Sequence record: MK310184 | Origin: Phage NC-G | Strand: one strand, 5' to 3' | DNA length: 64,000 nucleotides | Shown: piece after piece, positions 1-64,000 of the stretch | How positions within the stretch are numbered: the stretch's first letter is position 1 | Layout: the number at the start of each line of letters is the position of its first letter | Translations under genes and position numbers: made by a program | The notes under the pieces: model-generated | The model's input: only the letters and a program-made list of their open reading frames with translations | The model's database searches: none | Told to the model about the DNA's origin: nothing

Positions 1-57
1 CCTTCTTGAGTAGGTTCTGCACAACGACGAAGTTCATTAACAATATTCAGCTTGTTC
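1..57 (-). CDS. hypothetical protein, N-terminal fragment (continues beyond window start)
   Basis: ATG at 57-55 with GAGGAA RBS just after motA stop; open to position 1. Confidence 0.35.
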
Positions 58-77
58 ATAATAATTTCCTCAGTCAG

Positions 78-710
78 TTAAATTGCATTAGTTACGGTTT
101 TGATAACTTCAGATGATACGTTTTGGAAGTCAATATAAGTATTCTTACCACCAGTCTTAATCTTAACATCAAGATTCAAGGAAGTAAACACTTGTTTTTC
201 TTTATCAGTCATATTATAACCGAAGATACGCATCATTCCGTCACGACGGACTTCGATTTGGCGAATACCGTTGGTACGTTTAGCGAATCGAACTTCAAGA
301 TTGCTACGGTTTTCAGCAATTTCACGAATCTCGATACGGTCTTCTAACAAAGATTTAACTTCATCAGCCAATACCACCATTTCAGGAGTAACACCACGTG
401 AACTGCGAGTTTTACGTTTTTCCAACATCTCTGGAGCATTTTCAGAAGCGAACAGGTCGGCAGCTTTTTGAACTAGGTCCATTGCTTCACCCGTAGCCAC
501 CAGTCCATCACCGGATTTTTCGATGAATCCTTTCTTAATCAATACACCGATGTTAGAATTAACTACCGCAGCACTAAATTGCTCACTCAGGGCTTCACGG
601 ACTTCGCCTGAAGTGATGAAGTTATGCTTGATGATATGTACTAAGATAGAAGCCGTTTTTTCATTCAGGACGTCTTCAGAAGCTTTGATGATATAAGTAA
701 TTTTAGACAT
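78..710 (-). CDS. motA: MotA, activator of middle transcription
   Basis: 210 aa; N-terminus and NSNIGVLIKKG..EKSGDGL region match recalled T4 MotA; synteny beside gene 52. Confidence 0.88.
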   Translation of the reverse strand: MSKITYIIKASEDVLNEKTASILVHIIKHNFITSGEVREALSEQFSAAVVNSNIGVLIKKGFIEKSGDGLVATGEAMDLVQKAADLFASENAPEMLEKRKTRSSRGVTPEMVVLADEVKSLLEDRIEIREIAENRSNLEVRFAKRTNGIRQIEVRRDGMMRIFGYNMTDKEKQVFTSLNLDVKIKTGGKNTYIDFQNVSSEVIKTVTNAI

Positions 711-744
711 TTTAATCTCCGATAACCATTTATTTGATAGGTCT

Positions 745-773
745 ATAGTATCATGTTTAAAGCAGAAGTAAAC
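745..773 (-). promoter_or_regulatory. early sigma70-type promoter upstream of motA
   Basis: minus strand -35 GTTTAC (768-773), 17-bp spacer, extended -10 TGaTACTAT (745-750), upstream A-tract. Confidence 0.6.
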
Positions 774-780
774 ACCTTTT

Positions 781-817
781 TTGCACTAAACCAAAAAAGG
801 AACCCGAAGGTTCCTTA
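781..817 (-). repeat. terminator/UP-element module, near-identical copy at 55841-55880
   Basis: ttttgcactaaacc-aaaaaagg-aacccgaaggttcctt shared with 55841-55880 apart from 1-2 indels. Confidence 0.6.
791..817 (-). terminator. intrinsic terminator after gene 52 operon
   Basis: 8-bp stem AAGGAACC/GGUUCCUU with UUCG tetraloop (797-816) followed by U6 on minus-strand transcript. Confidence 0.7.
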
Positions 818-919
818 CTTTTTAAAGTGTGCCGCTATTAAACCAATAGCTAAGCCTGTTGCCAGGCCTAGGATAACAGCAAAGATACAGAGTAACAAGA
901 ACTCGACTCCAAGGCTCAT
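815..919 (-). CDS. small hydrophobic peptide (34 aa)
   Basis: ATG overlaps gene 52 stop (ATGA), GGAGG RBS, hydrophobic MSLGVEFLLLCIFAVILGLATGLAIGLIAAHFKK; below track size cut-off. Confidence 0.35.
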   Translation of the reverse strand: MSLGVEFLLLCIFAVILGLATGLAIGLIAAHFKK

Positions 920-2295
920 AGAGCCTCCAAATCTTTAACATACTCAGTTACAACATCAGTGGTTTTCCAGTATTGATGCTCTTCTTTCTTGGCCTTGGCT
1001 TCCAAAGCCAGTTTCTTAGCTTCATCGGACGTGATATGGAAAATGTTCATTGCTACGAGTTTATCGGCATATTCACCATAGACTTTATTGCTGGCCAATT
1101 CTTCGGTTAAAACCTTACGGGTCTTACCTTGGATAACCACTACACCATCAATAACATCTTTAATGAATGTAGCTTTGGCCAATGCCAGTTTGAAAGCTTC
1201 TTCGGTTTCGATGATTTTACCATCAATACGTTTTTGTACAAAGGTCTTACGGACCTCAACGAAATCACGAATCAGTTCAACTACATCTTCGTAAACCTTA
1301 AGTTTACCTTTTTCATTAATGACGGTCAGGTTTTGCGAACGACGTTCGATTAACCCAAAGTCCTTCATGATTTTTTCGTGCTTCTTATTTTCTTCAGTAG
1401 GCAATTCGTATTCTTTACGAATCTTAACCTTGAAGCCGAAACCATTCTCGTCACAGTCGTCATCATACGTGATATACCCTTTGTCTTCTAAAGGGTCCAG
1501 AACCTTAGCTACATACGTTTCACGGTCATATTTGTACGGGATTTCTGTGATATGCATTTGGGTTCGAGATGTGAATTTATACGTTCCACGAATCTCATAA
1601 CTACCCGGTTCAATCTCAACCACATCACCACGGAATTCCGGATAAGCCACCTTAGGCTTGGTTACGCGTTTTTCTTGAAGAACCTGCAATACAGCTTTCT
1701 TAACAGAATCAAAACTATGAGGAAGAATATTAGTTGCATAACCAGTTGCAATACCGGAAATACCATTAAGAAGAACAGTAGGAATAATAGGCAGATAAAA
1801 AGCTGGTGGCTTATGTTCAACATCCGCATGAACCGGAGCATATTCTGTATCCTTATAAACCTTTGCGAAATTAGTTCCAATACGTGCAAAAATATAACGA
1901 GAGGCTGCAGCCTTTTGAACCAAACGAGAACCAAAGTTACCTTGCCCATCCAACAGTGGGAAGTTGTTGTTCCATGTGTTAGCCATCAAAGCACCTGCTT
2001 CCTGAGCAGAGCCTTCACCATGGTGATATCCAAGGTCGGCTACACCGCCTGCAATAGAAGCTAGTTTGTGGAATTTTTCTTTATTACCACGAGCCATATC
2101 AAGACAACGAGCAACTACAAAACGTTGTACAGGTTTAAAACCGTCAATCATATTTGGAATGGCGCGGTTTTCGACAGTATACATTGCGTAAGCCAGCGCT
2201 TCGTTGTCGATAATGCTTTTTAAGTCACGACGAGTAAAAGCGTCATCGTAAACATCTAAGGATTGTTTAAAAAGGGTATCAATTACATCAGCCAT
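916..2295 (-). CDS. 52: DNA topoisomerase II medium subunit (GyrA-like) gp52
   Basis: 459 aa; DLKSIIDNEALAYAMYTVENRAIPNMIDGFKPVQRF and downstream blocks match recalled T4 gp52. Confidence 0.93.
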   Translation of the reverse strand: MADVIDTLFKQSLDVYDDAFTRRDLKSIIDNEALAYAMYTVENRAIPNMIDGFKPVQRFVVARCLDMARGNKEKFHKLASIAGGVADLGYHHGEGSAQEAGALMANTWNNNFPLLDGQGNFGSRLVQKAAASRYIFARIGTNFAKVYKDTEYAPVHADVEHKPPAFYLPIIPTVLLNGISGIATGYATNILPHSFDSVKKAVLQVLQEKRVTKPKVAYPEFRGDVVEIEPGSYEIRGTYKFTSRTQMHITEIPYKYDRETYVAKVLDPLEDKGYITYDDDCDENGFGFKVKIRKEYELPTEENKKHEKIMKDFGLIERRSQNLTVINEKGKLKVYEDVVELIRDFVEVRKTFVQKRIDGKIIETEEAFKLALAKATFIKDVIDGVVVIQGKTRKVLTEELASNKVYGEYADKLVAMNIFHITSDEAKKLALEAKAKKEEHQYWKTTDVVTEYVKDLEAL

Positions 2296-2299
2296 AATT

Positions 2300-2440
2300 T
2301 TACCATACTAGTGAATGAATAACCATAATAACATCGGAAATAAAAAGCACAACTTGGATAAGACCGAATATTACTCCATAATACAGTGCTACAAATAAAG
2401 CAGCAAGGGCTACAGAGTAGCCCAAGATTTTCTTAATCAT
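2300..2440 (-). CDS. small membrane protein (46 aa)
   Basis: ATG overlaps stop of upstream ORF (ATGATTAA); hydrophobic MIKKILGYSVALAALFVALYYGVIFGLIQVVLF...; ends 5 nt before gene 52 ATG. Confidence 0.35.
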   Translation of the reverse strand: MIKKILGYSVALAALFVALYYGVIFGLIQVVLFISDVIMVIHSLVW

Positions 2441-2594
2441 TTTTAATCATCTTAAGTAAGCCGACAGAAGTAGAAAGCACCCAGCCAATAAACAGAAAAC
2501 TTAAGAATACCGGACCAGGGGTCCACACACCTAAAAAGAAGCAAACTGAACAGACTATAGCCATAATAAGTTCAATAAAAACTAGGATAATCAT
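2433..2594 (-). CDS. small membrane protein (53 aa), ac-position
   Basis: track ORF 2433-2666 trimmed to ATG 2594 with GAGG RBS; two predicted TM segments. Confidence 0.4.
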   Translation of the reverse strand: MIILVFIELIMAIVCSVCFFLGVWTPGPVFLSFLFIGWVLSTSVGLLKMIKND

Positions 2595-2604
2595 ATTTTC
2601 CTCA

Positions 2605-2712
2605 TTAGCGTCCGAAGACGCCTTTAGTTTTAAGATTGATACGATAGAACTGCATCGCATGTTCATTATGGAAATTACTCCGTAATACAGTAGCCCAAGA
2701 TTTCTTAATCAT
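2605..2712 (-). CDS. stp: Stp-like peptide, N-terminally extended paralog (35 aa)
   Basis: ...[24 protein letters not shown] matches recalled T4 Stp; ATG overlaps upstream stop. Confidence 0.45.
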
Positions 2713-2858
2713 TTTTTGGTAAAGGCCTGTAGAATCAGAACAAATGCCAATATGAATTGTGGAATGGCCTGAGAAATGACCGAAGTTTCACCTGTTGTAA
2801 TAGTCCAAATACCTAGATAAGTCCAAATACCCGCAGCAAAACCTTGTAAAATATTCAT
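2709..2858 (-). CDS. small membrane protein (49 aa)
   Basis: ATG 2858 with GAGG RBS overlapping stp stop; hydrophobic; stop overlaps ATG of stp-like paralog. Confidence 0.4.
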
Positions 2859-2865
2859 ATTTTCC

Positions 2866-2946
2866 TCAAGGGCGTCCGAAGACGCCAGTTAATTTCAGAT
2901 TATGACGGTGCCATTGCATCACATGTTCATTATAGAAATTACTCAT
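2866..2946 (-). CDS. stp: Stp peptide (26 aa)
   Basis: [26 protein letters not shown] closely matches recalled T4 Stp [26 protein letters not shown]; ATG overlaps upstream stop. Confidence 0.65.
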
Positions 2947-3112
2947 AGATACCACACATTTTGCATAAACGTTCAAAACAAATATAACCACCACATAAAC
3001 ACATCATGACGGCAACTTTATCATTAAAGGGCATACCGAAAGCCATAAAGGCTCCGGTAACTACTAATGAAGCTAAAACAAATAGATAACCCATTACAAA
3101 GAACGTTCTCAT
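2939..3112 (-). CDS. small Cys-rich membrane protein (57 aa)
   Basis: ATG 1 nt after ndd stop (TAATATG); hydrophobic N-terminus, C-terminal [16 protein letters not shown]. Confidence 0.4.
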
Positions 3113-3113
3113 A

Positions 3114-3563
3114 TTAATAACTCTGTAGAACGAATTTAAAGTTATCAGCCAACATGCGGTTCATTTCTTCCAGGGTCTGAAGGTCGGAACTATGGTTGCG
3201 AGTGAAAGCCATTGCAATTTGACCCTTACCAAAACCTGTAGTCAGTGGTTTCATTTTAGAAGCAGGTACATAAAGAACTTCATACACTACACCGTTCACA
3301 GCCATAGTGCGAGCTGATTGAGAACGTTTCTTACGGATGTTAGCCACAATACCATCAAGACCTTGAGCTGAACGTTGGTTGCCGACATAAAAGCGAGCGG
3401 CTACGACACGAGAATCTGCTTCACCTTTAACAAAGAAGTAGAAGCCTGGCTGGGCAGCGATTTCTTTAGAAGGCTTACCATTTTGGTATTCGCCATTCTT
3501 AACATAAGCAACAGTAGTAGCACCAGCAGACAGAACGTCACGGCGAGTCATATAAGTATTCAT
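3114..3563 (-). CDS. ndd: Ndd nucleoid disruption protein
   Basis: 149 aa; [39 protein letters not shown] blocks match recalled T4 Ndd. Confidence 0.9.
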
Positions 3564-3612
3564 ATCAATTTCCTCAGTAGATTAATGTTTTGTTATCCAG
3601 TCAACGAGAACC

Positions 3613-3641
3613 ATTATAACATGATTCTCGAGGTTGTAAAC
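3613..3641 (-). promoter_or_regulatory. early sigma70-type promoter upstream of ndd
   Basis: -35 GTTTAC (3636-3641), 17-bp spacer, -10 TATAAT (3613-3618), upstream A-tract. Confidence 0.65.
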
Positions 3642-3985
3642 TATTTTTGTAGCTGTTCTAAAATAAATCCGCTCGTATAAAAAGAAGCATTATAAACCTT
3701 GTTCAGCGGGTTCAAAGCACGTCCGTAAGTATCACGTAATTCTTTGATAACGTTTTCATAACTCACGTAGTAAGCACTATGATAACCTGGGTCCATACTC
3801 ATACGAAATTTAATGAACCGATAAAAGCCTGTTTCCGGGTCTTGAACGAAAACGAAATCAGCACTCGTCATAATCTTTGAATGTACGCCGGGAATCATAC
3901 TTTGATTGAATGCCACCGATGCATCCTGAAGGCTGAGTTGTTTAAAGAACATTACCTTAGCATTACCAAAAAATACTTTAGACAT
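3641..3985 (-). CDS. hypothetical protein (114 aa)
   Basis: track ORF, co-oriented and tightly packed; no motif recognised. Confidence 0.55.
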   Translation of the reverse strand: MSKVFFGNAKVMFFKQLSLQDASVAFNQSMIPGVHSKIMTSADFVFVQDPETGFYRFIKFRMSMDPGYHSAYYVSYENVIKELRDTYGRALNPLNKVYNASFYTSGFILEQLQK

Positions 3986-3999
3986 AATAATTTCCTCAA

Positions 4000-4224
4000 T
4001 TATTCAGAGTCGACTTCTTCTGATAATTCCATCAGTTCATCAACCGTGAAACACTCGGTATTATTTTCAATAGCAAAACGCTTTTGATAAAAAGGATAAT
4101 CCAAACAGTTTTCAGTACGAATGGGTCGCTCGCTATTATCCATTAAAGGAGAAATACGAATCAATTGTTGACCATTACCTAAGACAAATTTTTCACCAAC
4201 TGCGATATCTTTAAAAAGTTTCAT
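4000..4224 (-). CDS. hypothetical protein (74 aa)
   Basis: track ORF trimmed to ATG 4224 with GAGG RBS right after upstream peptide stop. Confidence 0.5.
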   Translation of the reverse strand: MKLFKDIAVGEKFVLGNGQQLIRISPLMDNSERPIRTENCLDYPFYQKRFAIENNTECFTVDELMELSEEVDSE

Positions 4225-4234
4225 AATATTTTCC

Positions 4235-4345
4235 TCAGAAGTTAAAGAATACACGTACATGGTCAATCATAAAAACTATTGGGAAAATGCTCAATACAAC
4301 CAATAGCACAAACATGTTCCAAATTGCTTTAAGTAAGTTTTTCAT
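4235..4345 (-). CDS. small hydrophobic peptide (36 aa)
   Basis: first ORF after early promoter; GGAG RBS; MKNLLKAIWNMFVLLVVLSIFPIVFMIDHVRVFFNF. Confidence 0.35.
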   Translation of the reverse strand: MKNLLKAIWNMFVLLVVLSIFPIVFMIDHVRVFFNF

Positions 4346-4371
4346 AATCATCTCCATTAGTTGATAGGTCT

Positions 4372-4400
4372 ATAGTATCATGTCTAATGGAGATGTAAAC
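4372..4400 (-). promoter_or_regulatory. early promoter with RBS-complementary spacer
   Basis: -35 GTTTAC 4395-4400, 17-bp spacer, -10 TACTAT 4372-4377; inverted repeat 4351-4360/4384-4393. Confidence 0.6.
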
Positions 4401-4490
4401 TGATTTATGCCAATTTCCACAACAATAAACTAAAACATATACAAATAATTGGGATACAAGTCAACCAAATAAGGCACCAGGTTTTGCTAC

Positions 4491-4751
4491 TCATAATACT
4501 ATCTCTTTTATTTCCATAAACCCATCATTCAGTGCATGGCGGAGTTCATAATGGATATCTATACCATCGACATTATCTAATTTACCGTCGATAAGTTTTT
4601 GTAAATCTTTTTTTGACGCTATCAAAGGACGAAGAAATCTACAATTAGAAAGGGATAATTCCGTAATAACATCTTCACCTGATGCATCGTACATTGCGGC
4701 AACAACTTTACCCGTAACTTTGTGTTTAGCGTAATATAATTTGATATCCAT
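4491..4751 (-). CDS. hypothetical protein (86 aa)
   Basis: track ORF trimmed to ATG 4751 with GAGG RBS. Confidence 0.5.
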   Translation of the reverse strand: MDIKLYYAKHKVTGKVVAAMYDASGEDVITELSLSNCRFLRPLIASKKDLQKLIDGKLDNVDGIDIHYELRHALNDGFMEIKEIVL

Positions 4752-4781
4752 TTTGTTTCCTCTCATGTAGTTGATAGGAAG

Positions 4782-4811
4782 ATAGTAACACCATCCGTGG
4801 CGTATGTAAAC
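4782..4811 (-). promoter_or_regulatory. early promoter
   Basis: -35 GTTTAC 4806-4811, 18-bp spacer, -10 TACTAT 4782-4787, conserved ctatcaac box downstream. Confidence 0.5.
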
Positions 4812-4825
4812 ACTTATTTTAAAAA

Positions 4826-5302
4826 TTATAAGGCGAGATACCAGCCGTTGTAATTACTCTTACGGACTAGCTTTTTGATGGATTCTCTGTCACCAGAGAA
4901 CTTAGGAGTGAACAGGACGTCGCCTGCCTCATTTACTGAAGTGTCGAATATAATTATACAGTCTGCAACTTTATGATTCAAGAGCGGTCCCAGGTTAATC
5001 CCTTTTCCATAAGGGAAGTCACCCGAGTATCCTGTAGTGCAGGAAATCCACTTAGAATCGGATTGGTGGGTCTTGACCTCTACACGTAGCCCACAGTACA
5101 TAGGATGGGCTAAAACATCCCAGGCGTAGGTATAAGGGTCGTCATGGTCTTCCAGACCACTGTTGACATATCCTTTCAACCAATCAGCAACCATGTACTC
5201 TGCATACGTCGCAATAACACACCGAGTCAATACTTCTTTCTTATCTTGGGATGGGTCCTGGCTTAAGGAATACAATACGGTATCCTTAATCTTGACCTTC
5301 AT
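4826..5302 (-). CDS. hypothetical protein, possible nuclease (denB position)
   Basis: track ORF trimmed to ATG 5302 with AGGTGA RBS; D...EVK pattern; synteny between ndd and rIIB. Confidence 0.45.
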   Translation of the reverse strand: MKVKIKDTVLYSLSQDPSQDKKEVLTRCVIATYAEYMVADWLKGYVNSGLEDHDDPYTYAWDVLAHPMYCGLRVEVKTHQSDSKWISCTTGYSGDFPYGKGINLGPLLNHKVADCIIIFDTSVNEAGDVLFTPKFSGDRESIKKLVRKSNYNGWYLAL

Positions 5303-5315
5303 TTCACCTGTTAAA

Positions 5316-5642
5316 TCAGATGTCTTCAGGGTAAATGTCGGCATCTTCGACAGTCGAACTAGTCCCGGATTTGACGGATTCATAATCACCACCAATATAC
5401 AATTCTTCGACGTGAACATTACCAAAATAGATACGAGAGTTTTCACTCAATTTACTGTGGTCTAATTTTTTAAGGTTTTCAACTGAATCGAAAATCACAT
5501 CTGTTGCAAAAAGATGGCCTGTAGCTTTATCAGATTTGATTACATCTACACAATAAACCTTATCGGCCACATGATTACCCTGGAGATAACTATCTTTGAT
5601 ATCTTCGTCGCCGACGTTCATGAAATTAATCATTTTACTCAC
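5316..5642 (-). CDS. hypothetical protein (108 aa)
   Basis: track ORF, co-oriented and tightly packed; no motif recognised. Confidence 0.5.
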   Translation of the reverse strand: MSKMINFMNVGDEDIKDSYLQGNHVADKVYCVDVIKSDKATGHLFATDVIFDSVENLKKLDHSKLSENSRIYFGNVHVEELYIGGDYESVKSGTSSTVEDADIYPEDI

Positions 5643-5832
5643 CGAAATAAGAAATACGAACCTCTAAACAATGAGCATATGCACCCATCGCATCCAGTTG
5701 TGCAATAAGTAACCCTTGTTGACGGATATCAAGAGTTTCAAAAACACCACCTTTAATAAACTCTTCGAGAGCATTAATTTTCAGGACCAGTTGGTCATAT
5801 TCTTCAATTACACATGCTTGGAAACCTAACAT
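5635..5832 (-). CDS. hypothetical protein (65 aa)
   Basis: track ORF; GAGG RBS right after hairpin downstream of rIIB. Confidence 0.5.
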   Translation of the reverse strand: MLGFQACVIEEYDQLVLKINALEEFIKGGVFETLDIRQQGLLIAQLDAMGAYAHCLEVRISYFGE

Positions 5833-5844
5833 AATTCCTCATTA

Positions 5845-5860
5845 GGAGGCCGAAGCCTCC
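5845..5860 (-). other. RNA hairpin GGAGGC-UUCG-GCCUCC between rIIB and next gene
   Basis: perfect 6-bp palindrome with UUCG loop, no U-tract, immediately 5' of downstream RBS. Confidence 0.5.
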
Positions 5861-5870
5861 GTTTATTGAT

Positions 5871-6905
5871 TTAGTATTTGTATTCGTTTGCGAACTGTTC
5901 AGTGACGTCTTCCAGAACTTCATAATAACATACACGCATTTTAGCATCACCGTAATCGACCGGGATACTAACAACATCACGTGGGTTAACTTTGCATGAA
6001 ACTACTTTACAGTTAGAGTTACCAAAATGACCAATATAGCTACGAGAGCAAACGTGCAGACCACTTGAACAAGTTACTTCGTCGTCATCATTTACACGCG
6101 AACGAGGCATTTTAACTGGCTTACCTGGCGAGTTATCAAACGTACCGGTACGGCAGTCGGTGTAATCAGAGTTAACAACTTTCCATGCGATAAAGTGGCC
6201 GTCTTCAGTGATTTTGATATCGTTCGCGACCAGGAAGTCGAACAGACGCTGTACAGCTTTTTCGCTTGGGTTTTCTAACAGGTTTTCAAGGAACGGCAGG
6301 TAGAATTCAAAATCTTCGCCATTTTCCATTGAGGTGATAATACGGTCAATCAACCCTGAACGCAATTCGATACCTTGATAAACCAGACGTCCACCTTCAA
6401 TACGAACGTTACCTTTAACGAAAGCCTTAACAGCTTCTTTAATGGAAATCAGTTTAATCGCATCATCAAAACGGGATTCTTTAAGGGCCTGTACGATGGC
6501 ATCAAAATGTTTGTTCTTATTAGTAGTGTTCCATACTGTGCGACCTTCAGTGATGGATACGAATTTAGAACTCGCGTTCCAAATAATTTCCGGACGAGAA
6601 CCACCAATAGTAATATCAACCGGAACAACTCGCGGCTCATTAGGAACTGTTACTTTAATATTTCCGGTAATAGTCACTTCTGTTGGGGCATTAAGAGGTA
6701 CAGCAGGCGCTTTTTTAAGAGACTCTGCCATAGAATTAGCCACTTGAGAACGTTTAGCTTCTTCAGAATTTTTCAGGACTTTACGGACAGTATCAACAGA
6801 AACACTATGCCAATCGGCTAGTTCCTGCTGAGTATAATTACCTGTGGCATAAAGGTCAACGATGTCGGCTTGTTCGGATTTGGACAAACATTTAATATTG
6901 TACAT
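5871..6905 (-). CDS. rIIB: rIIB protein
   Basis: 344 aa; N-terminal region matches recalled T4 rIIB; directly downstream of rIIA. Confidence 0.88.
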   Translation of the reverse strand: MYNIKCLSKSEQADIVDLYATGNYTQQELADWHSVSVDTVRKVLKNSEEAKRSQVANSMAESLKKAPAVPLNAPTEVTITGNIKVTVPNEPRVVPVDITIGGSRPEIIWNASSKFVSITEGRTVWNTTNKNKHFDAIVQALKESRFDDAIKLISIKEAVKAFVKGNVRIEGGRLVYQGIELRSGLIDRIITSMENGEDFEFYLPFLENLLENPSEKAVQRLFDFLVANDIKITEDGHFIAWKVVNSDYTDCRTGTFDNSPGKPVKMPRSRVNDDDEVTCSSGLHVCSRSYIGHFGNSNCKVVSCKVNPRDVVSIPVDYGDAKMRVCYYEVLEDVTEQFANEYKY

Positions 6906-6919
6906 AATATTTCCTTAGA

Positions 6920-9130
6920 TTAAGCCGCTTCCACGGCTTTCATGAATTTAACAATTTGAGCTACAGAAGCCTCGGTAATGGATGTTCCACGACGATACAT
7001 GTAGTCCGAAACTAAATGGTAATCAGATTCAAACTGTACAGTCATTTTATCATTGTTGCTTGAAGCATTATTGGTTAACGTATTAAACGTGGTATTACAG
7101 ATTTTCTTGATAACGGAAAGCTTGTCATCAGTGATATAACCATGGAAATTCATGTAACGGAATATATCATAGAAATTACTCAGACGAGTATATGCTTCAG
7201 TTACCGGCTTGTCACTGAAATACTTGGTCATGAAATTAAGCTGAGGGAACTTAGCAATGATTTCAAGGTAATACCGAGCTCGAGTATTGCTACCAAGGTA
7301 GTCATCAATATCTACCGCATCCAGTGCTTCGGTATAAGCTTCTAATGTAGCTTCCATCAAGCATTCGCACTGGCCTAACTTTTTAATCTTTTTGGCAATC
7401 TGAGGACGGATGATATGGAATTCGGTAATACCTAACAAATTAGCCATACGAGTCATTGTAGTGGTGTTGATGTCAAAGATACCATAAGCTTCGTCCATCC
7501 CCATGATATCAGAACGACTGCCAAACAGAACATAACCTGTAATTTCTTCTGCTTCTGCGGCGGTCAAATACATTGTCTCTGTTTGCCAACGACCATCTTT
7601 AATGAACCAACGATAAGCACTTGGTGTTTTAGGACGAGGTTCTGATGAACGAACAGTGACCGGAATCCATGGCTTAACAATTTTATTCAGTTCAGAGACT
7701 TTATAAAAATGAATTGTATCACCTTTAAAAAGTTCTTTAACCTTTTCAAGCTGCTGCATTTGCAACATTGAATTCGGGTCGACAAAAATAAGGTCAGTTC
7801 CGTATTTAGGAATATTGTTCTCTTTAACAATTTTCTTAGCCGAAGCACTGTTGTCCATTGCCAGAGCCCAAAGTCCTCGAACCAGAGGTACGCGACCCTT
7901 TTCATCGTCATAAACAACATGGATTTCTTTCTTATTAATGCCTAATAAACCACTAAGTCCTGCTACCGAAGAAGTATTACTACTCGGCTTAATTCGTTTC
8001 AAACGTGGGTCCATACAAACTTCGTAAACCACACCTAAATTAATAAGGTCGTTTTGAAGGGTATAACGCTGGTATAATTTCTCGTATGACAATTTTTCTG
8101 TAGTAAACAGGCTAGTTCCACCTTTTTTGGTAAGATAGTCACGAGCACTGTAACCAAGGTTAGAAAGGTCGCGATAAACATGGCGTGGATTATCGGATTC
8201 CACCCATTCTTGGGTATCGTTTTTAAAGACCACTGCATCTAGTGCTTCAATACGAGTTGCAATATTTTCCATTGTGCGTTTATCAAGAGACAGCACTTCA
8301 CGAGACGGAGCAATATCCAGCGAACCCATAGGGAACTTAATATAAACTACATCATGGCGAGTACGCATCCATGTGCCTTTAATATAGGCAGAATCCAATG
8401 GATAGACAATACCACCATAAACTGCATAAAGTCCTGAACGTTCGAAGCTGCCATAATTTGTAGTGGTTACAGGATGGTAATCGTCAAATTCAGGGAAATA
8501 ATCAACTTCAACACCGTCTACATCACCAAGACCAATGAAAGGCCGCATGATATAACGAACTTCAGTTTCAAACTTACGGAAATCTTCTTCATCGACAGGA
8601 ACCGTGATTTCGATACCTGTTTTGTCACCGGGTTGCATCGGTTCAACGAATGTAGGTTTAATCTGCGGGCCATCGCCATCCATATAAGCTACATAACCAC
8701 GAACTTCACCGTTATGCCATGAGGTGATATTAAACGTTTCGGTATAACTGAACGGAGATTTTGAACCAAGGCCAAAGCCACCGATGAAATCGTTAGAAGC
8801 GGTTTTGGATGATGCGAAATAAGAGTTATACAAACCTGTTTCGTTTTCATCACCACGAATTTGGAAATCGCTCATACCCGGCCCGAAGTCACGGCATACA
8901 AAACGAGGGTCCAGTTTACCAGGAACCTGTACTTTCCAACGTTCTTTATTACCATTCAGAATATGGGCATCAATCATATTGGTAATTAGTTCACGTACTA
9001 CAGCACGTACTTTATTACTATAAAGGTCTGATGACAGAATTTTAAAGACCTTAGGCGAGGCCTGGATAGTAAAGCCTGTGGACTTGGCACCATTACCAAT
9101 GATTTGTTCTTTTTCGGTTTCAATAATCAT
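6920..9130 (-). CDS. rIIA: rIIA protein
   Basis: 736 aa; N-terminus (GNGAKS..FTIQASPKVFKILSSDLYSNKVRAVVRELITNMIDAH) matches recalled T4 rIIA. Confidence 0.93.
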   Translation of the reverse strand: MIIETEKEQIIGNGAKSTGFTIQASPKVFKILSSDLYSNKVRAVVRELITNMIDAHILNGNKERWKVQVPGKLDPRFVCRDFGPGMSDFQIRGDENETGLYNSYFASSKTASNDFIGGFGLGSKSPFSYTETFNITSWHNGEVRGYVAYMDGDGPQIKPTFVEPMQPGDKTGIEITVPVDEEDFRKFETEVRYIMRPFIGLGDVDGVEVDYFPEFDDYHPVTTTNYGSFERSGLYAVYGGIVYPLDSAYIKGTWMRTRHDVVYIKFPMGSLDIAPSREVLSLDKRTMENIATRIEALDAVVFKNDTQEWVESDNPRHVYRDLSNLGYSARDYLTKKGGTSLFTTEKLSYEKLYQRYTLQNDLINLGVVYEVCMDPRLKRIKPSSNTSSVAGLSGLLGINKKEIHVVYDDEKGRVPLVRGLWALAMDNSASAKKIVKENNIPKYGTDLIFVDPNSMLQMQQLEKVKELFKGDTIHFYKVSELNKIVKPWIPVTVRSSEPRPKTPSAYRWFIKDGRWQTETMYLTAAEAEEITGYVLFGSRSDIMGMDEAYGIFDINTTTMTRMANLLGITEFHIIRPQIAKKIKKLGQCECLMEATLEAYTEALDAVDIDDYLGSNTRARYYLEIIAKFPQLNFMTKYFSDKPVTEAYTRLSNFYDIFRYMNFHGYITDDKLSVIKKICNTTFNTLTNNASSNNDKMTVQFESDYHLVSDYMYRRGTSITEASVAQIVKFMKAVEAA

Positions 9131-9137
9131 ATTTTTC

Positions 9138-9341
9138 TCAATTCAGGTTACGTTTAAAAATATCTGCTACTTCAAGGAGCTCGTCCTTAGTAGCGATGTC
9201 GTTGAGTATTTTATATCTGATTTCTTTAAAGCGTTCTTTAAAATCCTCAGCCGCATTGATATCAAAAAAACGTTGGATTAACCGGAATTCTTTATGAACA
9301 GCTTTATCAAACAAATCAATATTGACTTTAAAGTTTGTCAT
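9138..9341 (-). CDS. hypothetical protein (rIIA.1 position)
   Basis: track ORF, co-oriented and tightly packed; no motif recognised. Confidence 0.5.
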   Translation of the reverse strand: MTNFKVNIDLFDKAVHKEFRLIQRFFDINAAEDFKERFKEIRYKILNDIATKDELLEVADIFKRNLN

Positions 9342-9651
9342 TTTTAACTACCTCATGTTGAACATATTCTCTGGTAGAACCTAGTTCAGCCAGAATTCTT
9401 CTCATAGAACCCATTGTACTTTTGTGCTCTCTGTGGCGATACAATATCTCTAAAACCTTTTCCTGGACAACAGGAGAGAGCGCCTGGTTATCTTTAATCT
9501 TTAAGGCAATAGATTTTACAGCCTTTAAGTATTCTAACCCCTTACCGCTTGTAATCACTACTCCTTCATCTTTACAGTTACGAATAGCCGTTTCCATAAA
9601 GGATAAAGCCAAGTTGTCAGTGTTCACTATACTATTATCTTGCATAATCAT
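9328..9651 (-). CDS. hypothetical protein (107 aa)
   Basis: track ORF; strong AAGAGGTGA RBS. Confidence 0.55.
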   Translation of the reverse strand: MIMQDNSIVNTDNLALSFMETAIRNCKDEGVVITSGKGLEYLKAVKSIALKIKDNQALSPVVQEKVLEILYRHREHKSTMGSMRRILAELGSTREYVQHEVVKNDKL

Positions 9652-9669
9652 ATTCTCACCTCTTAGAGA

Positions 9670-9699
9670 ATCGTATCACACTTTTAACCTGTTGTAAAC
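9670..9699 (-). promoter_or_regulatory. possible early promoter
   Basis: -35 GTTTAC 9694-9699, 18-bp spacer, weak -10 TACGAT with upstream TG. Confidence 0.35.
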
Positions 9700-9700
9700 C

Positions 9701-9724
9701 CCCGAAAAGGGCCTTGCGGCCCTT
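9701..9724 (-). terminator. intrinsic terminator (GNRA-loop hairpin)
   Basis: AAGGGCC-GCAA-GGCCCUU (9707-9724) followed by UUUUC on minus transcript, after the 53-aa ORF. Confidence 0.5.
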
Positions 9725-9726
9725 GA

Positions 9727-9888
9727 TTAGTTGCTTGAATCGACTCTATAAACTTGACCACGGGTTTGGTAAACTTCGCCGTCCCATGTTTCAACTGTGA
9801 TAGTAACGTACTCTGCAAAAAGAGGACGTGTATCTGTCCAGAGATAACCATATTCACCTGTGACGAGCGTAACCCAGTACTTTCTCAT
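9727..9888 (-). CDS. hypothetical protein (53 aa)
   Basis: ATG 9888 with AAGGAG RBS; not in track (below size cut-off). Confidence 0.4.
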   Translation of the reverse strand: MRKYWVTLVTGEYGYLWTDTRPLFAEYVTITVETWDGEVYQTRGQVYRVDSSN

Positions 9889-9902
9889 AAAGTCTCCTTT
9901 TA

Positions 9903-9922
9903 TACGGTACTCATGTACCGTA
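9903..9922 (-). other. RNA hairpin between gene 39 stop and downstream RBS
   Basis: 8-bp palindrome tacggtac/gtaccgta with 4-nt loop, immediately 5' of AAGGAG RBS. Confidence 0.45.
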
Positions 9923-9930
9923 CGTATTTA

Positions 9931-11748
9931 TTACGACATCCAAGCCTTACGGAGTTGAGGGTCGTTTCCAAGGAGCATTTCGAACTGTTCTTTCCAATCT
10001 TCAGGCAATTGAACCACATCAAATTTAGGGTCTTGAATCATTCGACGGTATTCGGCCTTCTCAAGAGAACCGAGCCCTTTAATATAACGAATAGAATGTT
10101 TAGGTAGAGAGTCCTTAGCTTTGGTATAACTAGGAACGTCATAAAACCATTCTTGTTCTTTACCAATCTGAGCAATAATTACAGGAGTCTTACAGAAACG
10201 AATTCGTCCTTGTTCGAATAATTCAGGCCATTGGCTAAAGAAGGCTAATAACGAAGGATAAATCGAACCAGTACCATCCACATCGGCGTCAGTCATGATA
10301 GCAATATTACGATAGTTGGTTTTATCTGCAGGTTCACCAATAACCAGTCCAGTGATTGCACAGATATCAAACAATTCTTTGTTCTTCATGATATCGGCAG
10401 CAGTCATACCCCAGGTATTCATAACCTTTCCGCGTAACGGATAACCGCCTTGGAGGTCTTTATTACGAACTTCAATGAAAGGACCCATTGCAGAATCACC
10501 TTCCGTAAGGAACAAAGTCGTATCAGCATCTTTGCCATACATATTGGCTTTAATATGCTTATGGACCTTGGCTTTCAAAGCTTTCTTAGCAGCTTTTGTT
10601 TCGGCGGCTTTTTCAGCAGCGAGTTTACGTGCTAAAGCTGCTTCGACAATAGGCATAATCAACCCATCAACTTTAAGAATAGCCGTTGCAATTTTCTTAG
10701 CATCAATTTGGATATGGTTACGAATCTCACCAAACGGAGAGGTTAATCGCTCTTTAGTCTGTGAATCAAAACGCATATTGCTCATATCACGAATGAACAT
10801 TACCATCGTAAGGCATTCTTTAACACGAGCCTTAGTTACTTCGATTCCTTTATATTTCTTTTTAATACCGGGTAGAAGGTGCTCACAGATATCATCGAAC
10901 ACACATTCAACGTGGTGGCCGCCATTCTTAGTATGGATATTGTTTACATACGTCAGTTGACGGAACCCGTCAGGAGAAGGAGTAAATGCCATCGAAACAT
11001 TATCAGTTTCCTGGATTACAAAGTCTTCACCAAATTGCTTAGCATACTTTTTAAAGTTGCCATCTACTTTTTTACCATTAAAAGTAAATTGGATATCTGG
11101 ATAAATTACAGCCAGTGTTTGAAGACGGTCTAGTGTAATATCCAGATAAATTTGAGACAGACTATTTTCTTCGAAATGGTTAAAGTCTGGGGTGAATATA
11201 ACCGAAGTACCCTTACCTTTAGATTTCTTAGTAGACCAACCTTTGTTTTCCATTCCATTGGAACAGTTAACAGTAATCTCATTCTCGCCATCAGAGGTGA
11301 TGCCTGTGAACAAAACAGAGAAGATATTAGTTAAACTACTACCAACACCGTTCATACCACCTGTCTTACGCTCAGCGTCATCTCCAAAGTTACCACCGGC
11401 CTTTGGAATAGTCCATGCAGCTACAGGACCTGGAATCTGTTCACCGTTTTGGTCAGTAACCATTGCTTGAGGAATACCACGCCCATTATCAGAAACCGAA
11501 ACCTGGTTATTCTTAATTTGAACATCAATTTTATTTGCGAATTTAAAATTGGTACGAATAGCTTCATCGACAGAGTTATCAATGATTTCGTCAATTAATT
11601 TAACCAGTCCAGGAACATAGTTCACCTGGGTAAAATTACCAAACAGGAATCGACCGTGAGCTTCATTAGCACTGGAGCCAATATACATCCCACTACGTTT
11701 TTTGATATGTTCAATGTCGGACAGTACTTTAATTTCATTCTTAATCAT
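9931..11748 (-). CDS. 39: DNA topoisomerase II large subunit (GyrB-like ATPase) gp39, contiguous 39+60
   Basis: 605 aa; GyrB ATPase and Toprim motifs (SDNGRGIP, EGDSA, IMTDADVDG); single uninterrupted ORF. Confidence 0.93.
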   Translation of the reverse strand: MIKNEIKVLSDIEHIKKRSGMYIGSSANEAHGRFLFGNFTQVNYVPGLVKLIDEIIDNSVDEAIRTNFKFANKIDVQIKNNQVSVSDNGRGIPQAMVTDQNGEQIPGPVAAWTIPKAGGNFGDDAERKTGGMNGVGSSLTNIFSVLFTGITSDGENEITVNCSNGMENKGWSTKKSKGKGTSVIFTPDFNHFEENSLSQIYLDITLDRLQTLAVIYPDIQFTFNGKKVDGNFKKYAKQFGEDFVIQETDNVSMAFTPSPDGFRQLTYVNNIHTKNGGHHVECVFDDICEHLLPGIKKKYKGIEVTKARVKECLTMVMFIRDMSNMRFDSQTKERLTSPFGEIRNHIQIDAKKIATAILKVDGLIMPIVEAALARKLAAEKAAETKAAKKALKAKVHKHIKANMYGKDADTTLFLTEGDSAMGPFIEVRNKDLQGGYPLRGKVMNTWGMTAADIMKNKELFDICAITGLVIGEPADKTNYRNIAIMTDADVDGTGSIYPSLLAFFSQWPELFEQGRIRFCKTPVIIAQIGKEQEWFYDVPSYTKAKDSLPKHSIRYIKGLGSLEKAEYRRMIQDPKFDVVQLPEDWKEQFEMLLGNDPQLRKAWMS

Positions 11749-11773
11749 GTTATTTCCTCATGTAGTAGGAGAA

Positions 11774-11799
11774 TATTATCCCATTTCACTTAAAGCATA
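11774..11799 (-). promoter_or_regulatory. MotA-dependent middle promoter for gene 39
   Basis: MotA box TTATGCTTTA (11791-11800) 11-12 bp upstream of -10 GATAATA (11774-11780). Confidence 0.5.
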
Positions 11800-11816
11800 A
11801 AAGGGCCGAAGCCCTT
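11795..11816 (-). terminator. terminator-like UUCG hairpin
   Basis: AAGGGC-UUCG-GCCCUU (11801-11816) followed by UUUAUGCUUU; overlaps stop of upstream ORF. Confidence 0.45.
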
Positions 11817-12075
11817 AATCAAATCGAATAGTAGACTTTTTAAAGAATAATCCAGAACAAACCGTTCCTTCAACCCTTTTACCTGTCGGCCCTACAGCAA
11901 TAAAGCCTGTACGTTGGAAATCATCTTCAGAACAACCGAATAGGTTATATCCTGTGATTTGGATTTGTTCGTAGCCATTTGCATCTAATACACGGGTAGC
12001 ATTATCGGCATCAGTACAACCAACCAACGAAACTGCTAGTACAAGAGCTGCAATAGAACGATTAACATATTTCAT
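11815..12075 (-). CDS. putative lipoprotein (86 aa)
   Basis: signal peptide with lipobox LVGC. Confidence 0.55.
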   Translation of the reverse strand: MKYVNRSIAALVLAVSLVGCTDADNATRVLDANGYEQIQITGYNLFGCSEDDFQRTGFIAVGPTGKRVEGTVCSGLFFKKSTIRFD

Positions 12076-12081
12076 AATTTC

Positions 12082-12258
12082 TCACTTAGTTAGTAGGTCG
12101 TAAAACCCGCCGTTAACATGTTTAGGAGCCGAGACTAACCGAACAGCCAGCCGATGGCAATCAGGGCAAATATCATTATCTCTTTCAGAGATTTTCTTGA
12201 TTTTTTCGTATTCTTTTGCACAGTCTTCAGATTGGCATTTGTAATCATAAAGTGGCAT
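12082..12258 (-). CDS. zinc-ribbon protein (58 aa)
   Basis: ATG 12258 with AAGGAA RBS; CQSEDC...CPDC motif; below track size cut-off. Confidence 0.4.
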   Translation of the reverse strand: MPLYDYKCQSEDCAKEYEKIKKISERDNDICPDCHRLAVRLVSAPKHVNGGFYDLLTK

Positions 12259-12264
12259 CTTCTA

Positions 12265-12636
12265 TTATTCCTTAAAGTGAGCTTTCAGCATCTGGTAAAC
12301 TGTCCAGGCTTCAGAATTATTAGAGATAGTGATTTTAGTCAAAGGGAAATCACTCGGTTCCGATGGGCCCACGTCTTCGCATTCATCTTCAGTATCGTCA
12401 TCTTTTTCTTCTTCAAAGAAACGACGCTCATCTTTCTTTATGAATAGGCTCGTAAATTCACCAGTTGATAATTCCATTTTATACACATCACCATCTTCAA
12501 TTCTGACTGGTCTAAATCCCTCGCCATTGATTATAGTATTGGCTATATTATCATTATCTGTACATAGCAAACGGAATTTGCTTTCAGCATCATTATCTTT
12601 AAAATAATACCACTTATCAGTTTCAAATTTGGTCAT
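12265..12636 (-). CDS. hypothetical protein (123 aa)
   Basis: track ORF trimmed to ATG 12636 (GGAAGGAAA RBS) to remove overlap with upstream gene. Confidence 0.5.
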   Translation of the reverse strand: MTKFETDKWYYFKDNDAESKFRLLCTDNDNIANTIINGEGFRPVRIEDGDVYKMELSTGEFTSLFIKKDERRFFEEEKDDDTEDECEDVGPSEPSDFPLTKITISNNSEAWTVYQMLKAHFKE

Positions 12637-12847
12637 TATAAGTTTCCTTCCAGAAGTCGGTGCCTTCAGCAGTGATTTCACGGAACACTGCATAGATAGG
12701 ATTTTTATCACCTTGATTTTTGTATACATAAACCGACGATAAATGAGAAAATGTATCAGAATGTTCCTTTTGAACCACGATTAAATCAGGGTTGAACAGA
12801 ACGTCTTCAAATTCTTCACGGGTCGAGTTCACGGTAACTTTAGCCAT
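12623..12847 (-). CDS. hypothetical protein (74 aa)
   Basis: track ORF; GAGAGGAAAA RBS. Confidence 0.5.
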   Translation of the reverse strand: MAKVTVNSTREEFEDVLFNPDLIVVQKEHSDTFSHLSSVYVYKNQGDKNPIYAVFREITAEGTDFWKETYNDQI

Positions 12848-12877
12848 TTTATTTTCCTCTCATTTGTTGATAGGGTA

Positions 12878-12907
12878 ATCTTATCACTACCCTATATTGT
12901 TGTACAC
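12878..12907 (-). promoter_or_regulatory. possible early promoter
   Basis: -35-like GTGTAC 12902-12907, 18-bp spacer, -10 TAAGAT 12878-12883, conserved ccctatcaac box. Confidence 0.35.
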
Positions 12908-12920
12908 TACTTTTTAAACT

Positions 12921-13424
12921 TTATGCACGATGAATATTGGCATACTCGACGATAAAGCTTTCAGGAACCACCTTAAAGGTTCCAAGGAACACGATGTTAT
13001 AGAGCTTAACGCCTTCTTCAACCCACTGGTCAGTGATGTACCCAGACATGCTAGTGGTTTCGTAAGTACCAAACTCTCCATCAATATATTCAAACGGTTT
13101 ATGTGAAACGAAAAAGACGCCTTGACCTAATTTCCATTTGAAATCAACACCAACATGAGACTGATCGATGGTTTCAACTTCTTCAACTACAGGAGCGACA
13201 CATCCAGTAAATTCAGTTGATTCCAGGAATTTAGAACGCACGTAGCCGAATTGTGTTTCCGTCTGGCCATTTTTAGGAATAATACGTACTTTTACTTCAG
13301 CGTTTTCAGGTCTGACACCTTCTTTAAGTTGAATACTAACAACTTCAACTAAACGGCCTGCAGCTTTTGAACGAGATTGTTTGGATACGCGAACGATACC
13401 ACCGATATCGGAAATAGTAATCAT
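12921..13424 (-). CDS. hypothetical protein with C-terminal domain shared with 13498-14244
   Basis: track ORF; C-terminal GY.TDQWVEEGV.L.N.VF.G.F.VVP.S motif. Confidence 0.6.
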   Translation of the reverse strand: MITISDIGGIVRVSKQSRSKAAGRLVEVVSIQLKEGVRPENAEVKVRIIPKNGQTETQFGYVRSKFLESTEFTGCVAPVVEEVETIDQSHVGVDFKWKLGQGVFFVSHKPFEYIDGEFGTYETTSMSGYITDQWVEEGVKLYNIVFLGTFKVVPESFIVEYANIHRA

Positions 13425-13466
13425 AATTTTTCTCTCTTGGTTAAAGGTTTATTCTCCATGAGAGCC

Positions 13467-13495
13467 ATTATAACATGGCTCTCGATAAAGTAAAC
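13467..13495 (-). promoter_or_regulatory. early promoter
   Basis: -35 GTTTAC 13490-13495, 17-bp spacer, -10 TATAAT 13467-13472 flanked by inverted repeat gagagccat/atggctctc. Confidence 0.6.
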
Positions 13496-13497
13496 TA

Positions 13498-14244
13498 TTA
13501 GTTCAAAACATTCACAACTGCACTACGAGGTACTACACTAAAATCACCTGCATGGACTACGTTCAGGAGCTCGACACCATCTTCAATCCATTGGTCTGTT
13601 ACCCACCCACAGATAGGATTATCAAAAGGACGACGGACGCTTACTGGCTTACACAACAAATCGGACGGGTCTTGTTCTTCAACTTCTTGGAACAGGATTA
13701 ACTCTGCTTCATAAACCAGGTTTTTCTCTACTTTGTTATTATCTAACCGGCGGCCGTGGATGACGTAAGATTTGGCAAACCAGTCACTTTTGGTAAATTC
13801 TTCAACAATAAATTCGCCTTCGCCAAAAACATCAGTCAGAGTTTTATGGCCGGAAATCAAGGCCTTAGTTTTAATTTCAGGTTCAACCAGTTTGTAGGTT
13901 TTGCCGATTTCAATAGTGGTAGTCATAGTAGGTTCCTTAATTTCCAGTGGTTTAACAGGGCATACATAAGTGCTTACAACATCAAAATCGATAAGCTGCT
14001 TTGGAGCTAAACGAATAAAGGCAGCCATTTCTCGTTGCGACAATCGAATAGTATGGATCCCGGGTCCGCCGCATTCTTGAACTGTTACAGATTTAATATT
14101 ATCAAGCTCATCAGGTCCAATAGAAAGAATACGAAATTCATTGCCTTTAGTCATCTTTTTAAGGATATCATAAGCTTGGTTGTAGAGCTTAAGTTCAGCG
14201 TACGGGGTAACGATGTATTTGGCATTCAGATCAAAAGTATTCAT
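13498..14244 (-). CDS. hypothetical protein (248 aa), paralogous C-terminal domain
   Basis: track ORF; C-terminus CGWVTDQWIEDGVELLNVVHAGDFSVVPRS resembles 12921-13424 C-terminus. Confidence 0.6.
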   Translation of the reverse strand: MNTFDLNAKYIVTPYAELKLYNQAYDILKKMTKGNEFRILSIGPDELDNIKSVTVQECGGPGIHTIRLSQREMAAFIRLAPKQLIDFDVVSTYVCPVKPLEIKEPTMTTTIEIGKTYKLVEPEIKTKALISGHKTLTDVFGEGEFIVEEFTKSDWFAKSYVIHGRRLDNNKVEKNLVYEAELILFQEVEEQDPSDLLCKPVSVRRPFDNPICGWVTDQWIEDGVELLNVVHAGDFSVVPRSAVVNVLN

Positions 14245-14750
14245 AATTGTCTCATTTCAATAAAATCTACGAGTTCAGCATGGGATTTGCGGAACATTAC
14301 TTGGTGGTCACCAATGACAACCTCATCTTCAGGTATTTCGTAAACAGCAAGATAGAATCCTTTAGAAGATAATTCTTCTCGCTCTTCATGACTGAACCAG
14401 CGCATCATATCATACTCACTGGCAAAAGCAAAATGATAGAGGTGAACAAACCAACTAGGTATATAGTTATCTACACCATTATAATCAGGGCGACCCCACT
14501 TAGTATTAATTGCTCTATTAGAATTCGCAACCAACAATTTATCTTGGGATGGTACCGGGATATTTTTAGTATTGCTATGATGGTGTCTAAAATCAGGTTT
14601 ATTATAACCCGCTTCTAATAACCATCCTTCACTCCACTCGTCGAATAATCCGCTATATGGTGTTAACTGACGACTCGCCTGTCTGGTGATTGCGATAGCG
14701 TTTCTGTCATCTAAAACACTGAATGATGATTCAACTCTATAAATTTTCAT
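14241..14750 (-). CDS. hypothetical protein (169 aa)
   Basis: track ORF; GAGGAG RBS; first gene after early promoter. Confidence 0.6.
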   Translation of the reverse strand: MKIYRVESSFSVLDDRNAIAITRQASRQLTPYSGLFDEWSEGWLLEAGYNKPDFRHHHSNTKNIPVPSQDKLLVANSNRAINTKWGRPDYNGVDNYIPSWFVHLYHFAFASEYDMMRWFSHEEREELSSKGFYLAVYEIPEDEVVIGDHQVMFRKSHAELVDFIEMRQL

Positions 14751-14776
14751 TTTGTTCTCCTCATGTTGATAGGGCT

Positions 14777-14805
14777 ATAGTATCATGTCATGAGGAGAAG
14801 TAAAC
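14777..14805 (-). promoter_or_regulatory. early promoter with RBS-complementary spacer
   Basis: -35 GTTTAC 14800-14805, 17-bp spacer, -10 TACTAT 14777-14782; inverted repeat ctcctcatg/catgaggag. Confidence 0.6.
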
Positions 14806-14809
14806 ACTT

Positions 14810-15484
14810 TTATCGATTTTTTACACTCAAAGGGTCTGGATTCTCAGGGACATCTTCCAGGCTTAAAGCGTATCGTTGGGCGTATTTAAGCATCAAGATA
14901 TCCTTAGCACAGTCATGAATAGAGTCATGAGCTACAAAGCCACTCAATGTTCCATTAGGCAGCGGACACATGCTTAACCCACGAGTCAACGAGTACGCTT
15001 CAATAGCAGTACGGATATCGCGTTGGTTCCAGAATTTAACAGGTTCTAACTTAGAGGTATCGATTTCATTCTCAGGAACACCTTCAGAACGGTATGCATC
15101 ACGGATTAGGTCGACCAAGATTGGAAAATCAAAGGACATTCCACGACACCACATCTGGGATTTCCATTGGTCTACTTCGTTTTTGCGACAGTATTCTAAG
15201 AAGTTACCAAGCCCAATAGAAGTAGACACATCAATTTCAGACGGGGCCAGGTTTTTACGTGCTTCAGGCCCTTGTTCTTTCCACCATTGGAGAGTGCTTT
15301 TAGAGAACAGACGTTTATCACGTTGAGAAGCCAAATCGAATTTAATACGAAGGCCTCGTTGAGTAAGCTCTTCAAACGATTCTACTACCTCTGGATTAGG
15401 GTCATAAGCAATTACGGCGAGGTCAATAACCGCCGCATTTTGGGTAGCGGCAAAGGTTTCGAAGTCAATAATTATATCTTTCAT
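14810..15484 (-). CDS. dexA: exonuclease A (DnaQ-like 3'-5' exonuclease) DexA
   Basis: 224 aa; DEDDh-type exonuclease motifs (IIIDFETF..., H..DC); synteny with dda. Confidence 0.85.
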   Translation of the reverse strand: MKDIIIDFETFAATQNAAVIDLAVIAYDPNPEVVESFEELTQRGLRIKFDLASQRDKRLFSKSTLQWWKEQGPEARKNLAPSEIDVSTSIGLGNFLEYCRKNEVDQWKSQMWCRGMSFDFPILVDLIRDAYRSEGVPENEIDTSKLEPVKFWNQRDIRTAIEAYSLTRGLSMCPLPNGTLSGFVAHDSIHDCAKDILMLKYAQRYALSLEDVPENPDPLSVKNR

Positions 15485-15720
15485 TTAACGTACCTCATAA
15501 GGTCTCGGATTTGGCCAATAGTGTAGTCTTCAATATAAACTGAAGAGATATTGTCGTCCATCAGATTTTGCACTGCAATAAAATCACTTTCAATCTCTTT
15601 AAGTGAATGCAAGACCTTATGAGCCTTGCCACGAATATTTGTATCGTCTTGGTTGACCTTAATAATATATTCTGTTTCAAATTTCAACTTATAAAACTGG
15701 TCTTTAGTTACTTTAATCAT
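15481..15720 (-). CDS. hypothetical protein (79 aa)
   Basis: track ORF trimmed to ATG 15720 with GAGGAA RBS just after dda stop. Confidence 0.5.
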   Translation of the reverse strand: MIKVTKDQFYKLKFETEYIIKVNQDDTNIRGKAHKVLHSLKEIESDFIAVQNLMDDNISSVYIEDYTIGQIRDLMRYVK

Positions 15721-15727
15721 ATTTTCC

Positions 15728-17059
15728 TCAAACGTAGTAGGCGTCAGTACGAGCACGAGTAATACTAACATAAGCCAGCTGTGAAGCTAAATTCACATCA
15801 GCCATATGCATGCATGGAGTATAGATAAAACTGTTCTGGACTGTAAGTCCTTGGGATTTATGAACAGTGCTCACAGGAAGAGCTCGAACCTTAGTAAACA
15901 TTCGCTTGGCTTTCCAGAAATCAGCCCACTTAGGTTTCTTACCGGTTCCACGCATAGCCTTATACTCAGTAGCAACCTTAGCCAAGAAATAATGGAACTT
16001 CTCAACTGAAGCCTCATCGATAACCTTTAAATGCTCTACATAGTACTCGTCGTCTTCATCAACAGATTCTACTTGTAGGTCCCAGTAGTTAATCATTTGT
16101 CGAGTGCCTACATCCTTAGCAGACAAGAACAATGAGGTGTGGTTCACATCTAGAATACGAACCATTTGACCGTTATTAAAAATGGTTTCAGAGAATTTCT
16201 TACCATCGTATTCAAGTTCCTTCATAAAAGGCTCTTGCATCACTAGGATTTCACCCTTAATATAAGGCGCATCGGTTTCATAAAGCTTTTTACGAATAAT
16301 GCTATTCAGCTTTTCAACCGATTTATTTGTATAAGCAAACATCCTATTCTCAAACAAGTCATCCGCGTCTTTTACAATGGAAAAATAATTCATCATAAAA
16401 TCTTTTAAAGCAGTTTGAGATTTAAAACCGTGGACACCATGTCCTTCGAATACACAATCTCTAAACCAACCACCATTACGGATTTCAGTAGCAACCTCAA
16501 TGATAGGAGCATTACTACGCATCACTTCAGTCAGATGTAGCTGTTTAATTTTAGGATGAGTAAAGAACGGAGATAACTGCGGACTTCCATCACTTCCGGG
16601 TTCTACCGGTTGTAGCTGAGCTCTGTCGCCAATCCCTAATACAGTGCACCATGGTGGCACGGAGGATTCAATAATCTTAAACAGCTTACCGTCAATCATC
16701 GAGCCTTCATCAACAACTAACACATTGCATTTGCTCAAGTCAGGAGCTTCGCGTTGTTCGAAGATATCCTGGTCTTCATATGTAGTAGGGTTAATTTTTA
16801 GAATTCTATGGATTGTTGATGCTTCTTGACCTGCGAGTTTCGACAACACCTTTTTGGCCGCATGAGTAGGTGCAGTCAAAATAACTCCGAGTTCACCGTT
16901 CTTGACTAAGTGGTCAAGGATAAATTTAGTAAGGGTTGTTTTACCTGTACCGGCTGGGCCGTTCAATGTAATCCATTCACCCTTACGTCGTTTAATAGCT
17001 TCAATGATTTCTTTAAAGGCCGTCCTCTGGCCGATGTTCAAGTCTTCAAATGTAATCAT
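15728..17059 (-). CDS. dda: Dda DNA helicase (SF1B)
   Basis: 443 aa; Walker A GPAGTGKTT and long blocks matching recalled T4 Dda. Confidence 0.93.
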   Translation of the reverse strand: MITFEDLNIGQRTAFKEIIEAIKRRKGEWITLNGPAGTGKTTLTKFILDHLVKNGELGVILTAPTHAAKKVLSKLAGQEASTIHRILKINPTTYEDQDIFEQREAPDLSKCNVLVVDEGSMIDGKLFKIIESSVPPWCTVLGIGDRAQLQPVEPGSDGSPQLSPFFTHPKIKQLHLTEVMRSNAPIIEVATEIRNGGWFRDCVFEGHGVHGFKSQTALKDFMMNYFSIVKDADDLFENRMFAYTNKSVEKLNSIIRKKLYETDAPYIKGEILVMQEPFMKELEYDGKKFSETIFNNGQMVRILDVNHTSLFLSAKDVGTRQMINYWDLQVESVDEDDEYYVEHLKVIDEASVEKFHYFLAKVATEYKAMRGTGKKPKWADFWKAKRMFTKVRALPVSTVHKSQGLTVQNSFIYTPCMHMADVNLASQLAYVSITRARTDAYYV

Positions 17060-17355
17060 GCCAATTTTACTCGCTTAACATATAAAGTGTCTAAAACTAA
17101 TTTAAGTTCTCGGGCTCGTTCTTCGGTAGGATATACTGTTTTAGTTTCCCACTTATCAAACCACCATTTTCTAGGTGTGCACACCGTTTCAAGGCGTCCA
17201 AGCCGAAGATATCTTTTTGTTGTCATTTCATAAACGGATAGAGCTGTGTCGGCTCCAATCTTTGTCGAATACAAAGTCACTTCACCGGCCTCTTCTAATG
17301 GAATTTCATACCCGTCTTTGTCCTTGTGAACTAATACGTATGCATAGTACATCAC
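17056..17355 (-). CDS. hypothetical protein (dda.1 position)
   Basis: track ORF, start overlaps upstream stop. Confidence 0.55.
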   Translation of the reverse strand: MMYYAYVLVHKDKDGYEIPLEEAGEVTLYSTKIGADTALSVYEMTTKRYLRLGRLETVCTPRKWWFDKWETKTVYPTEERARELKLVLDTLYVKRVKLA

Positions 17356-17356
17356 G

Positions 17357-18121
17357 TTAACCTCTAATCAATGAAAAAATTGAAGCATTCAGCGGAAGAC
17401 CTTTTTTCAACTTCATTTTGTCAATAAAAGAAAGGTGTTCTAAACGCTCCAGACCTTGAATAATTTTATCATACATATCGTAACGCGTTTCTGCTTCAGA
17501 CAATTTAAACTTAACCCGCCAATCAGGCCCACCAATTAAAGATTTAAGACCCTTTTCCATAGTACCGATTGAAGCATTAGAGCCATGGATACGGGCTTTA
17601 ATCGCGATGACAGAAGGGGTCTTATCGGTAGCTCCTGATTTAATAAGGTCCTTAAGACGTTTTTCACGCTTTTTAAGGCCTCTTTGGGTATCTTTAATAT
17701 TTTTAACTATTTTACGAATTTTATAATAATTATCGGGGGTTACTTTAAAACTATTAGGCATTTTAGAACTACCTGAAATACGAACTGCTAAACGAGTCTG
17801 GGCACGTTTCAGTTCATCAAGGGACAAATCGGCACGTAAGCTGTTATACTTAACTTTAACTGGGATTACATTACCCTCAATATAGCCGATATCGTTGTTA
17901 AAACGTTCAAATGAAATCTTGTCATTAACTGAATTTTCATCAAAGTACTCGCCTGAATAAGCACACACTTTTTGTTCGAGAAGTCTACGAACATACTTAC
18001 TAGACAGATTGAAGTCCTTACCGCGTTTATAAGCAGAAGCTTTGGTGTGTTTGCGGCGGTTGTAAACCTTTAACTCAAATTCATCGTTAGTTTTAATAGT
18101 AGGCATGATATTTTTTCTCAT
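17357..18121 (-). CDS. hypothetical protein (254 aa, srd position)
   Basis: track ORF; first gene after early promoter; basic C-terminal half. Confidence 0.55.
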   Translation of the reverse strand: MRKNIMPTIKTNDEFELKVYNRRKHTKASAYKRGKDFNLSSKYVRRLLEQKVCAYSGEYFDENSVNDKISFERFNNDIGYIEGNVIPVKVKYNSLRADLSLDELKRAQTRLAVRISGSSKMPNSFKVTPDNYYKIRKIVKNIKDTQRGLKKREKRLKDLIKSGATDKTPSVIAIKARIHGSNASIGTMEKGLKSLIGGPDWRVKFKLSEAETRYDMYDKIIQGLERLEHLSFIDKMKLKKGLPLNASIFSLIRG

Positions 18122-18147
18122 CTTACGGACGATTAGTTGATAGGTCT

Positions 18148-18176
18148 ATAGTATCATGTTGCTTAATAAAGTAAAC
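18148..18176 (-). promoter_or_regulatory. early promoter
   Basis: -35 GTTTAC 18171-18176, 17-bp spacer, -10 TACTAT 18148-18153, conserved agacctatcaac box. Confidence 0.6.
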
Positions 18177-18181
18177 ACTTT

Positions 18182-18208
18182 TTTGCTTTAAATTTTCGAC
18201 GGTATAAT
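18182..18208 (+). promoter_or_regulatory. candidate MotA-type middle promoter on plus strand (antisense to modA-like gene)
   Basis: consensus MotA box TTTGCTTTA (18182-18190), 12-bp spacer, -10 TATAAT (18203-18208). Confidence 0.35.
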
Positions 18209-18245
18209 GAATCAAGGACTTTGCCTTTCAATTAAACCGGGTGGT

Positions 18246-18860
18246 TCAGTAAGAAAGAACGGAAAGATTCCAAATGGTGTAATTATTCCATTTAGGATTT
18301 CTCTCAATAGAGTCTACGCGCAGCGTAGTTCCCGCAGGGAACATCATCTCATCTTCATCATTGATTAATTGTAAGTTTGCTACACGGGTAGATTCAGGAA
18401 ATGCGCCTGGGAACTCTTCAGGGGGCGCAGCACATAACATTTTAAAGATTTCTTCCTGATAATTGTACACAAATGGCGCATCATTAATACAAAAGATATT
18501 AAATGTGCCGTAGAAGTTATAAGATGCGAAATTCCTTGCCACGTTGAAGTCTTTAGAGAAGCTCATCACACGGTCGAATTCAATTACTGCACCTACACAC
18601 ATTGTGGACTCTAGATACTTCATAGTCTTTTTAGATATGCCGCGATAGAGCTTATCAGGCACTACAGAAGTCATATTCTTACGAATGATTTTGTTCAAAG
18701 TTTCTTGGATAGAATCCGGTTTATTTTCCATACACTGCCAGAGCGTGCTCTGTTCTAAATCAGAATACACCTCATCAATTTCTATCTGAGTATTCTCACG
18801 GAAATCATCGCATTTGGCATTGTTGATAAATTCTGCTAATTTATGGCTTGGGTATAACAT
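18246..18860 (-). CDS. modA: ADP-ribosyltransferase, Mod family
   Basis: 204 aa; R-S-E triad context (LYRG, SFS, EDEMMF); synteny after dda; A/B assignment by position only. Confidence 0.65.
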   Translation of the reverse strand: MLYPSHKLAEFINNAKCDDFRENTQIEIDEVYSDLEQSTLWQCMENKPDSIQETLNKIIRKNMTSVVPDKLYRGISKKTMKYLESTMCVGAVIEFDRVMSFSKDFNVARNFASYNFYGTFNIFCINDAPFVYNYQEEIFKMLCAAPPEEFPGAFPESTRVANLQLINDEDEMMFPAGTTLRVDSIERNPKWNNYTIWNLSVLSY

Positions 18861-18885
18861 ATTATTCTCCTCAGTTGATAGAAAG

Positions 18886-18915
18886 ATAGTACCACACGCT
18901 TCCTTGCCTGTAAAC
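18886..18915 (-). promoter_or_regulatory. early promoter
   Basis: -35 GTTTAC 18910-18915, 18-bp spacer, -10 TACTAT 18886-18891. Confidence 0.55.
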
Positions 18916-19484
18916 TAAAAATCCAACATTTTTAAATGAATTGTTTTATACTCGATTTCGTACGGGTCCCTTTTGACGGTTTCGATTGCAACAATCTCAA
19001 ATCGCGATAGACTAGAGACCATGAACTCACATTCGGTTTCAACCATATCATAGAGGTCAATACGGGTTTCATCTATTTCAAGCTCATCCACATTCCCTGC
19101 AAGAACAAGGTCGATAGCATGGTTGTAGTAGTCAAAAATGAAGGGTGCATTCCTGAGACTTAAAATGGTTTTTGTTCCATATTCCCAAGCCCCTGCGAAC
19201 TGTCGAGCCTGGGAGTATTGAGTACTAAAAGAAGTAACTCGACCAGGAGACCATTGACACCCTACTGAAAGGAGCTCTAATTGCTCAAGTTCTCTGGTGG
19301 TAATCCCACGATACAACTCTACCGGAACCGCTGAAGTAACATGCTTGCGAACCAGTTTGTCGAGGTCGTAATGGAAGTTAGGGTCTTTTTTGGCGTCCAG
19401 GCATTTTTCTAAAAGATTCTGTTCATGTTTTGAAAATTTGGAATTGATTCGGTCTTGATAAAGACATTTTTGTTCGATGTTCAT
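18915..19484 (-). CDS. modB: ADP-ribosyltransferase, Mod family
   Basis: 189 aa; R-S-E triad context (LYRG, TSFST, ETECEF); paralog of adjacent gene. Confidence 0.65.
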   Translation of the reverse strand: MNIEQKCLYQDRINSKFSKHEQNLLEKCLDAKKDPNFHYDLDKLVRKHVTSAVPVELYRGITTRELEQLELLSVGCQWSPGRVTSFSTQYSQARQFAGAWEYGTKTILSLRNAPFIFDYYNHAIDLVLAGNVDELEIDETRIDLYDMVETECEFMVSSLSRFEIVAIETVKRDPYEIEYKTIHLKMLDF

Positions 19485-19508
19485 ATGACCTCCAGTGATT
19501 TAGAGGTC

Positions 19509-19537
19509 ATTATAACATGAAGGGAGGAGGTGTAAAC
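19509..19537 (-). promoter_or_regulatory. early promoter embedded in RBS-sequestering hairpin
   Basis: -35 GTTTAC 19532-19537, 17-bp spacer, -10 TATAAT 19509-19514; 8-bp inverted repeat atgacctc/gaggtcat spans RBS and ATG. Confidence 0.6.
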
Positions 19538-19782
19538 TACTTAAACACACCAAGTGGGACGCCAAACACTGCAATGTCAGCAGCCATGCCTAATGAGGAT
19601 TGGGTATATAAAGTATAGGAGCTTTTTGATTCATAAGAGCTTTTTGTTTCTGGCTTCTCGACTTCAATCTTAGGAGCTTTCGCCTGAATATTTTTTTGCT
19701 CGATTTCCCTACGAGCCTGTTTACGGTCGATATCCAATGCCGATGTAGGTATATTAGTTAGCCAATTCATTATTTTACCCAA
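19537..19782 (-). CDS. hypothetical protein (81 aa)
   Basis: track ORF, co-oriented and tightly packed. Confidence 0.5.
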   Translation of the reverse strand: MGKIMNWLTNIPTSALDIDRKQARREIEQKNIQAKAPKIEVEKPETKSSYESKSSYTLYTQSSLGMAADIAVFGVPLGVFK

Positions 19783-19964
19783 GGGGCCCAGGGTGGAGGG
19801 TCTTGATAGTAAGAAGCAAGGTCGCTCAGGACCTCTTTAGGCAACTTAAAGCCGTGCTTCTGTATAATCATATCAAGTTCATTAACAAGGTCAATAGGCG
19901 GCTCCCGAGTTGTTTCAGGCTCAGGGTCCGGGTCCGGGATGACAAACATATCAAATAAATCCAT
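19770..19964 (-). CDS. hypothetical protein (64 aa)
   Basis: track ORF, co-oriented and tightly packed. Confidence 0.45.
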   Translation of the reverse strand: MDLFDMFVIPDPDPEPETTREPPIDLVNELDMIIQKHGFKLPKEVLSDLASYYQDPPPWAPWVK

Positions 19965-20455
19965 TAGTAACCACCGATAGGACCATAACCATACATACGA
20001 GCTCGTAGCTTAGCATCACGAATAGCTTCTTCAGTCGGGGTAAAGCGCAAACCTATATCAAAGTGTTTCCAAATCTGACATTCTACTTCCGTAAGGTCTT
20101 CGATGGTAGAAATCAGATATGTGCGACCTTTAAGTCGTTCAGTGGCCATTTTATCTCTATCTTTATAGAAAATATCCGCAGTACCTTCTGCATATGGGTC
20201 CGCCGGATAACGATAGCCTTTTATATGCAAGGCTTGAGCCACACTAAAAGGGCACCCATCAGCAACATCAACATTTTGATTATGACGTACTTTCATCATA
20301 ACATTTTCAGGAAGCTTGATATCTTTTAAGCGCGTTTCTAACTGGGTGATAGAATTCATACCGTTGTCAACAAAGATAAGACACGCCGTAGCATCATAAG
20401 GCCGTGTTTGGCCTGATGAATCACGCACATGGAATTCGAGTTCATAGACTTTCAT
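19964..20455 (-). CDS. hypothetical protein (163 aa)
   Basis: track ORF; AGAGGA RBS. Confidence 0.55.
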
Positions 20456-20609
20456 TATGTTTTCCTCTTTTTAGTTTACCTACTAAAGGACCATCCGGAA
20501 TTTTATTTTCCTGGATGTATTTCTCGTTTTCTTCCATCATTTTACTACCAATTTTAAGAAGCAAATCCAGTGCCTCTTTAGCATGTTTTTCAGCCTCTTC
20601 AGTAGTCAT
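20442..20609 (-). CDS. hypothetical protein (55 aa)
   Basis: ATG overlaps upstream stop (ATGA); fills gap between track ORFs; below size cut-off. Confidence 0.4.
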
Positions 20610-20806
20610 GATTTATCCCCATAGATGTCACACATAATCCTAAGGGCTTCGCGTTCTAATTTCTTTTCGCGTTCTTCACGGATACCTTTAAGAATCCATT
20701 CTTCGGAGTCGCGTTTCATTTCTGCATTGGCTTGGTCTAACCAACCATCATCAAGATAATCGCCAGGGCGGTCTAGCCAATCTTTAAGCCATGATAATGG
20801 TTTCAT
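20606..20806 (-). CDS. hypothetical protein (66 aa)
   Basis: track ORF, co-oriented and tightly packed. Confidence 0.5.
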
Positions 20807-21123
20807 TAATCACACGAGCTAGACGATGAGTCACAGCTTCCCGAGTCAGAATAAGACGAATCACCGGTCCATGAGCTAGCAACAACCGCTGTGGTCACAA
20901 TGGTAGAAGCATCTAAATTACTTCTGCTACGTTGCTCATCTAAACGCGATTGTGCCAGGCGTTTATTTACCTGTTCTATGCGTTGTTGAGCTTCAGGCGT
21001 TACTATAACTTCTTCCATCATGCCATCGCCCATGTAGGTGTATTCCTTTTTAGGAGGTGCTTCAATAGGAACCATTCCTTGGCCTGGGGTAGAAGCAAAC
21101 AACTCTTTAAGCCACTTAAACAT
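20806..21123 (-). CDS. hypothetical protein with Ser-rich C-terminus (105 aa)
   Basis: track ORF. Confidence 0.5.
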   Translation of the reverse strand: MFKWLKELFASTPGQGMVPIEAPPKKEYTYMGDGMMEEVIVTPEAQQRIEQVNKRLAQSRLDEQRSRSNLDASTIVTTAVVASSWTGDSSYSDSGSCDSSSSSCD

Positions 21124-21338
21124 TATAAGAACCCTCGTACAAATGAGACTTTAGGAAGTGGTTCGTCTTCGAAATCACTACGGATTTCAGCATTAAACTC
21201 AACAGAACCGTCTGCGTGCATCATGAAAGAATGCACAACAACTTCAGCATACCATAGTTGAAGATCGTATTTCTGTATAACCTGACGAGCAATAACTTCA
21301 TCTAAGGTTTGATTAGGTTTAATCCAACGATTTAACAT
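21123..21338 (-). CDS. hypothetical protein (71 aa)
   Basis: track ORF; first gene after early promoter. Confidence 0.5.
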   Translation of the reverse strand: MLNRWIKPNQTLDEVIARQVIQKYDLQLWYAEVVVHSFMMHADGSVEFNAEIRSDFEDEPLPKVSFVRGFL

Positions 21339-21366
21339 AGTGTTCTCCTCTTGTTTTGATAGGACT

Positions 21367-21396
21367 ACTATAACACTGTTTTACAAGGATGTAAAC
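21367..21396 (-). promoter_or_regulatory. early promoter
   Basis: -35 GTTTAC 21391-21396, 18-bp spacer, -10 TATAGT 21367-21372. Confidence 0.55.
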
Positions 21397-21400
21397 TGTA

Positions 21401-21432
21401 GAAACGAAAAAAGGAATCCCGAAGGATTCCTT
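21401..21432 (-). terminator. intrinsic terminator after soc
   Basis: 9-bp stem AAGGAAUCC/GGAUUCCUU with UUCG loop (21411-21432) followed by UUUUUCGUUU. Confidence 0.65.
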
Positions 21433-21441
21433 ATAATTAAC

Positions 21442-21693
21442 TTATGCTTCGGGTCCTGGAGGAACCGGTGCAGGTTCTGGGGTAAACATAGCTTCATTTG
21501 CTGTTGCCCAATCATCTGCGGTGTCAACCACAGTATCATAGGCTGGTTCTTCAGACGGGAAAGTCTGATAGTGCGCACCTGAGATTCGATGAGCATTAGA
21601 ATAAACTTCAAATGCAACAGAAACCTCGGTACCTTCTACTGTACCACCTTCTACTTCATGGTCGAACGTTTTGATATTTACATATCCACCCAT
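21442..21693 (-). CDS. soc: small outer capsid protein Soc
   Basis: 83 aa; GYVNIKTF...VSVAF..YS..H.ISGAHYQTFPSE matches recalled T4 Soc. Confidence 0.85.
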   Translation of the reverse strand: MGGYVNIKTFDHEVEGGTVEGTEVSVAFEVYSNAHRISGAHYQTFPSEEPAYDTVVDTADDWATANEAMFTPEPAPVPPGPEA

Positions 21694-21721
21694 AATTTAC
21701 TCCTTTAGTTAATTACAGGTG

Positions 21722-21729
21722 TATTTATA
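21722..21729 (-). promoter_or_regulatory. late promoter (TATAAATA) for soc
   Basis: minus-strand TATAAATA 28 nt upstream of soc ATG. Confidence 0.5.
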
Positions 21730-21731
21730 TC

Positions 21732-22253
21732 TTAATATCCATTATCCTGGCGTTCAAAATTATGTTTGTTCTTCAGGTAGTACAATTTAAAGATTTCTTC
21801 AGCAGTAAGACCAAGACCTTGGAACATATTCAGAACGAAATGGAGAATATCAATCATTTCAAATTTGATTTCAAGCTGGTCTTCAGGAGACAGTTCATCG
21901 ATACGACGATTTCGATATTCAGCATGTTGCGCCTTCCACGGCTTCCATACACTGCTGGCGGCTTTTTCACCATTGCTCATACCACCAAGTGAAGTCAGCA
22001 GTTCACGGAATTCATCATCAATATAATCTTTCTGATTACGTAGCCAATCAACAACATCACCAGCAGTGGCCAATTCATCAGGATGTTTGTTATGTTCAGG
22101 CTTGTCATTTGCCAGACGAACCTGTAAAGATTTCTGCATATCAAGCATTACCTGCAACGGGTCTTTATCTTCGTGAATAAGAGCATTAAAATAAGCTTCT
22201 TCAGCTTTATCAACACCAGCAATCAGTTGTGAACATTCGTTAAAGTGCGCCAT
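21732..22253 (-). CDS. 56: dCTPase/dUTPase (MazG-like) gp56
   Basis: track ORF trimmed to ATG 22253 (AAAGGA RBS); 173 aa; general resemblance to recalled T4 gp56. Confidence 0.8.
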   Translation of the reverse strand: MAHFNECSQLIAGVDKAEEAYFNALIHEDKDPLQVMLDMQKSLQVRLANDKPEHNKHPDELATAGDVVDWLRNQKDYIDDEFRELLTSLGGMSNGEKAASSVWKPWKAQHAEYRNRRIDELSPEDQLEIKFEMIDILHFVLNMFQGLGLTAEEIFKLYYLKNKHNFERQDNGY

Positions 22254-22288
22254 TTTATTTCCTTTCAATTCATGTTTAAGAGATGATA

Positions 22289-22315
22289 ATTATAACAAAC
22301 CCGATAGAAAGCATA
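22289..22315 (-). promoter_or_regulatory. candidate MotA-dependent middle promoter for gene 56
   Basis: MotA-like box TATGCTTTC (22307-22315), 12-bp spacer, -10 TATAAT (22289-22294). Confidence 0.4.
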
Positions 22316-22339
22316 AATAGTCCTAACGTAGGAGGATTT

Positions 22340-22417
22340 ATGGGAACTGTGTTCTATCAAATCTGGAAGTTAGTAGATAAAGAATCTCGTAAGTTGATAT
22401 TCTTTTTCTCACTATAG
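22340..22417 (+). CDS. small ORF (25 aa) on opposite strand
   Basis: AGGAGG RBS 6 nt upstream of ATG; lies in gene-free gap; very short. Confidence 0.2.
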   Translation: MGTVFYQIWKLVDKESRKLIFFFSL

Positions 22418-22534
22418 ACGTTTTAGTATGGAACCTGGTAATAGTTCCATTAGCGGCAACTCAAGCTATTATATTACTACAAGTAGAGTTGCAGCATATA
22501 CTCTCAATAATCAACGCAATTGGAGTTAATTTGC

Positions 22535-22732
22535 ATGCTTAAGTTACCTGCACTACTTATGGCCATTAAAGGCAATAAAAAGAAGACTATCCTGGCCTCT
22601 ATTATAGCAGGAGGTATTGTTTCTTGGAACTTTGTTTTTGCGCCGTTGTTAGTTGCCCATGGGCTCGCTGTTCCTGTAATCCCTTTAGATACAGTAGTAG
22701 ATTTAGCCTTTGCATTTGTGGGGTTAGTATAA
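22535..22732 (+). CDS. small membrane protein (65 aa) on opposite strand
   Basis: GGAG RBS; two predicted TM helices; ends at GNRA hairpin terminator; no overlap with minus genes. Confidence 0.4.
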   Translation: MLKLPALLMAIKGNKKKTILASIIAGGIVSWNFVFAPLLVAHGLAVPVIPLDTVVDLAFAFVGLV

Positions 22733-22735
22733 GAA

Positions 22736-22760
22736 TAGGGAGGAAACTCCCTATATTTTA
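22736..22760 (+). terminator. hairpin terminator between convergent genes
   Basis: UAGGGAG-GAAA-CUCCCUA (22736-22753) followed by UAUUUUA on plus strand; also at gene 61 stop. Confidence 0.5.
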
Positions 22761-23779
22761 GAATATTTACTTAAACGCATTTTTGCCATTAAACCTTGTG
22801 CGATATTCTCTTTCATATAAGAAAGGATATCGTTTATATTGGCTTTATCTTTCATAACCATATCATTTATATCTTTAGAAGGCCATGGGGCCTTGTCCCA
22901 GAACAGAACCCTTTCGCCTGCATCAACTAATCGTTGCATACGCTTAATTGTGTCAGGATGGCGGGGTTCATTGTCCATTACCCAGGCACGAGTTTCTTTA
23001 CATGGAACTATAGCCAAGTCCAACGACCCACCAGTAATTGCTATTGCATTCGGTACGAATAATGAATCGATAGGACCTTCCATTACCCACACCAATTGAC
23101 GTTCATCCACAGTATCCATTCCATATATTTTTGTGGCTTGGTCATGAGCTTTTATTGTAATATATTTTTGTGGAGCATCTTTACGTAAGGCTCGACCCTG
23201 AAAACTTTCTATTTGTTTATCCTTATTGAAAATAGGAATAACCAAACGTGGTTCAGGCATTTCTTTGGAATAGGTCCCTGGATTAACCGAGTTCACCAAT
23301 GCGGGCCATTCTTTAGTAAACCACAGCCGATTCCATTTGTTTTCAGGAATGCAACGTAGTGTCACATATTTGATAATAGGATGGTCCTTCGGCATTCTAT
23401 CTAATCGTTCACAGAAATTAAGCTTTTCGATGACAGGCATCTTAGCTTTAATTTTTTCAGATATCTCCACCTTAGGTGCAGCTTGTCTCCCGAACGATTG
23501 CTCTTTATGTTTCTCAAGAATATATTCGCGATATAAATCAGGCTCGTATTCGTATAGATACTTCTTAATTCCTGCTGAATAGTCACAGTTAAAACAGTGT
23601 AGCATTACAGAGCCGTCGTTAGCAGGATAGGCCCAAAAACGAGCTTTGTTCTCATCTTTTAGGGAGTCGCCACATACACGACAACGACAGTTTAATTTAA
23701 AATCACTACCAGTTACTTGTCTGAATTTAGGTTGGTAATTCAAGGCACGTACAGCAAATTCTCTATCGACATATGACAT
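22751..23779 (-). CDS. 61: DNA primase gp61
   Basis: 342 aa; N-terminal Cys4 zinc ribbon (CRCRVCGD...CFNCDY) and Toprim-type region; resembles recalled T4 gp61. Confidence 0.88.
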   Translation of the reverse strand: MSYVDREFAVRALNYQPKFRQVTGSDFKLNCRCRVCGDSLKDENKARFWAYPANDGSVMLHCFNCDYSAGIKKYLYEYEPDLYREYILEKHKEQSFGRQAAPKVEISEKIKAKMPVIEKLNFCERLDRMPKDHPIIKYVTLRCIPENKWNRLWFTKEWPALVNSVNPGTYSKEMPEPRLVIPIFNKDKQIESFQGRALRKDAPQKYITIKAHDQATKIYGMDTVDERQLVWVMEGPIDSLFVPNAIAITGGSLDLAIVPCKETRAWVMDNEPRHPDTIKRMQRLVDAGERVLFWDKAPWPSKDINDMVMKDKANINDILSYMKENIAQGLMAKMRLSKYSKI

Positions 23780-23817
23780 TATTTTTCCTTGGGCTCTAAA
23801 TTAATAGAGCCATTATA

Positions 23818-23979
23818 TCATTCGTTTTCGGATTTTTCTTTACGCTTTTTAGATGGGATTTGTTCAGGCCCTTTGTTGACGACTGCACCTGAGGTAGTTC
23901 CGGAGGCAATATTAGATGGGTTTCCACCTGCATCGCCTGCGACCATATCTTCGTTCATAACTTCTTTAAAAGATTTCAT
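23818..23979 (-). CDS. hypothetical protein (53 aa) with late promoter
   Basis: ATG 23979 with AGGAG RBS, TATAAATA 14 nt upstream; below track size cut-off. Confidence 0.4.
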   Translation of the reverse strand: MKSFKEVMNEDMVAGDAGGNPSNIASGTTSGAVVNKGPEQIPSKKRKEKSENE

Positions 23980-23992
23980 AGGCTCCTGGCCT

Positions 23993-24000
23993 TATTTATA
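23993..24000 (-). promoter_or_regulatory. late promoter (TATAAATA)
   Basis: exact TATAAATA on minus strand upstream of the 53-aa ORF. Confidence 0.45.
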
Positions 24001-24187
24001 TTACGAAAATAGCTTTGTCACCGTTGGCGTCAGTGACTTCGTACGTATCTTCGTGGTAAAGTGGGATAATCCAGGTCACACCATCATCAGCAATAACATG
24101 GATAGCTTCTTGGTCTTTTGATACGATTTCATATTCTTCGAATAATTCGAATACAGAAATCTTAGAGCCCGTACACATTGCAGTCAT
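23996..24187 (-). CDS. hypothetical protein (63 aa)
   Basis: track ORF, co-oriented and tightly packed. Confidence 0.45.
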   Translation of the reverse strand: MTAMCTGSKISVFELFEEYEIVSKDQEAIHVIADDGVTWIIPLYHEDTYEVTDANGDKAIFVI

Positions 24188-24188
24188 A

Positions 24189-24629
24189 TTAACCTCGGTT
24201 CATAAAGGCATTAAAAATCTGGTCGTCAATTGAATAAACTGGAGCTTCCAGAATTTTCAACAGGCTATTTTTGATATACTTGCTAGGGATATCCATATTA
24301 ACGCAGTCGTTCAATTCGTTGTCAGGGAGGATATCTTTAAATTCGAATCCTTCAAATTCAACCTTGTCGGGAAAACCATCAGCGAAAAAATAAACCAATT
24401 GGTGCATTGTATTGCGCGAAAATAATTTAGACTTAACTGCAATAAGTTCTTGCCATTGGTTTAATTCTTTGTTAAGAAGTTTATGGGCAAATACAATCCT
24501 ATCATCGCTATCAACAATAAAATAACCCAGGTATTTATGGTCGTCGCTCCAAAACATCCTGTATGCTTGTGCATTTGGATTTTTACAACGAAGTTTTTTG
24601 ATAACCAAATTTCTGTTAATCTTATTCAC
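24189..24629 (-). CDS. hypothetical protein (146 aa)
   Basis: track ORF, co-oriented and tightly packed. Confidence 0.55.
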   Translation of the reverse strand: MNKINRNLVIKKLRCKNPNAQAYRMFWSDDHKYLGYFIVDSDDRIVFAHKLLNKELNQWQELIAVKSKLFSRNTMHQLVYFFADGFPDKVEFEGFEFKDILPDNELNDCVNMDIPSKYIKNSLLKILEAPVYSIDDQIFNAFMNRG

Positions 24630-24915
24630 CTGTTACCTCTTTAACGATATTTTTGTTATCGAAATTGGCATCACAGTACAGAACATAGTTATACTGCATA
24701 ACACCGCTAGAAGCCAATTGGTCAGATACTTCTTTAACCATATCAGGACGGTCGCGTTTAGTGATGTTCATGATATCAGCATAAATCTGATGTTCAACTG
24801 ATTCTTGGTCTGCAGTCATTGACCATTCACAAAGGTCTTTATCCAGTCCGGCTGTAACTGGAGCTGTACCACATGATGCTACTATAAGGATTGCTGCGAT
24901 TAATAACTTTTTCAT
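24622..24915 (-). CDS. periplasmic lipoprotein (97 aa), possibly spackle (Sp)-like
   Basis: track ORF trimmed to ATG 24915 (GAGGAG RBS); signal peptide with lipobox VASC; Sp assignment is recollection only. Confidence 0.5.
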   Translation of the reverse strand: MKKLLIAAILIVASCGTAPVTAGLDKDLCEWSMTADQESVEHQIYADIMNITKRDRPDMVKEVSDQLASSGVMQYNYVLYCDANFDNKNIVKEVTGE

Positions 24916-24943
24916 TTTTAACTCCTCGTTAGTTGATAGGTCT

Positions 24944-24974
24944 ATAGTATCATTTACCATAGACCGTTGTAAAC
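24944..24974 (-). promoter_or_regulatory. possible early promoter (long spacer)
   Basis: -35 GTTTAC 24969-24974, extended -10 TGaTACTAT 24944-24949, but 19-bp spacer. Confidence 0.4.
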
Positions 24975-24976
24975 AC

Positions 24977-25273
24977 TTATTTTACTTTAGCGTAATCTAA
25001 AGTTACTAACTGTGATTCCATTATCAGACGACGTTGACGACGGAGAACCTCACCACCAACATAAGCACGAAAAGCTTTTTTGCACTGACGAATCTGGCGC
25101 TTAGTAGGACGAACAGTAAATTCGTAGAACTCTACAAAATCCATTTCGCCTTTAGTTTCCTGAGAAAGGACAAGTTCCCAGCGACTGTTAATACGATCTG
25201 CATAAATCTTATGCTTACCGAAAGACCTGTCCCAAAAGCCACTTTTAACAGGCTTCATAATTTGAATATTCAT
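24977..25273 (-). CDS. hypothetical protein (98 aa)
   Basis: track ORF trimmed to ATG 25273, 1 nt after upstream stop. Confidence 0.5.
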   Translation of the reverse strand: MNIQIMKPVKSGFWDRSFGKHKIYADRINSRWELVLSQETKGEMDFVEFYEFTVRPTKRQIRQCKKAFRAYVGGEVLRRQRRLIMESQLVTLDYAKVK

Positions 25274-25274
25274 T

Positions 25275-25415
25275 TTATTCCTCGTCTTCATGTTTATGAG
25301 CAATTTCTTCGAATTCACTGTCACAGTCTAAACAAGTCGCATTATCATACGCGTCAAAAACGGCTTCGTCTTCATAGACACTACAGCCGCACACTACACA
25401 TTCTACTTCTTCCAT
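25275..25415 (-). CDS. zinc-ribbon protein (46 aa)
   Basis: CVVCGC...CLDC motif; ATG abuts upstream stop; below track size cut-off. Confidence 0.4.
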   Translation of the reverse strand: MEEVECVVCGCSVYEDEAVFDAYDNATCLDCDSEFEEIAHKHEDEE

Positions 25416-25619
25416 TTAGATTTCCTCAATACGGGCATCATATTCAAAAACTTTATTGTCATTAACAAAGGCTTTCACCAGCGCATTATTCACTTCTGCA
25501 TACTGCACTGTAACCCATTCAATCATATTTTGGTCACTAACATCCAGCGCAGTTTCTTTGGTAAACATATTACCGTTTTCAAACCAACCAATAAATACTA
25601 CGATCTCTAATTTAAACAT
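25416..25619 (-). CDS. hypothetical protein (67 aa)
   Basis: track ORF, co-oriented and tightly packed. Confidence 0.5.
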   Translation of the reverse strand: MFKLEIVVFIGWFENGNMFTKETALDVSDQNMIEWVTVQYAEVNNALVKAFVNDNKVFEYDARIEEI

Positions 25620-25937
25620 TTAGATTTCCTCGCAGAAGGCCCATTCAGCATGATAAACCGTAGCGCCTTTAGTATCATTTAAACAAACCACATCCACCGG
25701 AGCAATTACGCGATAAAGACGAGGTTCTCCTCCCACTGAACGAGCAGCTCGTCCAGCATAAATCTTAGCCAAACCGATGTCCTCAGTAAAGAATACACGA
25801 TTCAGGTTTTTCTTACGACCAGTTTCAGACAGAACTCCTGTTTCCTCAGGAGGACAAAGCATATTACCAATATTAGCAACACTACAACTTCCGTGATAAT
25901 ACACTTTATATTCTGCTTTACAGTCGATGGTTTTCAT
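25620..25937 (-). CDS. hypothetical protein (105 aa)
   Basis: track ORF trimmed from TTG to ATG 25937 with GGAGAA RBS; first gene after promoter. Confidence 0.55.
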   Translation of the reverse strand: MKTIDCKAEYKVYYHGSCSVANIGNMLCPPEETGVLSETGRKKNLNRVFFTEDIGLAKIYAGRAARSVGGEPRLYRVIAPVDVVCLNDTKGATVYHAEWAFCEEI

Positions 25938-25961
25938 TTTGTTCTCCAAGTTGATAGGTCT

Positions 25962-25990
25962 ATAGTATCATGCCTACAGGAGAAGTAAAC
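25962..25990 (-). promoter_or_regulatory. early promoter
   Basis: -35 GTTTAC 25985-25990, 17-bp spacer, -10 TACTAT 25962-25967; inverted repeat ttctcc/ggagaa. Confidence 0.6.
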
Positions 25991-25997
25991 CCTTAAA

Positions 25998-26022
25998 ACA
26001 AAAAAAGGAGCCGAAGCTCCTT
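25998..26022 (-). terminator. intrinsic terminator after gene 41
   Basis: AAGGAGC-UUCG-GCUCCUU (26005-26022) followed by U7; overlaps gene 41 stop. Confidence 0.65.
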
Positions 26023-27460
26023 AAAATTTTATAGATGCTGCCAAATCGTCCAAATCGCTTCTATTAACACGCGACTGGCGATTGACTTCGGCTTGGCGAT
26101 TCATTTCACCTGTAGCCTCACGAACGGTGTTCACAGGGCCTTGGTTAGAATCGTCTTCAACTTCATACCAACGCTGGTTTCCTTTCTTAACACCAATCTT
26201 AAATTTGTTGTAGTAGCTCTTATCACCATAACGAGATTTAAGCTGCTTAATCATCTGCATACCCATCTGGGCAAACTCTTCTGTCTCGACCACACCTAAC
26301 ATGAAGTCTGCAGTATGTGCAATACCAAAAGATTCAGCGATATCAGCCATATCGATTTCGGCAGCAACGTTTGCACCACGAGTAGTCTGGGCCGCCGTCC
26401 ACAACAATAATTTCTTCTCTACTGCAAGGCCACGTAGTTCTTCGGCAACCATCTTAATCAATCCGTAACTGTTTTCAGAGAAAACTTTCGTACGGGATGA
26501 AGCACAGATAGCCAAGTAGTCGACGATAACGACCTGTGGAACAAAGTTTTGTTTGAGCTTGTATTCGTTTAATAATGCACGGAATGTATCGGCATTAGCA
26601 CCACCGGTAGGATACTGTTTAATCTTTAAACGACCTAAAGTAGCAGTTGAACGCCACTTATCCATCTTAGCTTTATATTCAGGCCATGAGACGTGACCAT
26701 CATCGATATCATCCAGCGATACATCCAGAAGGTTAGCATCGATACGCTTAGCACATACTTCTTCTGCCATCTCCATGGAGATATAAAGAACATCGTAACC
26801 GGATTGAAGGTAATCAGCAGCCAATGAACATAGTCCAAGAGACTTACCTACGTTTGTTCCTGCCAACAATACGTTTTCAGTACCAAACTCAGCGCCACCC
26901 TTAGTAATCTTATTCAGAATATTAAGACGGAATGGAACCTTACGTGCTTTATCAGAATAACTTTTGAATCGTTCTTCATAGTCATCCATCCAGTCATGGC
27001 CTAATTCAGAATCGAAACAAATCGATAATGCATCACGCATGATATCCGGAATAGCACCGATACCTGGGAGTTTTCTATTTTGTTGCTCAACCGGAAGGTC
27101 GGCATTAGTTTGAATTTCAATAATTTTTGAAGTGGCATTATACATCGCTGCCTTCTGAACATATTTCTCTGTCTCTTTAACCAACCATTCTTGGTCTTCA
27201 GGGCCTGCATTCAGAGAATTTAAAAGCTCTTTAGCTCCTTGGTGTTCGACTTCTGAAAGGGTGCTGTTATCTAATGCAATACTCAAAGCATTTTTAGAAG
27301 GCACCGCATTATATTCATTGACATGTTTTTTGATTTCTTTGAAAAGGGTCTTTGCCGGGCCCTGGTCAAAATAAGAATCATTCATATAAGGCCAGACCTT
27401 AGTGAAATAATCACTATTGCCTAGCAGTTGAGCCAAAATAGTTTCTACCACTTCCACCAC
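26021..27460 (-). CDS. 41: replicative DNA helicase (DnaB-like) gp41
   Basis: 479 aa; Walker A GTNVGKS and DnaB-family C-terminal domain; synteny with 61/uvsX. Confidence 0.92.
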   Translation of the reverse strand: MVEVVETILAQLLGNSDYFTKVWPYMNDSYFDQGPAKTLFKEIKKHVNEYNAVPSKNALSIALDNSTLSEVEHQGAKELLNSLNAGPEDQEWLVKETEKYVQKAAMYNATSKIIEIQTNADLPVEQQNRKLPGIGAIPDIMRDALSICFDSELGHDWMDDYEERFKSYSDKARKVPFRLNILNKITKGGAEFGTENVLLAGTNVGKSLGLCSLAADYLQSGYDVLYISMEMAEEVCAKRIDANLLDVSLDDIDDGHVSWPEYKAKMDKWRSTATLGRLKIKQYPTGGANADTFRALLNEYKLKQNFVPQVVIVDYLAICASSRTKVFSENSYGLIKMVAEELRGLAVEKKLLLWTAAQTTRGANVAAEIDMADIAESFGIAHTADFMLGVVETEEFAQMGMQMIKQLKSRYGDKSYYNKFKIGVKKGNQRWYEVEDDSNQGPVNTVREATGEMNRQAEVNRQSRVNRSDLDDLAASIKF

Positions 27461-27774
27461 CTCTTAGATTTAATTTTATCCAGTTCTTCTTGTATTTGCA
27501 TTGTAACACATTTTTCTACATGAAGCGCTAGCTCTTCTTTTCGGTCTTCGGAAGGCGTTCCGAAATCAACCGACACTTTTCCATCTTTCTCAATAACAAT
27601 ATTCATCACATAAACGATGTGAGCAGTGCCATCGGGTAATGTAAGCATAATTTCCTGCTTAACAGAACCCATTGACTTACGGATTATATCTAACGATTTC
27701 TCATAATAACGAGGGTCACTAGGACCCTCTTCAGTATCTTTAACAAAATTATCTAAATCAGATAAATCAGTCAT
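27445..27774 (-). CDS. hypothetical protein at gene 40 position
   Basis: 109-aa ORF overlapping uvsX stop and gene 41 start, as gene 40 does in T4. Confidence 0.55.
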   Translation of the reverse strand: MTDLSDLDNFVKDTEEGPSDPRYYEKSLDIIRKSMGSVKQEIMLTLPDGTAHIVYVMNIVIEKDGKVSVDFGTPSEDRKEELALHVEKCVTMQIQEELDKIKSKRWWKW

Positions 27775-28939
27775 CTAAATCCATCTCTTCTAAATCGTTT
27801 TCGATATCAGCAGCGCTTTGAGTGTCACCACCCAATTTAACTGCAACGTTTTTAGAGACACGAGAGTTAATAAGGTCGTTCACCGCATCATCGACTTCTT
27901 TAATAGAATTAATTGCACCGAGCTTATACTTATTCTCGATTGCTTCACGGAATGGAGCATGTTTAAACAGCGGTCCCCAGAACTCAACACAATCGGTAGC
28001 TTTAGCACGCCATGATTTTTCTTCTTGAACCATTTCACCTGTGGTTTCGTCAAGGAATGCACGATTATACCAACCAGCTTTAGGTTTCACGACAAAGCCA
28101 ATATCAGTAGCCATTTCGAGCAGACCACTAAATGGGTCAATACCACCTTCAAAGTTCACAGTAATTGGGAACGTTGATTTCTCTTTAACAGTACGAGATT
28201 TTTCGGCCTTCAGGGTGAAGTCATAACCAGTGAGCTCGGTTCCATCTTTAACCTGACGTTTGGAGATAAAGAACACGGTAGAAGCAGAGTACAGAATACC
28301 AGTACCACCACCCATAATCTCTTTAGGATACATTCCACCAATTTCCATAGCCGTATGGTTAATTGCTACACAAGGAATATCCTTGATAGTCAGATAAGGT
28401 GTTACGATACGGAACAGAGATTTCAAAGACTTAGCACGAGTCATATCACCTACAACTTTCTCGTTCAAAGCATCTTCGGTTTCTTTCTTAGAAGCAGTGT
28501 TACCGATGGAGTCGATAAAGATAATAACCTTTTCGCCACGAGTAATTTCTTCTAATTGGTTGGTCATGTCAACCTTCAGTTGTTCGACCGACTGGATTGG
28601 CGTATGAACCACACGTTCCAGGTCAACACCCATTGAACGGAAATAAGATTCTGAAGCACCAAACTCAGAGTCATAGAACAAACAAATTGCGTCTGGATAT
28701 TTCTTCATATATGCCGCAACCATAGTTAATCCAAACAACGTTTTAAAGTGTTTAGACGGCGCAGCAAAGATTGTCAAACCTGATTGTAAGCCTGCATTCA
28801 ATGCACCACCCAATGCAATATTAAGCATAGGAATACGAGTAGGAACTTCGTCACGACCATTAAACAATTTAGATTTGGTCAGGTCGGCAGTCATTTTAGA
28901 AGTAGAAGCTTTAATCAAACGGGATTTTAAATCAGACAT
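27767..28939 (-). CDS. uvsX: UvsX recombinase (RecA-like)
   Basis: 390 aa; RecA-fold Walker A (AAPSKHFKT) and long collinear resemblance to recalled T4 UvsX. Confidence 0.92.
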   Translation of the reverse strand: MSDLKSRLIKASTSKMTADLTKSKLFNGRDEVPTRIPMLNIALGGALNAGLQSGLTIFAAPSKHFKTLFGLTMVAAYMKKYPDAICLFYDSEFGASESYFRSMGVDLERVVHTPIQSVEQLKVDMTNQLEEITRGEKVIIFIDSIGNTASKKETEDALNEKVVGDMTRAKSLKSLFRIVTPYLTIKDIPCVAINHTAMEIGGMYPKEIMGGGTGILYSASTVFFISKRQVKDGTELTGYDFTLKAEKSRTVKEKSTFPITVNFEGGIDPFSGLLEMATDIGFVVKPKAGWYNRAFLDETTGEMVQEEKSWRAKATDCVEFWGPLFKHAPFREAIENKYKLGAINSIKEVDDAVNDLINSRVSKNVAVKLGGDTQSAADIENDLEEMDLDD

Positions 28940-28991
28940 TATATTTTTCCATAGGCATCATTATATTTTTCTCACGTTTTAAGATAGGGTA

Positions 28992-29018
28992 ATTATATCA
29001 CTTCACAGCTACAGCATT
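28992..29018 (-). promoter_or_regulatory. candidate MotA-dependent middle promoter for uvsX
   Basis: MotA-like box AATGCTGTA (29010-29018), 12-bp spacer, -10 TATAAT (28992-28997). Confidence 0.4.
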
Positions 29019-29148
29019 ACTTAATTCCTCGGTTGATAGCCTTATCGACTATCTTCCGAACTTCTCGTTTCTCGAGCCACACTAATAATAGCAAGGCTCC
29101 GAAAGAGAATAATAACAAACCTATAAAAAGCAATAGAGGACCTAGCAT
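29017..29148 (-). CDS. small membrane protein (43 aa)
   Basis: ATG overlaps upstream stop (ATGCTAG); hydrophobic MLGPLLLFIGLLLFSFGALLLLVW... Confidence 0.3.
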   Translation of the reverse strand: MLGPLLLFIGLLLFSFGALLLLVWLEKREVRKIVDKAINRGIK

Positions 29149-30035
29149 ACTACGTCCTCATAACGTGGCATTTCGTATTCAGAATGAATATTGGCACCGA
29201 AATAAATGAATTCAGCCAGACCAGGATGAAATACTAAACCTGGGTTCTCATGATAAATGATATGTGGTCTTGATTTCAGAATTTGATAATATTCAACCTT
29301 ACTCGGTTTGAATTTAATAATCTCTACATCAGGACGATAGTCTTCACGTTTAAATGAATCGTTAGGGTCGGTGATATAAAGACGAGCACCTTCAGCCGCA
29401 GCTTGGTCTACAACTCTTTCGAATTGATAACACTTATCTGAAATACGGAACGGATGGAAAATACCATCAATTTTAATAGGCGCTAGACCTTCAGAGTAAC
29501 GCTCAATTACTGCCGGATTAATTACCTTTTGGTCTACAAAAATTTTATCAGAGGATGCACCTCGTGACACCAGGACGTCTTTCTGGCATTGATTCAGCAC
29601 TGTAGTATAAAGTGAACGTTCAACTGAAGCCACATCAATATCAATGAACTCGTCGATATAATAACGAGGAACTTCAGGGTCCATTGTGATATTAAAGTTG
29701 AATTGTACAGTATGAGCGCCGTCATAACCGGTGATATCGGTTACTAGTCCTGAGCAATCATAGTATTCGATTAGAGAATCGACTACAAACTCGTTTTCAG
29801 ACCAGAAATGTTTACGGGTTTCATAAGCATTTTCTTTATACCAAAGTGGTACGAAATTCAGTTCTGGGAATAATTCAATGCATTCTTTGATATCGCTCGA
29901 ATTTCTAGGATAAGCCAGATAATCACCTGGACGAGCACGATTTAAATGGAGTTGAAAATTACCGTCCTTAAGGACGGCATATTCACCTGTTTCGTAACTA
30001 CGCATACTGAAAATAGGAACGATAAACAGACTCAT
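29142..30035 (-). CDS. hypothetical protein in beta-gt slot; candidate hmC sugar transferase
   Basis: 297-aa ORF; start overlaps stop of 42-like gene (ATGA); function inferred from position only. Confidence 0.55.
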   Translation of the reverse strand: MSLFIVPIFSMRSYETGEYAVLKDGNFQLHLNRARPGDYLAYPRNSSDIKECIELFPELNFVPLWYKENAYETRKHFWSENEFVVDSLIEYYDCSGLVTDITGYDGAHTVQFNFNITMDPEVPRYYIDEFIDIDVASVERSLYTTVLNQCQKDVLVSRGASSDKIFVDQKVINPAVIERYSEGLAPIKIDGIFHPFRISDKCYQFERVVDQAAAEGARLYITDPNDSFKREDYRPDVEIIKFKPSKVEYYQILKSRPHIIYHENPGLVFHPGLAEFIYFGANIHSEYEMPRYEDVVC

Positions 30036-30730
30036 TTCAGGAAACCTCGGACGTAGTCAAAATCACGTTCAAACACGTGTGCACTTACCATGGTGTGGGA
30101 ATACGTACCTAAACCGACACCACACTGTTCAGCAATAAATGCCATCAGTTTACCCTGCAGATAGAAATCCAGTTGCATAACAACAGCGCAGTTTTGTGAA
30201 CGCATATGGGTATGTGCATACAAACGTCCGTCACGGATATAATACGTCACCGAATCAGTGCATGGATATTCTAAGGATTCGTCAGAATCAAGGAGGGCTT
30301 GGTCTTGTTCTTGGAGAATCTGGAACACAACTCTTCGCGAGTTAGCCTTTTCTTTAAGCTCTTTAAGTAGGGCTGGGAGTTGGGCCACAATTCGAGGTCC
30401 ATAGAAAGTGTTGAAGTTTGCAGGCAATACGTCACTTTTCGGCTTATCAATGAACTTAGCAACATTAGGATATTCCTTAAATGCTTCGGCAGCGTCAGTA
30501 CCACCAGAAATCATAAATTTCCAAAAGGATTCGGCATATTCGTAACTAATACGATTGATACGTGGGTCGGTGAATTTATAGGTGCTGGCATCCAGTACTT
30601 CTATCGAAGCAGAACCAATTTCATAACAACGTCCGATACGAGAATCAACTGCAAACTGCGGAGCTTCCAGGATTTCTTCGTTCATTTGTTTAAATGCATT
30701 TTCAAAACTAACAGCGGTAATGTGTTTCAT
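30032..30730 (-). CDS. 42: dCMP hydroxymethylase-like (thymidylate synthase family), divergent gp42
   Basis: 232 aa; TS-family signature around catalytic Cys (SRR...YPCTDSV.YYIRDGR...MRSQN); ATGA coupling both sides. Confidence 0.65.
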   Translation of the reverse strand: MKHITAVSFENAFKQMNEEILEAPQFAVDSRIGRCYEIGSASIEVLDASTYKFTDPRINRISYEYAESFWKFMISGGTDAAEAFKEYPNVAKFIDKPKSDVLPANFNTFYGPRIVAQLPALLKELKEKANSRRVVFQILQEQDQALLDSDESLEYPCTDSVTYYIRDGRLYAHTHMRSQNCAVVMQLDFYLQGKLMAFIAEQCGVGLGTYSHTMVSAHVFERDFDYVRGFLK

Positions 30731-31263
30731 TTATTCACCTTATTTTCAATATATTCGTTCAGACGTTTTAATTCTACCATATCAACATTAAGCAAATTAT
30801 TATGGCCGTCATGATTTAAGATTTTAAACACGTTTTCAAAACATGTTTCGTATTGCCGGATAGTTAGGTTGAACTCATCTTTGGTTAATTTAATAAGGTC
30901 GTCTTCAAAGTCTTCATCTAATGGATTACGAGTTAAAATAACCTCGATAACATTAAATTCGGATTTAAACCCTTTCCAATCTTCCAGTTCTACATAAGGG
31001 TCCATTTCACCACGAAGGAATCCTGAGTAAACAATATTACTTGGATAACCGCGGTCAAGGATGTAGACGAAATTAGGGTCTAAAAACTTATACAGAGTTT
31101 CAACTAAGGCCTTATCGTTATCAGTTCCTAATGAAATACATTTACCATTAATCTTTTTAGGAAAATCAATAAGACGATATTTCTTATCGGATAACAGATT
31201 TTTAATTAAAGTAGACTTCCCGGAATTATCCGGGCCGTCTATAACAATGATTTTTGGATTCAT
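30727..31263 (-). CDS. P-loop kinase (nucleotide or sugar kinase family)
   Basis: 178 aa; Walker A IVIDGPDNSGKSTL; translationally coupled within cassette. Confidence 0.6.
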   Translation of the reverse strand: MNPKIIVIDGPDNSGKSTLIKNLLSDKKYRLIDFPKKINGKCISLGTDNDKALVETLYKFLDPNFVYILDRGYPSNIVYSGFLRGEMDPYVELEDWKGFKSEFNVIEVILTRNPLDEDFEDDLIKLTKDEFNLTIRQYETCFENVFKILNHDGHNNLLNVDMVELKRLNEYIENKVNK

Positions 31264-31643
31264 GGATGATAGGCCTTATAACTATCAAGAGTTCCTTCAC
31301 GAACCATTTCTTTAAAGTGGTCAGGACGGATTGCTCGGTCATCGATGATAAAAGTATAACTCGGCTTGTGTGTAAGCAAATTGTGGTATTTCAATCCAAT
31401 TTTTTCAAGGTTCTTAACCAATGCAGGAACTACTTCAACCAAGATTCGACCTGGGCCACATGAAGTCATGCCACGGGCGGTGAACAATGTAATCTCGTAC
31501 CCTTCATCATAAAGCTTATTAATCATGGACACCATTTCGGTGTCCGGTTTAAAGTTCTCATAATCACGGTCATGGTTCCAAATCGTGATTGTGTTATCGA
31601 TATCAAAACATAAATGTGGCTTATTTTCTACTCGATGCGACAT
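31260..31643 (-). CDS. HAD-superfamily phosphatase
   Basis: track ORF trimmed to ATG 31643 (TAATG coupling); motifs DIDNTIT, LFTARG, FIIDDR. Confidence 0.65.
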   Translation of the reverse strand: MSHRVENKPHLCFDIDNTITIWNHDRDYENFKPDTEMVSMINKLYDEGYEITLFTARGMTSCGPGRILVEVVPALVKNLEKIGLKYHNLLTHKPSYTFIIDDRAIRPDHFKEMVREGTLDSYKAYHP

Positions 31644-33316
31644 TAAATTTTCTTCCATTGTTTGTGGAGTTCAGTAGAACCTGTAGGTTTATATTTTACA
31701 CCAGTTTCCTGGTCAAGCAAAACCCACTTATCAGGACAACGAGTAATAATTTGAGCCGTAATAGGGTCACGAACTTCATCGACAAATTCACCAGTAATAA
31801 GCTTACGCTTACGAGGATGCCGCTTCAGCAGCACACTCAGTTGGTACAAACCGTTATAATAAGCACCTAGAGCTTTCAGAGGGTTATTCTTAAAGTAACC
31901 TGCCAGAGCCATCCAAATAACAGCAATCCAGAGCTTGTGCTTAAATGTGCACATAGGAATATCGTCTAAAGGCATAACCTTTTCAATATCAACGAACACA
32001 CGAGTCCCATTACGAGTTAAGCCACCCCATAGAGGGTCTGAGTTAAATTTGTCATAGCCATCGATAGAATAAAGCACCTTAGCTTCATCATAAATCGCAG
32101 GGCCTTTAGAACTATTACCGAAATAACCACGTGGGTCGATGATTTTAATATCACCTTCATCTGACAGCATAATATTACTGTAGTGTGGGTCGCCATGAAT
32201 AAGTTGGTACGGCTCTTTATGTTCAGACAGAATTTCTAATGCATGGCGGAGAAGTTTTTCAGGGTCGCCTACCTTGAAGTCATTAACGTGGGTAATGCCT
32301 TGTGGAGCAAAGCCTTCAATCAATCCGGCAATAGAAGCATTACGAATAAGGACCTTGTCCAATACTTCTTTCTTAACATCGGAATACCATTGCTCATCGG
32401 ACGGGTTATCGATAGTTCCACCGAATGAACGTAATGCACTAATGACCTTATAAACCATGAGGACTTTAGTTTCTTTAGACATAAACCGGTAGGCATCTGC
32501 CATGGTACGACCAAAGATACGTTCCATTTTAATGAATTCGCCTGGAGAAAAGTCTACAATGCTAGGAACGAATTCAGAATCAATAGAATTATACCAATTG
32601 ATTTCTTTAGATTGAATTTCTTTACCTAATTCGTTAGTTGGTACTTTAATGGCCAGATTCTCGGTGAACTCTAATTTATTAAATTCACGGTTAATTTCAG
32701 ATTCTTCATGGGCTTTAGCCAGTTTCAATTTGTCACCGACATCAACTACAAAGTCCAGTTTACGTTCAGTCAAATAGACCATTGAATCCAGGTTATCAGC
32801 AAGGTCTTCGCCATAATTAGAACGGTCGAAACCTGTCCAATTGGCTACCTGATACAAACCAACTACGCCACCACCCGTACCAATTTCACGTAAGTACGGT
32901 TCTTCAAATGTAAAGCGACAGTCAGTTCCATAGGTATAACAGTAGTCGTTACCCCATTCAACTTTATGACCAATAGGAATGATGTCACACCAGTTAAACA
33001 AGACATTATGGCCAATGATATCTTCGGCAATGCAATCAATAGCATGAGCTGAACCATTAGCAACGTCAACGTTACGAATAGTGAATTTAGGCTTATCACC
33101 AGTAATCATGTTAATGGATTTAATATAGCCTTTAACGAGGTCGTTAAATTTGCTGTGAATAACCAGAATAATTTCATCTGATTGGTTACTATACAAATCA
33201 TACAAATGCTTTAATACCGTATGTTGTTTGTAGTTAACCAATACCTTCGGGATTTCGTTAGTAATTGGATACAACCGTGAGCCAAGACCCGCGCCTAAAA
33301 TAACAACCTTTTTCAT
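31643..33316 (-). CDS. bifunctional sugar-1-phosphate nucleotidyltransferase / sugar kinase (APH-like)
   Basis: track ORF trimmed to ATG 33316 (GAGGAA RBS); N-terminal ILGAGLGSRL; C-terminal HGDPHYSN and IIDPRG. Confidence 0.7.
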   Translation of the reverse strand: MKKVVILGAGLGSRLYPITNEIPKVLVNYKQHTVLKHLYDLYSNQSDEIILVIHSKFNDLVKGYIKSINMITGDKPKFTIRNVDVANGSAHAIDCIAEDIIGHNVLFNWCDIIPIGHKVEWGNDYCYTYGTDCRFTFEEPYLREIGTGGGVVGLYQVANWTGFDRSNYGEDLADNLDSMVYLTERKLDFVVDVGDKLKLAKAHEESEINREFNKLEFTENLAIKVPTNELGKEIQSKEINWYNSIDSEFVPSIVDFSPGEFIKMERIFGRTMADAYRFMSKETKVLMVYKVISALRSFGGTIDNPSDEQWYSDVKKEVLDKVLIRNASIAGLIEGFAPQGITHVNDFKVGDPEKLLRHALEILSEHKEPYQLIHGDPHYSNIMLSDEGDIKIIDPRGYFGNSSKGPAIYDEAKVLYSIDGYDKFNSDPLWGGLTRNGTRVFVDIEKVMPLDDIPMCTFKHKLWIAVIWMALAGYFKNNPLKALGAYYNGLYQLSVLLKRHPRKRKLITGEFVDEVRDPITAQIITRCPDKWVLLDQETGVKYKPTGSTELHKQWKKI

Positions 33317-33375
33317 TATCTGTTCCTCAAGTGAATGTAGGTACATTATACACTATTTTTAATAAATTCTATTGC

Positions 33376-33876
33376 TTAAATCTTATCTTTACCGTATTCC
33401 ATACACTGTTCTACTGCAGCAGGCACTTTGGTCTTAAGCTTGTTGATTTGTTTCTTATAATCACGCGCCTTATCGAAGCTCTCGGTTTCGAGCATTTCGT
33501 AATAACGAGCCTCATGAATAGAAACCTGTAAATTGATATGGTTTACACACATCGCATACAGTTTCTGCTTTTTGTACAAATCATCTTGGCGCTTCATTTC
33601 TGCCTGGTGTTTGGCTAGTACCGCTTCACGCTTAGACTCTTGTTCACGTTGGAATTCGATTTCCCTTTGAGCATATTTTGCGCAGTTATTACCGCATTGA
33701 TTATTAGCTCGGGTATACACAAGTCCAGAACCGGCACGGAATTTCATTTCGCCATCGAATTGTTTCTGTTCGGCTGCAATACGAGCTTTACCAACTTCAT
33801 CAGCTGAAACTGCATCACCGTATTGGACCGCGCAACCTGATAGGAGCATACTCATTGCGATAATTAACTTTTTCAT
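33376..33876 (-). CDS. putative lipoprotein (166 aa)
   Basis: signal peptide with lipobox LSGC; GAGGA RBS; charged coiled-coil-like C-terminal half. Confidence 0.6.
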   Translation of the reverse strand: MKKLIIAMSMLLSGCAVQYGDAVSADEVGKARIAAEQKQFDGEMKFRAGSGLVYTRANNQCGNNCAKYAQREIEFQREQESKREAVLAKHQAEMKRQDDLYKKQKLYAMCVNHINLQVSIHEARYYEMLETESFDKARDYKKQINKLKTKVPAAVEQCMEYGKDKI

Positions 33877-33883
33877 AATATCC

Positions 33884-34021
33884 TCAATTAAAACAGTTAT
33901 ACTTAATTTGTGCTATAAGAATAATCCATCCCATGATTAATGTTGGAATCATTGGAGGAATTGCCACTGCCCAATAAATGGTAAAGGCAGCCATTATAAG
34001 AAATAAAATAATTATCTTCAT
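33884..34021 (-). CDS. small membrane protein (45 aa)
   Basis: ATG overlaps upstream stop (ATGA); hydrophobic; below track size cut-off. Confidence 0.35.
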   Translation of the reverse strand: MKIIILFLIMAAFTIYWAVAIPPMIPTLIMGWIILIAQIKYNCFN

Positions 34022-34254
34022 TGTTTAACGATAATGATTTGTGCGTTTGATTTACGTTCAGCGACGATAGCCCAGATTAAAGCCACTACCCAACCAATCA
34101 TCGTCCATCCTAACAGGAGATTAAGGAAGAAGATTCCGACATTGCTACGAGTGCCTCGCAGAAGAGCCAGAATCCATGGTAAAAAGTAACCAATGAACAT
34201 AATAACCAGAGAACCGAATCCTAAAACACCAGCACTAACGATTAAAGCTTCCAT
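34018..34254 (-). CDS. small membrane protein at imm position (78 aa)
   Basis: track ORF; two TM helices; first gene after early promoter; position matches T4 imm. Confidence 0.5.
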   Translation of the reverse strand: MEALIVSAGVLGFGSLVIMFIGYFLPWILALLRGTRSNVGIFFLNLLLGWTMIGWVVALIWAIVAERKSNAQIIIVKQ

Positions 34255-34284
34255 TATAATTTCCTCATGTAGTTGATAGGAAGG

Positions 34285-34314
34285 ATAATACCACGTTCCC
34301 TGTGGTATGTAAAC
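34285..34314 (-). promoter_or_regulatory. early promoter inside 3' end of gene 43
   Basis: -35 GTTTAC 34309-34314, 18-bp spacer, -10 TATTAT 34285-34290, conserved cctatcaac box. Confidence 0.5.
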
Positions 34315-34316
34315 AC

Positions 34317-37028
34317 TTAAAAGTCGAACATGTCAAATAATGTTGCTTTTTTCTCGTAGTCGATTTTAGCAGACTCGGTAAAACCGGTCAGAGGTTTGAT
34401 AAAGGTCTTTTGGAACAGTACGTTGTAGTCCATCCAACGGAGGACTTGGTCACGAATCTGAATCGGGAGTTCAATACCTGACGGCCATGCCATACAAGCT
34501 TCACCGAACGGGTTGCCTTCTTTAAGTGGCAGTACATATACCTTCTCACCATCAACGATACGAGGCATAGTCAAATCACCAGCAGAAGCACGCATGTAAG
34601 CTAAGCAACCTTTGATGTGGTACGGACATTTAGAACCAGGGAAACCACCTTCATTATATTTCTCAATGTTGTTAGCACTGGATACTGCAGCAATGCTTAC
34701 ATAGTCTAATTCGTTAAATTCCTTATTAAACTGTTTGAAATATTCTTGCAAAGAGGCCTCGCCTTCTTGAAGCATACGACGGATGCATTCTTTCAGTGCT
34801 TTCTGAACCGCTTTAGGTGTACTTGATTTCTGAGTTTCGAGACCCATGATTTTCAAGTGTGGTTCGGCATAACGAGTACCTTCCATGTCCCAAACGTTCA
34901 GTGCATAACGTTTCTTGCCTGTCCAGAATCCACCAAGACCTTTAGAACCAAGTGGAGGACCAGCGATAGCTTCTCGGTCCATGAACATCAAGTGCTGTTT
35001 ATTGTTCATGTATTCACACATCTCACGGAAGCCTGCATCAATAGCAGGTTCCATACGTTCACGTGCAAATTTATCTAAGAAGTCAACCCAGTGGTTAGTA
35101 TCACGGAATTTGTCTTCGCCTACTTTATTGATGATTGCGTCAGCCTTAACATAAATGGAGTCGGTATCACCATAGAGCACGAACTTCTGGTTTTCGGTCT
35201 TACATACGCTATTCAGATATTCGTTAACCTTACGTTCAATCCATTGGAGGGCCATTTGACCAAACAATGTGATTGCAGTTGCGTTCCTGAGGTCATAGTA
35301 ACGGAACCATACGTTACCAAGTGCACCATAAAGGGAGTTGATAAGCAACTTACGGTTAATCTGAGCAGTCATACCTGCGACTTCAGTACGTTCGGCTTTG
35401 AACAACATTTCTTTTAAAGAAGCTTCTGACAATTTTTTAATCTGGGCTTTGACTTCGTCAGAGAAGTCGAAACGATAATCAACATCCAGTGGACTATCAT
35501 CAGACGGATTAGGATTTTCTAATGCTTCTTTAATTAACTCGCCATTACGTTGAGCTGCAAGCATATAACCTTTATGTTCTTTACGTTGTAAGAACACCTT
35601 CGTGATTTCTGTAGGAATAACACCATCACGGTCTTTATAGTACATCATGCCGTTAGGAGAGCAACTGTAGGTGTCGCTAGGACGCGGAGCAGTTCCGGCA
35701 ATATATTCATGTATAGGTGCGTTGGCGAATGTGCCTGCGATGGTCTCTGGGCTTATATTCACTTGTCGAATGATACTCGGGTACAGAGATGTAAGGTCGA
35801 AACTCATTACATATTTGTACGCGTTAGGAATCGGTTCCTTAACGAAAGCACCTGGATAAGGTTGAACCGCGTGCGATTTGGCCTGAGGAATAACTTTACC
35901 CTGTTCTTTAAGGCTATTAAAGATAATAGCGTCCCAAGTCTTAATTGGGCTGAACACCGACTGAATCTGCATCTTGGCATAGTAACCCATGTCCAGACTA
36001 AGAAGAATGAACTGGCGCTTCATATCAATCTGCACAACACGATATACGTCGATAATGTTATAGGAAATATATCGTTGGTGGTTCGTCTCACGTAACTTGG
36101 AGATAGGACCATCATATTTCAACTTACCTACTTTCAATTCATATTCAGAAACATAATCCAGAGAATAAGAAGGCTGGTTGGTAAAGCTGAATTTTTTATA
36201 AAGGTCGATATAGTCCAGAACAGAAATACCGAACAGTGTAATAATTTCACGAGCACCGTACATGTTCTCGATAACTTTAACACGAGTCTTACGATGCGGG
36301 CTTAATCGCTTAGCAGTGTTCTCACCAAACAGATTTTTCAGACGGTTATAAACGTATGGCACGTCAAATGATTCAACGTTCCAGCCGGTCAAAATCACAG
36401 GAGTTTTCTGTTGCCAGAAATTCAGATACTCGAGCATCATTTCTTCTTCGGAATTAAACGGAAGATAAACGATTTTGTCAATGATTTCCTGTGGAACTTC
36501 GTCACCACCTTCGTCTTGGAGTTTCTCAGCGATTTTAATCGACCACTCTTCGACCGTACCATAAGGTGAAACTAAAAGGTCAAATACATAGAATTTATCA
36601 TCAATCGAGTCGTAGTGAGTAATGGCATCGATAGGATGTTTAGCCTGGGCAGGTTCAGGGAATCCATCAGGAGATGTTACCTCGATGTCGAAGTTAGCAA
36701 TACGAATCTTGGAAGAATCATACTTGATTTCTTTACGATAGGTATCAGACAAATAGGCTAATTTATAGTCGTCCATACCAAGGGCTTCAAGTCCCATATC
36801 GTCCATGCGCTTCATCCATTGAGAAGCATCACGCATTGAATCGAATTCTTTCTTAACACAACCCTTACCATAGATGTCAATGTATTTTACGGCTTGCTCT
36901 GGGTTAGCATGCATAAACATTGTAGGCTTGTAAGGAACTTCACGACTACGTTCGTTACCATTTTTATCGATGTAACGTTCGAGAATATTATCACCGATTT
37001 GTTCGACTGTCAAATAGAATTCTTGCAT
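34317..37028 (-). CDS. 43: DNA polymerase gp43 (family B)
   Basis: track ORF trimmed to ATG 37028 (AAAGGA RBS); 903 aa; exo and pol motifs (FDIE, YGDTDS); collinear with recalled RB69/T4 gp43. Confidence 0.95.
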   Translation of the reverse strand: MQEFYLTVEQIGDNILERYIDKNGNERSREVPYKPTMFMHANPEQAVKYIDIYGKGCVKKEFDSMRDASQWMKRMDDMGLEALGMDDYKLAYLSDTYRKEIKYDSSKIRIANFDIEVTSPDGFPEPAQAKHPIDAITHYDSIDDKFYVFDLLVSPYGTVEEWSIKIAEKLQDEGGDEVPQEIIDKIVYLPFNSEEEMMLEYLNFWQQKTPVILTGWNVESFDVPYVYNRLKNLFGENTAKRLSPHRKTRVKVIENMYGAREIITLFGISVLDYIDLYKKFSFTNQPSYSLDYVSEYELKVGKLKYDGPISKLRETNHQRYISYNIIDVYRVVQIDMKRQFILLSLDMGYYAKMQIQSVFSPIKTWDAIIFNSLKEQGKVIPQAKSHAVQPYPGAFVKEPIPNAYKYVMSFDLTSLYPSIIRQVNISPETIAGTFANAPIHEYIAGTAPRPSDTYSCSPNGMMYYKDRDGVIPTEITKVFLQRKEHKGYMLAAQRNGELIKEALENPNPSDDSPLDVDYRFDFSDEVKAQIKKLSEASLKEMLFKAERTEVAGMTAQINRKLLINSLYGALGNVWFRYYDLRNATAITLFGQMALQWIERKVNEYLNSVCKTENQKFVLYGDTDSIYVKADAIINKVGEDKFRDTNHWVDFLDKFARERMEPAIDAGFREMCEYMNNKQHLMFMDREAIAGPPLGSKGLGGFWTGKKRYALNVWDMEGTRYAEPHLKIMGLETQKSSTPKAVQKALKECIRRMLQEGEASLQEYFKQFNKEFNELDYVSIAAVSSANNIEKYNEGGFPGSKCPYHIKGCLAYMRASAGDLTMPRIVDGEKVYVLPLKEGNPFGEACMAWPSGIELPIQIRDQVLRWMDYNVLFQKTFIKPLTGFTESAKIDYEKKATLFDMFDF

Positions 37029-37085
37029 TTCATTTCCTTTATAGACGAGTGATTGTCTTTTGTTTGTTGATGAATCATTATACTC

Positions 37086-37106
37086 CAAAAAGGGACCGAA
37101 GTCCCT
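37086..37106 (-). terminator. terminator-like UUCG hairpin between regA and gene 43
   Basis: AGGGAC-UUCG-GUCCCU (37091-37106) followed by UUUUUGG; -10-like TATAAT directly downstream. Confidence 0.5.
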
Positions 37107-37116
37107 CTGCTTAAAC

Positions 37117-37479
37117 TTAATTACCAATCGTATACTTAGACAGCAGTTCCCAGTCATTTTTCTGTTTAAAGGAAATGACGCGGAAGTTGTTGGTGATTTC
37201 GAACAATTCGGAATCGTCTACAATATCAATAAGTCCCCAATCCTTAAGAAGCTGGGCGATAGAATCGCGACGTTGGTAGTCTTCACCATCGATATCTACC
37301 TGGCGTCCGTCCATACGCAACATTTCTTTAAAGTGGACAATATAATATCGTCCTTGCTTTTGCAAAATGTGACAGGACTGATATAGTTTCTTTTCTTTAT
37401 TATTAGCGATACCCATACGAGTCAGGGTCTCTTTCACTTTTAGGAAGTCTTCGGGTTGCTTCAGAGTAATTTCAATCAT
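37117..37479 (-). CDS. regA: RegA translational repressor
   Basis: 120 aa; near-identical blocks to recalled T4 RegA (MIEITLK.PEDFLKVKETLTRMGIAN...). Confidence 0.9.
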   Translation of the reverse strand: MIEITLKQPEDFLKVKETLTRMGIANNKEKKLYQSCHILQKQGRYYIVHFKEMLRMDGRQVDIDGEDYQRRDSIAQLLKDWGLIDIVDDSELFEITNNFRVISFKQKNDWELLSKYTIGN

Positions 37480-37485
37480 TTTAAT

Positions 37486-38058
37486 TTACCATTCCAATGC
37501 TTTCTTTTTCAAGTCTTTTTGTTCTTTCACATTTTTGGTTACGGATTTCAGGAACTCATCCGTAACCAACCCTTTCATCTTCTTAAGCATTGCCGGAAGA
37601 TGGCCTTTAATTTTATAAGTCTCGAGATAACGATAAGCGTCATCATTATTAATTGAATGGTATTTCATCAATAAACGAGTAATAAAAACTACACTAACTT
37701 CATCATCATGGGCCTTAGCCCATTTACCAAATCTCTTACCCTTAGGAACAGCATGTAAAAGATAGTTGAAGTGACTTTGGTCGTCAAGTTTAAGACAGTT
37801 AACCATTGCAGCTTGCATAATGCAATCTACGTGTTGGCTCAAACTATTATCGAGCCAGAATTGATTATAGTTTTCCGATTGAGCCAAGTTACGTTGTTTC
37901 TTACCGTATGTGATATCGTTCATAATGGCAAACAATTCGTTTTCAGCCTTTTCTTTAAATGAATCGGCCAAGGCTTGAATAGCAGCGTCGTTACGTTGTT
38001 TCCAAGCAACTTCATGTTCATTCAGTTCAACGTCATCATCAAAAAGACTTATAGCCAT
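37486..38058 (-). CDS. 62: clamp loader small subunit gp62
   Basis: 190 aa; position and overlap with gene 44 as in T4. Confidence 0.75.
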   Translation of the reverse strand: MAISLFDDDVELNEHEVAWKQRNDAAIQALADSFKEKAENELFAIMNDITYGKKQRNLAQSENYNQFWLDNSLSQHVDCIMQAAMVNCLKLDDQSHFNYLLHAVPKGKRFGKWAKAHDDEVSVVFITRLLMKYHSINNDDAYRYLETYKIKGHLPAMLKKMKGLVTDEFLKSVTKNVKEQKDLKKKALEW

Positions 38059-39008
38059 TGGAGCTCCAGAGCAAGTTGGATAAACAGATAGGTCAGGTGA
38101 ATTTCTGGGTTAGCAGCAATACCATGGTATTGGTTATTTTCACCGACGATTTCATACATTCTAACAATGCTTGGCCCAGGCAATTTACCATAGAGTTCGT
38201 TAGCCAATGTCATAATAAAGTTGGCATAATCATTGACATGGCGTGGAGCTAATGCACGGAGTTCTTTAAAGTTTTTATCTTTCAGTGCAGCCACTACTTC
38301 ATCAATAGGCGAATTGGTATTCATTACAATACTCAAAATGCCTGTATCGATTTTACCGCTTGAGGAATAACGGTCTAGTTGGTTAACTGTTTTACGGAAG
38401 TCAGGGAAGTTTTGTTTAACTAAAGCAGCAATAACTTTAAGGTCTTCGACTTCAACATTTTCATTTTTACAAATTGCTACTGCACGATGAATCATTTCTT
38501 TCATCATGGCTGTTTGGTCAGCTGGAGTGGCTTCACCAAATTTAATTACACGACAACGGGATTGAAGTGGACCAATGATACCATCAATATTGTTTGCTGT
38601 AATAATTACAGAACAGTTTGAGGAATAGGCCTCTAAGAATGAACGAAGGTGGCGTTGGGCTTCAGCAACACCAGCACGGTCGAATTCGTCAATAACAATT
38701 ACCTTACGTTTACCTTCGATAGATTTAGAAGATGCAAAACGAGTAAGTTCGTTACGAACGAAATCAATACGGCAGTCAGAACCGTTAACAAACAACATGT
38801 CTGAATTTGTATCAGCACACAATGCTTTAGCTACAGTAGTTTTACCTGTGCCTGGTGAAGCAGAGACTAGGATAATGTTAGGGATTAGGCCCTTATTAAC
38901 AATGGCTTGGAGAGTTTCTTTATCATGAGCAGGCAGAATACATTCGGATAAAGTACCTGGACGATATTTCTGTTCCCACATGAATTCATTATTATTTACT
39001 GTAAGCAT
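38049..39008 (-). CDS. 44: clamp loader large subunit gp44 (AAA+)
   Basis: 319 aa; Walker A SPGTGKTT, SRC-like motif; synteny 45-44-62. Confidence 0.9.
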   Translation of the reverse strand: MLTVNNNEFMWEQKYRPGTLSECILPAHDKETLQAIVNKGLIPNIILVSASPGTGKTTVAKALCADTNSDMLFVNGSDCRIDFVRNELTRFASSKSIEGKRKVIVIDEFDRAGVAEAQRHLRSFLEAYSSNCSVIITANNIDGIIGPLQSRCRVIKFGEATPADQTAMMKEMIHRAVAICKNENVEVEDLKVIAALVKQNFPDFRKTVNQLDRYSSSGKIDTGILSIVMNTNSPIDEVVAALKDKNFKELRALAPRHVNDYANFIMTLANELYGKLPGPSIVRMYEIVGENNQYHGIAANPEIHLTYLFIQLALELQWL

Positions 39009-39046
39009 ATTAATTTCCTCAGGTTTGTTTTTACATTATACTCCAA

Positions 39047-39063
39047 GGGAGGAATTTCCTCCC
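39047..39063 (-). other. RNA hairpin between genes 45 and 44
   Basis: 7-bp palindrome gggagga/tcctccc with 3-nt loop just after gene 45 stop. Confidence 0.4.
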
Positions 39064-39069
39064 TATGCT

Positions 39070-39768
39070 TTAGAACGAGTGGCTTGAGCCTGCTTCCATA
39101 GCTAATACGTAAGAAGCTTGTGTACCTTCAAACTTAGCTGCAAATCGAGCATCTTGACCTTCACCACGAGCCCATAACAATACATGATAATCGGCCGGCA
39201 TCATTTTCATATTAGTTTTGTTAATGATGAACTTAAAGTCAGGACCGTCATGGTCGGCCACGACCAGAGAATACAATGGACGAGTTAATTCTTTATCGTC
39301 GACTTGTTTATAACCGTTGATAACAATTTTACCATCGTCTACAGTGATTGCAAATGTATCAATACTCAGACCAGAGGACACACGCATCAACTGTTGATAA
39401 TCTTCGGCTTTCAGGTCGAAAATAACTTCAGCCACAGGGAACGGAATAGCTTTACTTGGGAATGCGATTGTGCTTGGGTCGGCAATAGGCCACTTAATTG
39501 TTGAACGTTGGTCTTTAATAATTAATGTGGTTTGGTCTTCACTTACCGAAACTTCAGCACTTTCTGATACCAAAGACAGAATACTTAAGAAGCCATTCAA
39601 ATCATAGATTGCTGCTTCGATATCGAAGGTATCACTTACAGTAGCTTCACCATAACTTGCGCCGGTAACAGATCGGGTCAGAATGGTGTTACCTGGTTTA
39701 AGCATAATGCCCGGGTTAATACCGGAGAAGTTTTTAAGAATGTTCAGGGTTTCTTTAGAGAATTTCAT
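39070..39768 (-). CDS. 45: sliding clamp gp45
   Basis: 232 aa; size and synteny between rpbA and 44. Confidence 0.8.
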   Translation of the reverse strand: MKFSKETLNILKNFSGINPGIMLKPGNTILTRSVTGASYGEATVSDTFDIEAAIYDLNGFLSILSLVSESAEVSVSEDQTTLIIKDQRSTIKWPIADPSTIAFPSKAIPFPVAEVIFDLKAEDYQQLMRVSSGLSIDTFAITVDDGKIVINGYKQVDDKELTRPLYSLVVADHDGPDFKFIINKTNMKMMPADYHVLLWARGEGQDARFAAKFEGTQASYVLAMEAGSSHSF

Positions 39769-39793
39769 AATGTTTCCTTATCAAGTCAAATTA

Positions 39794-40228
39794 TTAAGCA
39801 ATTACGATCATTTGTTTACGGATTGATTCAGGCAGAGATTCAATATACTCTGGAATCTTGGAAGCAACAATGGCACCGGCTTCAAGCAACTGCTCATCAG
39901 GGTCGACGCAATAATCATCTTCTAAACGTTCAGAACCGTCGCGGTCGATAACAAGTTTAGCACCTGCAGCCAAAGAATCTTTAAAGTGTTTACGCATGAT
40001 TTCAATCCACTTATCAGATACATCATTATCGATGATACTGTACAGCATAAACTTGGTTTCTTGTGGAAGAGACTGCAGACGACGTGCAGAGTCGGTATCA
40101 ATATTCAGTACCCATGATTTACGGATACGGTTCTGATTATGTGGGTTGGAATCAGTACGGATGGTTTTAACTTGGATATCTTTAACGGTAACGCCATTAG
40201 AAGTAGCAAACATAATATTTTCTCTCAT
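39794..40228 (-). CDS. rpbA: RNA polymerase-binding protein RpbA (by position)
   Basis: track ORF between 45 and 46 as rpbA in T4; start may be ATG 40213. Confidence 0.5.
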   Translation of the reverse strand: MRENIMFATSNGVTVKDIQVKTIRTDSNPHNQNRIRKSWVLNIDTDSARRLQSLPQETKFMLYSIIDNDVSDKWIEIMRKHFKDSLAAGAKLVIDRDGSERLEDDYCVDPDEQLLEAGAIVASKIPEYIESLPESIRKQMIVIA

Positions 40229-40269
40229 TTAGTTGGTAAATGTATTATAAATCAATATTTTAAAGCAAT

Positions 40270-40461
40270 TTAATCAAAATACTCATAGACAAACCATGCT
40301 GGATTTCTATTTGACATGATTGTAACATATTCTGACTTAAAAGCATTTTGGAGATATTCCTCAGTAACAAGATGTTCATCTCCAGAGAAGTTGTTAACTA
40401 AAACATATCTCTTTATTTCTGGAACGGCCAACAAATGCTGGCCTGTTATAAAATCACTCAT
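40270..40461 (-). CDS. hypothetical protein (63 aa, 45.2 position)
   Basis: track ORF. Confidence 0.5.
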   Translation of the reverse strand: MSDFITGQHLLAVPEIKRYVLVNNFSGDEHLVTEEYLQNAFKSEYVTIMSNRNPAWFVYEYFD

Positions 40462-42140
40462 TCCATCACCGTGAATCGTCCAACTTTCTTCATTTGAAGA
40501 TGTTGGCCATAAGCTTGTGGGTCATGGTCTCGGTGAGAGATAATGAACACGTTCGTATCCTCAAGGCTATTCAAGATGGTTGCAATGCTCTTAACGCCTT
40601 CAGCGTCGGTTGCACTGTCAAATACCTCATCAAGAATCAGTGTGGATATATTAACACCTGATACCCTAGAAGCAATATCACGCCATGTAAAAAGTAGTGC
40701 GATATCAATACGTGCTTTCTCACCCTGTGAAAATGAAGCATAACTAAAGTCTTCACGTCCACGTGATTTAATCGTCTCATTGAATTCTTCGTCTAGAGTA
40801 AAGACGTAGTCCGCCTCCATAATCTTCAAATAAGAATTAATCTGCTTATTAAAGATAGGAATGTATTTCTTAATAATAGAACCTTTAATACCAGTATCCT
40901 TCAACATTTCTGTCAGAATTCCACGATGATATTTTTCCATTACCAAGGACGATTTGGTAGAGACGATTTTATCAAGCTCTGCTTGAAGCGTAGCAATCTC
41001 TTCGGCATTACTTACGAACTCAGCTGCCGCTTGGTCAATTAATATCTTAACCTTTTTGGCTTTCTCTACAGCAGTAATAGCTTGCTGCTTATGAGTAGCT
41101 ATCTGAGATTTAATAGCCAACGCTTTATTGCGTTGTTCGGTTACTTGGTCTTTAATGAGCTTGAGTTCTTGGTATTGCTCATTAATCTTATCCAAAGATT
41201 TTTGAAGCTCAAAGTTTTTATCCTTAATTTTGGTAAGGATGTTTCCATGCTCTTCTAATCCTTGCATACATGTAGGGCAGTGACCACCTGTTTCGTATAA
41301 TTTAACCACCTTTGTAAAGGTCGCCATATCATTTTTGATTGCAAATCCTTTATTACTCAGGTCACTCATGGAGTCGCTAGGGTCATCATCTACGATAACA
41401 TTGAGTAATTCATCAGTCAGAGATTCTATGCTCGCCTTCGCAGTCCTGGCTTCTTTAACGAGCTCATCATACATTAATTGTAGACGGGCAGCGTTTTCGC
41501 CAGATAATTTACGTTGACGTTCTTCGTTGTCATTATAAATTTTAATTTGTTGGGTAATAGAATCTTGCTTAACATCTATTACTTGGATTTGGCTATTAGT
41601 CTCACGAATCAAAGATTTGTTTAACTTATCCATATCCGCTAATACAGAAACCTCTAAGAGGTCTTCGACGAGTTTTCTTCTTGCAGGAGTGGATAGGCCC
41701 ATAAAAGGGGTATATCCAGCTGTGCCGAGTACGACAATTTGTTTGAAGCTTGCATAGGACATTCCGATAAGCTGTTCAAATTCCGCTTGGAAGTCTTTAC
41801 TGCTGGCAGATTCATCAAGACGTTCACCGTCACAAGAGATTTCAAAAACGTTGGGTTTTTGCCCGCGTTTGATATAGTATTCTTTGCCATCATATTCCAT
41901 CCACAGTTCGACCAAAAGGTCTTTCTTGTTACTTGAGTTAATCAACTGCCCTTTCTTAACATCACGAAAAGGCTTACCAAACAGAGCAAATGTTACAGCT
42001 TCAAGGAATGTTGATTTCCCTGCACCATTTTTACCAGTGACTAAGGTCTTTTGGACCTTATCAAGTTGGATTGTAATGGGCTGCTGCCCTACCGACATAA
42101 TATTTTTATACGTTACTTTTTTTAACTTAAAAGTCTTCAT
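40458..42140 (-). CDS. 46: recombination nuclease subunit gp46 (SbcC/Rad50-like)
   Basis: track ORF trimmed to ATG 42140; 560 aa; Walker A GKNGAGKST, long coiled coil, Cys hook CPTC. Confidence 0.9.
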   Translation of the reverse strand: MKTFKLKKVTYKNIMSVGQQPITIQLDKVQKTLVTGKNGAGKSTFLEAVTFALFGKPFRDVKKGQLINSSNKKDLLVELWMEYDGKEYYIKRGQKPNVFEISCDGERLDESASSKDFQAEFEQLIGMSYASFKQIVVLGTAGYTPFMGLSTPARRKLVEDLLEVSVLADMDKLNKSLIRETNSQIQVIDVKQDSITQQIKIYNDNEERQRKLSGENAARLQLMYDELVKEARTAKASIESLTDELLNVIVDDDPSDSMSDLSNKGFAIKNDMATFTKVVKLYETGGHCPTCMQGLEEHGNILTKIKDKNFELQKSLDKINEQYQELKLIKDQVTEQRNKALAIKSQIATHKQQAITAVEKAKKVKILIDQAAAEFVSNAEEIATLQAELDKIVSTKSSLVMEKYHRGILTEMLKDTGIKGSIIKKYIPIFNKQINSYLKIMEADYVFTLDEEFNETIKSRGREDFSYASFSQGEKARIDIALLFTWRDIASRVSGVNISTLILDEVFDSATDAEGVKSIATILNSLEDTNVFIISHRDHDPQAYGQHLQMKKVGRFTVME

Positions 42141-42390
42141 CGTTATAAGCATCCTTGATGCATGATTCAGCCATATGAATTAATGTTTCTGGAGTATCAT
42201 CTACCATTACATTAAAGCTAAATTCCACAGCCCAATCGGTAGCAACATAAACTTTAATAAGCTCGCCGGTATCACGAGTGCTCACAGCTTCAAACCAGAA
42301 CTTAATTGTACTAGGTTGGCCATCATCGTCAATAACTATACAGTCGTGTTCCAGTTCAAGTCCCGATTTTTTGAATTCATCTAAAGTCAT
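42127..42390 (-). CDS. hypothetical protein (87 aa, 46.1 position)
   Basis: track ORF. Confidence 0.5.
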   Translation of the reverse strand: MTLDEFKKSGLELEHDCIVIDDDGQPSTIKFWFEAVSTRDTGELIKVYVATDWAVEFSFNVMVDDTPETLIHMAESCIKDAYNDEDF

Positions 42391-43409
42391 CGTGTAACCT
42401 CATTATAAAGTTGTGCGGCCATAGTCTTAAGGGCTTTAACATCGTCTTCAGTGTGGCCATCAGGAAGGGCATCGATATAATCATACATCATATCCAAGAG
42501 GGACTTAACTTCATCTTCCTCTTCAGAATCATCGATATCAACGCTGTTATCTACCTTAGACACAATACGTAAAGAGTGAACAACCTTTTCAAGCTCTGAT
42601 TCGAACTTAGTAAGCCCGTCATCGATTTTATCGACTATAACACGAACTGCGATATTTGTAAAATCTTTGTAATCGATGGTTGCATTAGGATAATGAATCT
42701 TACGGTGCCAACAGGTTTCATTAATTACGAAATCCATTTTATGCGTTTCGGTATCGAAAATCCAGAAGCCACGAGGGTCGTTCTCATCACCAGCAGTTAG
42801 AGTCCATGGGGTGCCAATGTACTTGACGTTTGCTGCATCAGAAATAGTGTGGAAGTGACCAGACCAAACTTGCTTATACTTTTTAAGGAAATCAGGTTCT
42901 AAACCGTGAGATTTCATTCCTTTATAGAAATAGAAACCATTTAATTCCCAGTGACCAATACAGAAATCTGCTGTAGTATTTTTGATATGTTCCATGATAT
43001 CAGTCGTGTTTTCTTCACACATCCATGGAATCAAATCAATTTCTGTGCCATCAAAGTTAACCGTAGTAGGTTTTTCAATAACCTTGATATGGTCATATTT
43101 ACCCAGAACTTCAGAAGCCGCGTTCGGCGTCAGGGTATTTTTGTAGTGGGCATCATGGTTACCAACGACCGTATACATGGTAATGCCACTTTCTTTAAGC
43201 AAATCCGAAATATGTCTAGCAAATTCCATGCACTTATGGGTAATTGCTTTACGGACGTCAAAGATATCACCATACTGAATCCAAACCGTGATACCGTTTG
43301 CTTTAGAATAATTGATGGCGTCTTTAATGCCGGCTAATTGAATATTCTGCACCCAAGGGTCATCGTTCTTCACTCCAAGGTGCCAGTCACCTGTATTAAG
43401 AATTTTCAT
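42387..43409 (-). CDS. 47: recombination nuclease subunit gp47 (SbcD/Mre11-like)
   Basis: track ORF trimmed to ATG 43409; calcineurin-like phosphoesterase motifs (GDWHLG, GNHD, GHWE). Confidence 0.9.
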   Translation of the reverse strand: MKILNTGDWHLGVKNDDPWVQNIQLAGIKDAINYSKANGITVWIQYGDIFDVRKAITHKCMEFARHISDLLKESGITMYTVVGNHDAHYKNTLTPNAASEVLGKYDHIKVIEKPTTVNFDGTEIDLIPWMCEENTTDIMEHIKNTTADFCIGHWELNGFYFYKGMKSHGLEPDFLKKYKQVWSGHFHTISDAANVKYIGTPWTLTAGDENDPRGFWIFDTETHKMDFVINETCWHRKIHYPNATIDYKDFTNIAVRVIVDKIDDGLTKFESELEKVVHSLRIVSKVDNSVDIDDSEEEDEVKSLLDMMYDYIDALPDGHTEDDVKALKTMAAQLYNEVTR

Positions 43410-44013
43410 TGCGTATTCGTTCCCACATTTTGGAGGCTGCTTTAGAAGCAGAGCCAGGAAGTTTACCTTTGACCCACCCATCAGGAATATTAGATGGATT
43501 AATCAGTTTATGTTCTATTCCGTTATTATACCACTTCCTGCCCTTATTATGACTAGATGCTTTATAATTAGGCGAACGGCCCTCTACATATCCTTCAGGA
43601 ACCGTGGGTGCAAAGGTTTGTTCTAATGTAGCAGGATTATAGGAATGGATATATCCCTTGGCATTATGAGAACCATAAAGAGGATGCTGTTCTTTAGGTA
43701 GCGAAAGCCCAAAGAACCCTTTAGGGGCTGCAATAGACCTATTAAAGAACAGAGGGTTTTGAGCTGCATCCATTCTTAATTGGTACGTTCTTTCAGCTTC
43801 TAAAGCCTCTTCTCTTGTAGGGTGTTCACTTACAATACACGAGTCAAATAATTCAGGATGCTCTAAAAGCTCCTTGTTATAGATTTCTTTATATGCTTTA
43901 GAAAGAACACTCCCATGGTATCCTTTTAAATGCTTCTCTAAAGTAGTGGACCCTATATAAAACGGTGGAAGCTTAGTCCCGGAATATATTGTCAGGTATG
44001 TGATGTATTTCAT
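43396..44013 (-). CDS. hypothetical protein, possible GIY-YIG endonuclease (alpha-gt slot)
   Basis: 205 aa; N-terminal TIYSG..(8)..YIGST resembles GIY-YIG; C-terminal KWYNNGIE-type motif. Confidence 0.45.
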   Translation of the reverse strand: MKYITYLTIYSGTKLPPFYIGSTTLEKHLKGYHGSVLSKAYKEIYNKELLEHPELFDSCIVSEHPTREEALEAERTYQLRMDAAQNPLFFNRSIAAPKGFFGLSLPKEQHPLYGSHNAKGYIHSYNPATLEQTFAPTVPEGYVEGRSPNYKASSHNKGRKWYNNGIEHKLINPSNIPDGWVKGKLPGSASKAASKMWERIRNENS

Positions 44014-44040
44014 AGATTTATTTTATCATCCGAATATAAA

Positions 44041-44064
44041 GCAAAAAAGGAGCCTAAGCTCCTT
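44041..44064 (-). terminator. intrinsic terminator
   Basis: AAGGAGC-UUAG-GCUCCUU (44047-44064) followed by UUUUUGCUUU. Confidence 0.55.
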
Positions 44065-44227
44065 TACCAACTAATACACCATACAGAGGTTCGCGATTAG
44101 ACGTGAACTTGATTTTCTTATACGTAATAGTACCTTCATTTTCTGCTTTAATACGAGTGGCTTCAAATTGAAGTATCATCTCATTTTTGTCAGATTTAAT
44201 CTTATCAAAATCCATCGAATTCGTCAT
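44054..44227 (-). CDS. hypothetical protein (57 aa)
   Basis: ATG 44227 with AAGAGG RBS; stop inside terminator stem; below track size cut-off. Confidence 0.35.
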   Translation of the reverse strand: MTNSMDFDKIKSDKNEMILQFEATRIKAENEGTITYKKIKFTSNREPLYGVLVGKGA

Positions 44228-44316
44228 TCATAAAACCTCTTAAACTTTTTCGTATTCGTCATTCATAAGCTTAAAAATCCGGGTGTTCGTCTTTCATTAG
44301 CCACCTGTCCACGTTA

Positions 44317-44517
44317 TCATCGTTGCCACCATTTTTTAAGTTGATGTGAATCCACCCAAACCTTGGCTACAGGCTCAATCTGAAAAATTCCATCAGAATA
44401 TTGGCCCATCATTTTATATTCGGTTTCGGACTGCTTAATACAGATATTACCGTATGAGCGAAGTCTAAAGGCGGCTCCAATAAGAAGCCGTTTAAAGGGT
44501 TTATTTACTAGAGCCAT
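44317..44517 (-). CDS. hypothetical protein (66 aa)
   Basis: track ORF. Confidence 0.45.
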   Translation of the reverse strand: MALVNKPFKRLLIGAAFRLRSYGNICIKQSETEYKMMGQYSDGIFQIEPVAKVWVDSHQLKKWWQR

Positions 44518-44812
44518 TGACGATTTCCCAAATTTGTTTGCGGGTAGATTCCCACATCAATTGAACAAGTTCATCAGTAACAGGTTGACGGTAAATACCG
44601 CGTAATTTAATTAAAGCGTACTTATATGCTTCAAAGTTGTTTTCAAGTACAGCGCCTTGGGCATGGAGATTTAAACGACGGATTTCACGAGCATTCTTCT
44701 TAAGAATCTTAGCCGCTTGCGAATTAGCTTCTTTAATATTGTGCTCTTCTAAACGTTGCTGGGCTTCTTCAATTTGCTCATCAGTCAATTGAGAAATGTC
44801 ATGGCTTTGCAT
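44501..44812 (-). CDS. hypothetical protein (103 aa)
   Basis: track ORF. Confidence 0.5.
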   Translation of the reverse strand: MQSHDISQLTDEQIEEAQQRLEEHNIKEANSQAAKILKKNAREIRRLNLHAQGAVLENNFEAYKYALIKLRGIYRQPVTDELVQLMWESTRKQIWEIVNGSSK

Positions 44813-44813
44813 A

Positions 44814-45065
44814 TTAATCCTTTGGAGTCAATTCAATAGTGAAGTAGAAATTAGCGTTCTCAACATGATAACGATAATCTACGTTATTGTCAGGAGAAGT
44901 GAATTCAATATTCCTGACGTTAAGTGGGTCAATATCAATAGGAAGGCCTTTAACATCTCGTAATATCAATTTAATAAAATAAGGGAGTGCTTCGAAGTCT
45001 TCCATTCCATCTAAAAGTGGAGTGATATTAATCTGATGTTCCATATAAAAAATCCAGTTCACCAA
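44814..45065 (-). CDS. hypothetical protein (83 aa)
   Basis: track ORF; start likely internal because it overlaps gene 55 end. Confidence 0.45.
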
Positions 45066-45585
45066 CTTTAGGTTCAGCGCTCTTATCAGACCCTGGTGCT
45101 TTAGTTAAAGAGGTTTCATACTGTGTCATTTTATCGTAGATATCTTGGATAAAGGTTTCATCTGCAATACCTACCATGTCGTCGTCATTAGCGTCATAAA
45201 CGTTATGGACGAAGTAGCTGTATTTCTTTGCCATTTCTTTACGTTCTTTTTTGATACGCTGAACGAAGGCATTAAAACAAGCCATAGTGATATATGCATG
45301 TGGGTTGTCGTATTTTGTTTCGTCGAAGTTGTGAAGACCTTTAATCGAAGCTTCGATTCCATCAGCAATCATTTCTTGCTTCCAGGATTGGGTATATCCT
45401 GAGAAGTTGAAACGCTTAGAAAGGCCTTCAGCAATGAGCATAATAGCCAAGCCGATAACGTCGTTCTGACGAACTATTTTATTAGGGTCGGTATTTTCTC
45501 GGAGCTCCGTTTTCCACTGGGTAATGGCTTTAAGAAGCTCCTTATTATTTACATAGTTATTTTTAGTCAGTTTAATTTCGGTCAT
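45028..45585 (-). CDS. 55: late sigma factor gp55
   Basis: 185 aa; long blocks matching recalled T4 gp55 ([52 protein letters not shown]). Confidence 0.92.
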
Positions 45586-45651
45586 TGTTACCTCAGATAA
45601 CTCAAATCATAGGTCTATTATATCATAGTATTTGGAGACCTGTTTAAAGCA

Positions 45652-45915
45652 TCAACGGAGTAAGCAATAAGCCTGAAATACCGTTTCAAGGATTTGTGTG
45701 AATTCAGGATAAGAAATTGTATCGGTACATCCATGTTCAGACATATATCCGCAAAATTCTTTAAAAAGTTCTGGATAATCTCGTTGGTTGTATTTAGAGA
45801 TATGAGACTTCCATACTAAAGAAGTCTCGCCACAAACAAACTCCACATCCATACAGTTATCTATTAAGAAAAATCCTAGACCTTCATAAGCGAGGGTGGT
45901 GGATATAGGTTTCAT
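45652..45915 (-). CDS. hypothetical protein (87 aa)
   Basis: track ORF. Confidence 0.5.
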   Translation of the reverse strand: MKPISTTLAYEGLGFFLIDNCMDVEFVCGETSLVWKSHISKYNQRDYPELFKEFCGYMSEHGCTDTISYPEFTQILETVFQAYCLLR

Positions 45916-46178
45916 TGTAGGAATCTGGCTCCTTCTAGTGCATCGTCAAGATTATCAAACTCATCAACGTAATCAATACCACCAACCTCGTCTTTAGCGT
46001 ATAGCCAGTACTGTTTAAATTCATATTCGATAATAAAGTGATCGCCTTCGATTTGAAGTACATTGGCGTCATTAATTTGGACCGTATATCCAACTAGGCG
46101 GACATCATTAAGGATTTCTTCTTTCATGGTAATCATTTCCAGGTTTTTATCGTAATTAGAGAGTTTTATTTTAATCAT
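45912..46178 (-). CDS. hypothetical protein (88 aa)
   Basis: track ORF. Confidence 0.5.
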   Translation of the reverse strand: MIKIKLSNYDKNLEMITMKEEILNDVRLVGYTVQINDANVLQIEGDHFIIEYEFKQYWLYAKDEVGGIDYVDEFDNLDDALEGARFLQ

Positions 46179-46504
46179 TTCGCAGCCTTAACAATTTTCA
46201 GGTCAACGAATTTTTTCTTACGTTGGTTTTTCATACGACGAATAGTTTTATCTGTGATTTCACCCGGGTGCCAAGCTTTAGATTCAACACCAAAGGCAGC
46301 AACGTCAAACTCATCAAGGATATATTGAACCAGGATTTCACGAATACCATTCTTACCAATTTTCTGGTCTTTAGAACGCATGATTGGTAACAGTTCGGCA
46401 ACCCATTGGTCGAGAATTTCAGGAGTCACAAAACCTGTATTCATCAGTTCGTTTACTTTATCGAAAGCGAAAGAGTTCAGCACGTTTTTGATTGCTTGTG
46501 ACAT
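46175..46504 (-). CDS. hypothetical protein (109 aa)
   Basis: track ORF; first gene after early promoter. Confidence 0.55.
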   Translation of the reverse strand: MSQAIKNVLNSFAFDKVNELMNTGFVTPEILDQWVAELLPIMRSKDQKIGKNGIREILVQYILDEFDVAAFGVESKAWHPGEITDKTIRRMKNQRKKKFVDLKIVKAAK

Positions 46505-46542
46505 AATAATTTCCTCAGTTTAAATTTATAATCCGTAGGACC

Positions 46543-46572
46543 ATTATACTCTGATCCCAAGAGTTTGTAAAC
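46543..46572 (-). promoter_or_regulatory. early promoter
   Basis: -35 GTTTAC 46567-46572, 18-bp spacer, -10 TATAAT 46543-46548; similar to ndd promoter. Confidence 0.55.
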
Positions 46573-46772
46573 TATTTTTGTTTTAGTGCGCCTTTCCAGC
46601 CTTCGTACATCATTGCAGCTGAAATTAATATTGCTCCTGAGCATTTTGAATATTTGTTATTCCAAAACCAGTTAAGAAATACTTCGTCATCAATACCTTG
46701 GGCTATCATATTTTCAAAGAATTGACGACGGGCTTCAGCAATACGTTGTGATAATTTAGATTCAGGATTCAT
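46572..46772 (-). CDS. hypothetical protein (66 aa)
   Basis: track ORF. Confidence 0.45.
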   Translation of the reverse strand: MNPESKLSQRIAEARRQFFENMIAQGIDDEVFLNWFWNNKYSKCSGAILISAAMMYEGWKGALKQK

Positions 46773-46904
46773 TTAAATTTTCCAGTTACCGTTTTCATCA
46801 ATAAATTTAATCCAGTCATTTACTGACCACTTAGTCGTATCGCCTTTTGGAGCAGAATTTAAAGTATACAACCCTTGCTTAAAAAGCATTCGTTTGATAT
46901 TCAT
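46773..46904 (-). CDS. hypothetical protein (43 aa)
   Basis: track ORF trimmed to ATG 46904 (GAGGAA RBS) to remove overlap. Confidence 0.35.
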   Translation of the reverse strand: MNIKRMLFKQGLYTLNSAPKGDTTKWSVNDWIKFIDENGNWKI

Positions 46905-46911
46905 ATTTTCC

Positions 46912-47205
46912 TCAGCTATAACGATAACATTCGTTTGATTTACGTTTTGCAACTCGATGAGAAGTATTGTAATCAGGTTCATCGTCACTGTAAACATCTT
47001 TTTTCAGCTTTCTCACTTCTTTACGAAGTTGGCGGTTCATTTCATTCTTAACTTCAGAATCAACACCACGCATACGTTTCCATTTGTCTGAACGGAAGAT
47101 ATTTTCTTCAACTCGTTCCTGACTTACACCGTCGGGTGCTTTACGACGTCCTGAATAACAAAAATCTTTTACAGACAATTCTTTACGACGGATAGTTTTA
47201 CCCAT
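46912..47205 (-). CDS. hypothetical basic protein (97 aa)
   Basis: track ORF trimmed to ATG 47205 with GAGGTAA RBS. Confidence 0.45.
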   Translation of the reverse strand: MGKTIRRKELSVKDFCYSGRRKAPDGVSQERVEENIFRSDKWKRMRGVDSEVKNEMNRQLRKEVRKLKKDVYSDDEPDYNTSHRVAKRKSNECYRYS

Positions 47206-47212
47206 AGTTACC

Positions 47213-47461
47213 TCAGCAGTTAGCATCAATAAGATTTTTAATGTATTGGATATCGCGAATTCCTAAATCCAATTTAATATCTTCAAGGCGGTCGCCTAAA
47301 GTAAGAAATGTTACGTGTTTCCAATTCTTAACAGGACAACAATAAGTTTTAGGGCCGTTAGCGATTTCAATATTTTTATCTGTGATAGTAATAAAAATCA
47401 AACGTTCGTCATCAAGATTCAGGGTAATAACATTTCTCTTTGCGTGTATTTTCAGGCTCAT
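47213..47461 (-). CDS. hypothetical protein (82 aa)
   Basis: track ORF. Confidence 0.45.
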   Translation of the reverse strand: MSLKIHAKRNVITLNLDDERLIFITITDKNIEIANGPKTYCCPVKNWKHVTFLTLGDRLEDIKLDLGIRDIQYIKNLIDANC

Positions 47462-47640
47462 GATTTAATTTCCTTTGCTACTGAACAAAACACAGAACGG
47501 TCACACACCATAAGTGGAGCTTCAGGCCGGCTCAAAGGTTGATACCATACATCAAGAACGGTCACCTTAGTTACCTGGACAGGGTAGCCATTTACTGAAT
47601 AATACTGGTCAACTTTAATTTCTTTATCTTGGATAGTCAT
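47458..47640 (-). CDS. hypothetical protein (60 aa)
   Basis: track ORF; GAGGAG RBS; first gene after early promoter. Confidence 0.45.
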   Translation of the reverse strand: MTIQDKEIKVDQYYSVNGYPVQVTKVTVLDVWYQPLSRPEAPLMVCDRSVFCSVAKEIKS

Positions 47641-47669
47641 AATGTTCTCCTCATGTGTTGATAGGATAG

Positions 47670-47698
47670 ACTATACCACGTGAGGAGAGGAAGTAAAC
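47670..47698 (-). promoter_or_regulatory. early promoter with RBS-complementary spacer
   Basis: -35 GTTTAC 47693-47698, 17-bp spacer, -10 TATAGT 47670-47675; inverted repeat ctcctcacgtg/cacatgaggag. Confidence 0.6.
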
Positions 47699-47699
47699 A

Positions 47700-48017
47700 C
47701 TAATCTTCAATTAAATCTCGGTCATAACCAAGTTCAATCAAAAGGGATTTGAAGGCAGGAATATTTTCTATTTTCTTATTATCGACAAATATGACAGGAT
47801 AGCGTATCGCTAAGCTCTTGAAGCCGCCGCGTTTGGCCAATGATACTATAAGAGGCTTGTCATATACTGCACCTGACGGCGCCTGGTTAATCACAGGATA
47901 GAAAGTATATTGAATGGAAAGGGAATTTAGGAGCGATAGAACTGCAATGCACCCTGGACAGCGCATGACTGTCTCAGGGATACCGTAGATTTCGATTTTA
48001 GTTGACTTTTGGTCCAC
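47700..48017 (-). CDS. glutaredoxin-like protein (NrdH/Grx fold)
   Basis: KIEIYGIPE..CPGC...YPVIFVDNKKI pattern; probable GTG start 48017 with GGAG RBS. Confidence 0.5.
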   Translation of the reverse strand: MDQKSTKIEIYGIPETVMRCPGCIAVLSLLNSLSIQYTFYPVINQAPSGAVYDKPLIVSLAKRGGFKSLAIRYPVIFVDNKKIENIPAFKSLLIELGYDRDLIED

Positions 48018-48294
48018 AGGAAATAACTCCTTGGTAGTCCCAAGTTTTGATAACTTCGTCGTCATTAGTTCCGTACGGAACGTAAATCTGGATAAGGAAC
48101 CCGGTATCATCAAAAGAGAAGTAGACCGTAGGTTTAATACCATGAATCTCTGATAAAGCGTAGATGTCCTTGAGGTCGTCTTCCTTACCTTTAAAGAATT
48201 CAGGGTTCAGGTCGCAGTCATGGAAGTACCAATCATCACCGAACTTGTCCCATGCGGTCCAATTCAAAGCTACATATTCTTCAAAACGTTTCAT
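47998..48294 (-). CDS. hypothetical protein (98 aa)
   Basis: track ORF. Confidence 0.5.
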   Translation of the reverse strand: MKRFEEYVALNWTAWDKFGDDWYFHDCDLNPEFFKGKEDDLKDIYALSEIHGIKPTVYFSFDDTGFLIQIYVPYGTNDDEVIKTWDYQGVISCGPKVN

Positions 48295-48518
48295 TCTTTC
48301 ACCTTCACCATTTTTGCTATAACACTATGAACAGCCTGGATTCGTTTGTTGAACTCAGACCCTTCAAGACCCTTTTCAGTACTCAGCGCACCAATCATCA
48401 CAAACAGCAATCCAAATGGGATAACCAGGATTAAAAGGCACACAATAAACAGGACAAATGTAATATTGGCCAAGATATCAGAGACAGCATTACGAAATTT
48501 ATTCATACGATAGTCCAT
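48291..48518 (-). CDS. small membrane protein (75 aa)
   Basis: track ORF; central hydrophobic helices. Confidence 0.45.
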   Translation of the reverse strand: MDYRMNKFRNAVSDILANITFVLFIVCLLILVIPFGLLFVMIGALSTEKGLEGSEFNKRIQAVHSVIAKMVKVKE

Positions 48519-48612
48519 GTATTAGTTACAACAAATAACCATTGAGCAGGATACTCAACACCCATGCGCCGGATAATATCATTCATAGATTCGGTTAAGG
48601 CATAAAAATTAA

Positions 48613-49086
48613 TCATTTAAGCGATTTCCTCAGTTGTTTTTTAAATGAATCAACCATTTGTTTCTTTGTGTCAGATTCATTATAAGTCATTCCGTGTGAA
48701 AGCATTTCAGCAATCATTTCTTCCTTACCTAATCTACTGAACTCTTTGGTTTTATCAGGAACGAAATTAGGATGGATATTGTTTTCGGTATAATCAGCTT
48801 TTAGATAGACCAGCAAATTCTCTAACCATTCGAGGTAGTCAACGTTTTGACCTTTAAGACCAGAACGGTTGAACTTATGCTTCATTTGTCCTTCTGCAGC
48901 ATTGCACAGGTTACATAGTAAACCACGAACCTTACCGGCTTTTGGCCCGTTCAATTCATGGTCGTGGTCAAGGTGGTTACTTTGAACATCAGGGTTTAAT
49001 TCACGTTTACAAATCAAACACTTACCATGTTGTGCATCATAAAGTTTTTGTTTTTCTTCTTTGTATAGTTTGCCAGTCAACAACAT
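48613..49086 (-). CDS. 49: endonuclease VII (Holliday junction resolvase) gp49
   Basis: 157 aa; near-identical blocks to recalled T4 endo VII (HLDHDHELNGPKAGKVRGLLCNLCNAAEGQ). Confidence 0.92.
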   Translation of the reverse strand: MLLTGKLYKEEKQKLYDAQHGKCLICKRELNPDVQSNHLDHDHELNGPKAGKVRGLLCNLCNAAEGQMKHKFNRSGLKGQNVDYLEWLENLLVYLKADYTENNIHPNFVPDKTKEFSRLGKEEMIAEMLSHGMTYNESDTKKQMVDSFKKQLRKSLK

Positions 49087-49297
49087 AATAAACCCTTACC
49101 ATTATTAGATAAGGGTATTTATTAAACATTATAAAATGAGCGATGCAACCGTTTAAATTGACGAATCATCTTTTTGGTAGGACGGGTGTATAATCCTACA
49201 CAGGTGGCCATAAACCGGTCGGTAGGACTTCCTTTGATAAGAAGTTTCCAGACCTTGTCACCATTTAACTTTTCAGTATAGACTAATTTAGTTTTCA

Positions 49298-49513
49298 TCA
49301 GAACGCCTTATCAGCAAAGCGAAGTTGAGCTTCAAGCCAATGAATATAATCGGCTGCAGCTTTAATCAAATCGGATTCTAGGTCAGGTAACTTACGGGAA
49401 TCCGATAACTCGTAAAGCGAATGTTCAATCAGACGGCCTTTATGTCGACCAATTTCAATTTTGGTACTCATATCCAAACTCCATATCGATGAAATCATTG
49501 TTTGAAGGTTCAT
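49298..49513 (-). CDS. hypothetical protein (71 aa)
   Basis: track ORF; overlaps neighbour, true start uncertain. Confidence 0.4.
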   Translation of the reverse strand: MNLQTMISSIWSLDMSTKIEIGRHKGRLIEHSLYELSDSRKLPDLESDLIKAAADYIHWLEAQLRFADKAF

Positions 49514-49688
49514 TATACTCTATTTCGGAATCGTTGTAAACCGGTTCCTCTGGCTCGGTAGTTTCCCACCGAGCGACATACCATGGCTTAACGGTCACAC
49601 CACCAACTTGATACTTCAAAATCAGGCTCGCCATTTTCCCAATACCAAGGGCCAACCGGATGCCAATCGCCATGCTCATCTTCTTCAA
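49455..49688 (-). CDS. hypothetical protein (77 aa)
   Basis: track ORF; overlaps both neighbours, true start uncertain. Confidence 0.35.
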   Translation of the reverse strand: MKKMSMAIGIRLALGIGKMASLILKYQVGGVTVKPWYVARWETTEPEEPVYNDSEIEYNEPSNNDFIDMEFGYEYQN

Positions 49689-49896
49689 ATTCTTCAGATT
49701 CTAGCCCAACGTATTGCCATTGGACTTCATAAGCAGTGCCACCGATTACAACAGTATTCTCGCCATATGGGTTAGCCACAACAAAATCAATACCTTCTGC
49801 TTTAGCCAACCAAACCATATATTCGTATAGTTTATATTCTAGGTCATCTTCGGTACCATCACCTAGAAAAATGGTTTGTTCGTTTAACCCAATCAT
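49588..49896 (-). CDS. hypothetical acidic protein (102 aa)
   Basis: track ORF. Confidence 0.4.
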   Translation of the reverse strand: MIGLNEQTIFLGDGTEDDLEYKLYEYMVWLAKAEGIDFVVANPYGENTVVIGGTAYEVQWQYVGLESEEFEEDEHGDWHPVGPWYWENGEPDFEVSSWWCDR

Positions 49897-50065
49897 AATT
49901 CCACCATAAATTCAAATAACTGGTCGCGTACACAAGTATCAGTCCAACCCCATTCGTTGGCTTCTTCTTTTAACCAATCCGGGAGATTTGCTAATACGGT
50001 TTCTTTACTAGGGACAGGAGTATCAAACTCTCCTGCACAGGTTTCATAAGCCGTATCAAATTCGG

Positions 50066-50329
50066 TCATTTGAAATATGCTCGCAGTTGGTCAAAGCCAC
50101 CAATAGAAGTTCCATCAGGGGCAAATACCTGAGGCATAGTCAAACCTACTTGAGATTCACGTCCAAGAGCAGCCAGGAGTTCATCAATCTTCTCATCATC
50201 AAATACACCTTTTTCCGGCATCACGTTAATGAATTCATAAGGTTGTTTCTTAACATCAAGCAGACGTTTGGCATTATCACAGAAAACACAACGGTGAATA
50301 TTTGAATCATAACCATAAACTTTAAACAT
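50066..50329 (-). CDS. nrdC: thioredoxin/glutaredoxin NrdC
   Basis: 87 aa; near-identical to recalled T4 NrdC (MFKVYGYDSNIH.CV.CDNAKRLL.VKKQP.EFIN.MPEKGVFDDEKI). Confidence 0.88.
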   Translation of the reverse strand: MFKVYGYDSNIHRCVFCDNAKRLLDVKKQPYEFINVMPEKGVFDDEKIDELLAALGRESQVGLTMPQVFAPDGTSIGGFDQLRAYFK

Positions 50330-50330
50330 T

Positions 50331-50582
50331 TTAAATTCCTAATACTTGTTTGAATGCTTCAGAACGGTCAAGTTCTGTTCCATATTTTTCGAGGTGTTCG
50401 TATTTTAAATCATACACATCAGATAGTATATTATTATACGAACGAGTTAAAGCAGATTTCAATACTGAATAACTGTCTGGGAATTTACCATGCTCTTTAT
50501 AATAAGCCAAAGTAAGTTCGCGAACCGCCTTATCGGCGGCCTCTACATATTCTTTACGCTTTGCCATTTTCGTCTCGCTCAA
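50331..50582 (-). CDS. hypothetical protein (83 aa)
   Basis: track ORF. Confidence 0.5.
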
Positions 50583-50775
50583 ATTTGTGCTTACAATGTC
50601 GGCATTTATACTGAAGCGGATTATGACGCCATTGAATCAACTGAACCTGTTCAGTTCCACATTCAGGACAGTTAGGAACATTCTTAGAAGCTCGTTCGCG
50701 ACGTTCGACAATTTTAATAATTTGATTCCAATCAGGAATAGTTTGGTCGATATCATCGGCTAATTGATATTTCAT
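50554..50775 (-). CDS. zinc-ribbon protein (73 aa)
   Basis: track ORF; CPEC...CRHC motif. Confidence 0.5.
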
Positions 50776-51782
50776 TTCAACAGCTCCAGAGCTTGTTCAA
50801 GACGGTCTAAACGATTGGTAGACTCTTCCCAAAGTTTCTTGGCAGCGGTATATTGGGCAGTCAGTTTTTTGTTAATAGCAAGGGCGTCTTTATACGCTTT
50901 TTCCAGAGCAACTACTTCTGGCGGCTTGGATTTAGTAATTGGCGTAGGGACCAGTAGCCTTGGGCTATTCAGCTCATCAATCAAGTCTTCTAATGTAGCA
51001 GGCTCTTTATCGGTGTTCACAATTTCCTCACATTTTTCTTGGTAAATTTCAGCATCGGTTTTTGGAACAGGGCATTTGATTTCGCGAACTGTTACTAAAG
51101 CTTCATATCCTTTCCAACCTAACGGGTGTTTGATTTCTTGAATCTCATATTTCTCTACCGTATGCATCAAAGCTAAAGCCTGTTCTACAGTATTCAAGGT
51201 ATTGTAGGAAATATCTTGGTATTTAGAAACTTCGGCTTCATCTTTAGGTTTCCAACTAGGTGACCAGATAATAGAAATATGTACTTTACCATTTTTAGCA
51301 CAGGCTTTAATCATCTGGGGTGCTATTGGGTGGTTAGTACGGCAAACGCCCTTTACAAAAGTTTTGGCTGCAGCTTTAAGGATTAAAGCACTATTTGTAT
51401 GAAATTCACCGGCCCAACGTAAAGGAAATAGTCCCTTAGGGTCGGCACCTTTAATTTTGATATAGCTTTTTAAAACATCACCAAACCACTGGTAGTTAAC
51501 ATGACTAGTGCCGCAATACTTACCTTTACCAAATCCGGAAAGGAGGTCCTTATTGACCAAGCGTGAAAGCAGTCGAGACCCTTTAAAAGTTTCAATGATA
51601 TCAGAAATAAACAAGCGGCCTGCAATCTTTTCGATTTCAGATTTAAAACACCGTGACAAATCTTCATCAATTTGGTCAACCCATTTACTGATATTAGAAA
51701 CTATTACCTCATACGGTGTTAATGGTGGTGTATTGGTAGTGATATACGCAGTAAAGGCTTTGATATATTCGTTACGTGTCAT
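50772..51782 (-). CDS. hypothetical protein (336 aa)
   Basis: track ORF trimmed from GTG to ATG 51782 with GAGGAG RBS; first gene after early promoter. Confidence 0.6.
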   Translation of the reverse strand: MTRNEYIKAFTAYITTNTPPLTPYEVIVSNISKWVDQIDEDLSRCFKSEIEKIAGRLFISDIIETFKGSRLLSRLVNKDLLSGFGKGKYCGTSHVNYQWFGDVLKSYIKIKGADPKGLFPLRWAGEFHTNSALILKAAAKTFVKGVCRTNHPIAPQMIKACAKNGKVHISIIWSPSWKPKDEAEVSKYQDISYNTLNTVEQALALMHTVEKYEIQEIKHPLGWKGYEALVTVREIKCPVPKTDAEIYQEKCEEIVNTDKEPATLEDLIDELNSPRLLVPTPITKSKPPEVVALEKAYKDALAINKKLTAQYTAAKKLWEESTNRLDRLEQALELLK

Positions 51783-51809
51783 GATATTCTCCTCAGTAGA
51801 TTTAGAAAG

Positions 51810-51839
51810 ATTATACTCCACCCGTCCTTGGATGTAAAC
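51810..51839 (-). promoter_or_regulatory. early promoter
   Basis: -35 GTTTAC 51834-51839, 18-bp spacer, -10 TATAAT 51810-51815. Confidence 0.55.
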
Positions 51840-51840
51840 A

Positions 51841-52755
51841 TTATTTTAGAGCTAATACTGCCGCGCGGAGTTTGTCACGCTGGATTTCCATATTCTTGAT
51901 GCGAATCAATACGTCTTGAATACTCTTTTTCTCATCTTCGATCTGACCGTTTAAACGGTGGATTGATTCCTGGATGTAGTCTTCATGATACTTCTCAATA
52001 GGTTTCATCGTAGGGTTAGTAACCACCATAGAATTATCAGGTGTAATTTTCCACTGATATGGATTAGAATTGAATGGAGAAGGCACAGCGGTAGTTTTGA
52101 ATTTGTCATAGGCTGCATACTGGCCTACACTGTCACATGATACTGCAGAGATACGACGTTCCATTTGTGGTTCCTTTTGTTGGGATTGATAAGGGGCATA
52201 AGACAAAAGATATTCTTTAGTCAATTTAATATCAATTGCTATAGTTTTAAGGAATTTTTCTGTTTGATGGATATAATTTGTATCTTCATCAAACGTGTAT
52301 GCTTCAACGGCATGACGCATATAAAACAGCGCAATACCCATAACCTCTTTAAAGGCATCACAAAGGGCAACATCGCCTTTAGTAGTTGGCTTGAACTTAA
52401 TCTGCACCCCATCATTCTTGATATTGATAATCAAGTTATTGGAGTTGAAATTATAGTTTTTGATGTTAACCGAAGCTTTACGAATACGAAGTCCGCCAGC
52501 CAGGATTTCCTTGATGCTCTTGCGAACTGTGGCACCAAACAAAAACGCCGGGCGGCGGCAGTAATCATTCAGAGAATTAATTCTTACAATACGTTGTCCA
52601 TACCCCTGGGTGGCAGAACCTGATTTAATTTTGCCAAAGTTAACCAGAGAATTCATCGCGATAAGACGAGTCACACGAACATCATGTGGTTCATAACTAC
52701 TAGTATATTCAGCACGAGTTTTAATTTTCATATCATAGTCCAAATAATTTTTCAT
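51841..52755 (-). CDS. hypothetical protein (304 aa)
   Basis: track ORF. Confidence 0.6.
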   Translation of the reverse strand: MKNYLDYDMKIKTRAEYTSSYEPHDVRVTRLIAMNSLVNFGKIKSGSATQGYGQRIVRINSLNDYCRRPAFLFGATVRKSIKEILAGGLRIRKASVNIKNYNFNSNNLIINIKNDGVQIKFKPTTKGDVALCDAFKEVMGIALFYMRHAVEAYTFDEDTNYIHQTEKFLKTIAIDIKLTKEYLLSYAPYQSQQKEPQMERRISAVSCDSVGQYAAYDKFKTTAVPSPFNSNPYQWKITPDNSMVVTNPTMKPIEKYHEDYIQESIHRLNGQIEDEKKSIQDVLIRIKNMEIQRDKLRAAVLALK

Positions 52756-52945
52756 AGAGTTTAGCGAAAGGCCAGGTCACACACATTATAACAGCGATTA
52801 TCCAAAACACAGGCCATACGAATGTTGTGAACACTGCATCATACTCGTCCCCACTTTCGTAGGGACTATCAAACTTGTGGAGCAACAGGGTAGTAATAAA
52901 TCCCGTCAAAAGATAGCCAAAAATAATACTGATAATCAAAATCAT
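52733..52945 (-). CDS. small membrane protein (70 aa)
   Basis: track ORF; two TM helices. Confidence 0.45.
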   Translation of the reverse strand: MILIISIIFGYLLTGFITTLLLHKFDSPYESGDEYDAVFTTFVWPVFWIIAVIMCVTWPFAKLYEKLFGL

Positions 52946-52946
52946 A

Positions 52947-53795
52947 TTAATCCTTAAGCAATTTAATAACGTTCATCAGTTTATGACGTTCAGCTTTCGC
53001 TGCATTGTTCAGTCCTGACAGGCGGAAAATTTCATCATCTTGTTGCTGGATGGTGATGTTAAGTTCTTCAATCTGTTTAGTGAAAAGCTCAATTTGCTCT
53101 GAATATTTTTCATTGCTTCGCACTGGAACAGGTTCCATTTTAGGAGCTTGTTCTGAAGGACTATCAGCTACAACTCGGTCTTTAATTTGGCATAATTTAA
53201 TACGCTGGACGCCTCCAGTTTTAACATCATAAAAGGTAAGAACCCCATGATGTCCGAGTTCAGACAATGCCAAACGAAGATGGAATTTCCAGTTTTCGTA
53301 TTGACATCCACTAAAAGAAGAAATACTGTATTCGCCTTCATTTTGACCTTTAATAACATTAAATAGTTTATAATCTAAAGAATTATTGGTTTTAAAGGTC
53401 ATTTGTTTATCTTGACCGCTTGCTAAACGAGCACCTAATGCCAATAAACGGCGCTGGTTAGTATGAAGGTCTTTGACCACTTCATCAAATGTCATGGTGC
53501 TAATCGCACGACCATAAAGGTCATAACCTTTATTATAATTTTTAAGTAAAATTTTGGCGTTAGCACGAGACAACATACCAGCCCTGTGAAGAGATTTCAT
53601 GACTCGGTCTTCTAACGTAAATAAACCTTTAGTCTTGTCAAAGATTTTAGTGAATTCATCTACAGCAATACAAACTTCGAACTTTTCCCACATCATGGCC
53701 AAAACCTTTTCAACCACTTCTTTATTCAGTGGAATACGACCAAATTTAATAACTTTTTTAACTTCAGAACGAATTTGATTAATTGCTTGTGACAT
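52947..53795 (-). CDS. hypothetical protein (282 aa)
   Basis: track ORF. Confidence 0.6.
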   Translation of the reverse strand: MSQAINQIRSEVKKVIKFGRIPLNKEVVEKVLAMMWEKFEVCIAVDEFTKIFDKTKGLFTLEDRVMKSLHRAGMLSRANAKILLKNYNKGYDLYGRAISTMTFDEVVKDLHTNQRRLLALGARLASGQDKQMTFKTNNSLDYKLFNVIKGQNEGEYSISSFSGCQYENWKFHLRLALSELGHHGVLTFYDVKTGGVQRIKLCQIKDRVVADSPSEQAPKMEPVPVRSNEKYSEQIELFTKQIEELNITIQQQDDEIFRLSGLNNAAKAERHKLMNVIKLLKD

Positions 53796-53858
53796 AATAA
53801 TTTCCTCAGTAAGTAATTAAGAACCTAGAACCATTATACCATCCTTGGTATAAAGCGT

Positions 53859-54383
53859 TTATGCGAGAACCGTCTTTAAACGCTCTTCAAATTTCTGAAG
53901 CAGAGCTTGGCGTTCAGCTCGTTGTGATTTGTACTGCTCGATACGACCTGAAGTGAGGGCGTATTGTTCGTTTACTGATTCCCGCATGAATTCAGGAATC
54001 TCTTTACAAGCTTTGATTTCATCAAACTTATCAATAACCGCTTGTTCCTCGGCAATCAGATTATCGAAATAAGCGATATCAGATTTAACATTTGCCAGGT
54101 CGGATTCAGTAGGCATTAAACGTTTGTTACGTTCAGCTTGATAAGCTTGATTGGTTTCACGACTCCAGTGAAGAGTACGTTTTTTGTTAGTGTTTTTATA
54201 GAGCTCTACAATACCAACTGAATCGATGATAACAATCCAGTTCCAACGGCTTTTGTAAATCTCTCCTCCAGATACGGTAATCTCATTACCACAAGCAACG
54301 TCATTAAAGAACTTGCTTTGTTTTTCAGATTTGAAATTACCGTTATTAAAATTAATCAGTGAAAAAATATCTTTAGCATTCAT
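53859..54383 (-). CDS. hypothetical protein (174 aa)
   Basis: track ORF; GGAGG RBS; first gene after early promoter. Confidence 0.6.
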   Translation of the reverse strand: MNAKDIFSLINFNNGNFKSEKQSKFFNDVACGNEITVSGGEIYKSRWNWIVIIDSVGIVELYKNTNKKRTLHWSRETNQAYQAERNKRLMPTESDLANVKSDIAYFDNLIAEEQAVIDKFDEIKACKEIPEFMRESVNEQYALTSGRIEQYKSQRAERQALLQKFEERLKTVLA

Positions 54384-54409
54384 GATAACCTCCAGTAGTT
54401 GATAGGTCT

Positions 54410-54438
54410 ATAGTATCATTTCTACTGGAGATGTAAAC
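54410..54438 (-). promoter_or_regulatory. early promoter with RBS-complementary spacer
   Basis: -35 GTTTAC 54433-54438, 17-bp spacer, -10 TACTAT 54410-54415; inverted repeat ctccagta/tactggag. Confidence 0.6.
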
Positions 54439-54440
54439 AA

Positions 54441-54782
54441 CTAATAGAAACTTTTTTCACCTGCTTGTCCACTAAACCACGCTGATTGGGTATTAGGTTT
54501 CCGTTGATGTTCAATACGAATGCGATATTCATTCCTGATGGCGCAGAGTTCACCTCGGAAGTCGCCTGCCAACTTTACCTGCTTACGGTCTAGATTTATT
54601 AAGGCCTGGGTCTTCGCGGCCAAGAGCAGTCTCTTGTAGTCTCCTTCTTCACAATCGGTTTTATAAACTCTATTAGTATATCCGTCGATAACTTCTTTAT
54701 CATAGTCCTCGACGGACTGTTTCATGGCATCACGATGGGCCAAACCTGCTTTATAAAGATTGTAAATAAATTGTTCAAACAT
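54441..54782 (-). CDS. hypothetical protein (113 aa)
   Basis: track ORF. Confidence 0.5.
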   Translation of the reverse strand: MFEQFIYNLYKAGLAHRDAMKQSVEDYDKEVIDGYTNRVYKTDCEEGDYKRLLLAAKTQALINLDRKQVKLAGDFRGELCAIRNEYRIRIEHQRKPNTQSAWFSGQAGEKSFY

Positions 54783-54791
54783 AATTCACCT

Positions 54792-55772
54792 TTATTTCAG
54801 AAGTGTAACTTCAGCGATTTCGTTCCAGTCATTTTTATCGGTGGCAATGAAGTCCGCCAGATAAAGAGCTGTACGTAATGATACGTTACGAAGACGAGAT
54901 ACATTAGCCTTCATCCATGCCAGTGCTTGATAAGTCTCAGCATCAGTCAGACCTCGATTTTGCATCATATCAGTGGACAGGATAACGTCTTCAACACGAA
55001 CCATAATCTCTTCGTTAGAGTGAACTCCGAGGTCTAAGTAAACTGAACGAGATACTAAAGCCTGGAGGTGTGGAGCAAGTTTAGTTCCACGCTCTAATTC
55101 ACGGTCAATATCAACGTTGGTGATGAACACGATGGTGCCTTCATACTCGAATTCTTTATCGATATTTTTATCATCGAGATAAGAACTTGAAGTGCTCCAG
55201 CATACCTTACGTTTTTCACCAGTATCCAATGCCGCTTTCAGAAGGTTCAGGATATCCATATCAGAGAATACATCAACATCATCAATAAGAAGAACACTAT
55301 TAGGGCCGCGGTTATTCCAAAGCTGCTCGTAAAGACCGATTCCACTAATCTTTCCGTTGATTGATTTATATTCGATAGTTTCATTTTCGTGGGCATTTTG
55401 TAATGCTTTATCCAAAGAGTACGTTTTACCAATACCTGCTGCACCAGAGATGATAAGGGAACGAATTTTACCATCGATGATTCCATTAGTCATCATATTC
55501 ATTACTTTAAAACGTTTGTTGATGCGGTGTTTCATTTCATCCTGGGATTCGGTTACGACTGCAGGGGTTTCAACACCTTCAGTCTCGATATCAGATTTGA
55601 ACACCCATACACCACGCTCTACGCCATCAATCTGAACAAAGACCTTACCATCGCCGAGGTGGGCTTCAGATTCATGAATTTTATTAGGGAACCAGGTTTT
55701 ACCTGAACTCATGAACGTACCAGAGATTTCGTTACCGCGGTAGATACCTTTGTTGATTTTGATAGTTAACAT
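54792..55772 (-). CDS. AAA+ ATPase
   Basis: track ORF trimmed from GTG to ATG 55772 (GAAGGA RBS); Walker A ISGAAGIGKT, Walker B VLLIDDVD. Confidence 0.65.
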   Translation of the reverse strand: MLTIKINKGIYRGNEISGTFMSSGKTWFPNKIHESEAHLGDGKVFVQIDGVERGVWVFKSDIETEGVETPAVVTESQDEMKHRINKRFKVMNMMTNGIIDGKIRSLIISGAAGIGKTYSLDKALQNAHENETIEYKSINGKISGIGLYEQLWNNRGPNSVLLIDDVDVFSDMDILNLLKAALDTGEKRKVCWSTSSSYLDDKNIDKEFEYEGTIVFITNVDIDRELERGTKLAPHLQALVSRSVYLDLGVHSNEEIMVRVEDVILSTDMMQNRGLTDAETYQALAWMKANVSRLRNVSLRTALYLADFIATDKNDWNEIAEVTLLK

Positions 55773-55807
55773 TTTATTATCCTTCACTCATTTGTTTTGA
55801 TAGGTCT

Positions 55808-55836
55808 ATCTTAACACGATTAATCAGGTTGTAAAC
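55808..55836 (-). promoter_or_regulatory. early promoter
   Basis: -35 GTTTAC 55831-55836, 17-bp spacer, -10 TAAGAT 55808-55813, conserved agacctatcaa box. Confidence 0.55.
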
Positions 55837-55840
55837 AATT

Positions 55841-55880
55841 TTTTGCACTAAACCCAAAAAAAGGAACCCGAAGGTTCCTT
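55841..55880 (-). repeat. terminator/UP-element module, near-identical copy at 781-817
   Basis: ttttgcactaaaccc-aaaaaaagg-aacccgaaggttcctt shared with 781-817. Confidence 0.6.
55851..55880 (-). terminator. intrinsic terminator
   Basis: AAGGAACC-UUCG-GGUUCCUU (55861-55880) followed by U7 on minus transcript. Confidence 0.7.
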
Positions 55881-55884
55881 AATA

Positions 55885-56895
55885 TTATCGATAATAGGCG
55901 TTGTGGTTTTCTAGATAAACCTCTTCAACAAATTTGTCCCAGAAGCTCATGTCTACCTTATCAGGCATACCGTTCTTGGCCGCCCAGACTGCATTGGTTT
56001 CGACTTCATCGACGATTGCTTCAAGTTCAGCTTGTACATCTTTAAAAGCGTGTAGGCCTTGTTTGATTTCAAGGATAAATGGAGCTGTACGTAAAGGATA
56101 TTGGAGATCGCCTGTTTGATAGATTTCTTTCAACTGGTATCCAGCACGATAAGCATGGCTCAGGGCTTTCCAGTCAATACCTTCATTGGCTTCGGCCTTA
56201 CGAGCACGTTCGCCGTATTCAGCATCAAGTTTATTCAGAGATTGCTTAAGCTCGATTAATGACAAAGTGGTCTGGTATTTACGTCCTAAGACAGTATAGA
56301 ACGTTTGTGGACCTGTTTTCTCGTGATTATGGAATACCCATTCACAGAACTCGTTTTCAGGGAGTCTGTGTTTGATATCTTCTACCTTAGTGCGACGTTG
56401 TTTAGTTGAACCATCTTCTTGATAATCGACCCATTGTTCAGGAATCTGGTTGACTATTGCCAGTACACCACGCAGAGCAGCCAGACGAGAACCTTTAACA
56501 CCATACTTAGAAGCTTGCTTACGGACGTACCCTAAATATGCTTTCATGTTAGTTGTATAGAACCGAGAACGGTTGTCTTGAATAAATTTCCACACATCTG
56601 GTAAATCAGATTTGACTACCAGGTCAGCCGGAGTATGAATCATGTCCAGGGCAACGGTTTCGCCTTCGGCAGCCAGTTTAAAGAAATATTTCAGGCTATA
56701 AAGCTCATGGTCAACATCATCTTTTGTGTTTTTGGTAGCCGTGTTATTCGTATTCAAGTTGGTATGGTTCATCGCGGTTCCGAGCAGGATATCACGCGGA
56801 TGTGGAACAAAGATTTCTTTAAAATCAACATCAGATTCTGGAGTACTTGTTCCATAAAGGTGGCTACCGAAGTAGCCTTTCATAACTGTTCTCAT
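55885..56895 (-). CDS. Pol-beta-superfamily nucleotidyltransferase
   Basis: 336 aa; N-terminal GS-x9-DVD motif (YFGSHLYGTSTPESDVDFKEIF). Confidence 0.55.
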   Translation of the reverse strand: MRTVMKGYFGSHLYGTSTPESDVDFKEIFVPHPRDILLGTAMNHTNLNTNNTATKNTKDDVDHELYSLKYFFKLAAEGETVALDMIHTPADLVVKSDLPDVWKFIQDNRSRFYTTNMKAYLGYVRKQASKYGVKGSRLAALRGVLAIVNQIPEQWVDYQEDGSTKQRRTKVEDIKHRLPENEFCEWVFHNHEKTGPQTFYTVLGRKYQTTLSLIELKQSLNKLDAEYGERARKAEANEGIDWKALSHAYRAGYQLKEIYQTGDLQYPLRTAPFILEIKQGLHAFKDVQAELEAIVDEVETNAVWAAKNGMPDKVDMSFWDKFVEEVYLENHNAYYR

Positions 56896-57344
56896 TCTTT
56901 GTCCTTGAAGTGGATTACCGGACAGACCTTAGATTTACGAGCTTTAATGTATTGGATAACGATGTTTTCTTTAATTTCCTTTCCTTCGCGTTTAGCTTTA
57001 ATTAGTTCCCATTCTTTTTCTTCTTTACGTAAATCATACCAGGCCCAGAAACTCATCATACAGTACACAATACCAACGGCTACTGCTAGAATAAGAGCCA
57101 GTGTAACCAGTCCTAAAATAAAACCTAAACTTAAACCAACAGGAGTACTCAATACAAAGAACTGCTCCAATATACCGGCGCCTGCAACAGTTAAGCCGAA
57201 AATAGTACTACCTGCAAGCACAGAACACATAAAGCACACCCAAACCATTTTCCAGAAGTACGCGCATAATGAGCGCGGACGCGAATAACTGGCATAAAAA
57301 CGGTCATGCAATTTAACGTGCCAAGAGTTTGTATTGATAATCAT
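56892..57344 (-). CDS. membrane protein (150 aa)
   Basis: track ORF; three or four TM helices; start overlaps upstream region. Confidence 0.5.
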   Translation of the reverse strand: MIINTNSWHVKLHDRFYASYSRPRSLCAYFWKMVWVCFMCSVLAGSTIFGLTVAGAGILEQFFVLSTPVGLSLGFILGLVTLALILAVAVGIVYCMMSFWAWYDLRKEEKEWELIKAKREGKEIKENIVIQYIKARKSKVCPVIHFKDKE

Positions 57345-57355
57345 AATATTTTTCC

Positions 57356-57916
57356 TTAAGAGTTCATAGTTGGGATAACAGAGTTCAAATAAGAGACTAA
57401 AGCCTTGAGCTCTTCTTTAGTAAATACCACTTCATTTTCACCGTCGTGTCTTTGGACTAAGGATAGCAAATCACGGCCCTGATGTTGATACACGGATAAT
57501 TCGGTATCATAATCCAGTTCTTCTTCGTCGCCTTCAAAGGTTTCACTAGAACGAATCACAGCATCTTGGCCTGGGACTTTCCATTCAACTTCGGGCTTAC
57601 ATTCTTCCTGGAACAGTTTAAAAATACATTTAAAGAAATTAGCAGAATCACTAATGCTTAGGCATTCTGCACCCGTTTCCAAATTAAACCCGTTGTCATG
57701 GTTATAAATCTGGGCCCATATATCGTCGTTAATATCAAATACACCTCTAAAACTACCATTAAGATATTCGTGTTTGTCCAAAACCTTTAAATCGTAAAGT
57801 GGTTTAATATCTTGGATAGTTAGTACGATTTTATCGTCTTCTTGTGAAAGCTCAATTGCGTTATTAACTACTTCAGCAGTCAGGTCACCAAACAGCCCAG
57901 ATGTTTCAATAATCAT
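57356..57916 (-). CDS. hypothetical acidic protein (186 aa)
   Basis: track ORF. Confidence 0.55.
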   Translation of the reverse strand: MIIETSGLFGDLTAEVVNNAIELSQEDDKIVLTIQDIKPLYDLKVLDKHEYLNGSFRGVFDINDDIWAQIYNHDNGFNLETGAECLSISDSANFFKCIFKLFQEECKPEVEWKVPGQDAVIRSSETFEGDEEELDYDTELSVYQHQGRDLLSLVQRHDGENEVVFTKEELKALVSYLNSVIPTMNS

Positions 57917-57926
57917 TTTCTGTTCC

Positions 57927-58109
57927 TCATTTCACATTTTGTTTAATAAAATTTAGCAATTCTTTAAGGGCCTTATCTTCTTCTTTAGAAAGCCTAGTAC
58001 AATCATCAACCGAGTATTGGTGACAAAATGCGGTTTCGAATCTAGCAACTGTACCTGCATAGGCCTCGATAAGCTCTTCAAGCTTTAAGTGCTTTTCTTT
58101 AGTTTTCAT
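57927..58109 (-). CDS. hypothetical protein (60 aa)
   Basis: track ORF. Confidence 0.45.
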   Translation of the reverse strand: MKTKEKHLKLEELIEAYAGTVARFETAFCHQYSVDDCTRLSKEEDKALKELLNFIKQNVK

Positions 58110-58112
58110 AAA

Positions 58113-58379
58113 TCACCGGTTGTGTTTTAAAATACTGTATAATTCTTCAACTTGGCTCGCGTCCAAACAAATCATATCATTTTCTTGTTGAAGCGTAATT
58201 CCACCATGACAGTCCCACTCTGTAACGAAAACATCGTCATCAGAGTCTTTGTTATCCGCAAAAAGGACAATGATACCATTTTCAGAACAACCATTTGGAT
58301 CGTATAACATTACAGTTTCCTCGCTAACCATGAAAAGAATAAACCAATTAAAACAGGACCTATAAGCATTGTTAACCAA
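58113..58379 (-). CDS. hypothetical protein (88 aa)
   Basis: track ORF. Confidence 0.45.
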   Translation of the reverse strand: MVNNAYRSCFNWFILFMVSEETVMLYDPNGCSENGIIVLFADNKDSDDDVFVTEWDCHGGITLQQENDMICLDASQVEELYSILKHNR

Positions 58380-58429
58380 GCCCAGGGTTCTAAGTAATAA
58401 ATCATCTCATACTCCTATGTCAACAGCCA

Positions 58430-58612
58430 TTATACAACCAGCCCATTCAGATACTCAACCAATGCCGCTTTAGAGTTAGCCAAATCTCGTTTACACTGCT
58501 CTATTCCGGAATATGAATATCCTTCACAATGTTCTACTGCACTATCATAAGAATCACGTTCAATAGAAGTAGCAAGTTTAAGGATTTGTTCAATCTGTTC
58601 AGTAGTTAACAT
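58430..58612 (-). CDS. hypothetical protein (60 aa)
   Basis: track ORF. Confidence 0.45.
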   Translation of the reverse strand: MLTTEQIEQILKLATSIERDSYDSAVEHCEGYSYSGIEQCKRDLANSKAALVEYLNGLVV

Positions 58613-58616
58613 ATTA

Positions 58617-58853
58617 TCACCAGTATTTGTTGATGGTAGAAATTAATTCTTGGGCCTGGGTGGTTTTCAGTTTACACCCACAACCCTTTAACGTATCTTT
58701 AAGAAGCCACGGCTCCTTGAGCTCGACCTTTTCTAGACGAATTCTGTATCCTCGATAATCGGCGAAGATACTTCGGTCGTCGAATATCTTAATCTCAAGG
58801 AGGCGGTTATTGATTTCATATTCTAATGAAACCGTAGTACTTGTAAGTTTCAT
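58617..58853 (-). CDS. hypothetical protein (78 aa)
   Basis: track ORF; GAGGAG RBS; first gene after early promoter. Confidence 0.5.
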   Translation of the reverse strand: MKLTSTTVSLEYEINNRLLEIKIFDDRSIFADYRGYRIRLEKVELKEPWLLKDTLKGCGCKLKTTQAQELISTINKYW

Positions 58854-58882
58854 AATATTCTCCTCATTAGTTGATAGGTCTA

Positions 58883-58911
58883 TAGTATCATGTTCCTAGA
58901 GGATGTAAACA
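58883..58911 (-). promoter_or_regulatory. early promoter
   Basis: -35 GTTTAC 58906-58911, 17-bp spacer, -10 TACTAT 58883-58888, conserved agacctatcaac box. Confidence 0.6.
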
Positions 58912-58920
58912 CTAAAATGA

Positions 58921-58948
58921 AAAAAAAAGGTCCCACCGAAGTGAGACC
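58921..58948 (-). terminator. intrinsic terminator
   Basis: 8-bp stem GGUCUCAC/GUGGGACC with UUCG loop (58929-58948) followed by U8-9. Confidence 0.7.
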
Positions 58949-58953
58949 TTTGA

Positions 58954-59337
58954 TTATTCTAACGTCAGCAAATACTTAGTCTGGTAAAAGACACCAGTGA
59001 TATCGTCCAAAGTCGACTGGATGGCCTTAGGAAGGGTGTCATAGATTTTATCAGATGCTTTAAGAAGCTCGTCAAGAAAATCTACCGGGTCCTTAGGCAA
59101 GTCTGAAGCAGACGGTAATGATGCTTTATATTCTTTGCCACTGAATCCAAGATATTGCTCACTAAATTGGTCCAGCGGTCCTTGAACTTCTACGTAATAG
59201 AAGTCATACGCTTTGTGTCTTGCATAGCTTTTGGTTTCTAAATGGGCTGACTTAAAATAGGCTAAAGAAACCAATAGCCAACCAATATAAGAATCCACTT
59301 CAGACCCTCGACCGGGTACGAAATCATTGAACTTCAT
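58954..59337 (-). CDS. hypothetical protein (127 aa)
   Basis: track ORF. Confidence 0.5.
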   Translation of the reverse strand: MKFNDFVPGRGSEVDSYIGWLLVSLAYFKSAHLETKSYARHKAYDFYYVEVQGPLDQFSEQYLGFSGKEYKASLPSASDLPKDPVDFLDELLKASDKIYDTLPKAIQSTLDDITGVFYQTKYLLTLE

Positions 59338-59617
59338 CTTCCACCTTCATTAGTTTTGCATAACGCTCTCCGATGGCACGACCTTCAATTGAGCATGCTT
59401 CTATAGTCCGACAACTTGAGTTCTTCCAAGAAGCCGTAACATAGGCCCAATAGTCTTCGGAGGCCATTACGCTGGGTCTACTCATTTGCGCATAAACAGG
59501 CATCGCACTACTAGCAAATGCATCCATCAATTTATCGTTGGTATCATTTGCTAGTGAAACTGTAGGGCTTAAACATCCCGCCATAAGGATACAAGCCGCT
59601 GTACGGAAAATATCCAT
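59324..59617 (-). CDS. rI: lysis inhibition regulator rI
   Basis: 97 aa; N-terminal signal anchor; C-terminal region resembles recalled T4 rI; synteny beside tk. Confidence 0.75.
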   Translation of the reverse strand: MDIFRTAACILMAGCLSPTVSLANDTNDKLMDAFASSAMPVYAQMSRPSVMASEDYWAYVTASWKNSSCRTIEACSIEGRAIGERYAKLMKVEDEVQ

Positions 59618-59709
59618 ACAAAAGTCCTTTGTTGTTTTATACTATTTGCCTTTCGGCCTTAACCGATAGCGATTACCAAAAGCTAAAGCTCTACGGTTAG
59701 TATTATTAT

Positions 59710-59988
59710 TTATAGCTTTTTAAGCTTACGACAATAAGAATAGAACACGTCGTTAAAATTATGCTCAACCCAATTCCTCTGTATAGGCGAGGTAATGGAA
59801 AGCATATAATGGGCTTTAATTAAATTCATCCCATTTTTATTAGGGCATTCTTTATTATTAGCATTATACGTCGCTGCTACAACCTCTATCTCTCTTTTGT
59901 AAGCCGTATCATCCATGATAGGCAAAAGAACAATATAAGAAATAGCCACAGCTACCGCTAGAATTAAAATCTTTGAATTTAGGTCCAT
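59710..59988 (-). CDS. membrane-anchored hypothetical protein (92 aa)
   Basis: track ORF; N-terminal TM helix. Confidence 0.5.
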   Translation of the reverse strand: MDLNSKILILAVAVAISYIVLLPIMDDTAYKREIEVVAATYNANNKECPNKNGMNLIKAHYMLSITSPIQRNWVEHNFNDVFYSYCRKLKKL

Positions 59989-59995
59989 AGTATCC

Positions 59996-60568
59996 TCAAC
60001 TCGTTATTTCTATCCAGTGCTTCCTGCACAATGACACGTAAGAATCGTTGCCACCCATAGAAACTTGGGCGCCGTCCTTAATTGCGATACCATCTTGGAC
60101 CCTAGCAGTCATAGTAGCTTTACGGCCACAATGGCACACACCTTTGTACTCAACGAGTTTATCTGCTGTAGCGAGTAATTCAGCAGAGCCAGGAAACAGT
60201 TTACCCTGAAAATCAGTTCTTAGTCCATAACACATAACCGGAACATTATAATTGTCTACTATCTTCGCCAGTTGTTTTATCTGTGCAGGTTCTAAGAACT
60301 GTGCTTCATCCACAAACACGCAGTGGATATCTTTTTGAGATTCAGCCCAACGATAGAACTCGTATAGGTCCATATCCGGAGTCACGGCATTAGCCTCTTG
60401 ACTAATCCCTATACGAGACGAAATGCTATGGCTTGATTCTCTATTGTCTATCGCAGGCTTTAAAAGGAGTACGCCCATACCACGTTCTTTGTAGTTATGA
60501 GCGGCCGTTAGCAATGAAGCAGTCTTCCCGGAATTCATCGCTGCATAGTGAAACATCAAACTTGCCAT
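59996..60568 (-). CDS. tk: thymidine kinase
   Basis: 190 aa; P-loop AAMNSGKT, catalytic FVDEAQF, C-terminal zinc site (CHCGRK...C). Confidence 0.9.
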   Translation of the reverse strand: MASLMFHYAAMNSGKTASLLTAAHNYKERGMGVLLLKPAIDNRESSHSISSRIGISQEANAVTPDMDLYEFYRWAESQKDIHCVFVDEAQFLEPAQIKQLAKIVDNYNVPVMCYGLRTDFQGKLFPGSAELLATADKLVEYKGVCHCGRKATMTARVQDGIAIKDGAQVSMGGNDSYVSLCRKHWIEITS

Positions 60569-60577
60569 ATTACCTTC

Positions 60578-60763
60578 TTAAAGACTATTTACATAAGCAA
60601 TTAATTCGTTTTCTTTCTCATCAAATCGATTAGCAAATTCTTCCTGATGGTCGGCATCTATCGGGCCGTATTCATCGTAAAAAGCGTTTGCTTCTGTATG
60701 TTCATCCAAAAGCTCATGGATAAGCTCAAACAATTTGTCTTTCTGTTCTTTACTCAAACTCAT
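60578..60763 (-). CDS. hypothetical acidic protein (61 aa)
   Basis: track ORF. Confidence 0.45.
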   Translation of the reverse strand: MSLSKEQKDKLFELIHELLDEHTEANAFYDEYGPIDADHQEEFANRFDEKENELIAYVNSL

Positions 60764-60966
60764 TTAGGTTCACCATATCGCACAAATTTAGGGTGTTCAC
60801 AATCACCAGAATGGAGACCTTCACCTTCATGGTTAGGACATCCTTTATTAGAACAGTACCACCAGTAATCAAATCCACATTCCATTTCATCGTTGCATAA
60901 AACTGCGATTACTGGCCATTCGCATTTTTCACATTTGGCCGTTTTAAGAATTCGGGCTTGGCTCAT
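60760..60966 (-). CDS. zinc-ribbon protein (68 aa)
   Basis: track ORF; CEKCEW...CSNKGC...C motif. Confidence 0.45.
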   Translation of the reverse strand: MSQARILKTAKCEKCEWPVIAVLCNDEMECGFDYWWYCSNKGCPNHEGEGLHSGDCEHPKFVRYGEPK

Positions 60967-61405
60967 AATCCACCACCACTAAATTAATATCAGGAGTAAA
61001 CAAATTAATCAATTGATAAACCTTGTCCCAATCACCACCAGCAATACCACAACCAATGCGAGGAATATAAATTCTCGGTTTAAACAAAAGACCCTTTGCA
61101 GTACGGTTTAATTCTATCATACAGTTTACTAAAGCACCGTAATCAAGATTAGGACCTGGTTCATATTGGGTGTAAAGATTGTAGCAAATTTGCCCGTTAT
61201 TACCCGTGGCTTGAGTAAATGTTCCGAGTTTTGCTGCATCACCTAAATAAGTGGTTTTATCAATAGCAAGAATAGGTGGATACGCTTTAGCCAATTGACC
61301 CGCTACACCTGAACCCATAGTATGAAAACAGTTGCACCCGTGTGCAACATTATTACCTTGAAGAAACAGGGCGACGATATCGCCCTTAATATAATCAATA
61401 ATCAT
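60944..61405 (-). CDS. macro-domain protein (ADP-ribose binding / hydrolase)
   Basis: 153 aa; macro-domain glycine-rich motifs (NVAHGCNC...MGSGVAGQL and IPRIGCGIAGGDW). Confidence 0.65.
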   Translation of the reverse strand: MIIDYIKGDIVALFLQGNNVAHGCNCFHTMGSGVAGQLAKAYPPILAIDKTTYLGDAAKLGTFTQATGNNGQICYNLYTQYEPGPNLDYGALVNCMIELNRTAKGLLFKPRIYIPRIGCGIAGGDWDKVYQLINLFTPDINLVVVDYEPSPNS

Positions 61406-61758
61406 TTAGAGTTTAATCCTCGATTGTATGAGTCAACGAGTCTGTCTACCATAGACGCGCACATTTCTTTGTACTTTTTATCGGATGGAACACATTCAGT
61501 AACGTTTAGACGTTGCTCGTATCTTTTAGAAAGAGTTTTCTCTTTCATTCGGCGATGCTCTACGTCGTTCTGACCATCTTTAAAAGCAGCTGTGATTTTT
61601 GAACTGAATTCGATAATGCATTCAGTATTACTTGGATGACAATAATCTTTTGCTGTACGGGTAGCATACTCAACAATTGAATTATTGCTATCATCAACTT
61701 GTGACGCTAATACTCCCGGAGCGATCAACATAAGCGCTATAGTCATCTGTTTAATCAT
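61402..61758 (-). CDS. secreted hypothetical protein (118 aa)
   Basis: track ORF; N-terminal signal peptide. Confidence 0.5.
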   Translation of the reverse strand: MIKQMTIALMLIAPGVLASQVDDSNNSIVEYATRTAKDYCHPSNTECIIEFSSKITAAFKDGQNDVEHRRMKEKTLSKRYEQRLNVTECVPSDKKYKEMCASMVDRLVDSYNRGLNSK

Positions 61759-62322
61759 TTAATATACCGCCTCAAACATCTTTTTAGATTTTAGGTAATT
61801 GGCCTTTTCTAGAACCTCAGAAGCATATTTACTGCCTGCTTTGACATTCCAGCCCGCATTATAAGAAGCAATCGCTTTTCTCAGGTCACCTTTGTGAACA
61901 TCAATCCAATAAGACAGTTCAATGTAGGCCCAAGAGGCACTGTTCTGTCGTTTTTGGACCATACGAATTATTTCTTTGTCTGACATCTTCCAACCCACCT
62001 GTTGAACACGACTTCTTAACGTAGGCAAGTAATTTTGGAACATGCCATAAGCATGGTGCTTATCTTTATTTAAACCTTGATTAATTCCGGCGGATGATTC
62101 CTGCCATAGTAATCCGGCCATAATATATCCTAATCCTTTTTGATTAGGGTTTTCTTTGAACTTTCCCGACTTTTGGTATTGTTCACCGAAAGCATACGCA
62201 TAATGTAAATTATCGAGCTGGGTTTCTGTAAATACGGGTTCTGCTGCACTTACAGAAAACGAACCACACATAATAGCCGCTATTAAAGAATATTTAAGTT
62301 TTTTTAGAAAAATCATAATCAA
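61759..62322 (-). CDS. lytic transglycosylase (SLT domain) with signal peptide
   Basis: 187 aa; SLT motifs (LLWQESS, YGMFQ, SYNAG). Confidence 0.6.
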   Translation of the reverse strand: MIMIFLKKLKYSLIAAIMCGSFSVSAAEPVFTETQLDNLHYAYAFGEQYQKSGKFKENPNQKGLGYIMAGLLWQESSAGINQGLNKDKHHAYGMFQNYLPTLRSRVQQVGWKMSDKEIIRMVQKRQNSASWAYIELSYWIDVHKGDLRKAIASYNAGWNVKAGSKYASEVLEKANYLKSKKMFEAVY

Positions 62323-63028
62323 TAAGTCCTCGGTAATCTACATTAGGGAAGCCGTTCTTAATTGCGATTTTACTAAATCTTCCACACTTGAGCTTATTAT
62401 TATCTACCCATAATTTATATAATTGTGAATACATCGGTTCATGCCATATAGGGGATTTACGCAAAGAGGCTTTTTTCCTTTCTATAGTTTCTTTAGAATT
62501 TTGTATGGCTTTAAATTTTTGTCTATTTTCAGGATTTTCAAAATACTTAACCCGTTTTTCAGACATTTTAGCTTTTACTTTTGGCGAATTTAAAATTTCT
62601 TTGAGCCGTTCTTTAGAGCCTTCCTTTTCAAAATACTTTATTAAAGCCATTGAATGAGCAGCCCTATTTTCCTTTTTAGAGAAAAATAAAATTTTATTAA
62701 TAGATTGCAATTTTGAAAATGATTCTTTAGCCAACTTATAATTTTCAGAATCTACAAAATAAGACCTTTGTTTTGAATTTGAAGTAGAGCTCATATTTAA
62801 CCAGGCAAAATTCAACCCATAGTGGTTTGGATTAGCTTTGGCTAGATACATATGGGCCAAATAATGTTCATCAGCATAAAGCTCAACTAAATTGTCTTGA
62901 GTGTCAGGACCACCAACACAACTCGGAATTATATGATGCTTTTCTGTATAGGCGTCATTAGGTGTATCCCTAGATAAGGCCGCATTTATTATTTTATAGT
63001 AGTCATATGGATATTTTATAGTTTCCAT
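62294..63028 (-). CDS. HNH homing endonuclease
   Basis: 244 aa; HNH motif EKHHIIPSCVGGPDTQDNLVELYADEHYLAHM; basic repeat-rich C-terminus. Confidence 0.7.
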   Translation of the reverse strand: METIKYPYDYYKIINAALSRDTPNDAYTEKHHIIPSCVGGPDTQDNLVELYADEHYLAHMYLAKANPNHYGLNFAWLNMSSTSNSKQRSYFVDSENYKLAKESFSKLQSINKILFFSKKENRAAHSMALIKYFEKEGSKERLKEILNSPKVKAKMSEKRVKYFENPENRQKFKAIQNSKETIERKKASLRKSPIWHEPMYSQLYKLWVDNNKLKCGRFSKIAIKNGFPNVDYRGLIDYDFSKKT

Positions 63029-63035
63029 ACTGTCC

Positions 63036-63494
63036 TCACAAGTAAATTACTTTCGTGCTGGTTTTACCTTCTAAACGTTTAGAGTTAACAAATGCCATAC
63101 GGCATTTAAGGGAATATCCTTTATCAGGGTGTTTACGGTCTACTGTCATACCTAACCATAAGGTTTTATCGGTAATCTCAAGACGCAGTGGGCGATACAC
63201 TTTACCTGGGACAATTTCAGATTCTACATCAGGCAGAGGTTCCTGGATTAAAAATTCATGGATTTCTTTAACATGGTTATGGAGTTGCTTGAATAAAGCA
63301 AAAACGTATTTTTCGTCAATTTCACGTTGGATAGCACGGTCCAATAGGTGATTAGAGTACTTAATAAAGAAAGCTGGGACTCCACTCTTAATGGCGGCTT
63401 TTTTGATGGATGTATTCAGTTCACGAAATTCGGTTTCGAACTGACGACGTAATTTGTTGCGGCGGATGAATACTTCTGAATTAATTTCTGACAT
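63036..63494 (-). CDS. regB: RegB site-specific endoribonuclease
   Basis: 152 aa; blocks matching recalled T4 RegB (EVFIRRNKLRR.FE.EFR, HLLDRAIQREIDE.YVF, RLEITD..LWLG). Confidence 0.85.
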   Translation of the reverse strand: MSEINSEVFIRRNKLRRQFETEFRELNTSIKKAAIKSGVPAFFIKYSNHLLDRAIQREIDEKYVFALFKQLHNHVKEIHEFLIQEPLPDVESEIVPGKVYRPLRLEITDKTLWLGMTVDRKHPDKGYSLKCRMAFVNSKRLEGKTSTKVIYL

Positions 63495-63521
63495 TTTGTT
63501 TCTCCTGTAGTTGATAGGTTT

Positions 63522-63550
63522 ATAGTATCACTTCTACAGGAGATGTAAAC
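63522..63550 (-). promoter_or_regulatory. early promoter for regB with RBS-complementary spacer
   Basis: -35 GTTTAC 63545-63550, 17-bp spacer, -10 TACTAT 63522-63527; inverted repeat ctcctgtag/ctacaggag. Confidence 0.6.
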
Positions 63551-63554
63551 TGCT

Positions 63555-63806
63555 TTATTCTTGGAATGGCGTGAGTTTTCCGGCTATCGAACAAATTTCT
63601 ACCATCGCAGGATAAAACTCTTTCACTTGTTCAAGGCGCTGGACAGCGTACCGCATTTCGCCTTCTTCAAGACAAGCCACCTGGTCATCGAGCAAATATT
63701 TGTGGTAACCGGTACAGGCTTCGCTAATGATACGTTGGAATTCTTGCAAACTTTCAATTTTCACTAGTATTTTTCCTCGGGTCGAAATACTGCACGACAT
63801 GCCCAC
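63555..63806 (-). CDS. hypothetical protein (83 aa)
   Basis: track ORF. Confidence 0.45.
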   Translation of the reverse strand: MGMSCSISTRGKILVKIESLQEFQRIISEACTGYHKYLLDDQVACLEEGEMRYAVQRLEQVKEFYPAMVEICSIAGKLTPFQE

Positions 63807-63973
63807 ATGCTGGCTTCTTTTAGATGTTGCTTAGCATACTTAAGAGCCTGCACTGCGTCCATATCTTCTTTGGTTTGTTGCTCTGTTTCATTTTCTTTCA
63901 AGATATACGCTTCTTCAATCAGAGCATCAAACATCAATCCAAGACGGACTTCTGCATCTTTAATAGCGTTCAC
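63764..63973 (-). CDS. hypothetical protein (69 aa)
   Basis: track ORF. Confidence 0.45.
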   Translation of the reverse strand: MNAIKDAEVRLGLMFDALIEEAYILKENETEQQTKEDMDAVQALKYAKQHLKEASMWACRAVFRPEEKY

Positions 63974-64000
63974 TTTACCGATTTTATCGTCGGTATGTGG

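What the first reader, a model, noticed from the sequence alone, without database searches (positions are those of the whole stretch)
33376..34254. Lipoprotein and two small membrane proteins in the imm slot
Between the modification cassette and gene 43, where T4 has imm and imm.1, this phage encodes a 78-aa two-helix membrane protein with its own early promoter, a 45-aa membrane peptide and a 166-aa lipoprotein (lipobox LSGC) with a charged, coiled-coil-like periplasmic domain. These are candidates for an immunity/superinfection exclusion system different from T4 Imm/Sp.
Basis: inference. Interest (0 to 1): 0.4.

Follow-up and report, generated by a model that had tools for sequence, protein, structure and literature searches.

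The report
Ordinary T4-type imm operon, rearranged
The three small envelope genes are real, but they are this JS98-like phage's copies of genes T4 already has (imm, the tiny gene 42.1 and an Imm.1-type lipoprotein) in a different order, so this is not a new exclusion system.

Summary
The window is a Dhakavirus (JS98-like T-even phage, about 98% DNA identity). All three ORFs exist on the minus strand exactly as described. They follow a promoter-like site that keeps its position after gene 43 in several genera.

The 78-aa protein is the orthologue of T4 Imm (Pfam PF14373, 65 bits against a cutoff of 27.9; 43% identical to T4 Imm) and is already annotated as imm in JS98. The window also carries a Spackle orthologue at 24625-24915. 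The claim "different from T4 Imm/Sp" therefore fails.

The 45-aa peptide is gp42.1 (phrog_3610). T4 has it too, unannotated in RefSeq, between imm and gene 42, with the same ATGA start/stop overlap.

The 166-aa lipoprotein belongs to phrog_1754, the same PHROG as T4 Imm.1. In S16 and CkP1 its relatives occupy T4's imm.1 slot. Independent evidence for homology to Imm.1 is weak beyond the N-terminus.

The lipoprotein family is confined to T4-like phages (18 clusters among 1.84 billion representatives). It evolves faster than its neighbours. It is predicted to be outer-membrane anchored with a roughly 70-residue helix, and it has no informative fold match. Its function, and that of gp42.1, is unknown.

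Serratia phage CBH8 keeps both genes without a detectable Imm, so neither can strictly depend on Imm. Interest is low.

The parts
34285..34313 (-). Early-promoter-like site (GTTTACA, 17-nt spacer, TGgTATTAT) directly after the gene 43 stop codon. Its spacer contains a 7-bp inverted repeat, ATACCAC/GTGGTAT.
   Evidence: Consensus scan gives 10 of 12 matches with a TG. The position is conserved in several Tevenvirinae genera. The hairpin is analysed. Promoter activity was not tested.
34018..34254 (-). imm: the orthologue of T4 Imm, a two-helix inner-membrane protein that gives immunity to superinfection.
   Evidence: PF14373 at E 5.1e-18, 65.1 bits against a cutoff of 27.9. phrog_1039 at E 3e-32. 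Identity is 43% to T4 Imm and 50% to RB69 Imm by tblastn, and 100% to the annotated JS98 imm. There are two hydrophobic spans, and a GAGGA Shine-Dalgarno sequence lies 7 nt upstream.
33884..34021 (-). Gene 42.1 homologue: a 45-aa hydrophobic peptide whose start overlaps the imm stop codon (ATGA).
   Evidence: phrog_3610 at E 1.1e-21. The unannotated T4 ORF at NC_000866 26227-26376 matches the same PHROG at E 1.2e-25. The gene is named 42.1 in the VR7 record. tblastn finds it in 520 phage records. Conserved motifs are IYW, PxM(I/V)PT, GW and Q.(K/R)Y(N/E)C(F/I)N at the C-terminus, and the ATGA overlap recurs in six phages.
33376..33876 (-). 166-aa lipoprotein (lipobox LSGC, Cys15) of phrog_1754, the broad Imm.1 group. 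Predicted parts are a tether, a short helix, a beta-hairpin (GSGLVY), a QCGNNC motif, a helix of about 70 residues and a C-terminal helical bundle. Cys109 and Cys158 are invariant in the family alignment.
   Evidence: phrog_1754 at E 4.7e-52 over the full length, and T4 Imm.1 matches the same PHROG at E 6.1e-43. The AlphaFold2 model has mean pLDDT 79.7. Only 18 clusters were found among 1.84 billion representatives. A GAGGA Shine-Dalgarno sequence overlaps the 42.1 stop codon.
24625..24915 (-). Spackle (sp) orthologue elsewhere in the window. It is context showing that the phage has the standard T-even exclusion pair.
   Evidence: tblastn with RB69 Sp gives 73% identity over 97 aa at E 3e-49.

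Best explanation
This is the phage's version of the T4 imm region, a tightly packed early operon (promoter, imm, 42.1, lipoprotein) that reads on into the DNA-modification cassette.

Shown here:
- The 78-aa gene is the Imm orthologue.
- The 45-aa gene is the gp42.1 orthologue. Its ATGA overlap with imm implies translational coupling, which is an inference.
- The 166-aa gene is a lipoprotein of phrog_1754, the PHROG that also holds T4 Imm.1. Relative to T4 (43, imm.1, imm, 42.1, 42) it has moved from upstream to downstream of imm (43, imm, 42.1, lipoprotein).

From established knowledge of T4, not tested here: Imm sits in the inner membrane, stops the DNA of a superinfecting T-even phage from crossing it, and works alongside periplasmic Sp, which inhibits the gp5 tail lysozyme.

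Inferred:
- The lipoprotein is processed by Lgt and LspA. Because residue +2 is Ala rather than Asp, it is sent by the Lol pathway to the inner leaflet of the outer membrane, where it projects a long helical, disulfide-stabilised domain into the periplasm early in infection.
- Its early expression, its restriction to phages and its fast divergence best fit an accessory envelope factor acting at a phage-phage or phage-host interface. Exclusion or envelope protection is the likeliest such role.
- It does not strictly depend on Imm.
- gp42.1 is a small inner-membrane peptide of unknown role.
For: Identity of the phage and the existing annotation:
- About 98% DNA identity to JS98 and its relatives, where the 78-aa gene is annotated imm.

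Imm:
- PF14373 and phrog_1039 matches; 43-50% identity to T4 and RB69 Imm.

Sp:
- An orthologue is present in the window.

gp42.1:
- phrog_3610 matches both the window peptide and the T4 ORF.
- The T4 ORF and its ATGA overlap were read directly.
- VR7 names the gene 42.1 and RB69 notes the similarity to the T4 42-imm region.

Lipoprotein:
- The same PHROG as T4 Imm.1.
- T4 Imm.1 has its own lipobox, LAGC, and shares the motif G-x-V-V-N-x-x-x-V-G-K just after the lipid-attachment Cys.
- Relatives in S16 and CkP1 occupy T4's imm.1 slot: 43, lipoprotein, imm, 42.
- No second Imm.1-like gene is in the window.
- It is the fastest-diverging gene of the block: 48% identity to VR7 against 78% for gp43 and 73% for Imm.
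- The family is restricted to T4-like phages.

Independence from Imm:
- CBH8 has the lipoprotein, 42.1 and Sp, but an Imm HMM finds nothing in the 143 kb examined.
Against: Homology of the 166-aa protein to T4 Imm.1 is not secure.
- Pairwise BLASTP is not significant (E 6.4).
- The protein does not match Pfam DUF5481 at E up to 1, whereas T4 Imm.1 matches it at 5e-72.
- hhalign aligns only 31 N-terminal columns, signal peptide included (96%). With signal peptides removed it aligns only 15 columns (P 0.0017, probability 15%).
- A profile of the window protein and 11 close relatives did not reach T4 Imm.1 in the 1.84-billion library.

No experiment or fold match says what the lipoprotein or gp42.1 does. 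Outer-membrane targeting and the disulfide pairing are inferred from sequence rules and from the pattern of Cys presence and absence only.
Confidence: 0.82

Rival explanations
1. The three proteins work together as one exclusion device that spans the envelope. Inner-membrane Imm and gp42.1 would contact the long helical domain of the outer-membrane lipoprotein and block the path of an incoming tail tube or its DNA.
For: The genes form one tight operon with coupled starts. The lipoprotein or Imm.1 lies next to, or one gene from, imm in four arrangements: T4, S16/CkP1, RB69 and JS98/VR7. In RB69 the pair imm.1-imm sits together at a different site, next to sp. The predicted helix of about 70 residues would be roughly 100 Å long, which is an inference.
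Against: CBH8 keeps the lipoprotein and 42.1 but has no detectable Imm. In PEi20, IME523, CBH8 and the metagenome contig L009 the lipoprotein is followed by a sugar isomerase gene, not by imm. In RB69 42.1 stays behind when imm is elsewhere. S16 and CkP1 have no annotated 42.1 between imm and 42, which overlap each other in those records. From my own memory of Lu and Henning 1989 (J Virol 63:3472), not checked here, plasmid-borne T4 imm alone confers immunity. No interaction was tested.
Confidence: 0.12
2. The lipoprotein is an independent outer-membrane-anchored exclusion or protection factor. It might mask a receptor or porin from the periplasmic side (as T5 Llp and Cor do for FhuA) or protect against lysis from without. 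It would act separately from Imm and Sp.
For: It has a lipobox and no Asp at +2 in any family member. It is usually the first gene behind the early promoter. It diverges fastest among its neighbours. It is found only in phages and occurs without Imm.
Against: Similarity to Cor, Llp or other exclusion lipoproteins does not extend beyond the signal peptide (phrog_1119 at E 0.014 over residues 1-18 only). There is no PADLOC hit, no target is known, and there is no phenotype.
Confidence: 0.25
3. The lipoprotein is a lysis protein, an o-spanin or u-spanin.
For: It is an outer-membrane-type lipoprotein with periplasmic cysteines.
Against: [quoted passage not shown] The protein has no C-terminal transmembrane segment. 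It lies in an early operon and has no adjacent i-spanin partner.
Confidence: 0.02

Closest known systems
T4 Imm (Pfam PF14373 Imm_superinfect; phrog_1039)
   Same: The length is about 80 aa with two hydrophobic helices and the conserved YxLPWxxALxRG...GW core. It is an early gene near gene 43, 43% identical to T4 Imm, and is annotated as imm in JS98.
   Different: It lies directly after gene 43, with no lipoprotein gene in between. The exclusion phenotype has not been tested for this phage.
T4 gp42.1 / RB69 ORF054c (phrog_3610)
   Same: It has the same size, the same conserved motifs, a C-terminal Cys and an ATGA overlap with the gene upstream.
   Different: Here a lipoprotein gene follows it, rather than gene 42 or a nucleotidyltransferase gene. 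The function is unknown in every phage. The gene is unannotated in T4 RefSeq and annotated too short in JS98 and RB69.
T4 Imm.1 (Pfam DUF5481; phrog_1754)
   Same: Both are lipoproteins with a non-Asp residue at +2 and share the GxVVNxxxVGK motif after the lipid-attachment Cys. Both have two C-terminal cysteines in a helical region and belong to the same PHROG. Relatives of the window protein sit in the T4 imm.1 slot in S16 and CkP1.
   Different: The window protein is 166 aa against 125 aa and has a GSGLVY hairpin, a QCGNNC motif and a long charged helix that T4 Imm.1 lacks. It does not match DUF5481, and homology of the mature domain is not significant by BLASTP or hhalign. It lies downstream of imm, not upstream.
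T5 Llp and Cor (phi80/N15) exclusion lipoproteins
   Same: These are phage-encoded outer-membrane lipoproteins, and Llp is made early in infection (from my own knowledge). They are a possible functional analogy.
   Different: Sequence similarity does not extend beyond the signal peptide. Those proteins are much smaller and have a known target, FhuA. No target is known here.

Membership tests
Imm_superinfect (PF14373) / T4 Imm | Profile match above Pfam's gathering score | tested here: met
   65.1 bits against a cutoff of 27.9, E 5.1e-18, covering model positions 2-42 of 42. phrog_1039 at E 3e-32.
Imm_superinfect (PF14373) / T4 Imm | Small protein (about 80 aa) with two membrane-spanning helices | tested here: met
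   78 aa, with hydrophobic spans at 2-33 and 39-67.
Imm_superinfect (PF14373) / T4 Imm | Blocks DNA entry of superinfecting T-even phage | not testable with these tools
   This needs an infection assay.
gp42.1 (phrog_3610) | Profile match and conserved C-terminal motif | tested here: met
   E 1.1e-21 over the full length. The alignment with T4, VR7, RB69 and IME523 shows PxM(I/V)PT, GW and KY(N/E)C(F/I)N.
gp42.1 (phrog_3610) | Start codon overlapping the stop codon of the upstream gene (ATGA) | tested here: met
   Window 34018-34021, and the same overlap in JS98, VR7, T4, RB69 and IME523.
T4 Imm.1 in the strict sense (Pfam DUF5481, PF17578) | Profile match above the gathering score | tested here: not met
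   No DUF5481 hit at E up to 1 for the window protein. T4 Imm.1 scores 239 bits.
phrog_1754 (lipoproteins downstream of gene 43, including T4 Imm.1) | Full-length profile match | tested here: met
   E 4.7e-52, residues 1-163 on model positions 2-147 of 148. T4 Imm.1 gives E 6.1e-43 on positions 2-146.
phrog_1754 (lipoproteins downstream of gene 43, including T4 Imm.1) | Independent evidence that the mature domains of the two subfamilies are homologous | tested here: inconclusive
   hhalign gives 96% but only over 31 N-terminal columns. Without signal peptides it aligns 15 columns at probability 15%. BLASTP gives E 6.4. Shared position in S16 and CkP1 supports homology.
Bacterial-type lipoprotein (Lgt/LspA substrate, Lol sorting) | Lipobox [LVI][ASTVI][GAS]C after a basic n-region and a hydrophobic h-region | tested here: met
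   MKKLIIAMSMLLSGC. G14 and C15 are at least 90% conserved in 26 relatives.
Bacterial-type lipoprotein (Lgt/LspA substrate, Lol sorting) | Actual lipidation and outer-membrane location | not testable with these tools
   Residue +2 is Ala, and no family member has Asp there. By the +2 rule this predicts the outer membrane, which is an inference.
Two-component or unimolecular spanin | Partner i-spanin or a C-terminal transmembrane segment | tested here: not met
   There is no C-terminal transmembrane segment and no adjacent i-spanin gene. JS98 is listed in the T4 PseT.3 and PseT.2 spanin families.
Cor/Llp-type exclusion lipoproteins | Sequence match beyond the signal peptide | tested here: not met
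   phrog_1119 at E 0.014, residues 1-18 only.

The most novel reading that the evidence does not exclude
The phrog_1754 lipoproteins (T4 Imm.1 and this divergent JS98-type form) could be a third, so far uncharacterised envelope-level exclusion or protection factor of T-even phages. It would be an outer-membrane-anchored, periplasm-reaching helical protein made from the first early transcript after gene 43. The ubiquitous but often unannotated microprotein gp42.1 could be another unstudied membrane player.
Probability: 0.2. Interest if true: 0.5.

Novelty: already known. Interest (0 to 1): 0.15.

Why it matters
As filed, the finding adds little: imm is already annotated in the near-identical JS98 genome, and the phage also has sp. 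The modest residual value is that two conserved early envelope genes of T-even phages remain functionally blank even in T4. These are the Imm.1-type lipoprotein and the 45-49-aa gp42.1. gp42.1 is missing from the T4 RefSeq annotation and is annotated too short in JS98 and RB69. Simple knockout and expression experiments in T4 could fill in both.

Tried and rejected
2. Word-indexed homologue searches were shallow: 11 hits for the window lipoprotein and 3 near-identical hits for T4 Imm.1. The second did not help build a diverse Imm.1 profile.
3. NCBIfam and PADLOC gave nothing meaningful. The Pfam MTBP_mid hit (16 bits against a cutoff of 25) was dismissed as coiled-coil noise.
4. Literature searches found no functional work. 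'imm.1' returned one paper that only lists the gene, DUF5481 returned none, and Lu and Henning 1989 is not held.
5. RNAalifold on the promoter-spacer hairpin failed because MAFFT misaligned the short sequences. It was replaced by per-sequence folding.
6. The spanin reading was rejected.
7. The idea that the lipoprotein needs Imm was rejected after the CBH8 scan. That scan left 100-128 kb of the genome unexamined, which by T4 gene order holds late structural genes.

Full report
**What is there**

The region 33376-34254 holds three back-to-back ORFs on the minus strand:
- 34018-34254, 78 aa.
- 33884-34021, 45 aa. Its ATG overlaps the stop codon of the 78-aa ORF as ATGA.
- 33376-33876, 166 aa, starting MKKLIIAMSMLLSGC.

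Gene 43 (DNA polymerase) ends at 34317, just upstream. A 567-aa ORF of the modification cassette starts 29 nt downstream. GAGGA Shine-Dalgarno sequences precede the first and third ORFs.

A promoter-like site, GTTTACA-17-TATTAT with an upstream TG, sits at 34313-34285. The scan found no more such sites than shuffled sequence gives. This one, however, keeps its place directly after the gene 43 stop codon in JS98, VR7, S16, CkP1, CBH8, L009 (a metagenome contig) and T4. No terminator-like site was found in 33000-34700.

**Which phage**

The stretch is 95-98% identical to JS98, JS10 and other Dhakavirus genomes. In all, 51 records cover at least 80% of the 1,021-base query. In JS98 the three genes are orf43 (hypothetical), orf44 (similar to RB69 orf054c) and imm.

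**The 78-aa protein is Imm**

- It matches Pfam PF14373 (Imm_superinfect) at 65.1 bits against a cutoff of 27.9, and phrog_1039 ('immunity to superinfection') at E 3e-32.
- By tblastn it is 43% identical to T4 Imm and 50% identical to RB69 Imm.
- It has two hydrophobic spans.
- The window also encodes a Spackle orthologue at 24625-24915, 73% identical to RB69 Sp.

This phage therefore has the standard T-even Imm and Sp pair (their roles are as described in PMC7677548). The claim of a system 'different from T4 Imm/Sp' does not hold.

**The 45-aa peptide is gp42.1**

- It matches phrog_3610 at E 1.1e-21.
- tblastn finds it in 520 phage records, including T4 at NC_000866 26230-26319, where nothing is annotated.
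- Reading T4 directly shows a 49-aa ORF (record 26227-26376) between imm and gene 42. It also overlaps the imm stop codon as ATGA and matches phrog_3610 at E 1.2e-25.
- The VR7 record calls the gene 42.1, 'similar to T4 gp42.1'.
- The ATGA overlap is kept whatever gene lies upstream: imm in the window, JS98, VR7 and T4, and a sugar isomerase-like gene in RB69 and IME523.
- The full-length form is 45-49 aa, so the 36-aa annotations in JS98 and RB69 are probably too short.

**The 166-aa lipoprotein**

Its sequence family:
- It matches phrog_1754 (function unknown) at E 4.7e-52 over the full length.
- T4 imm.1 turns out to encode a lipoprotein too (MKIAILVIALGLAGC). It matches the same PHROG at E 6.1e-43 and defines Pfam DUF5481.

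Its link to T4 Imm.1 is weaker than that suggests:
- BLASTP between the two gives E 6.4.
- The window protein does not hit DUF5481.
- hhalign of a 26-sequence alignment against T4 and RB69 Imm.1 aligns only the first 31 columns (96%).
- With signal peptides removed, only the GxVVNxxxVGK motif aligns (15 columns, P 0.0017, probability 15%).

Position speaks for common origin. By all-vs-all BLASTP of mature chains, S16 gp27 and the CkP1 lipoprotein group with the window protein. Both occupy T4's imm.1 slot: 43, lipoprotein, imm, 42. The window has no second Imm.1-like gene.

The lipoprotein is also the fastest-diverging gene of the block:

| Compared with | gp43 identity | Imm identity | Lipoprotein identity |
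|---|---|---|---|
| VR7 | 78% | 73% | 48% |
| S16 | 62% | 68% | 32% |
| T4 | 61% | 46% | 25% |

Divergence beyond detection from T4 Imm.1 is therefore plausible. I rate true homology at about two in three.

**Distribution and gene order**

A profile search of 1.84 billion representative proteins found only 18 clusters, all 89-192 aa. tblastn finds the family in T4-like phages of Escherichia, Salmonella, Enterobacter, Serratia, Edwardsiella, Kosakonia, Erwinia and Pectobacterium.

Gene orders seen:

| Phage(s) | Order |
|---|---|
| T4 | 43, imm.1, imm, 42.1, 42 |
| S16, CkP1 | 43, lipoprotein, imm, 42 |
| Window, JS98, VR7 | 43, imm, 42.1, lipoprotein |
| PEi20, IME523, CBH8, contig L009 | 43, lipoprotein, sugar isomerase, 42.1 (an uncalled gap in L009), nucleotidyltransferase |
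| RB69 | imm.1, imm, sp at another site; 42.1 left between the isomerase and transferase genes |

In Serratia phage CBH8, an Imm HMM found nothing in 1-100,000 or 128,000-171,175. The lipoprotein, 42.1 and Sp are all present there. The lipoprotein and gp42.1 are therefore often near imm but do not depend on it.

**Predicted structure**

With the 26-sequence alignment, AlphaFold2 gives mean pLDDT 79.7. The predicted parts are:
- a low-confidence tether (residues 16-24);
- helix 25-39;
- a beta-hairpin at 42-56, which carries the conserved G-(S/T)-G-L-x-Y;
- a helix at 62-131;
- two helices (134-149 and 151-162) packing back on the long helix.

Cys109 and Cys158 are invariant in the alignment, where Cys109 is listed as column C110. 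Cys61 and Cys65 (QCGNNC) are present or absent together: both are missing in P0019, P0026, S16 and CkP1. This suggests C61-C65 and C109-C158 disulfides, which is an inference.

No family member has Asp at +2, so outer-membrane sorting is predicted by the +2 rule of Lol sorting (established knowledge; an inference here). Fold searches returned only the protein's own family or generic helical bundles.

**Mechanism**

Known from T4: Imm blocks DNA entry at the inner membrane and Sp inhibits the gp5 lysozyme.

My best reading for the lipoprotein is an accessory, outer-membrane-anchored periplasmic factor made very early, acting at a phage-phage or phage-host interface. A joint trans-envelope device with Imm is possible but is weakened by the CBH8 result and by the variable gene orders. 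A spanin role is excluded, because JS98 is listed in the T4 PseT.3 and PseT.2 spanin families (PMC6139136) and the protein has no C-terminal membrane segment.

**Verdict**

The locus is the known T4-type imm region in a rearranged order, already annotated in JS98. Interest is low. The residual value lies in two conserved but unstudied envelope genes.

Noticed in passing
L002 5228-5377 (-), which is NC_000866.4 26227-26376: T4 RefSeq has no feature for a 49-aa ORF (gp42.1) between imm and gene 42. The ORF overlaps the imm stop codon as ATGA, matches phrog_3610 at E 1.2e-25 and is conserved in 520 phage records. JS98 orf44 and RB69 ORF054c are annotated as 36 aa, but the conserved ATGA-overlapping start gives 45-47 aa.
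   Followed up: yes
window 34285-34313 (-) and the equivalent sites in L003, L005-L009 and L013: The spacer of the conserved promoter after gene 43 contains a 6-9 bp inverted repeat. Its sequence differs between genera but stays complementary: ATACCAC/GTGGTAT here, ACGGCAA/TTGCCGT in VR7, ACATCC/GGATGT in S16 and ATCCAC/GTGGAT in CkP1. Fold energies are -7.3 to -12.5 kcal/mol against about -3.3 for shuffles. T4 lacks it. It could be a 3' stem-loop of the gene 43 mRNA embedded in the promoter.
   Followed up: partly
window 24625-24915 (-): A Spackle (sp) orthologue, 73% identical to RB69 Sp. Homologues of 61.4 and dmd lie at about 25067-25619. Unlike RB69, no imm.1 or imm lies between 61.4 and sp here.
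   Followed up: partly
L014, L015 and L016 (Serratia phage CBH8, MF036691.1): No Imm homologue was detected by HMM in 143 of 171 kb, although Sp, gp42.1 and the lipoprotein are present. This Winklervirus may lack Imm altogether.
   Followed up: partly
L002 5637-6014 (-), T4 imm.1: The RefSeq product name 'iduronate sulfatase' for T4 Imm.1 looks spurious. The protein is a 125-aa lipoprotein (lipobox LAGC) of Pfam DUF5481.
   Followed up: partly
window 31260-33346 (-): Downstream of the lipoprotein gene lie a 567-aa ORF and a 132-aa ORF. In JS98 they are annotated as similar to RB69 orf052c and orf051c, and their relatives in IME523 and L009 carry nucleotidyltransferase annotations. The operon appears to read straight into it, with a 29-nt gap and no terminator-like site.
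   Followed up: no
window 34317-37157 (-): The mechanical ORF for gene 43 is 946 aa because of an upstream in-frame ATG. The JS98 annotation (2712 nt) and the homology imply the real start is at MQEFYLTVEQ.
   Followed up: no

Follow-up and report, generated by a model that had tools for sequence, protein, structure and literature searches.

A probable Seg-type homing endonuclease gene beside gene 47 in a JS98-type T4-like phage

An open reading frame (ORF) of 205 amino acids located directly in front of gene 47, between a-gt.2 and gene 47 (43396–44013, minus strand), probably encodes a free-standing homing endonuclease of the T4 Seg (GIY-YIG) type. Positions are those of the 64-kb window, that is, of the whole stretch of DNA analyzed. 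The phage is a JS98-type (Dhakavirus) T4-like phage, and for T4-like phages such an endonuclease is an ordinary mobile element. The homing endonuclease gene (HEG) is carried by some close relatives and missing from others. It is also in complete linkage with a diverged form of the first ∼260 nt of gene 47, which, as judged by comparison of related loci, is the likely target gene.

The interval between gene 55 and gene 47

The interval is bordered upstream by gene 55 (late sigma factor; 45028–45585, minus strand; phrog_234, E = 1.1e-68). Gene 47 (42387–43409, minus strand) encodes a 340-aa Mre11/SbcD-like recombination nuclease subunit (phrog_100, E = 8.4e-137; Pfam Metallophos, E = 1.8e-08). 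A longer, mechanically defined ORF of 364 aa (start at 43481) was considered for gene 47 and rejected: in every relative the gene begins at the ATG corresponding to 43409. The 3′-end of the endonuclease ORF runs 14 nt into gene 47, in a different frame (43396–43409, minus strand); the overlap is annotated likewise in QL01 and similar overlaps are found in G28, EI and L9-6.

A preliminary description of this DNA had reported four small ORFs and a terminator, and both are present upstream of the endonuclease gene. Profile matches and annotation identify the ORFs as the conserved T4-type genes a-gt.5 to a-gt.2, not chance ORFs. All are on the minus strand. The a-gt.5 homologue (76 aa; 44814–45044; DUF5491, E = 2.3e-14; phrog_1169) overlaps the end of gene 55, with its ATG placed at 45044 as in the QL01 and JS98 annotation. 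The others are a-gt.4 (103 aa; 44501–44812; DUF2654, E = 4e-23; phrog_951), a-gt.3 (66 aa; 44317–44517; phrog_1648, E = 2.9e-29; JS98 annotation) and a-gt.2 (57 aa; 44054–44227; DUF5486, E = 6.6e-19; phrog_2140; JS98 annotation). The intrinsic-terminator-like hairpin with T run (44046–44065, minus strand) lies over the a-gt.2 stop codon; it has an 8-bp stem with 4 G-C pairs and the tail TTTGCTTTAT, and is kept in HEG-plus and HEG-minus relatives alike.

A pattern scan revealed a sequence resembling a T4 MotA-type middle promoter (TGCTTTA – 11 nt – TAAAAT; 44020–44043, minus strand), which is also found in the HEG-less phages JS98 and WG01; its promoter function is predicted from the T4 middle-promoter consensus. 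Matches to the pattern are enriched in the window (14 found versus 3.5 expected, with none of 100 shuffles reaching 14) and the minus strand holds 10 of them. A sigma-70 promoter scan showed no enrichment (6 found versus 8.7 expected); the T4 late-promoter motif TATAAATA gave 3 matches in the window, fewer than chance, and none in or near the interval. The endonuclease ATG stands 7 nt past the −10 hexamer and the ORF lacks a Shine-Dalgarno sequence. With the ribosome-binding site missing and the transcript predicted to start at about the AUG, the gene is probably expressed weakly, at middle or late times. Free-standing endonuclease genes of T4 typically have middle or late promoters and poor ribosome-binding sites (PMC2988022).

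Fold and family membership

The existence of 250 database homologues (best E = 9e-106), together with a match to phrog_10820 (E = 3.6e-92), places the 205-aa ORF far beyond chance; phrog_314, ‘homing endonuclease’, is matched at E = 6.8e-16. A tblastn search of the 64-kb window for a second copy matched only the gene itself. The N-terminus reads MKYITYLTIY-SGTKLPPF-YIGS: the GIY-(8)-YIG-like beginning originally ascribed to this ORF is thus present, literally as IY-(8)-YIG.

The fold predicted by AF2 (pLDDT 84 overall, 92–98 over residues 1–90) is that of a GIY-YIG nuclease. Strands 3–10 and 18–24, helices 25–29 and 39–51, strand 56–64 and helix 67–80 give, in the model, a three-stranded sheet flanked by helices, the beta-beta-alpha-alpha-beta-alpha core that the GIY-YIG superfamily requires. 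The top three Foldseek matches are the I-TevI catalytic domain (probability 0.98–1.00) and the top PDB structure matches are exclusively GIY-YIG nucleases. The predicted catalytic domain covers residues ∼1–100 (43714–44013, minus strand) and includes the conserved positions Y6, Y10, Y19-I20-G21, K27, Y32-x-G34, E74 and N91. Its motifs take the form ITY(4–6)LTIY(10)...FYIG(18–21). The first, GIY, is divergent; YIG, Y6 and Y10 are each invariant in all 43 family sequences, as are E74 and N91.

Pfam GIY-YIG (PF01541) scores 16.8 bits on the protein (E = 0.0084), under the gathering cut-off of 22.6, and matches 22 of the 43 family members weakly (best E = 5.5e-4). Neither the single protein nor the family profile found anything relevant in sequence searches of the PDB, and an NCBIfam search returned nothing. 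The sub-threshold score is a sensitivity limit of the Pfam model, overridden by the fold and by profile–profile evidence: HHalign of the family profile against T4 SegA–F gives a probability of 96.9% (E = 1.8e-10) over 114 columns, and pairs Y6, YIG, GY-x-GS, E74 and N91 with Seg invariants. Fold search and profile comparison therefore bear out the GIY-YIG homing endonuclease first proposed here. Of the two domains for which a profile search had been suggested, GIY-YIG was recovered through the Seg profile; NUMOD domains (NUMOD1, NUMOD3, NUMOD4), sought in the protein by Pfam search, were absent.

NUMOD3 does occur in 23 of 43 relatives that have only the N-terminal domain in common with the 205-aa protein. 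Fusion of this domain to NUMOD3, as seen in many phage proteins, is the usual modular architecture of homing endonucleases.

The family carries a different label in the databases: phrog_10820 is named ‘HNH endonuclease’, and this is also the RefSeq product name in QL01, G28 and others. That the protein is in fact an HNH enzyme we regard as scarcely credible, for its predicted fold is GIY-YIG, its profile match is to the Seg family, no HNH Pfam model matches even at E ≤ 1, and neither a His-Asn-His nor a Cys motif is present. The label appears to be a propagated annotation error.

By BLASTP the closest T4 relative is SegE, aligned over 194 of the 205 residues, both C-terminal repeats included (E = 1e-9, 29% identity). 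The two proteins are both 205 aa long, with a GIY-YIG N-terminal domain bearing a GY-x-GS motif and two C-terminal repeats of the form W/Y-x-N-N-G...P-[DE]-G-[WF]-x-K-G; each is encoded just ahead of a conserved gene of DNA metabolism that is read in the same direction and, in the case of SegE, is the target. In the 205-aa protein the repeats are the beta-hairpins IHSYNP...VPEGYVEGR and KWYNNG...IPDGWVKGK (model strands 122–125/132–135 and 160–163/168–171); the SegE counterparts in the BLASTP alignment are CYTNGTK...VPEGFVKGM and FWVNNGA...IPDGFIKGR. They lie in a C-terminal module (residues ∼118–185; 43459–43662, minus strand) that presumably binds DNA. The KWYNNG-type motif pointed out in the preliminary description is there (GRKWYNNGIEHK, residues 158–169) and is common to this protein, T4 SegE and SegB.

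The loci of the two genes differ: segE lies between inh and uvsW, and its product cuts the uvsW gene of phage RB30 (Kadyrov et al. 1997, cited in PMC2988022), whereas the present gene is at gene 47. Compared with the T4 Seg proteins, the beta1-beta2 hairpin is 3 residues longer (LPP) and the Seg-invariant His after YIG is missing. Pfam SegE_GIY-YIG (PF19835) does not match the protein at E ≤ 1 and matches 3 of the 43 family members weakly. Orthology with SegE was considered and rejected: the missing PF19835 match, the locus at gene 47 rather than uvsW and the 29% identity point to a paralogous lineage. Compared with I-TevI (catalytic domain, PDB 1LN0/1MK0), the zinc finger and helix-turn-helix DNA-binding region are lacking and the C-terminal module is of another kind; moreover, the gene is not intron-encoded and Lys27 replaces Arg27.

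This last substitution bears on activity. Of the 43 sequences, 30 have K at position 27, 10 have R and 3 have N. This helix-1 position is equated, by spacing only and not by superposed coordinates, with R27, the Arg that I-TevI cannot do without. The T4 Seg enzymes likewise have no clear Arg at this place, and it is by analogy with them that catalytic competence is assumed here. An alternative is that the gene is a relic, catalytically dead and drifting to loss: in addition to the non-canonical Lys, the Pfam score is sub-threshold, the Shine-Dalgarno sequence is absent, and related alleles show C-terminal rearrangements (KIT01 and 005) or apparent frameshifts (KPV15). We nonetheless consider decay improbable. 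The ORF is full-length and retains all 16 family-invariant residues; Lys or Arg is conserved at position 27 in 40 of 43 sequences; and dN/dS (0.06 versus QL01, 0.04 versus the 005 allele, 0.18 versus Klebsiella phage EI) is incompatible with neutral decay. By these measures the gene is intact and under purifying selection.

A polymorphic cassette and a divergent tract in gene 47

Comparison of the interval between genes 47 and 55 among close relatives revealed a presence/absence polymorphism, as anticipated by the suggestion that a mobile-element insertion site might lie here. Break points from blastn and the junction sequences define a polymorphic cassette of 607 bp (43410–44016, minus strand), which begins 3 nt past the −10 hexamer and is present in the phage under study, QL01, IME08 and IME540. 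JS98, WG01 and most Dhakaviruses have in its place 157 bp containing the small gene 47.1; judged from these alignments, the endonuclease cassette replaces 47.1. The slot survey comprised 35 loci, and the annotation of JS98, WG01 and QL01 was also compared. Of about 54 Dhakavirus-level records, about 12 contain a copy of the endonuclease at ≥80% identity. In JS98 and JS10, the count of homing endonuclease genes given by Petrov et al. (2010; PMC2993671) is zero.

The polymorphism extends into gene 47. Fixed differences between HEG-plus and HEG-minus phages number 28 in nt 1–260 of the gene and 0 in nt 301–1020, with none in ∼1 kb upstream; they are densest at nt 51–96 (43314–43359). Identity is 73–88% per 60-nt bin and jumps to 95–100% past nt 300, while dS is 0.88–1.06 in the divergent part versus 0.19–0.28 in the rest of the gene, an increase of 4–5 fold. 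The divergent tract (43150–43409, minus strand) looks like a one-sided co-conversion tract and suggests that the cleavage or recognition site is probably in the 5′-part of gene 47.

Homing would account for this pattern as follows. In a mixed infection the enzyme would cut the DNA of a HEG-free relative inside the first ∼300 nt of gene 47 or close to them; the cut would be resected and then repaired from the endonuclease-carrying genome. Along with the endonuclease gene, repair would carry over the neighboring 5′-part of gene 47, giving localized marker exclusion with co-conversion, and the diverged 5′-segment in carriers would be a cleavage-resistant allele. That the fixed differences are confined to the 5′-tract of gene 47 and linked to the endonuclease is as homing predicts.

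Localized marker exclusion with co-conversion has been shown for T4 SegE/uvsW, SegF/gene 56 and SegG/gene 32. The present gene resembles the SegF and SegG systems: in each, a free-standing gene lies beside a conserved gene, is sporadic among relatives, and is co-inherited with a flanking tract (here the first ∼260 nt of gene 47). For SegF and SegG the cleavage sites and exclusion were measured, whereas at gene 47 they are deduced from comparative sequence alone.

Two observations bear on the nature of the tract itself. Among 35 related loci no donor closer than 73% was found for the diverged segment. In addition, gene 47 differs little between Tequatrovirus G28 (HEG-plus) and T4 (HEG-minus), with 93% identity in the first 60 nt and 90–100% after, which means that the divergent tract is not universal. 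Instead of being a target-immunity allele, the diverged segment could be the trace of an old recombination junction.

A further possibility is that the protein is a domesticated nuclease or DNA-binding protein, no longer mobile and kept for the benefit of the phage, through exclusion of competitors without homing, regulation of gene 47, or provision of the gene 47 translation-initiation region. Strong purifying selection accords with such a role, and the cassette does hold the sequences directly upstream of gene 47, which is essential. In distant genera, orthologues with only 47–68% amino acid identity still lie at this position and overlap the beginning of gene 47, perhaps a sign of long vertical residence. 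Yet within a single genus the gene is sporadic, in flanks that are 92–97% identical and with the alternative allele 47.1 intact; the tightly linked tract fits homing; and most phages thrive without the gene. We therefore think domestication unlikely, and favor a homing endonuclease that is still mobile.

Glucosyltransferases and distribution among T4-like phages

In T4 the space between a-gt.2 and gene 47 is occupied by mobB, a-gt and 47.1. The preliminary description had the endonuclease filling the alpha-glucosyltransferase slot: the position is correct, in that the gene lies in the T4 a-gt interval, but it is 47.1 and not a-gt that has been replaced. The gene had further been taken as support for loss of the glucosylation system, and this does not hold. 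Neither T4 a-gt nor b-gt has a tblastn match in the 64-kb window at E ≤ 1e-3, which, with the shared interval, might suggest that the endonuclease displaced a-gt. Such displacement is very improbable: all Dhakaviruses checked are without a-gt, whether HEG-plus or HEG-minus, the HEG-less ones having only 47.1 in the slot, while a-gt and the endonuclease gene are neighbors in Tequatrovirus vB_EcoM-G28 and Klebsiella phage KPV15. Lack of glucosyltransferases was, moreover, already known as a genus-level trait in JS98-type phages (PMC2993671). Their absence is accounted for by an RB69-like cytosine-modification cluster (29142–33346; PMC13326640). On the comparative evidence, the presence of the endonuclease and the absence of a-gt are coincidental, the one not being the cause of the other.

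T4 mobB lies in the same hypervariable interval between genes 55 and 47, between a-gt and a-gt.2. It belongs to the HNH superfamily and occupies another sub-slot than the 205-aa endonuclease; its presence marks the interval as a recurrent landing place for endonuclease genes.

The endonuclease also adjoins gene 47 in Tequatrovirus G28, Marfavirus EI, Mosigvirus AV115, Biquartavirus L9-6 and KPV15. Counting Dhakavirus, this site thus holds orthologues in no fewer than six T4-like lineages (five named genera, and the KPV15-type Klebsiella phages). An endonuclease at gene 47 is not mentioned in the reviews of Edgell (2010; PMC2988022) or Petrov (2010; PMC2993671), and the literature, searched for seg names of later date (segH to segK), yielded unrelated papers only. 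It is conceivable, though we hold it only tentatively, that these genes form a distinct, unnamed Seg lineage specialized on gene 47, spread over at least six lineages and characterized by Lys for Arg, an ORF fused into the start of the host gene and a predicted near-leaderless mRNA from the upstream middle promoter.

The practical value of these findings is modest, and knowledge of how homing endonucleases work is unchanged by them. They do correct the labels ‘HNH endonuclease’ and ‘hypothetical protein’ attached to a protein family that spans well over a hundred phage genomes, and remove a false link between the endonuclease and the missing glucosyltransferase. The clean, natural, one-sided tract (28 differences versus 0) could be used to map the target site of a Seg-type enzyme, and as an example of co-conversion it could help in studying marker exclusion among the Dhakavirus and Tequatrovirus phages used in therapy, where cocktails often combine them. 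If a Seg lineage specialized on gene 47 does exist, then it would target the gene that encodes the very Mre11-like nuclease on which the break resection of homing depends.

Locus and reading frames upstream of gene 47

All genes of the 3.4-kb region around the endonuclease lie on the minus strand, in the transcription order gene 55 (45028-45585), a-gt.5 (DUF5491; 44814-45044), a-gt.4 (DUF2654; 44501-44812), a-gt.3 (phrog_1648; 44317-44517), a-gt.2 (DUF5486; 44054-44227), the 205-aa ORF (43396-44013), gene 47 (42387-43409), 46.2 (42127-42390) and gene 46 (40458-42152). Dhakavirus is a genus in the Straboviridae, Tevenvirinae. Across this region the Escherichia phages QL01, IME540 and IME08 are 94-95% identical to the window; JS98, WG01, Bp7 and other Dhakavirus members are 92-94% identical. 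The four small ORFs of the preliminary description correspond to conserved genes of T4 type, a-gt.5 to a-gt.2, and its terminator is a hairpin plus T run (44046-44065) lying over the a-gt.2 stop codon. The longest mechanical ORF would start gene 47 at 43481, a start that we rejected: every relative uses the ATG at 43409, and the 205-aa ORF therefore overlaps gene 47 by 14 nt.

Two further differences among relatives were observed nearby. A separate mosaic block spanning a-gt.5/a-gt.4 (44556-45052) matches QL01, IME341 and vB_EcoM_005 at 99-100% identity but JS98, IME281 and the compared locus L014 at only 49-81%, a pattern independent of endonuclease presence. About 31 nt between a-gt.3 and a-gt.2 (within 44256-44355) are present in the window and JS98 and missing from QL01, IME341 and vB_EcoM_005.

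A Seg-type GIY-YIG protein

As the preliminary description had it, the ORF opens with a GIY-YIG-like motif (MKYITYLTIY-(8)-YIGS) and contains KWYNNGIE. Sequence-only evidence for its identity is nevertheless weak: the Pfam GIY-YIG match, at 16.8 bits, falls below the cut-off of 22.6, and NCBIfam and PDB sequence searches gave no match. PHROGs places the protein firmly in phrog_10820 ('HNH endonuclease'; E 3.6e-92), with a weaker match to phrog_314 ('homing endonuclease'). A database search returned 250 homologues, the full-length ones 45-87% identical; many more have only the first ~115 residues in common, with NUMOD3 domains behind. In a 43-member alignment of the family the invariant residues are Y6, T8, Y10, G12, P16, Y19-I20-G21, Y32, G34, S38, E48, F56, A70, E74 and N91. 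The AlphaFold2 model built from this alignment has high confidence (pLDDT 92-98) for the first 90 residues, and its best structural matches are all GIY-YIG nucleases, the top three from Foldseek against the PDB being the I-TevI catalytic domain. Profile-profile comparison with T4 SegA-F (96.9% probability, E 1.8e-10) matches Y6, YIG, GY-x-GS, E74 and N91 to Seg invariants. The closest T4 protein is SegE (BLASTP E 1e-9, 29% identity over 194 residues), which is also 205 aa long and has both C-terminal repeats in common with the window protein (...VPEGYVEGR in the window protein, ...VPEGFVKGM in SegE; KWYNNGIEHKLINPSNIPDGWVKGK and FWVNNGAINKLIQPDGIIPDGFIKGR, respectively).

Fold, profile matches and likeness to SegE together identify the protein as a Seg-type GIY-YIG enzyme, with the caveat that the helix-1 basic residue at the index of I-TevI R27 is Lys here (K in 30, R in 10 and N in 3 of the 43 members); on the same grounds we regard the 'HNH' label of phrog_10820 as an annotation error. 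The SegE-specific Pfam model did not match the protein, which we treat as a paralogous Seg lineage rather than a SegE orthologue.

Selection points to a living gene: dN/dS is 0.06 against QL01 (dS 0.32), 0.04 against the vB_EcoM_005 allele (shared part only) and 0.18 against Klebsiella phage EI. As to expression, the shared upstream sequence runs from the terminator hairpin through TGCTTTA and 11 nt to TAAAAT, which fits the T4 MotA-dependent middle-promoter consensus; the window has 14 occurrences of this pattern (3.5 expected), 10 of them on the coding strand. The endonuclease ATG lies 7 nt past the -10 hexamer, so that a transcript from this putative promoter would begin at about the AUG, and no Shine-Dalgarno sequence precedes the ATG; translation may thus be weak or conditional. 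Such translation is typical of the free-standing endonuclease genes of T4, whose promoters are mostly middle or late (PMC2988022).

The variable slot and glucosylation

The alignment to JS98 and WG01 breaks exactly at the gene 47 ATG (43409) and at 44016/44017, so that the cassette starts 3 nt past the -10 hexamer. Between these points the 607-bp cassette of the window is replaced in both phages by 157 bp encoding gp47.1 (47 aa, a predicted membrane protein) with its own GAGGAG ribosome-binding site. Petrov et al. (2010; PMC2993671) counted zero homing endonuclease genes in JS98 and JS10. Copies at ≥80% identity are found in ~12 of ~54 phage records whose identity is of Dhakavirus level. A third allele (KIT01, LQ5, SHP1 and vB_EcoM_005; 251-256 aa as annotated) encodes the same endonuclease until residue ~165, then a different, longer C-terminus. 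In KIT01 (locus L010, 1407-2177) and vB_EcoM_005 (L011, 1407-2162) identity is 82-85% over the aligned region and higher until residue ~165; the sequence past that point is unrelated, bears a further WxNDG-type repeat, and may represent a switch to another DNA-binding module and another target. The KIT01 ORF is annotated without its first 28 residues. Dhakavirus vB_EcoM_FB, an Escherichia phage, is without the gene-47 endonuclease; an extra 231-aa ORF that lies directly before gene 55 and overlaps it (L058, 2977-3672) may be another inserted element.

Orthologues with 47-68% identity lie directly upstream of gene 47, mostly overlapping it, in five phages: Tequatrovirus G28, Marfavirus EI, Mosigvirus AV115, Aeromonas Biquartavirus L9-6 and KPV15. 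Annotation suggests the same position in Erwinia FBB1, Salmonella SEA1 and Klebsiella SmallBear, whereas in a Rhizobium phage a relative with 33% identity adjoins nrdD. In Klebsiella phage KPV15 the match is in two pieces (L039, ~2907-3560), and the gene 47 start as translated meets stop codons after ~38 codons; a frameshift, an error in sequencing or decay of the copy could explain this.

The T4 order is 55, a-gt.5, a-gt.4, a-gt.3, a-gt.2, mobB, a-gt, 47.1, 47. Across 35 gene-47 loci from IMG/VR the backbone (55, a-gt.5 to a-gt.2, 47) is fixed, and the slot directly upstream of gene 47 holds nothing, 47.1, a-gt + 47.1, mobB + a-gt + 47.1, a-gt alone, the endonuclease alone, or a-gt + endonuclease. 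The last arrangement is that of vB_EcoM-G28, where a-gt is followed by a 62%-identical endonuclease overlapping gene 47, and similarly of KPV15. Since a-gt is also missing from Dhakaviruses without the endonuclease, and G28 and KPV15 have both genes, the endonuclease replaces 47.1, not a-gt. The preliminary description, which placed it in the alpha-glucosyltransferase slot, was thus right as to position within the T4 a-gt interval but not as to the gene replaced, and the endonuclease is uninformative about the loss of glucosylation that it was thought to support; the link is coincidental.

Neither a-gt nor b-gt was found in the window, and JS98-type phages were noted in 2010 to be without glucosyltransferases (PMC2993671). 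Their lack relates instead to an RB69-like cytosine-modification cluster (29142-33346, minus strand) that takes the place of T4 b-gt and gene 42, with uvsX on one side and imm on the other. It includes, on the same strand, a thymidylate-synthase homologue (30032-30730; Pfam Thymidylat_synt, 3.3e-13; only 24% identity to T4 gp42), a kinase-like ORF (30727-31263) and a 567-aa nucleotidyltransferase/APH (phosphotransferase) fusion (31643-33346). RB69 gp48 makes 5-hydroxy-dCMP, and an arabinosylated 5-hydroxycytosine pathway is predicted in Dhakaviruses also (2026 paper, PMC13326640). Elsewhere in the window, gene 56 (dCTPase; 21735-22253) is present at 72% identity to its T4 counterpart, and tblastn found no T4 dam homologue in the 64 kb; in JS98, likewise, gene 56 is followed directly by gene 61.

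Divergence of gene 47 beside the cassette

Gene 47 was compared between two genomes with the endonuclease (the window and QL01) and four without (JS98, IME341, WG01 and L014). All 28 fixed differences between these groups fall within nt 1-260; nt 301-1020 are free of them, as is the ~1 kb upstream of the cassette save for the junction base. Identity per bin between the groups is 73-88% in the first 300 nt and 95-100% thereafter, against 88-100% throughout among genomes without the endonuclease; dS is 0.88-1.06 in codons 1-100 and 0.19-0.28 elsewhere in the gene. Beside the variant allele (vB_EcoM_005, KIT01) the first 360 nt are still more divergent (47-72%), followed by 97% identity. The corresponding contrast in Tequatrovirus, between G28 and T4, is weak.

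Divergence limited to the 5' part of gene 47 would be expected if the endonuclease gene moved together with a resistant version of its adjacent target, and the cassette carries a clear comparative signature of co-conversion. Crossovers would have been resolved inside gene 47 on one side and in the conserved terminator/promoter sequence on the other. Differences are densest at gene 47 nt 51-96 (window 43314-43359), our best guess, and only a guess, for the recognition region.

The window probably holds a second free-standing homing endonuclease gene, a 244-aa ORF (62294-63028, minus strand) with an HNH motif (TEKHHIIP...DNLVELYADEHYLAH) and tblastn ties to T4 MobB (58% across the motif) and to the C-terminal region of SegF.

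In sum, the ORF before gene 47 is a real, intact and uncharacterised Seg-type GIY-YIG homing endonuclease gene occupying the 47.1 slot. Enzymes of this type are well known, and the window gene adds one member.

Follow-up and report, generated by a model that had tools for sequence, protein, structure and literature searches.

Transcript-specific occlusion of the ribosome-binding site (RBS) has been established experimentally for the T4 genes e, soc, 49 and I-TevI, in each case at a late promoter, and I-TevII, I-TevIII, segB and Aeh1 mobE are listed as further cases (PMC3014915 sect. 29; PMC2988022 sect. 12). The early promoters of T4 are known for a GTTTAC -35 element, a TGn motif, conserved positions at the start site and their location on the early strand (PMC2988021 sect. 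6; PMC1524935 sect. 10). Conserved stem-loops at early promoters, termed PeSLs, have been described in RB49/phi1, T4/PST and KVP40/nt-1 (PMC2839356 sect. 14; PMC4122927). None of their five stem-loop positions extends as far as the transcription start (PMC2839356 sect. 14), and the T4/PST PeSL is assigned to the region on the 5' side of the promoter (PMC4122927 fig. 3 legend). One PeSL reduced the expression of a downstream lacZ gene as much as the strong rrnB T1 terminator did, mini-circles resulting from recombination between PeSL cassettes were detected, and PeSLs were interpreted as terminators and recombination sites (PMC2839356; PMC4122927); the words ribosome and translation are absent from the main text of both papers. 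RBS occlusion at early promoters is absent from the 2010 T4 reviews and the PeSL papers; an older mention at single T4 genes is possible.

We analysed a stretch of 64,000 nt from Phage NC-G (MK310184), referred to as the window, in which a promoter at 54384-54438 had been flagged. The 5-kb stretch around the flagged site is 87-90% identical to T4-like coliphages of the JS98/IME08/VR5 type (genus Dhakavirus), and the early region of T4 and the window have the same gene order. The first-pass annotation had described a family of minus-strand early promoters, and this family was borne out: the pattern GTTTAC-N16-19-TANNAT has 22 matches in the window compared to 1.16 expected, with 22 of 22 on the minus strand, and widening it to TAnnnT and GTGTAC resulted in 24 promoters with a gene downstream. 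The layout is that of T4, with a GTTTAC -35 element, a spacer of approximately 17 nt (17-18), a TGn-extended -10 element and TAnnnT; promoters of the form GTTTAC-N17-TGnTACTAT belong to the sigma-70 early type and not to the gp55 late type. Genes identified below them are regB, nrdC.8, motB.2, 55.6 and a modB-like gene. A conserved box, AGACCTATCAAC, has 14 matches with at most two mismatches (13 on the minus strand; 5.2 expected). Because T4, in which the same early-promoter pattern was found, carries the related start-site box ACAACTATCAAC or TACCCTATCAAC, we regard the box as an ancestral feature. A scan of IMG/VR with GTTTAC-N14-TGNTACTAT was left out of the results, the listed matches being mostly unrelated contigs.

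The recurrent spacer allele nnTGCTTTAAACATGA (window 745-773 and relatives) holds the MotA-box core TGCTTTA at a distance of 7 nt from the -10 element, which is too near for a canonical middle promoter. The window segment 46504-46572 (minus strand) and T4 7141-7215 contain a nearly identical promoter, GTTTAC-aaactcttgggaYcagag-TATAAT-ggtcc, which drives motB in T4 and a 109-aa ORF in the gene 55 region of the window phage, and which is followed in both phages by a late-promoter-like TATAAA on its 3' side. This sequence match suggests a mobile promoter cassette.

At the flagged site, all elements of which lie on the minus strand, the -35 hexamer GTTTAC (54433..54438) matches the T4 early -35 element (PMC1524935 sect. 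10). The 17-nt spacer contains the anti-Shine-Dalgarno-like 5' arm of a hairpin, ATCTCCAGTAG (54422..54432; 9 Watson-Crick pairs), and is followed by the extended -10 element TGATACTAT (TGn plus TACTAT; 54410..54418), by the box AGACCTATCAAC (54398..54409), which comprises the discriminator and the predicted start site (~54403), and by the 3' arm CTACTGGAGGT (54388..54398), which includes the Shine-Dalgarno (SD) sequence GGAGG (54393-54389). The spacer segment CTCCAGTAG (54430-54422) is the exact reverse complement of CTACTGGAG (54398-54390), the SD region of an nrdC.8 homologue with its ATG at 54383 (53859..54383; 174 aa, 70% identity to T4 NrdC.8), and adding one G.U and one A-U pair extends the helix from 9 to 11 bp. 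TGATA of the -10 element and TATCA (54404-54400) form the two sides of a 5-bp inner stem, the pairs of which are invariant or nearly so and thus uninformative. An upstream ORF of 113 aa (54441..54782) ends with a TAG stop 2 nt before the -35 element, and no terminator was found between this ORF and the promoter. By prediction, the SD is open with a probability of 0.00 in read-through RNA versus 0.22 in promoter-initiated RNA, and the promoter-initiated leader alone folds at -0.6 kcal/mol.

An SD-pairing 5' arm upstream of the predicted start is present at 6 of the 24 promoters, designated here by the position of their GTTTAC: 63550, 54438, 47698, 19537, 14805 and 4400, all on the minus strand. 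In the regB cassette (63494..63550), TCTCCTGTAG (63543-63534) pairs with CTACAGGAGA (63510-63501); in the cassette of the gp55.6 homologue (47640..47698), TCTCCTCACGTG (47688-47677) pairs with CACATGAGGAGA (47657-47646) with one C.A mismatch; in that of the motB.2 homologue (14750..14805), TTCTCCTCATG (14799-14789) pairs with CATGAGGAGAA (14765-14755); and in the cassette of a 36-aa hydrophobic ORF (4345..4400), CATCTCCATTAG (4395-4384) pairs with CTAATGGAGATG (4360-4349). At the promoter of the ModB-like gene (19484..19537), the 5' arm ATGACCTC overlaps the -10 end and the discriminator and pairs with GAGGTCAT, which extends from the SD to the start codon; ACCTCC in the spacer is an alternative partner. 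The longest perfect helix between a spacer and its own leader is 12 bp at 4400, 11 bp at 14805, 10 bp at 63550, 9 bp at 54438, 8 bp at 47698 (8+3) and 6 bp at both 19537 and 25990, and it does not exceed 5 bp at any remaining promoter in the window; 25990 and 58910 are degenerate versions of the SD-pairing cassette. GGAG is present in five of the six 3' arms. The six sites given as examples in the first-pass annotation thus all hold, including 19537 with its ATGACCTC/GAGGTCAT pairing. Its statement that the spacer is an inverted repeat of the SD at many promoters is correct for these six but not for most of the family, and with only about a quarter of the promoters involved (6/24), the proposed generalization to early operons does not stand.

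A second class of hairpin, in which the spacer pairs with the -10 end and the discriminator over 7-10 bp and the SD is left free, occurs at 4 of the 24 promoters, all on the minus strand: 24974 (24939-24974), 13495 (13460-13495), 12907 (12870-12907) and 3641 (3605-3641). At 13495, for example, the spacer segment GAGAGCCAT pairs with ATGGCTCTC at the -10/discriminator. The predicted probability of an unpaired SD at the second-class promoters in the window is 0.45 in both RNA forms. In T4, examples of this class reach 14 bp (ipII, the mobD.2a region, ipI and dmd), and many T4 promoters have a hairpin whose 5' arm is in the same place as in the SD class but whose stem leaves the SD free. To compare hairpin positions, we surveyed 182 distinct promoters from the window, two close relatives, seven IMG/VR genomes and T4. 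The 50 distinct helices in this survey have strictly two 3'-arm positions with none in between: the 3' arm either ends 1-7 nt before the ATG (SD class) or starts -4 to +2 from the -10 end (second class). Because the second class leaves the RBS untouched, occlusion cannot explain every promoter-embedded hairpin, which points to a further role of these elements that does not involve the RBS, such as attenuation or recombination of the PeSL type.

Intrinsic terminators with a GC stem and a T-run are located directly upstream of the promoters 58910, 55836, 25990, 21396, 9699 and 773; five of them were scored by the scan and the one at 9699, with a T-run of 4 nt, was recognized by eye. Hairpins with a score of at least 7 are absent from these six promoters. 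Conversely, no intrinsic terminator was found upstream of the nine hairpin promoters in the window (0/9), compared to 5 of the 15 other promoters.

Chance pairing was rejected on the basis of shuffles and permutations. A helix of at least 8 bp is formed by 5 of 23 spacers with their own leader compared to 2.6% of the pairings between a spacer and another leader, and hairpins of either class are present at 9 of 24 promoters in the window and 10 of 25 in T4 versus 6-8% of cross pairs; for the window (9/24 vs 8%), the permutation p-value is about 1e-4. The minimum free energy of the read-through RNAs is -19 to -21 kcal/mol (z-scores between -2.7 and -6.3), and their predicted fold consists of an outer stem (spacer and SD), the 5-bp inner stem (TGATA and TATCA) and a 9-nt loop. 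In this form, the predicted probability of an unpaired SD core is 0.00 at all six sites. In promoter-initiated RNA, the mean is 0.43 for the five sites with the arm in the spacer and 0.48 at 19537; two promoter-initiated leaders, that of 63550 (0.10) and that of T4 regB (0.18), are themselves partly closed by prediction. The folding check suggested in the first-pass annotation hence comes out as anticipated in these models, which bury the SD in read-through RNA (0.00) and leave it mostly accessible in RNA started at the promoter (about 0.4). Complete predicted occlusion was found for 5 of 21 promoter-preceded genes versus 4 of 72 other genes (Fisher p = 0.025). A fully paired SD is also predicted, within a context of -120 to +40, for the minus-strand ATGs at 62316, 42390 and 54782, which are without a recognizable early promoter.

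We propose with a probability of roughly 0.6 that early promoters with an embedded SD-occluding hairpin restrict translation of the first gene to RNA from its own promoter. The unit would be a composite cassette of -35 element, spacer, extended -10 element, conserved start-site box and SD, with the 5' arm placed upstream of the start site, usually at spacer positions 1-12 and once in the -10/discriminator. Because the arm lies upstream of the sigma-70 start, promoter-initiated RNA would be without it and its SD would be free. RNA from an upstream promoter would contain both arms, and a hairpin of about -20 kcal/mol would bury the SD. Such read-through is expected because only 1-4 nt separate the end of the upstream ORF from the -35 element, as observed at the four of six SD-pairing sites with a placeable ORF, and because there is no terminator at the six sites; at 19537, the upstream stop is at position -1 relative to the -35 element. 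RegB, NrdC.8, MotB.2, gp55.6, the ModB-like protein and the small membrane peptide, as well as DenV in relatives, would thus be translated only from their own immediate-early promoters, and once such a promoter is shut off, read-through or middle-mode RNA over the gene would stay silent. Sequences, predicted folds and conservation with compensatory change constitute the directly computed part of this case; we infer the start sites from promoter geometry, and we likewise infer read-through transcripts and the effect on translation. The earlier proposal that promoter RNA is free and read-through RNA is buried is accordingly upheld as far as the arm upstream of the start and the predicted 0.00 versus 0.43 are concerned, and its translational part is an expectation.

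Covariation was seen in both classes. Among the JS98-type cassettes in register, matched changes occur at two arm positions (TG/CA, AG/CT, AT/AT) and at three arm positions (GTA/TAC, CAT/ATG, CTA/TAG). In a gapless alignment of all 58 in-register JS98-type cassettes, hairpin-less ones included, 74.8% of the cells are paired versus 68.9 +/- 0.8 in shuffles (0/500), the covariation score is 0.208 versus 0.135 in shuffles (0/500), and sliding the partner leaves 31-45% of the cells paired. In the second class, changes in the spacer are matched by changes in the start-site box when relatives are compared, with arm pairs such as AGACCT/AGGTCT, AGCCTT/AAGGCT, TACCCTAT/ATAGGGTA and AGTCCTATC/GATAGGACT.

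The orthologous promoters of regB, denV, nrdC.8, modB and motB.2 retain the occlusion while their sequences and the place of the 5' arm vary. For regB, promoters from 39 IMG/VR contigs were collapsed into 19 sequence types for folding and 18 types for helix comparison. Occlusion is kept in 13 of the 19 types with widely differing arms, for example, ATCTCCTTTTAGT/ACTAAAAGGAGAT, TTTCTCCTCTTTATG/CATAAAGAGGAGAAA, ATCCTCATTTG/CAAATGAGGAT and TTCTCCTCTAGTTG/CAACTAGAGGAGAA, and the median predicted probability of an unpaired SD is 0.001 in read-through versus 0.53 in promoter-initiated RNA. RNAalifold predicted no structure for 18 regB promoter regions aligned with MAFFT. Because the arms shift register between lineages, column-based covariation fails at this locus, and we therefore compared each promoter's own pairing with pairings to other promoters in an alignment-free manner: the mean self helix is 10.2 bp versus 7.0 bp for cross pairs (18 types; permutation p <= 5e-5). 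For denV, the SD is predicted to be occluded solely in read-through RNA in 18 of 25 promoter types, with the 5' arm located in the spacer or in the -10/discriminator depending on the lineage; the exceptions are mostly GTTGAC-type promoters from contigs of about 345-380 kb. As a baseline, 16-29% of all promoters in four genomes are occluded; these were used instead of the control gene nrdC.4, which gave 8 loci. Because the 5' arm moves between lineages and the SD stays its partner, we regard SD occlusion as the feature under selection, and the regB and denV orthologues are the strongest sequence evidence that points to selection.

The occlusion is not a speciality of the window phage: about a quarter of the early promoters of T4 are likewise predicted to have it. 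In T4, TTTCCTCTTGAC pairs with GTTAAGAGGAGA at regB (12 bp including two G.U pairs) and GTTCCTCTGTGG pairs with CTACGGAGGAAC at nrdC.8, where two G.U pairs are needed for 12 bp; the T4 modB promoter has an occlusion of the same kind as the ModB-like promoter 19537. The SDs of T4 regB, nrdC.8, modB and denV are all predicted to be occluded in read-through RNA. Judged by these comparisons, in which T4 shares the occlusion with different sequences, the predicted SD occlusion is an ancestral feature that is conserved across T-even-type phages. The denV cassette, which is identical in T4 and the JS98-type phage, was discounted as independent support: DenV is 97% identical between T4 (L035 24939-25355) and VR5 (L002 33196-33612), compared to 58% for RegB and 70% for NrdC.8 between the window phage and T4. 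The sequence similarity rather indicates that denV, promoter included, was recently exchanged by horizontal transfer between the Tequatrovirus and Dhakavirus lineages.

Pairing is not always maintained, because the arms of one promoter are mismatched and those of another are truncated. The nrdC.8 promoter of the JS98-type genome L032 (IMGVR_UViG_641509422) combines a 4400-type 5' arm, ATCTCCATTAG, with an nrdC.8-type 3' arm, CTACTGGAGG, leaving one T.C mismatch, and from its sequence looks like the product of a crossover inside the cassette; in the 25990-type promoter, the 5' arm is kept and the 3' arm is truncated in five orthologues. The matching arms of paralogous copies are in part due to inheritance of the cassette as a unit.

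These cases bear on the possibility that the cassettes are PeSL-type elements, in which the hairpin would primarily attenuate or terminate transcripts from upstream, or would be a hot spot for recombination at which modules of promoter and gene are shuffled, and the overlap with the SD would be only a positional variant that serves no purpose in translation. The published rrnB T1-like lacZ reduction and the mini-circles (PMC2839356 sect. 14; PMC4122927) are in line with this idea, as are the second class, which fits PeSL sub-classes by pairing the spacer with the -10/discriminator, the swapping of spacer alleles among orthologous promoters, the recombinant appearance of L032, the recurrence of the T4 motB cassette at another gene in the window, and the location of hairpin promoters at sites without upstream terminators. 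However, the 3' arms of neither class are followed by a U-tract, the sequences reading aacaaaATG, ttatcATG or gttatcATG, tgattATG and atcaac, and the window phage uses ordinary GC-stem and T-run terminators elsewhere. The strictly bimodal 3'-arm position, at the SD or the -10 element and never between, also argues against a mere positional variant, as does the finding that, in most lineages, pairing at regB and denV is with the SD even where the 5' arm has moved from the spacer to the discriminator. We consider this explanation unlikely for the SD-pairing hairpins, and judging from the sequences that follow the arms, we reject a function as Rho-independent terminators, which have a GC-rich stem with a U-run directly behind it.

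The hairpin might alternatively serve mainly to hide an internal GGAG from RegB, which would keep polycistronic RNA intact, and the exposed GGAG of the short promoter-proximal RNA would be cut. The synthesis of RegB is tightly limited, and the enzyme is inhibited by RNA structure and cannot cut a structured GGAG (PMC3014915 sects. 8, 11). A paired GGAG in the cassettes would probably resist RegB cleavage, and the occurrence of regB in the window and its relatives, together with GGAG in five of six 3' arms, would suit such shielding. Durand et al. 2006 (PMC1702504), however, swapped sequences between motB and T4 denV RNA, the latter serving as the poorly cleaved one, and attributed the resistance of unstructured GGAG RNAs to a missing A-rich 3' element. 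The hairpin is nevertheless retained at denV in most lineages, and in some cases, such as the contig L057, the arm is complementary to an SD of the GAGG/AGGA type in which GGAG is absent. Shielding as the main function is in our opinion quite improbable, but it is compatible with translational occlusion and hard to tell apart from it, and RegB biology also fits the reading that the hairpin controls access to the SD.

Translational coupling, in which translation of read-through RNA would need the ribosomes that finish the upstream ORF to melt the stem, is suggested by the upstream stop 1-4 nt before the -35 element at the four placeable SD-pairing sites and by the SD itself being the stem base. 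Unwinding of mRNA by the ribosomal helicase reaches no further than about +11 from the P site, i.e., ~5 nt past a stop codon in the A site. Because the 5' arm starts 9-12 nt past the stop codon, a terminating ribosome should stop short of the stem, and coupling was judged very unlikely. A DNA-level element, in which the inverted repeat would act as a cruciform, as a modulator of promoter melting or as a target for a structure-specific protein or recombination nuclease, is likewise hardly probable. In its favour, the -10 element is always in the loop or stem end, G.U is not clearly favoured over A.C within the helices (5 vs 3, counts that do not separate RNA from DNA structure) and the PeSL authors speculated on a DNA-binding recombination protein (PMC2839356, discussion). 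Against it, arm sequences vary freely, unlike what a protein with a specific recognition sequence would require, cruciforms extrude poorly with loops of about 22-25 nt, T4 regB and nrdC.8 each need their two G.U pairs for 12 bp, and such an element gives no reason for the SD to be the 3' arm in most regB and denV lineages.

Beyond translation from the own promoter alone, it is conceivable, though on balance doubtful, that the embedded hairpins of T-even phages form a general transcript-origin code, with one class silencing the SD and another setting the stability or processing of read-through RNA. If true, ~40% of early promoters would give rise to RNA that is structurally unlike read-through RNA. 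The dose-sensitive proteins RegB, ModB and DenV would be made only in the immediate-early burst. Such a code would explain part of the distinction between immediate-early and delayed-early genes and, in part, the inactivation by RegB of early transcripts but not of middle ones from the same genes. Temporal gene control in virulent phages is studied with T4 as the reference, and the 2010 review explains the end of early protein synthesis only in part, through promoter shut-off by an unknown mechanism together with RegB. If, as proposed above, only RNA from the own promoter can be translated, the end of early-promoter activity alone would stop the synthesis of RegB, ModB, DenV and similar proteins despite polymerase crossing the genes from upstream. 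The prediction is directly testable in T4 at regB, nrdC.8, modB and denV with existing genetics. When T4-like therapeutic phages are annotated or engineered, a gene relocated without its promoter spacer, or newly read through from another promoter, could be silenced or unsilenced. In addition, one class of PeSLs, so far discussed only as terminators and recombination sites, would gain a functional reading.

Compared with the described systems, the promoters in the window share with the T4 early promoters the GTTTAC -35 element, the 17-18 nt spacer, the TGn motif, start-site conservation and exclusive location on the early strand, but the published consensus treats the spacer as part of the promoter only, without complementarity to the SD. 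As at T4 e, soc, 49 and I-TevI, the SD/AUG would be hidden in RNA from a distant promoter, and the promoter lies inside the hairpin region. The parallel with e, soc and I-TevI drawn in the first-pass annotation therefore stands with regard to the predicted SD pairing and the promoter position but not the promoter type: the internal promoter is late in T4 (gp55, TATAAATA) and sigma-70 early in the window. The predicted consequence is also reversed, because the T4 late cases delay translation until late, whereas the cassettes in the window would confine it to the immediate-early burst. The window has the known T4 gene 49 arrangement as well: at the gene 49 (endonuclease VII) homologue (49086-49150, minus strand; ATG at 49086), the SD and start are located in a hairpin ACCCTTA...TAAGGGT with a late-promoter-like TAATAAATA just upstream.

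The repeated cassette of upstream stop, strong sigma-70-like promoter, stem-loop, SD and start codon is shared with PeSLs, as is the swapping of cassettes between loci and between phages, for which the window-type cassettes provide examples in orthologous promoters with differing spacer alleles, L032, the motB cassette and denV. The second hairpin class fits the PeSL sub-classes with a stem-loop between the -35 and -10 elements or over the -10 element, and the terminator-promoter arrangement of T4/PST is found at 58910, 55836, 25990, 21396, 9699 and 773. In contrast to PeSLs, the six SD-pairing hairpins in the window have 3' arms without a U-tract, and these arms are the SD itself, past the described positions. 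Relative to the 2010 reviews and the PeSL papers, the SD-pairing hairpin of early promoters occupies a position absent from these descriptions, and its predicted effect differs from theirs.
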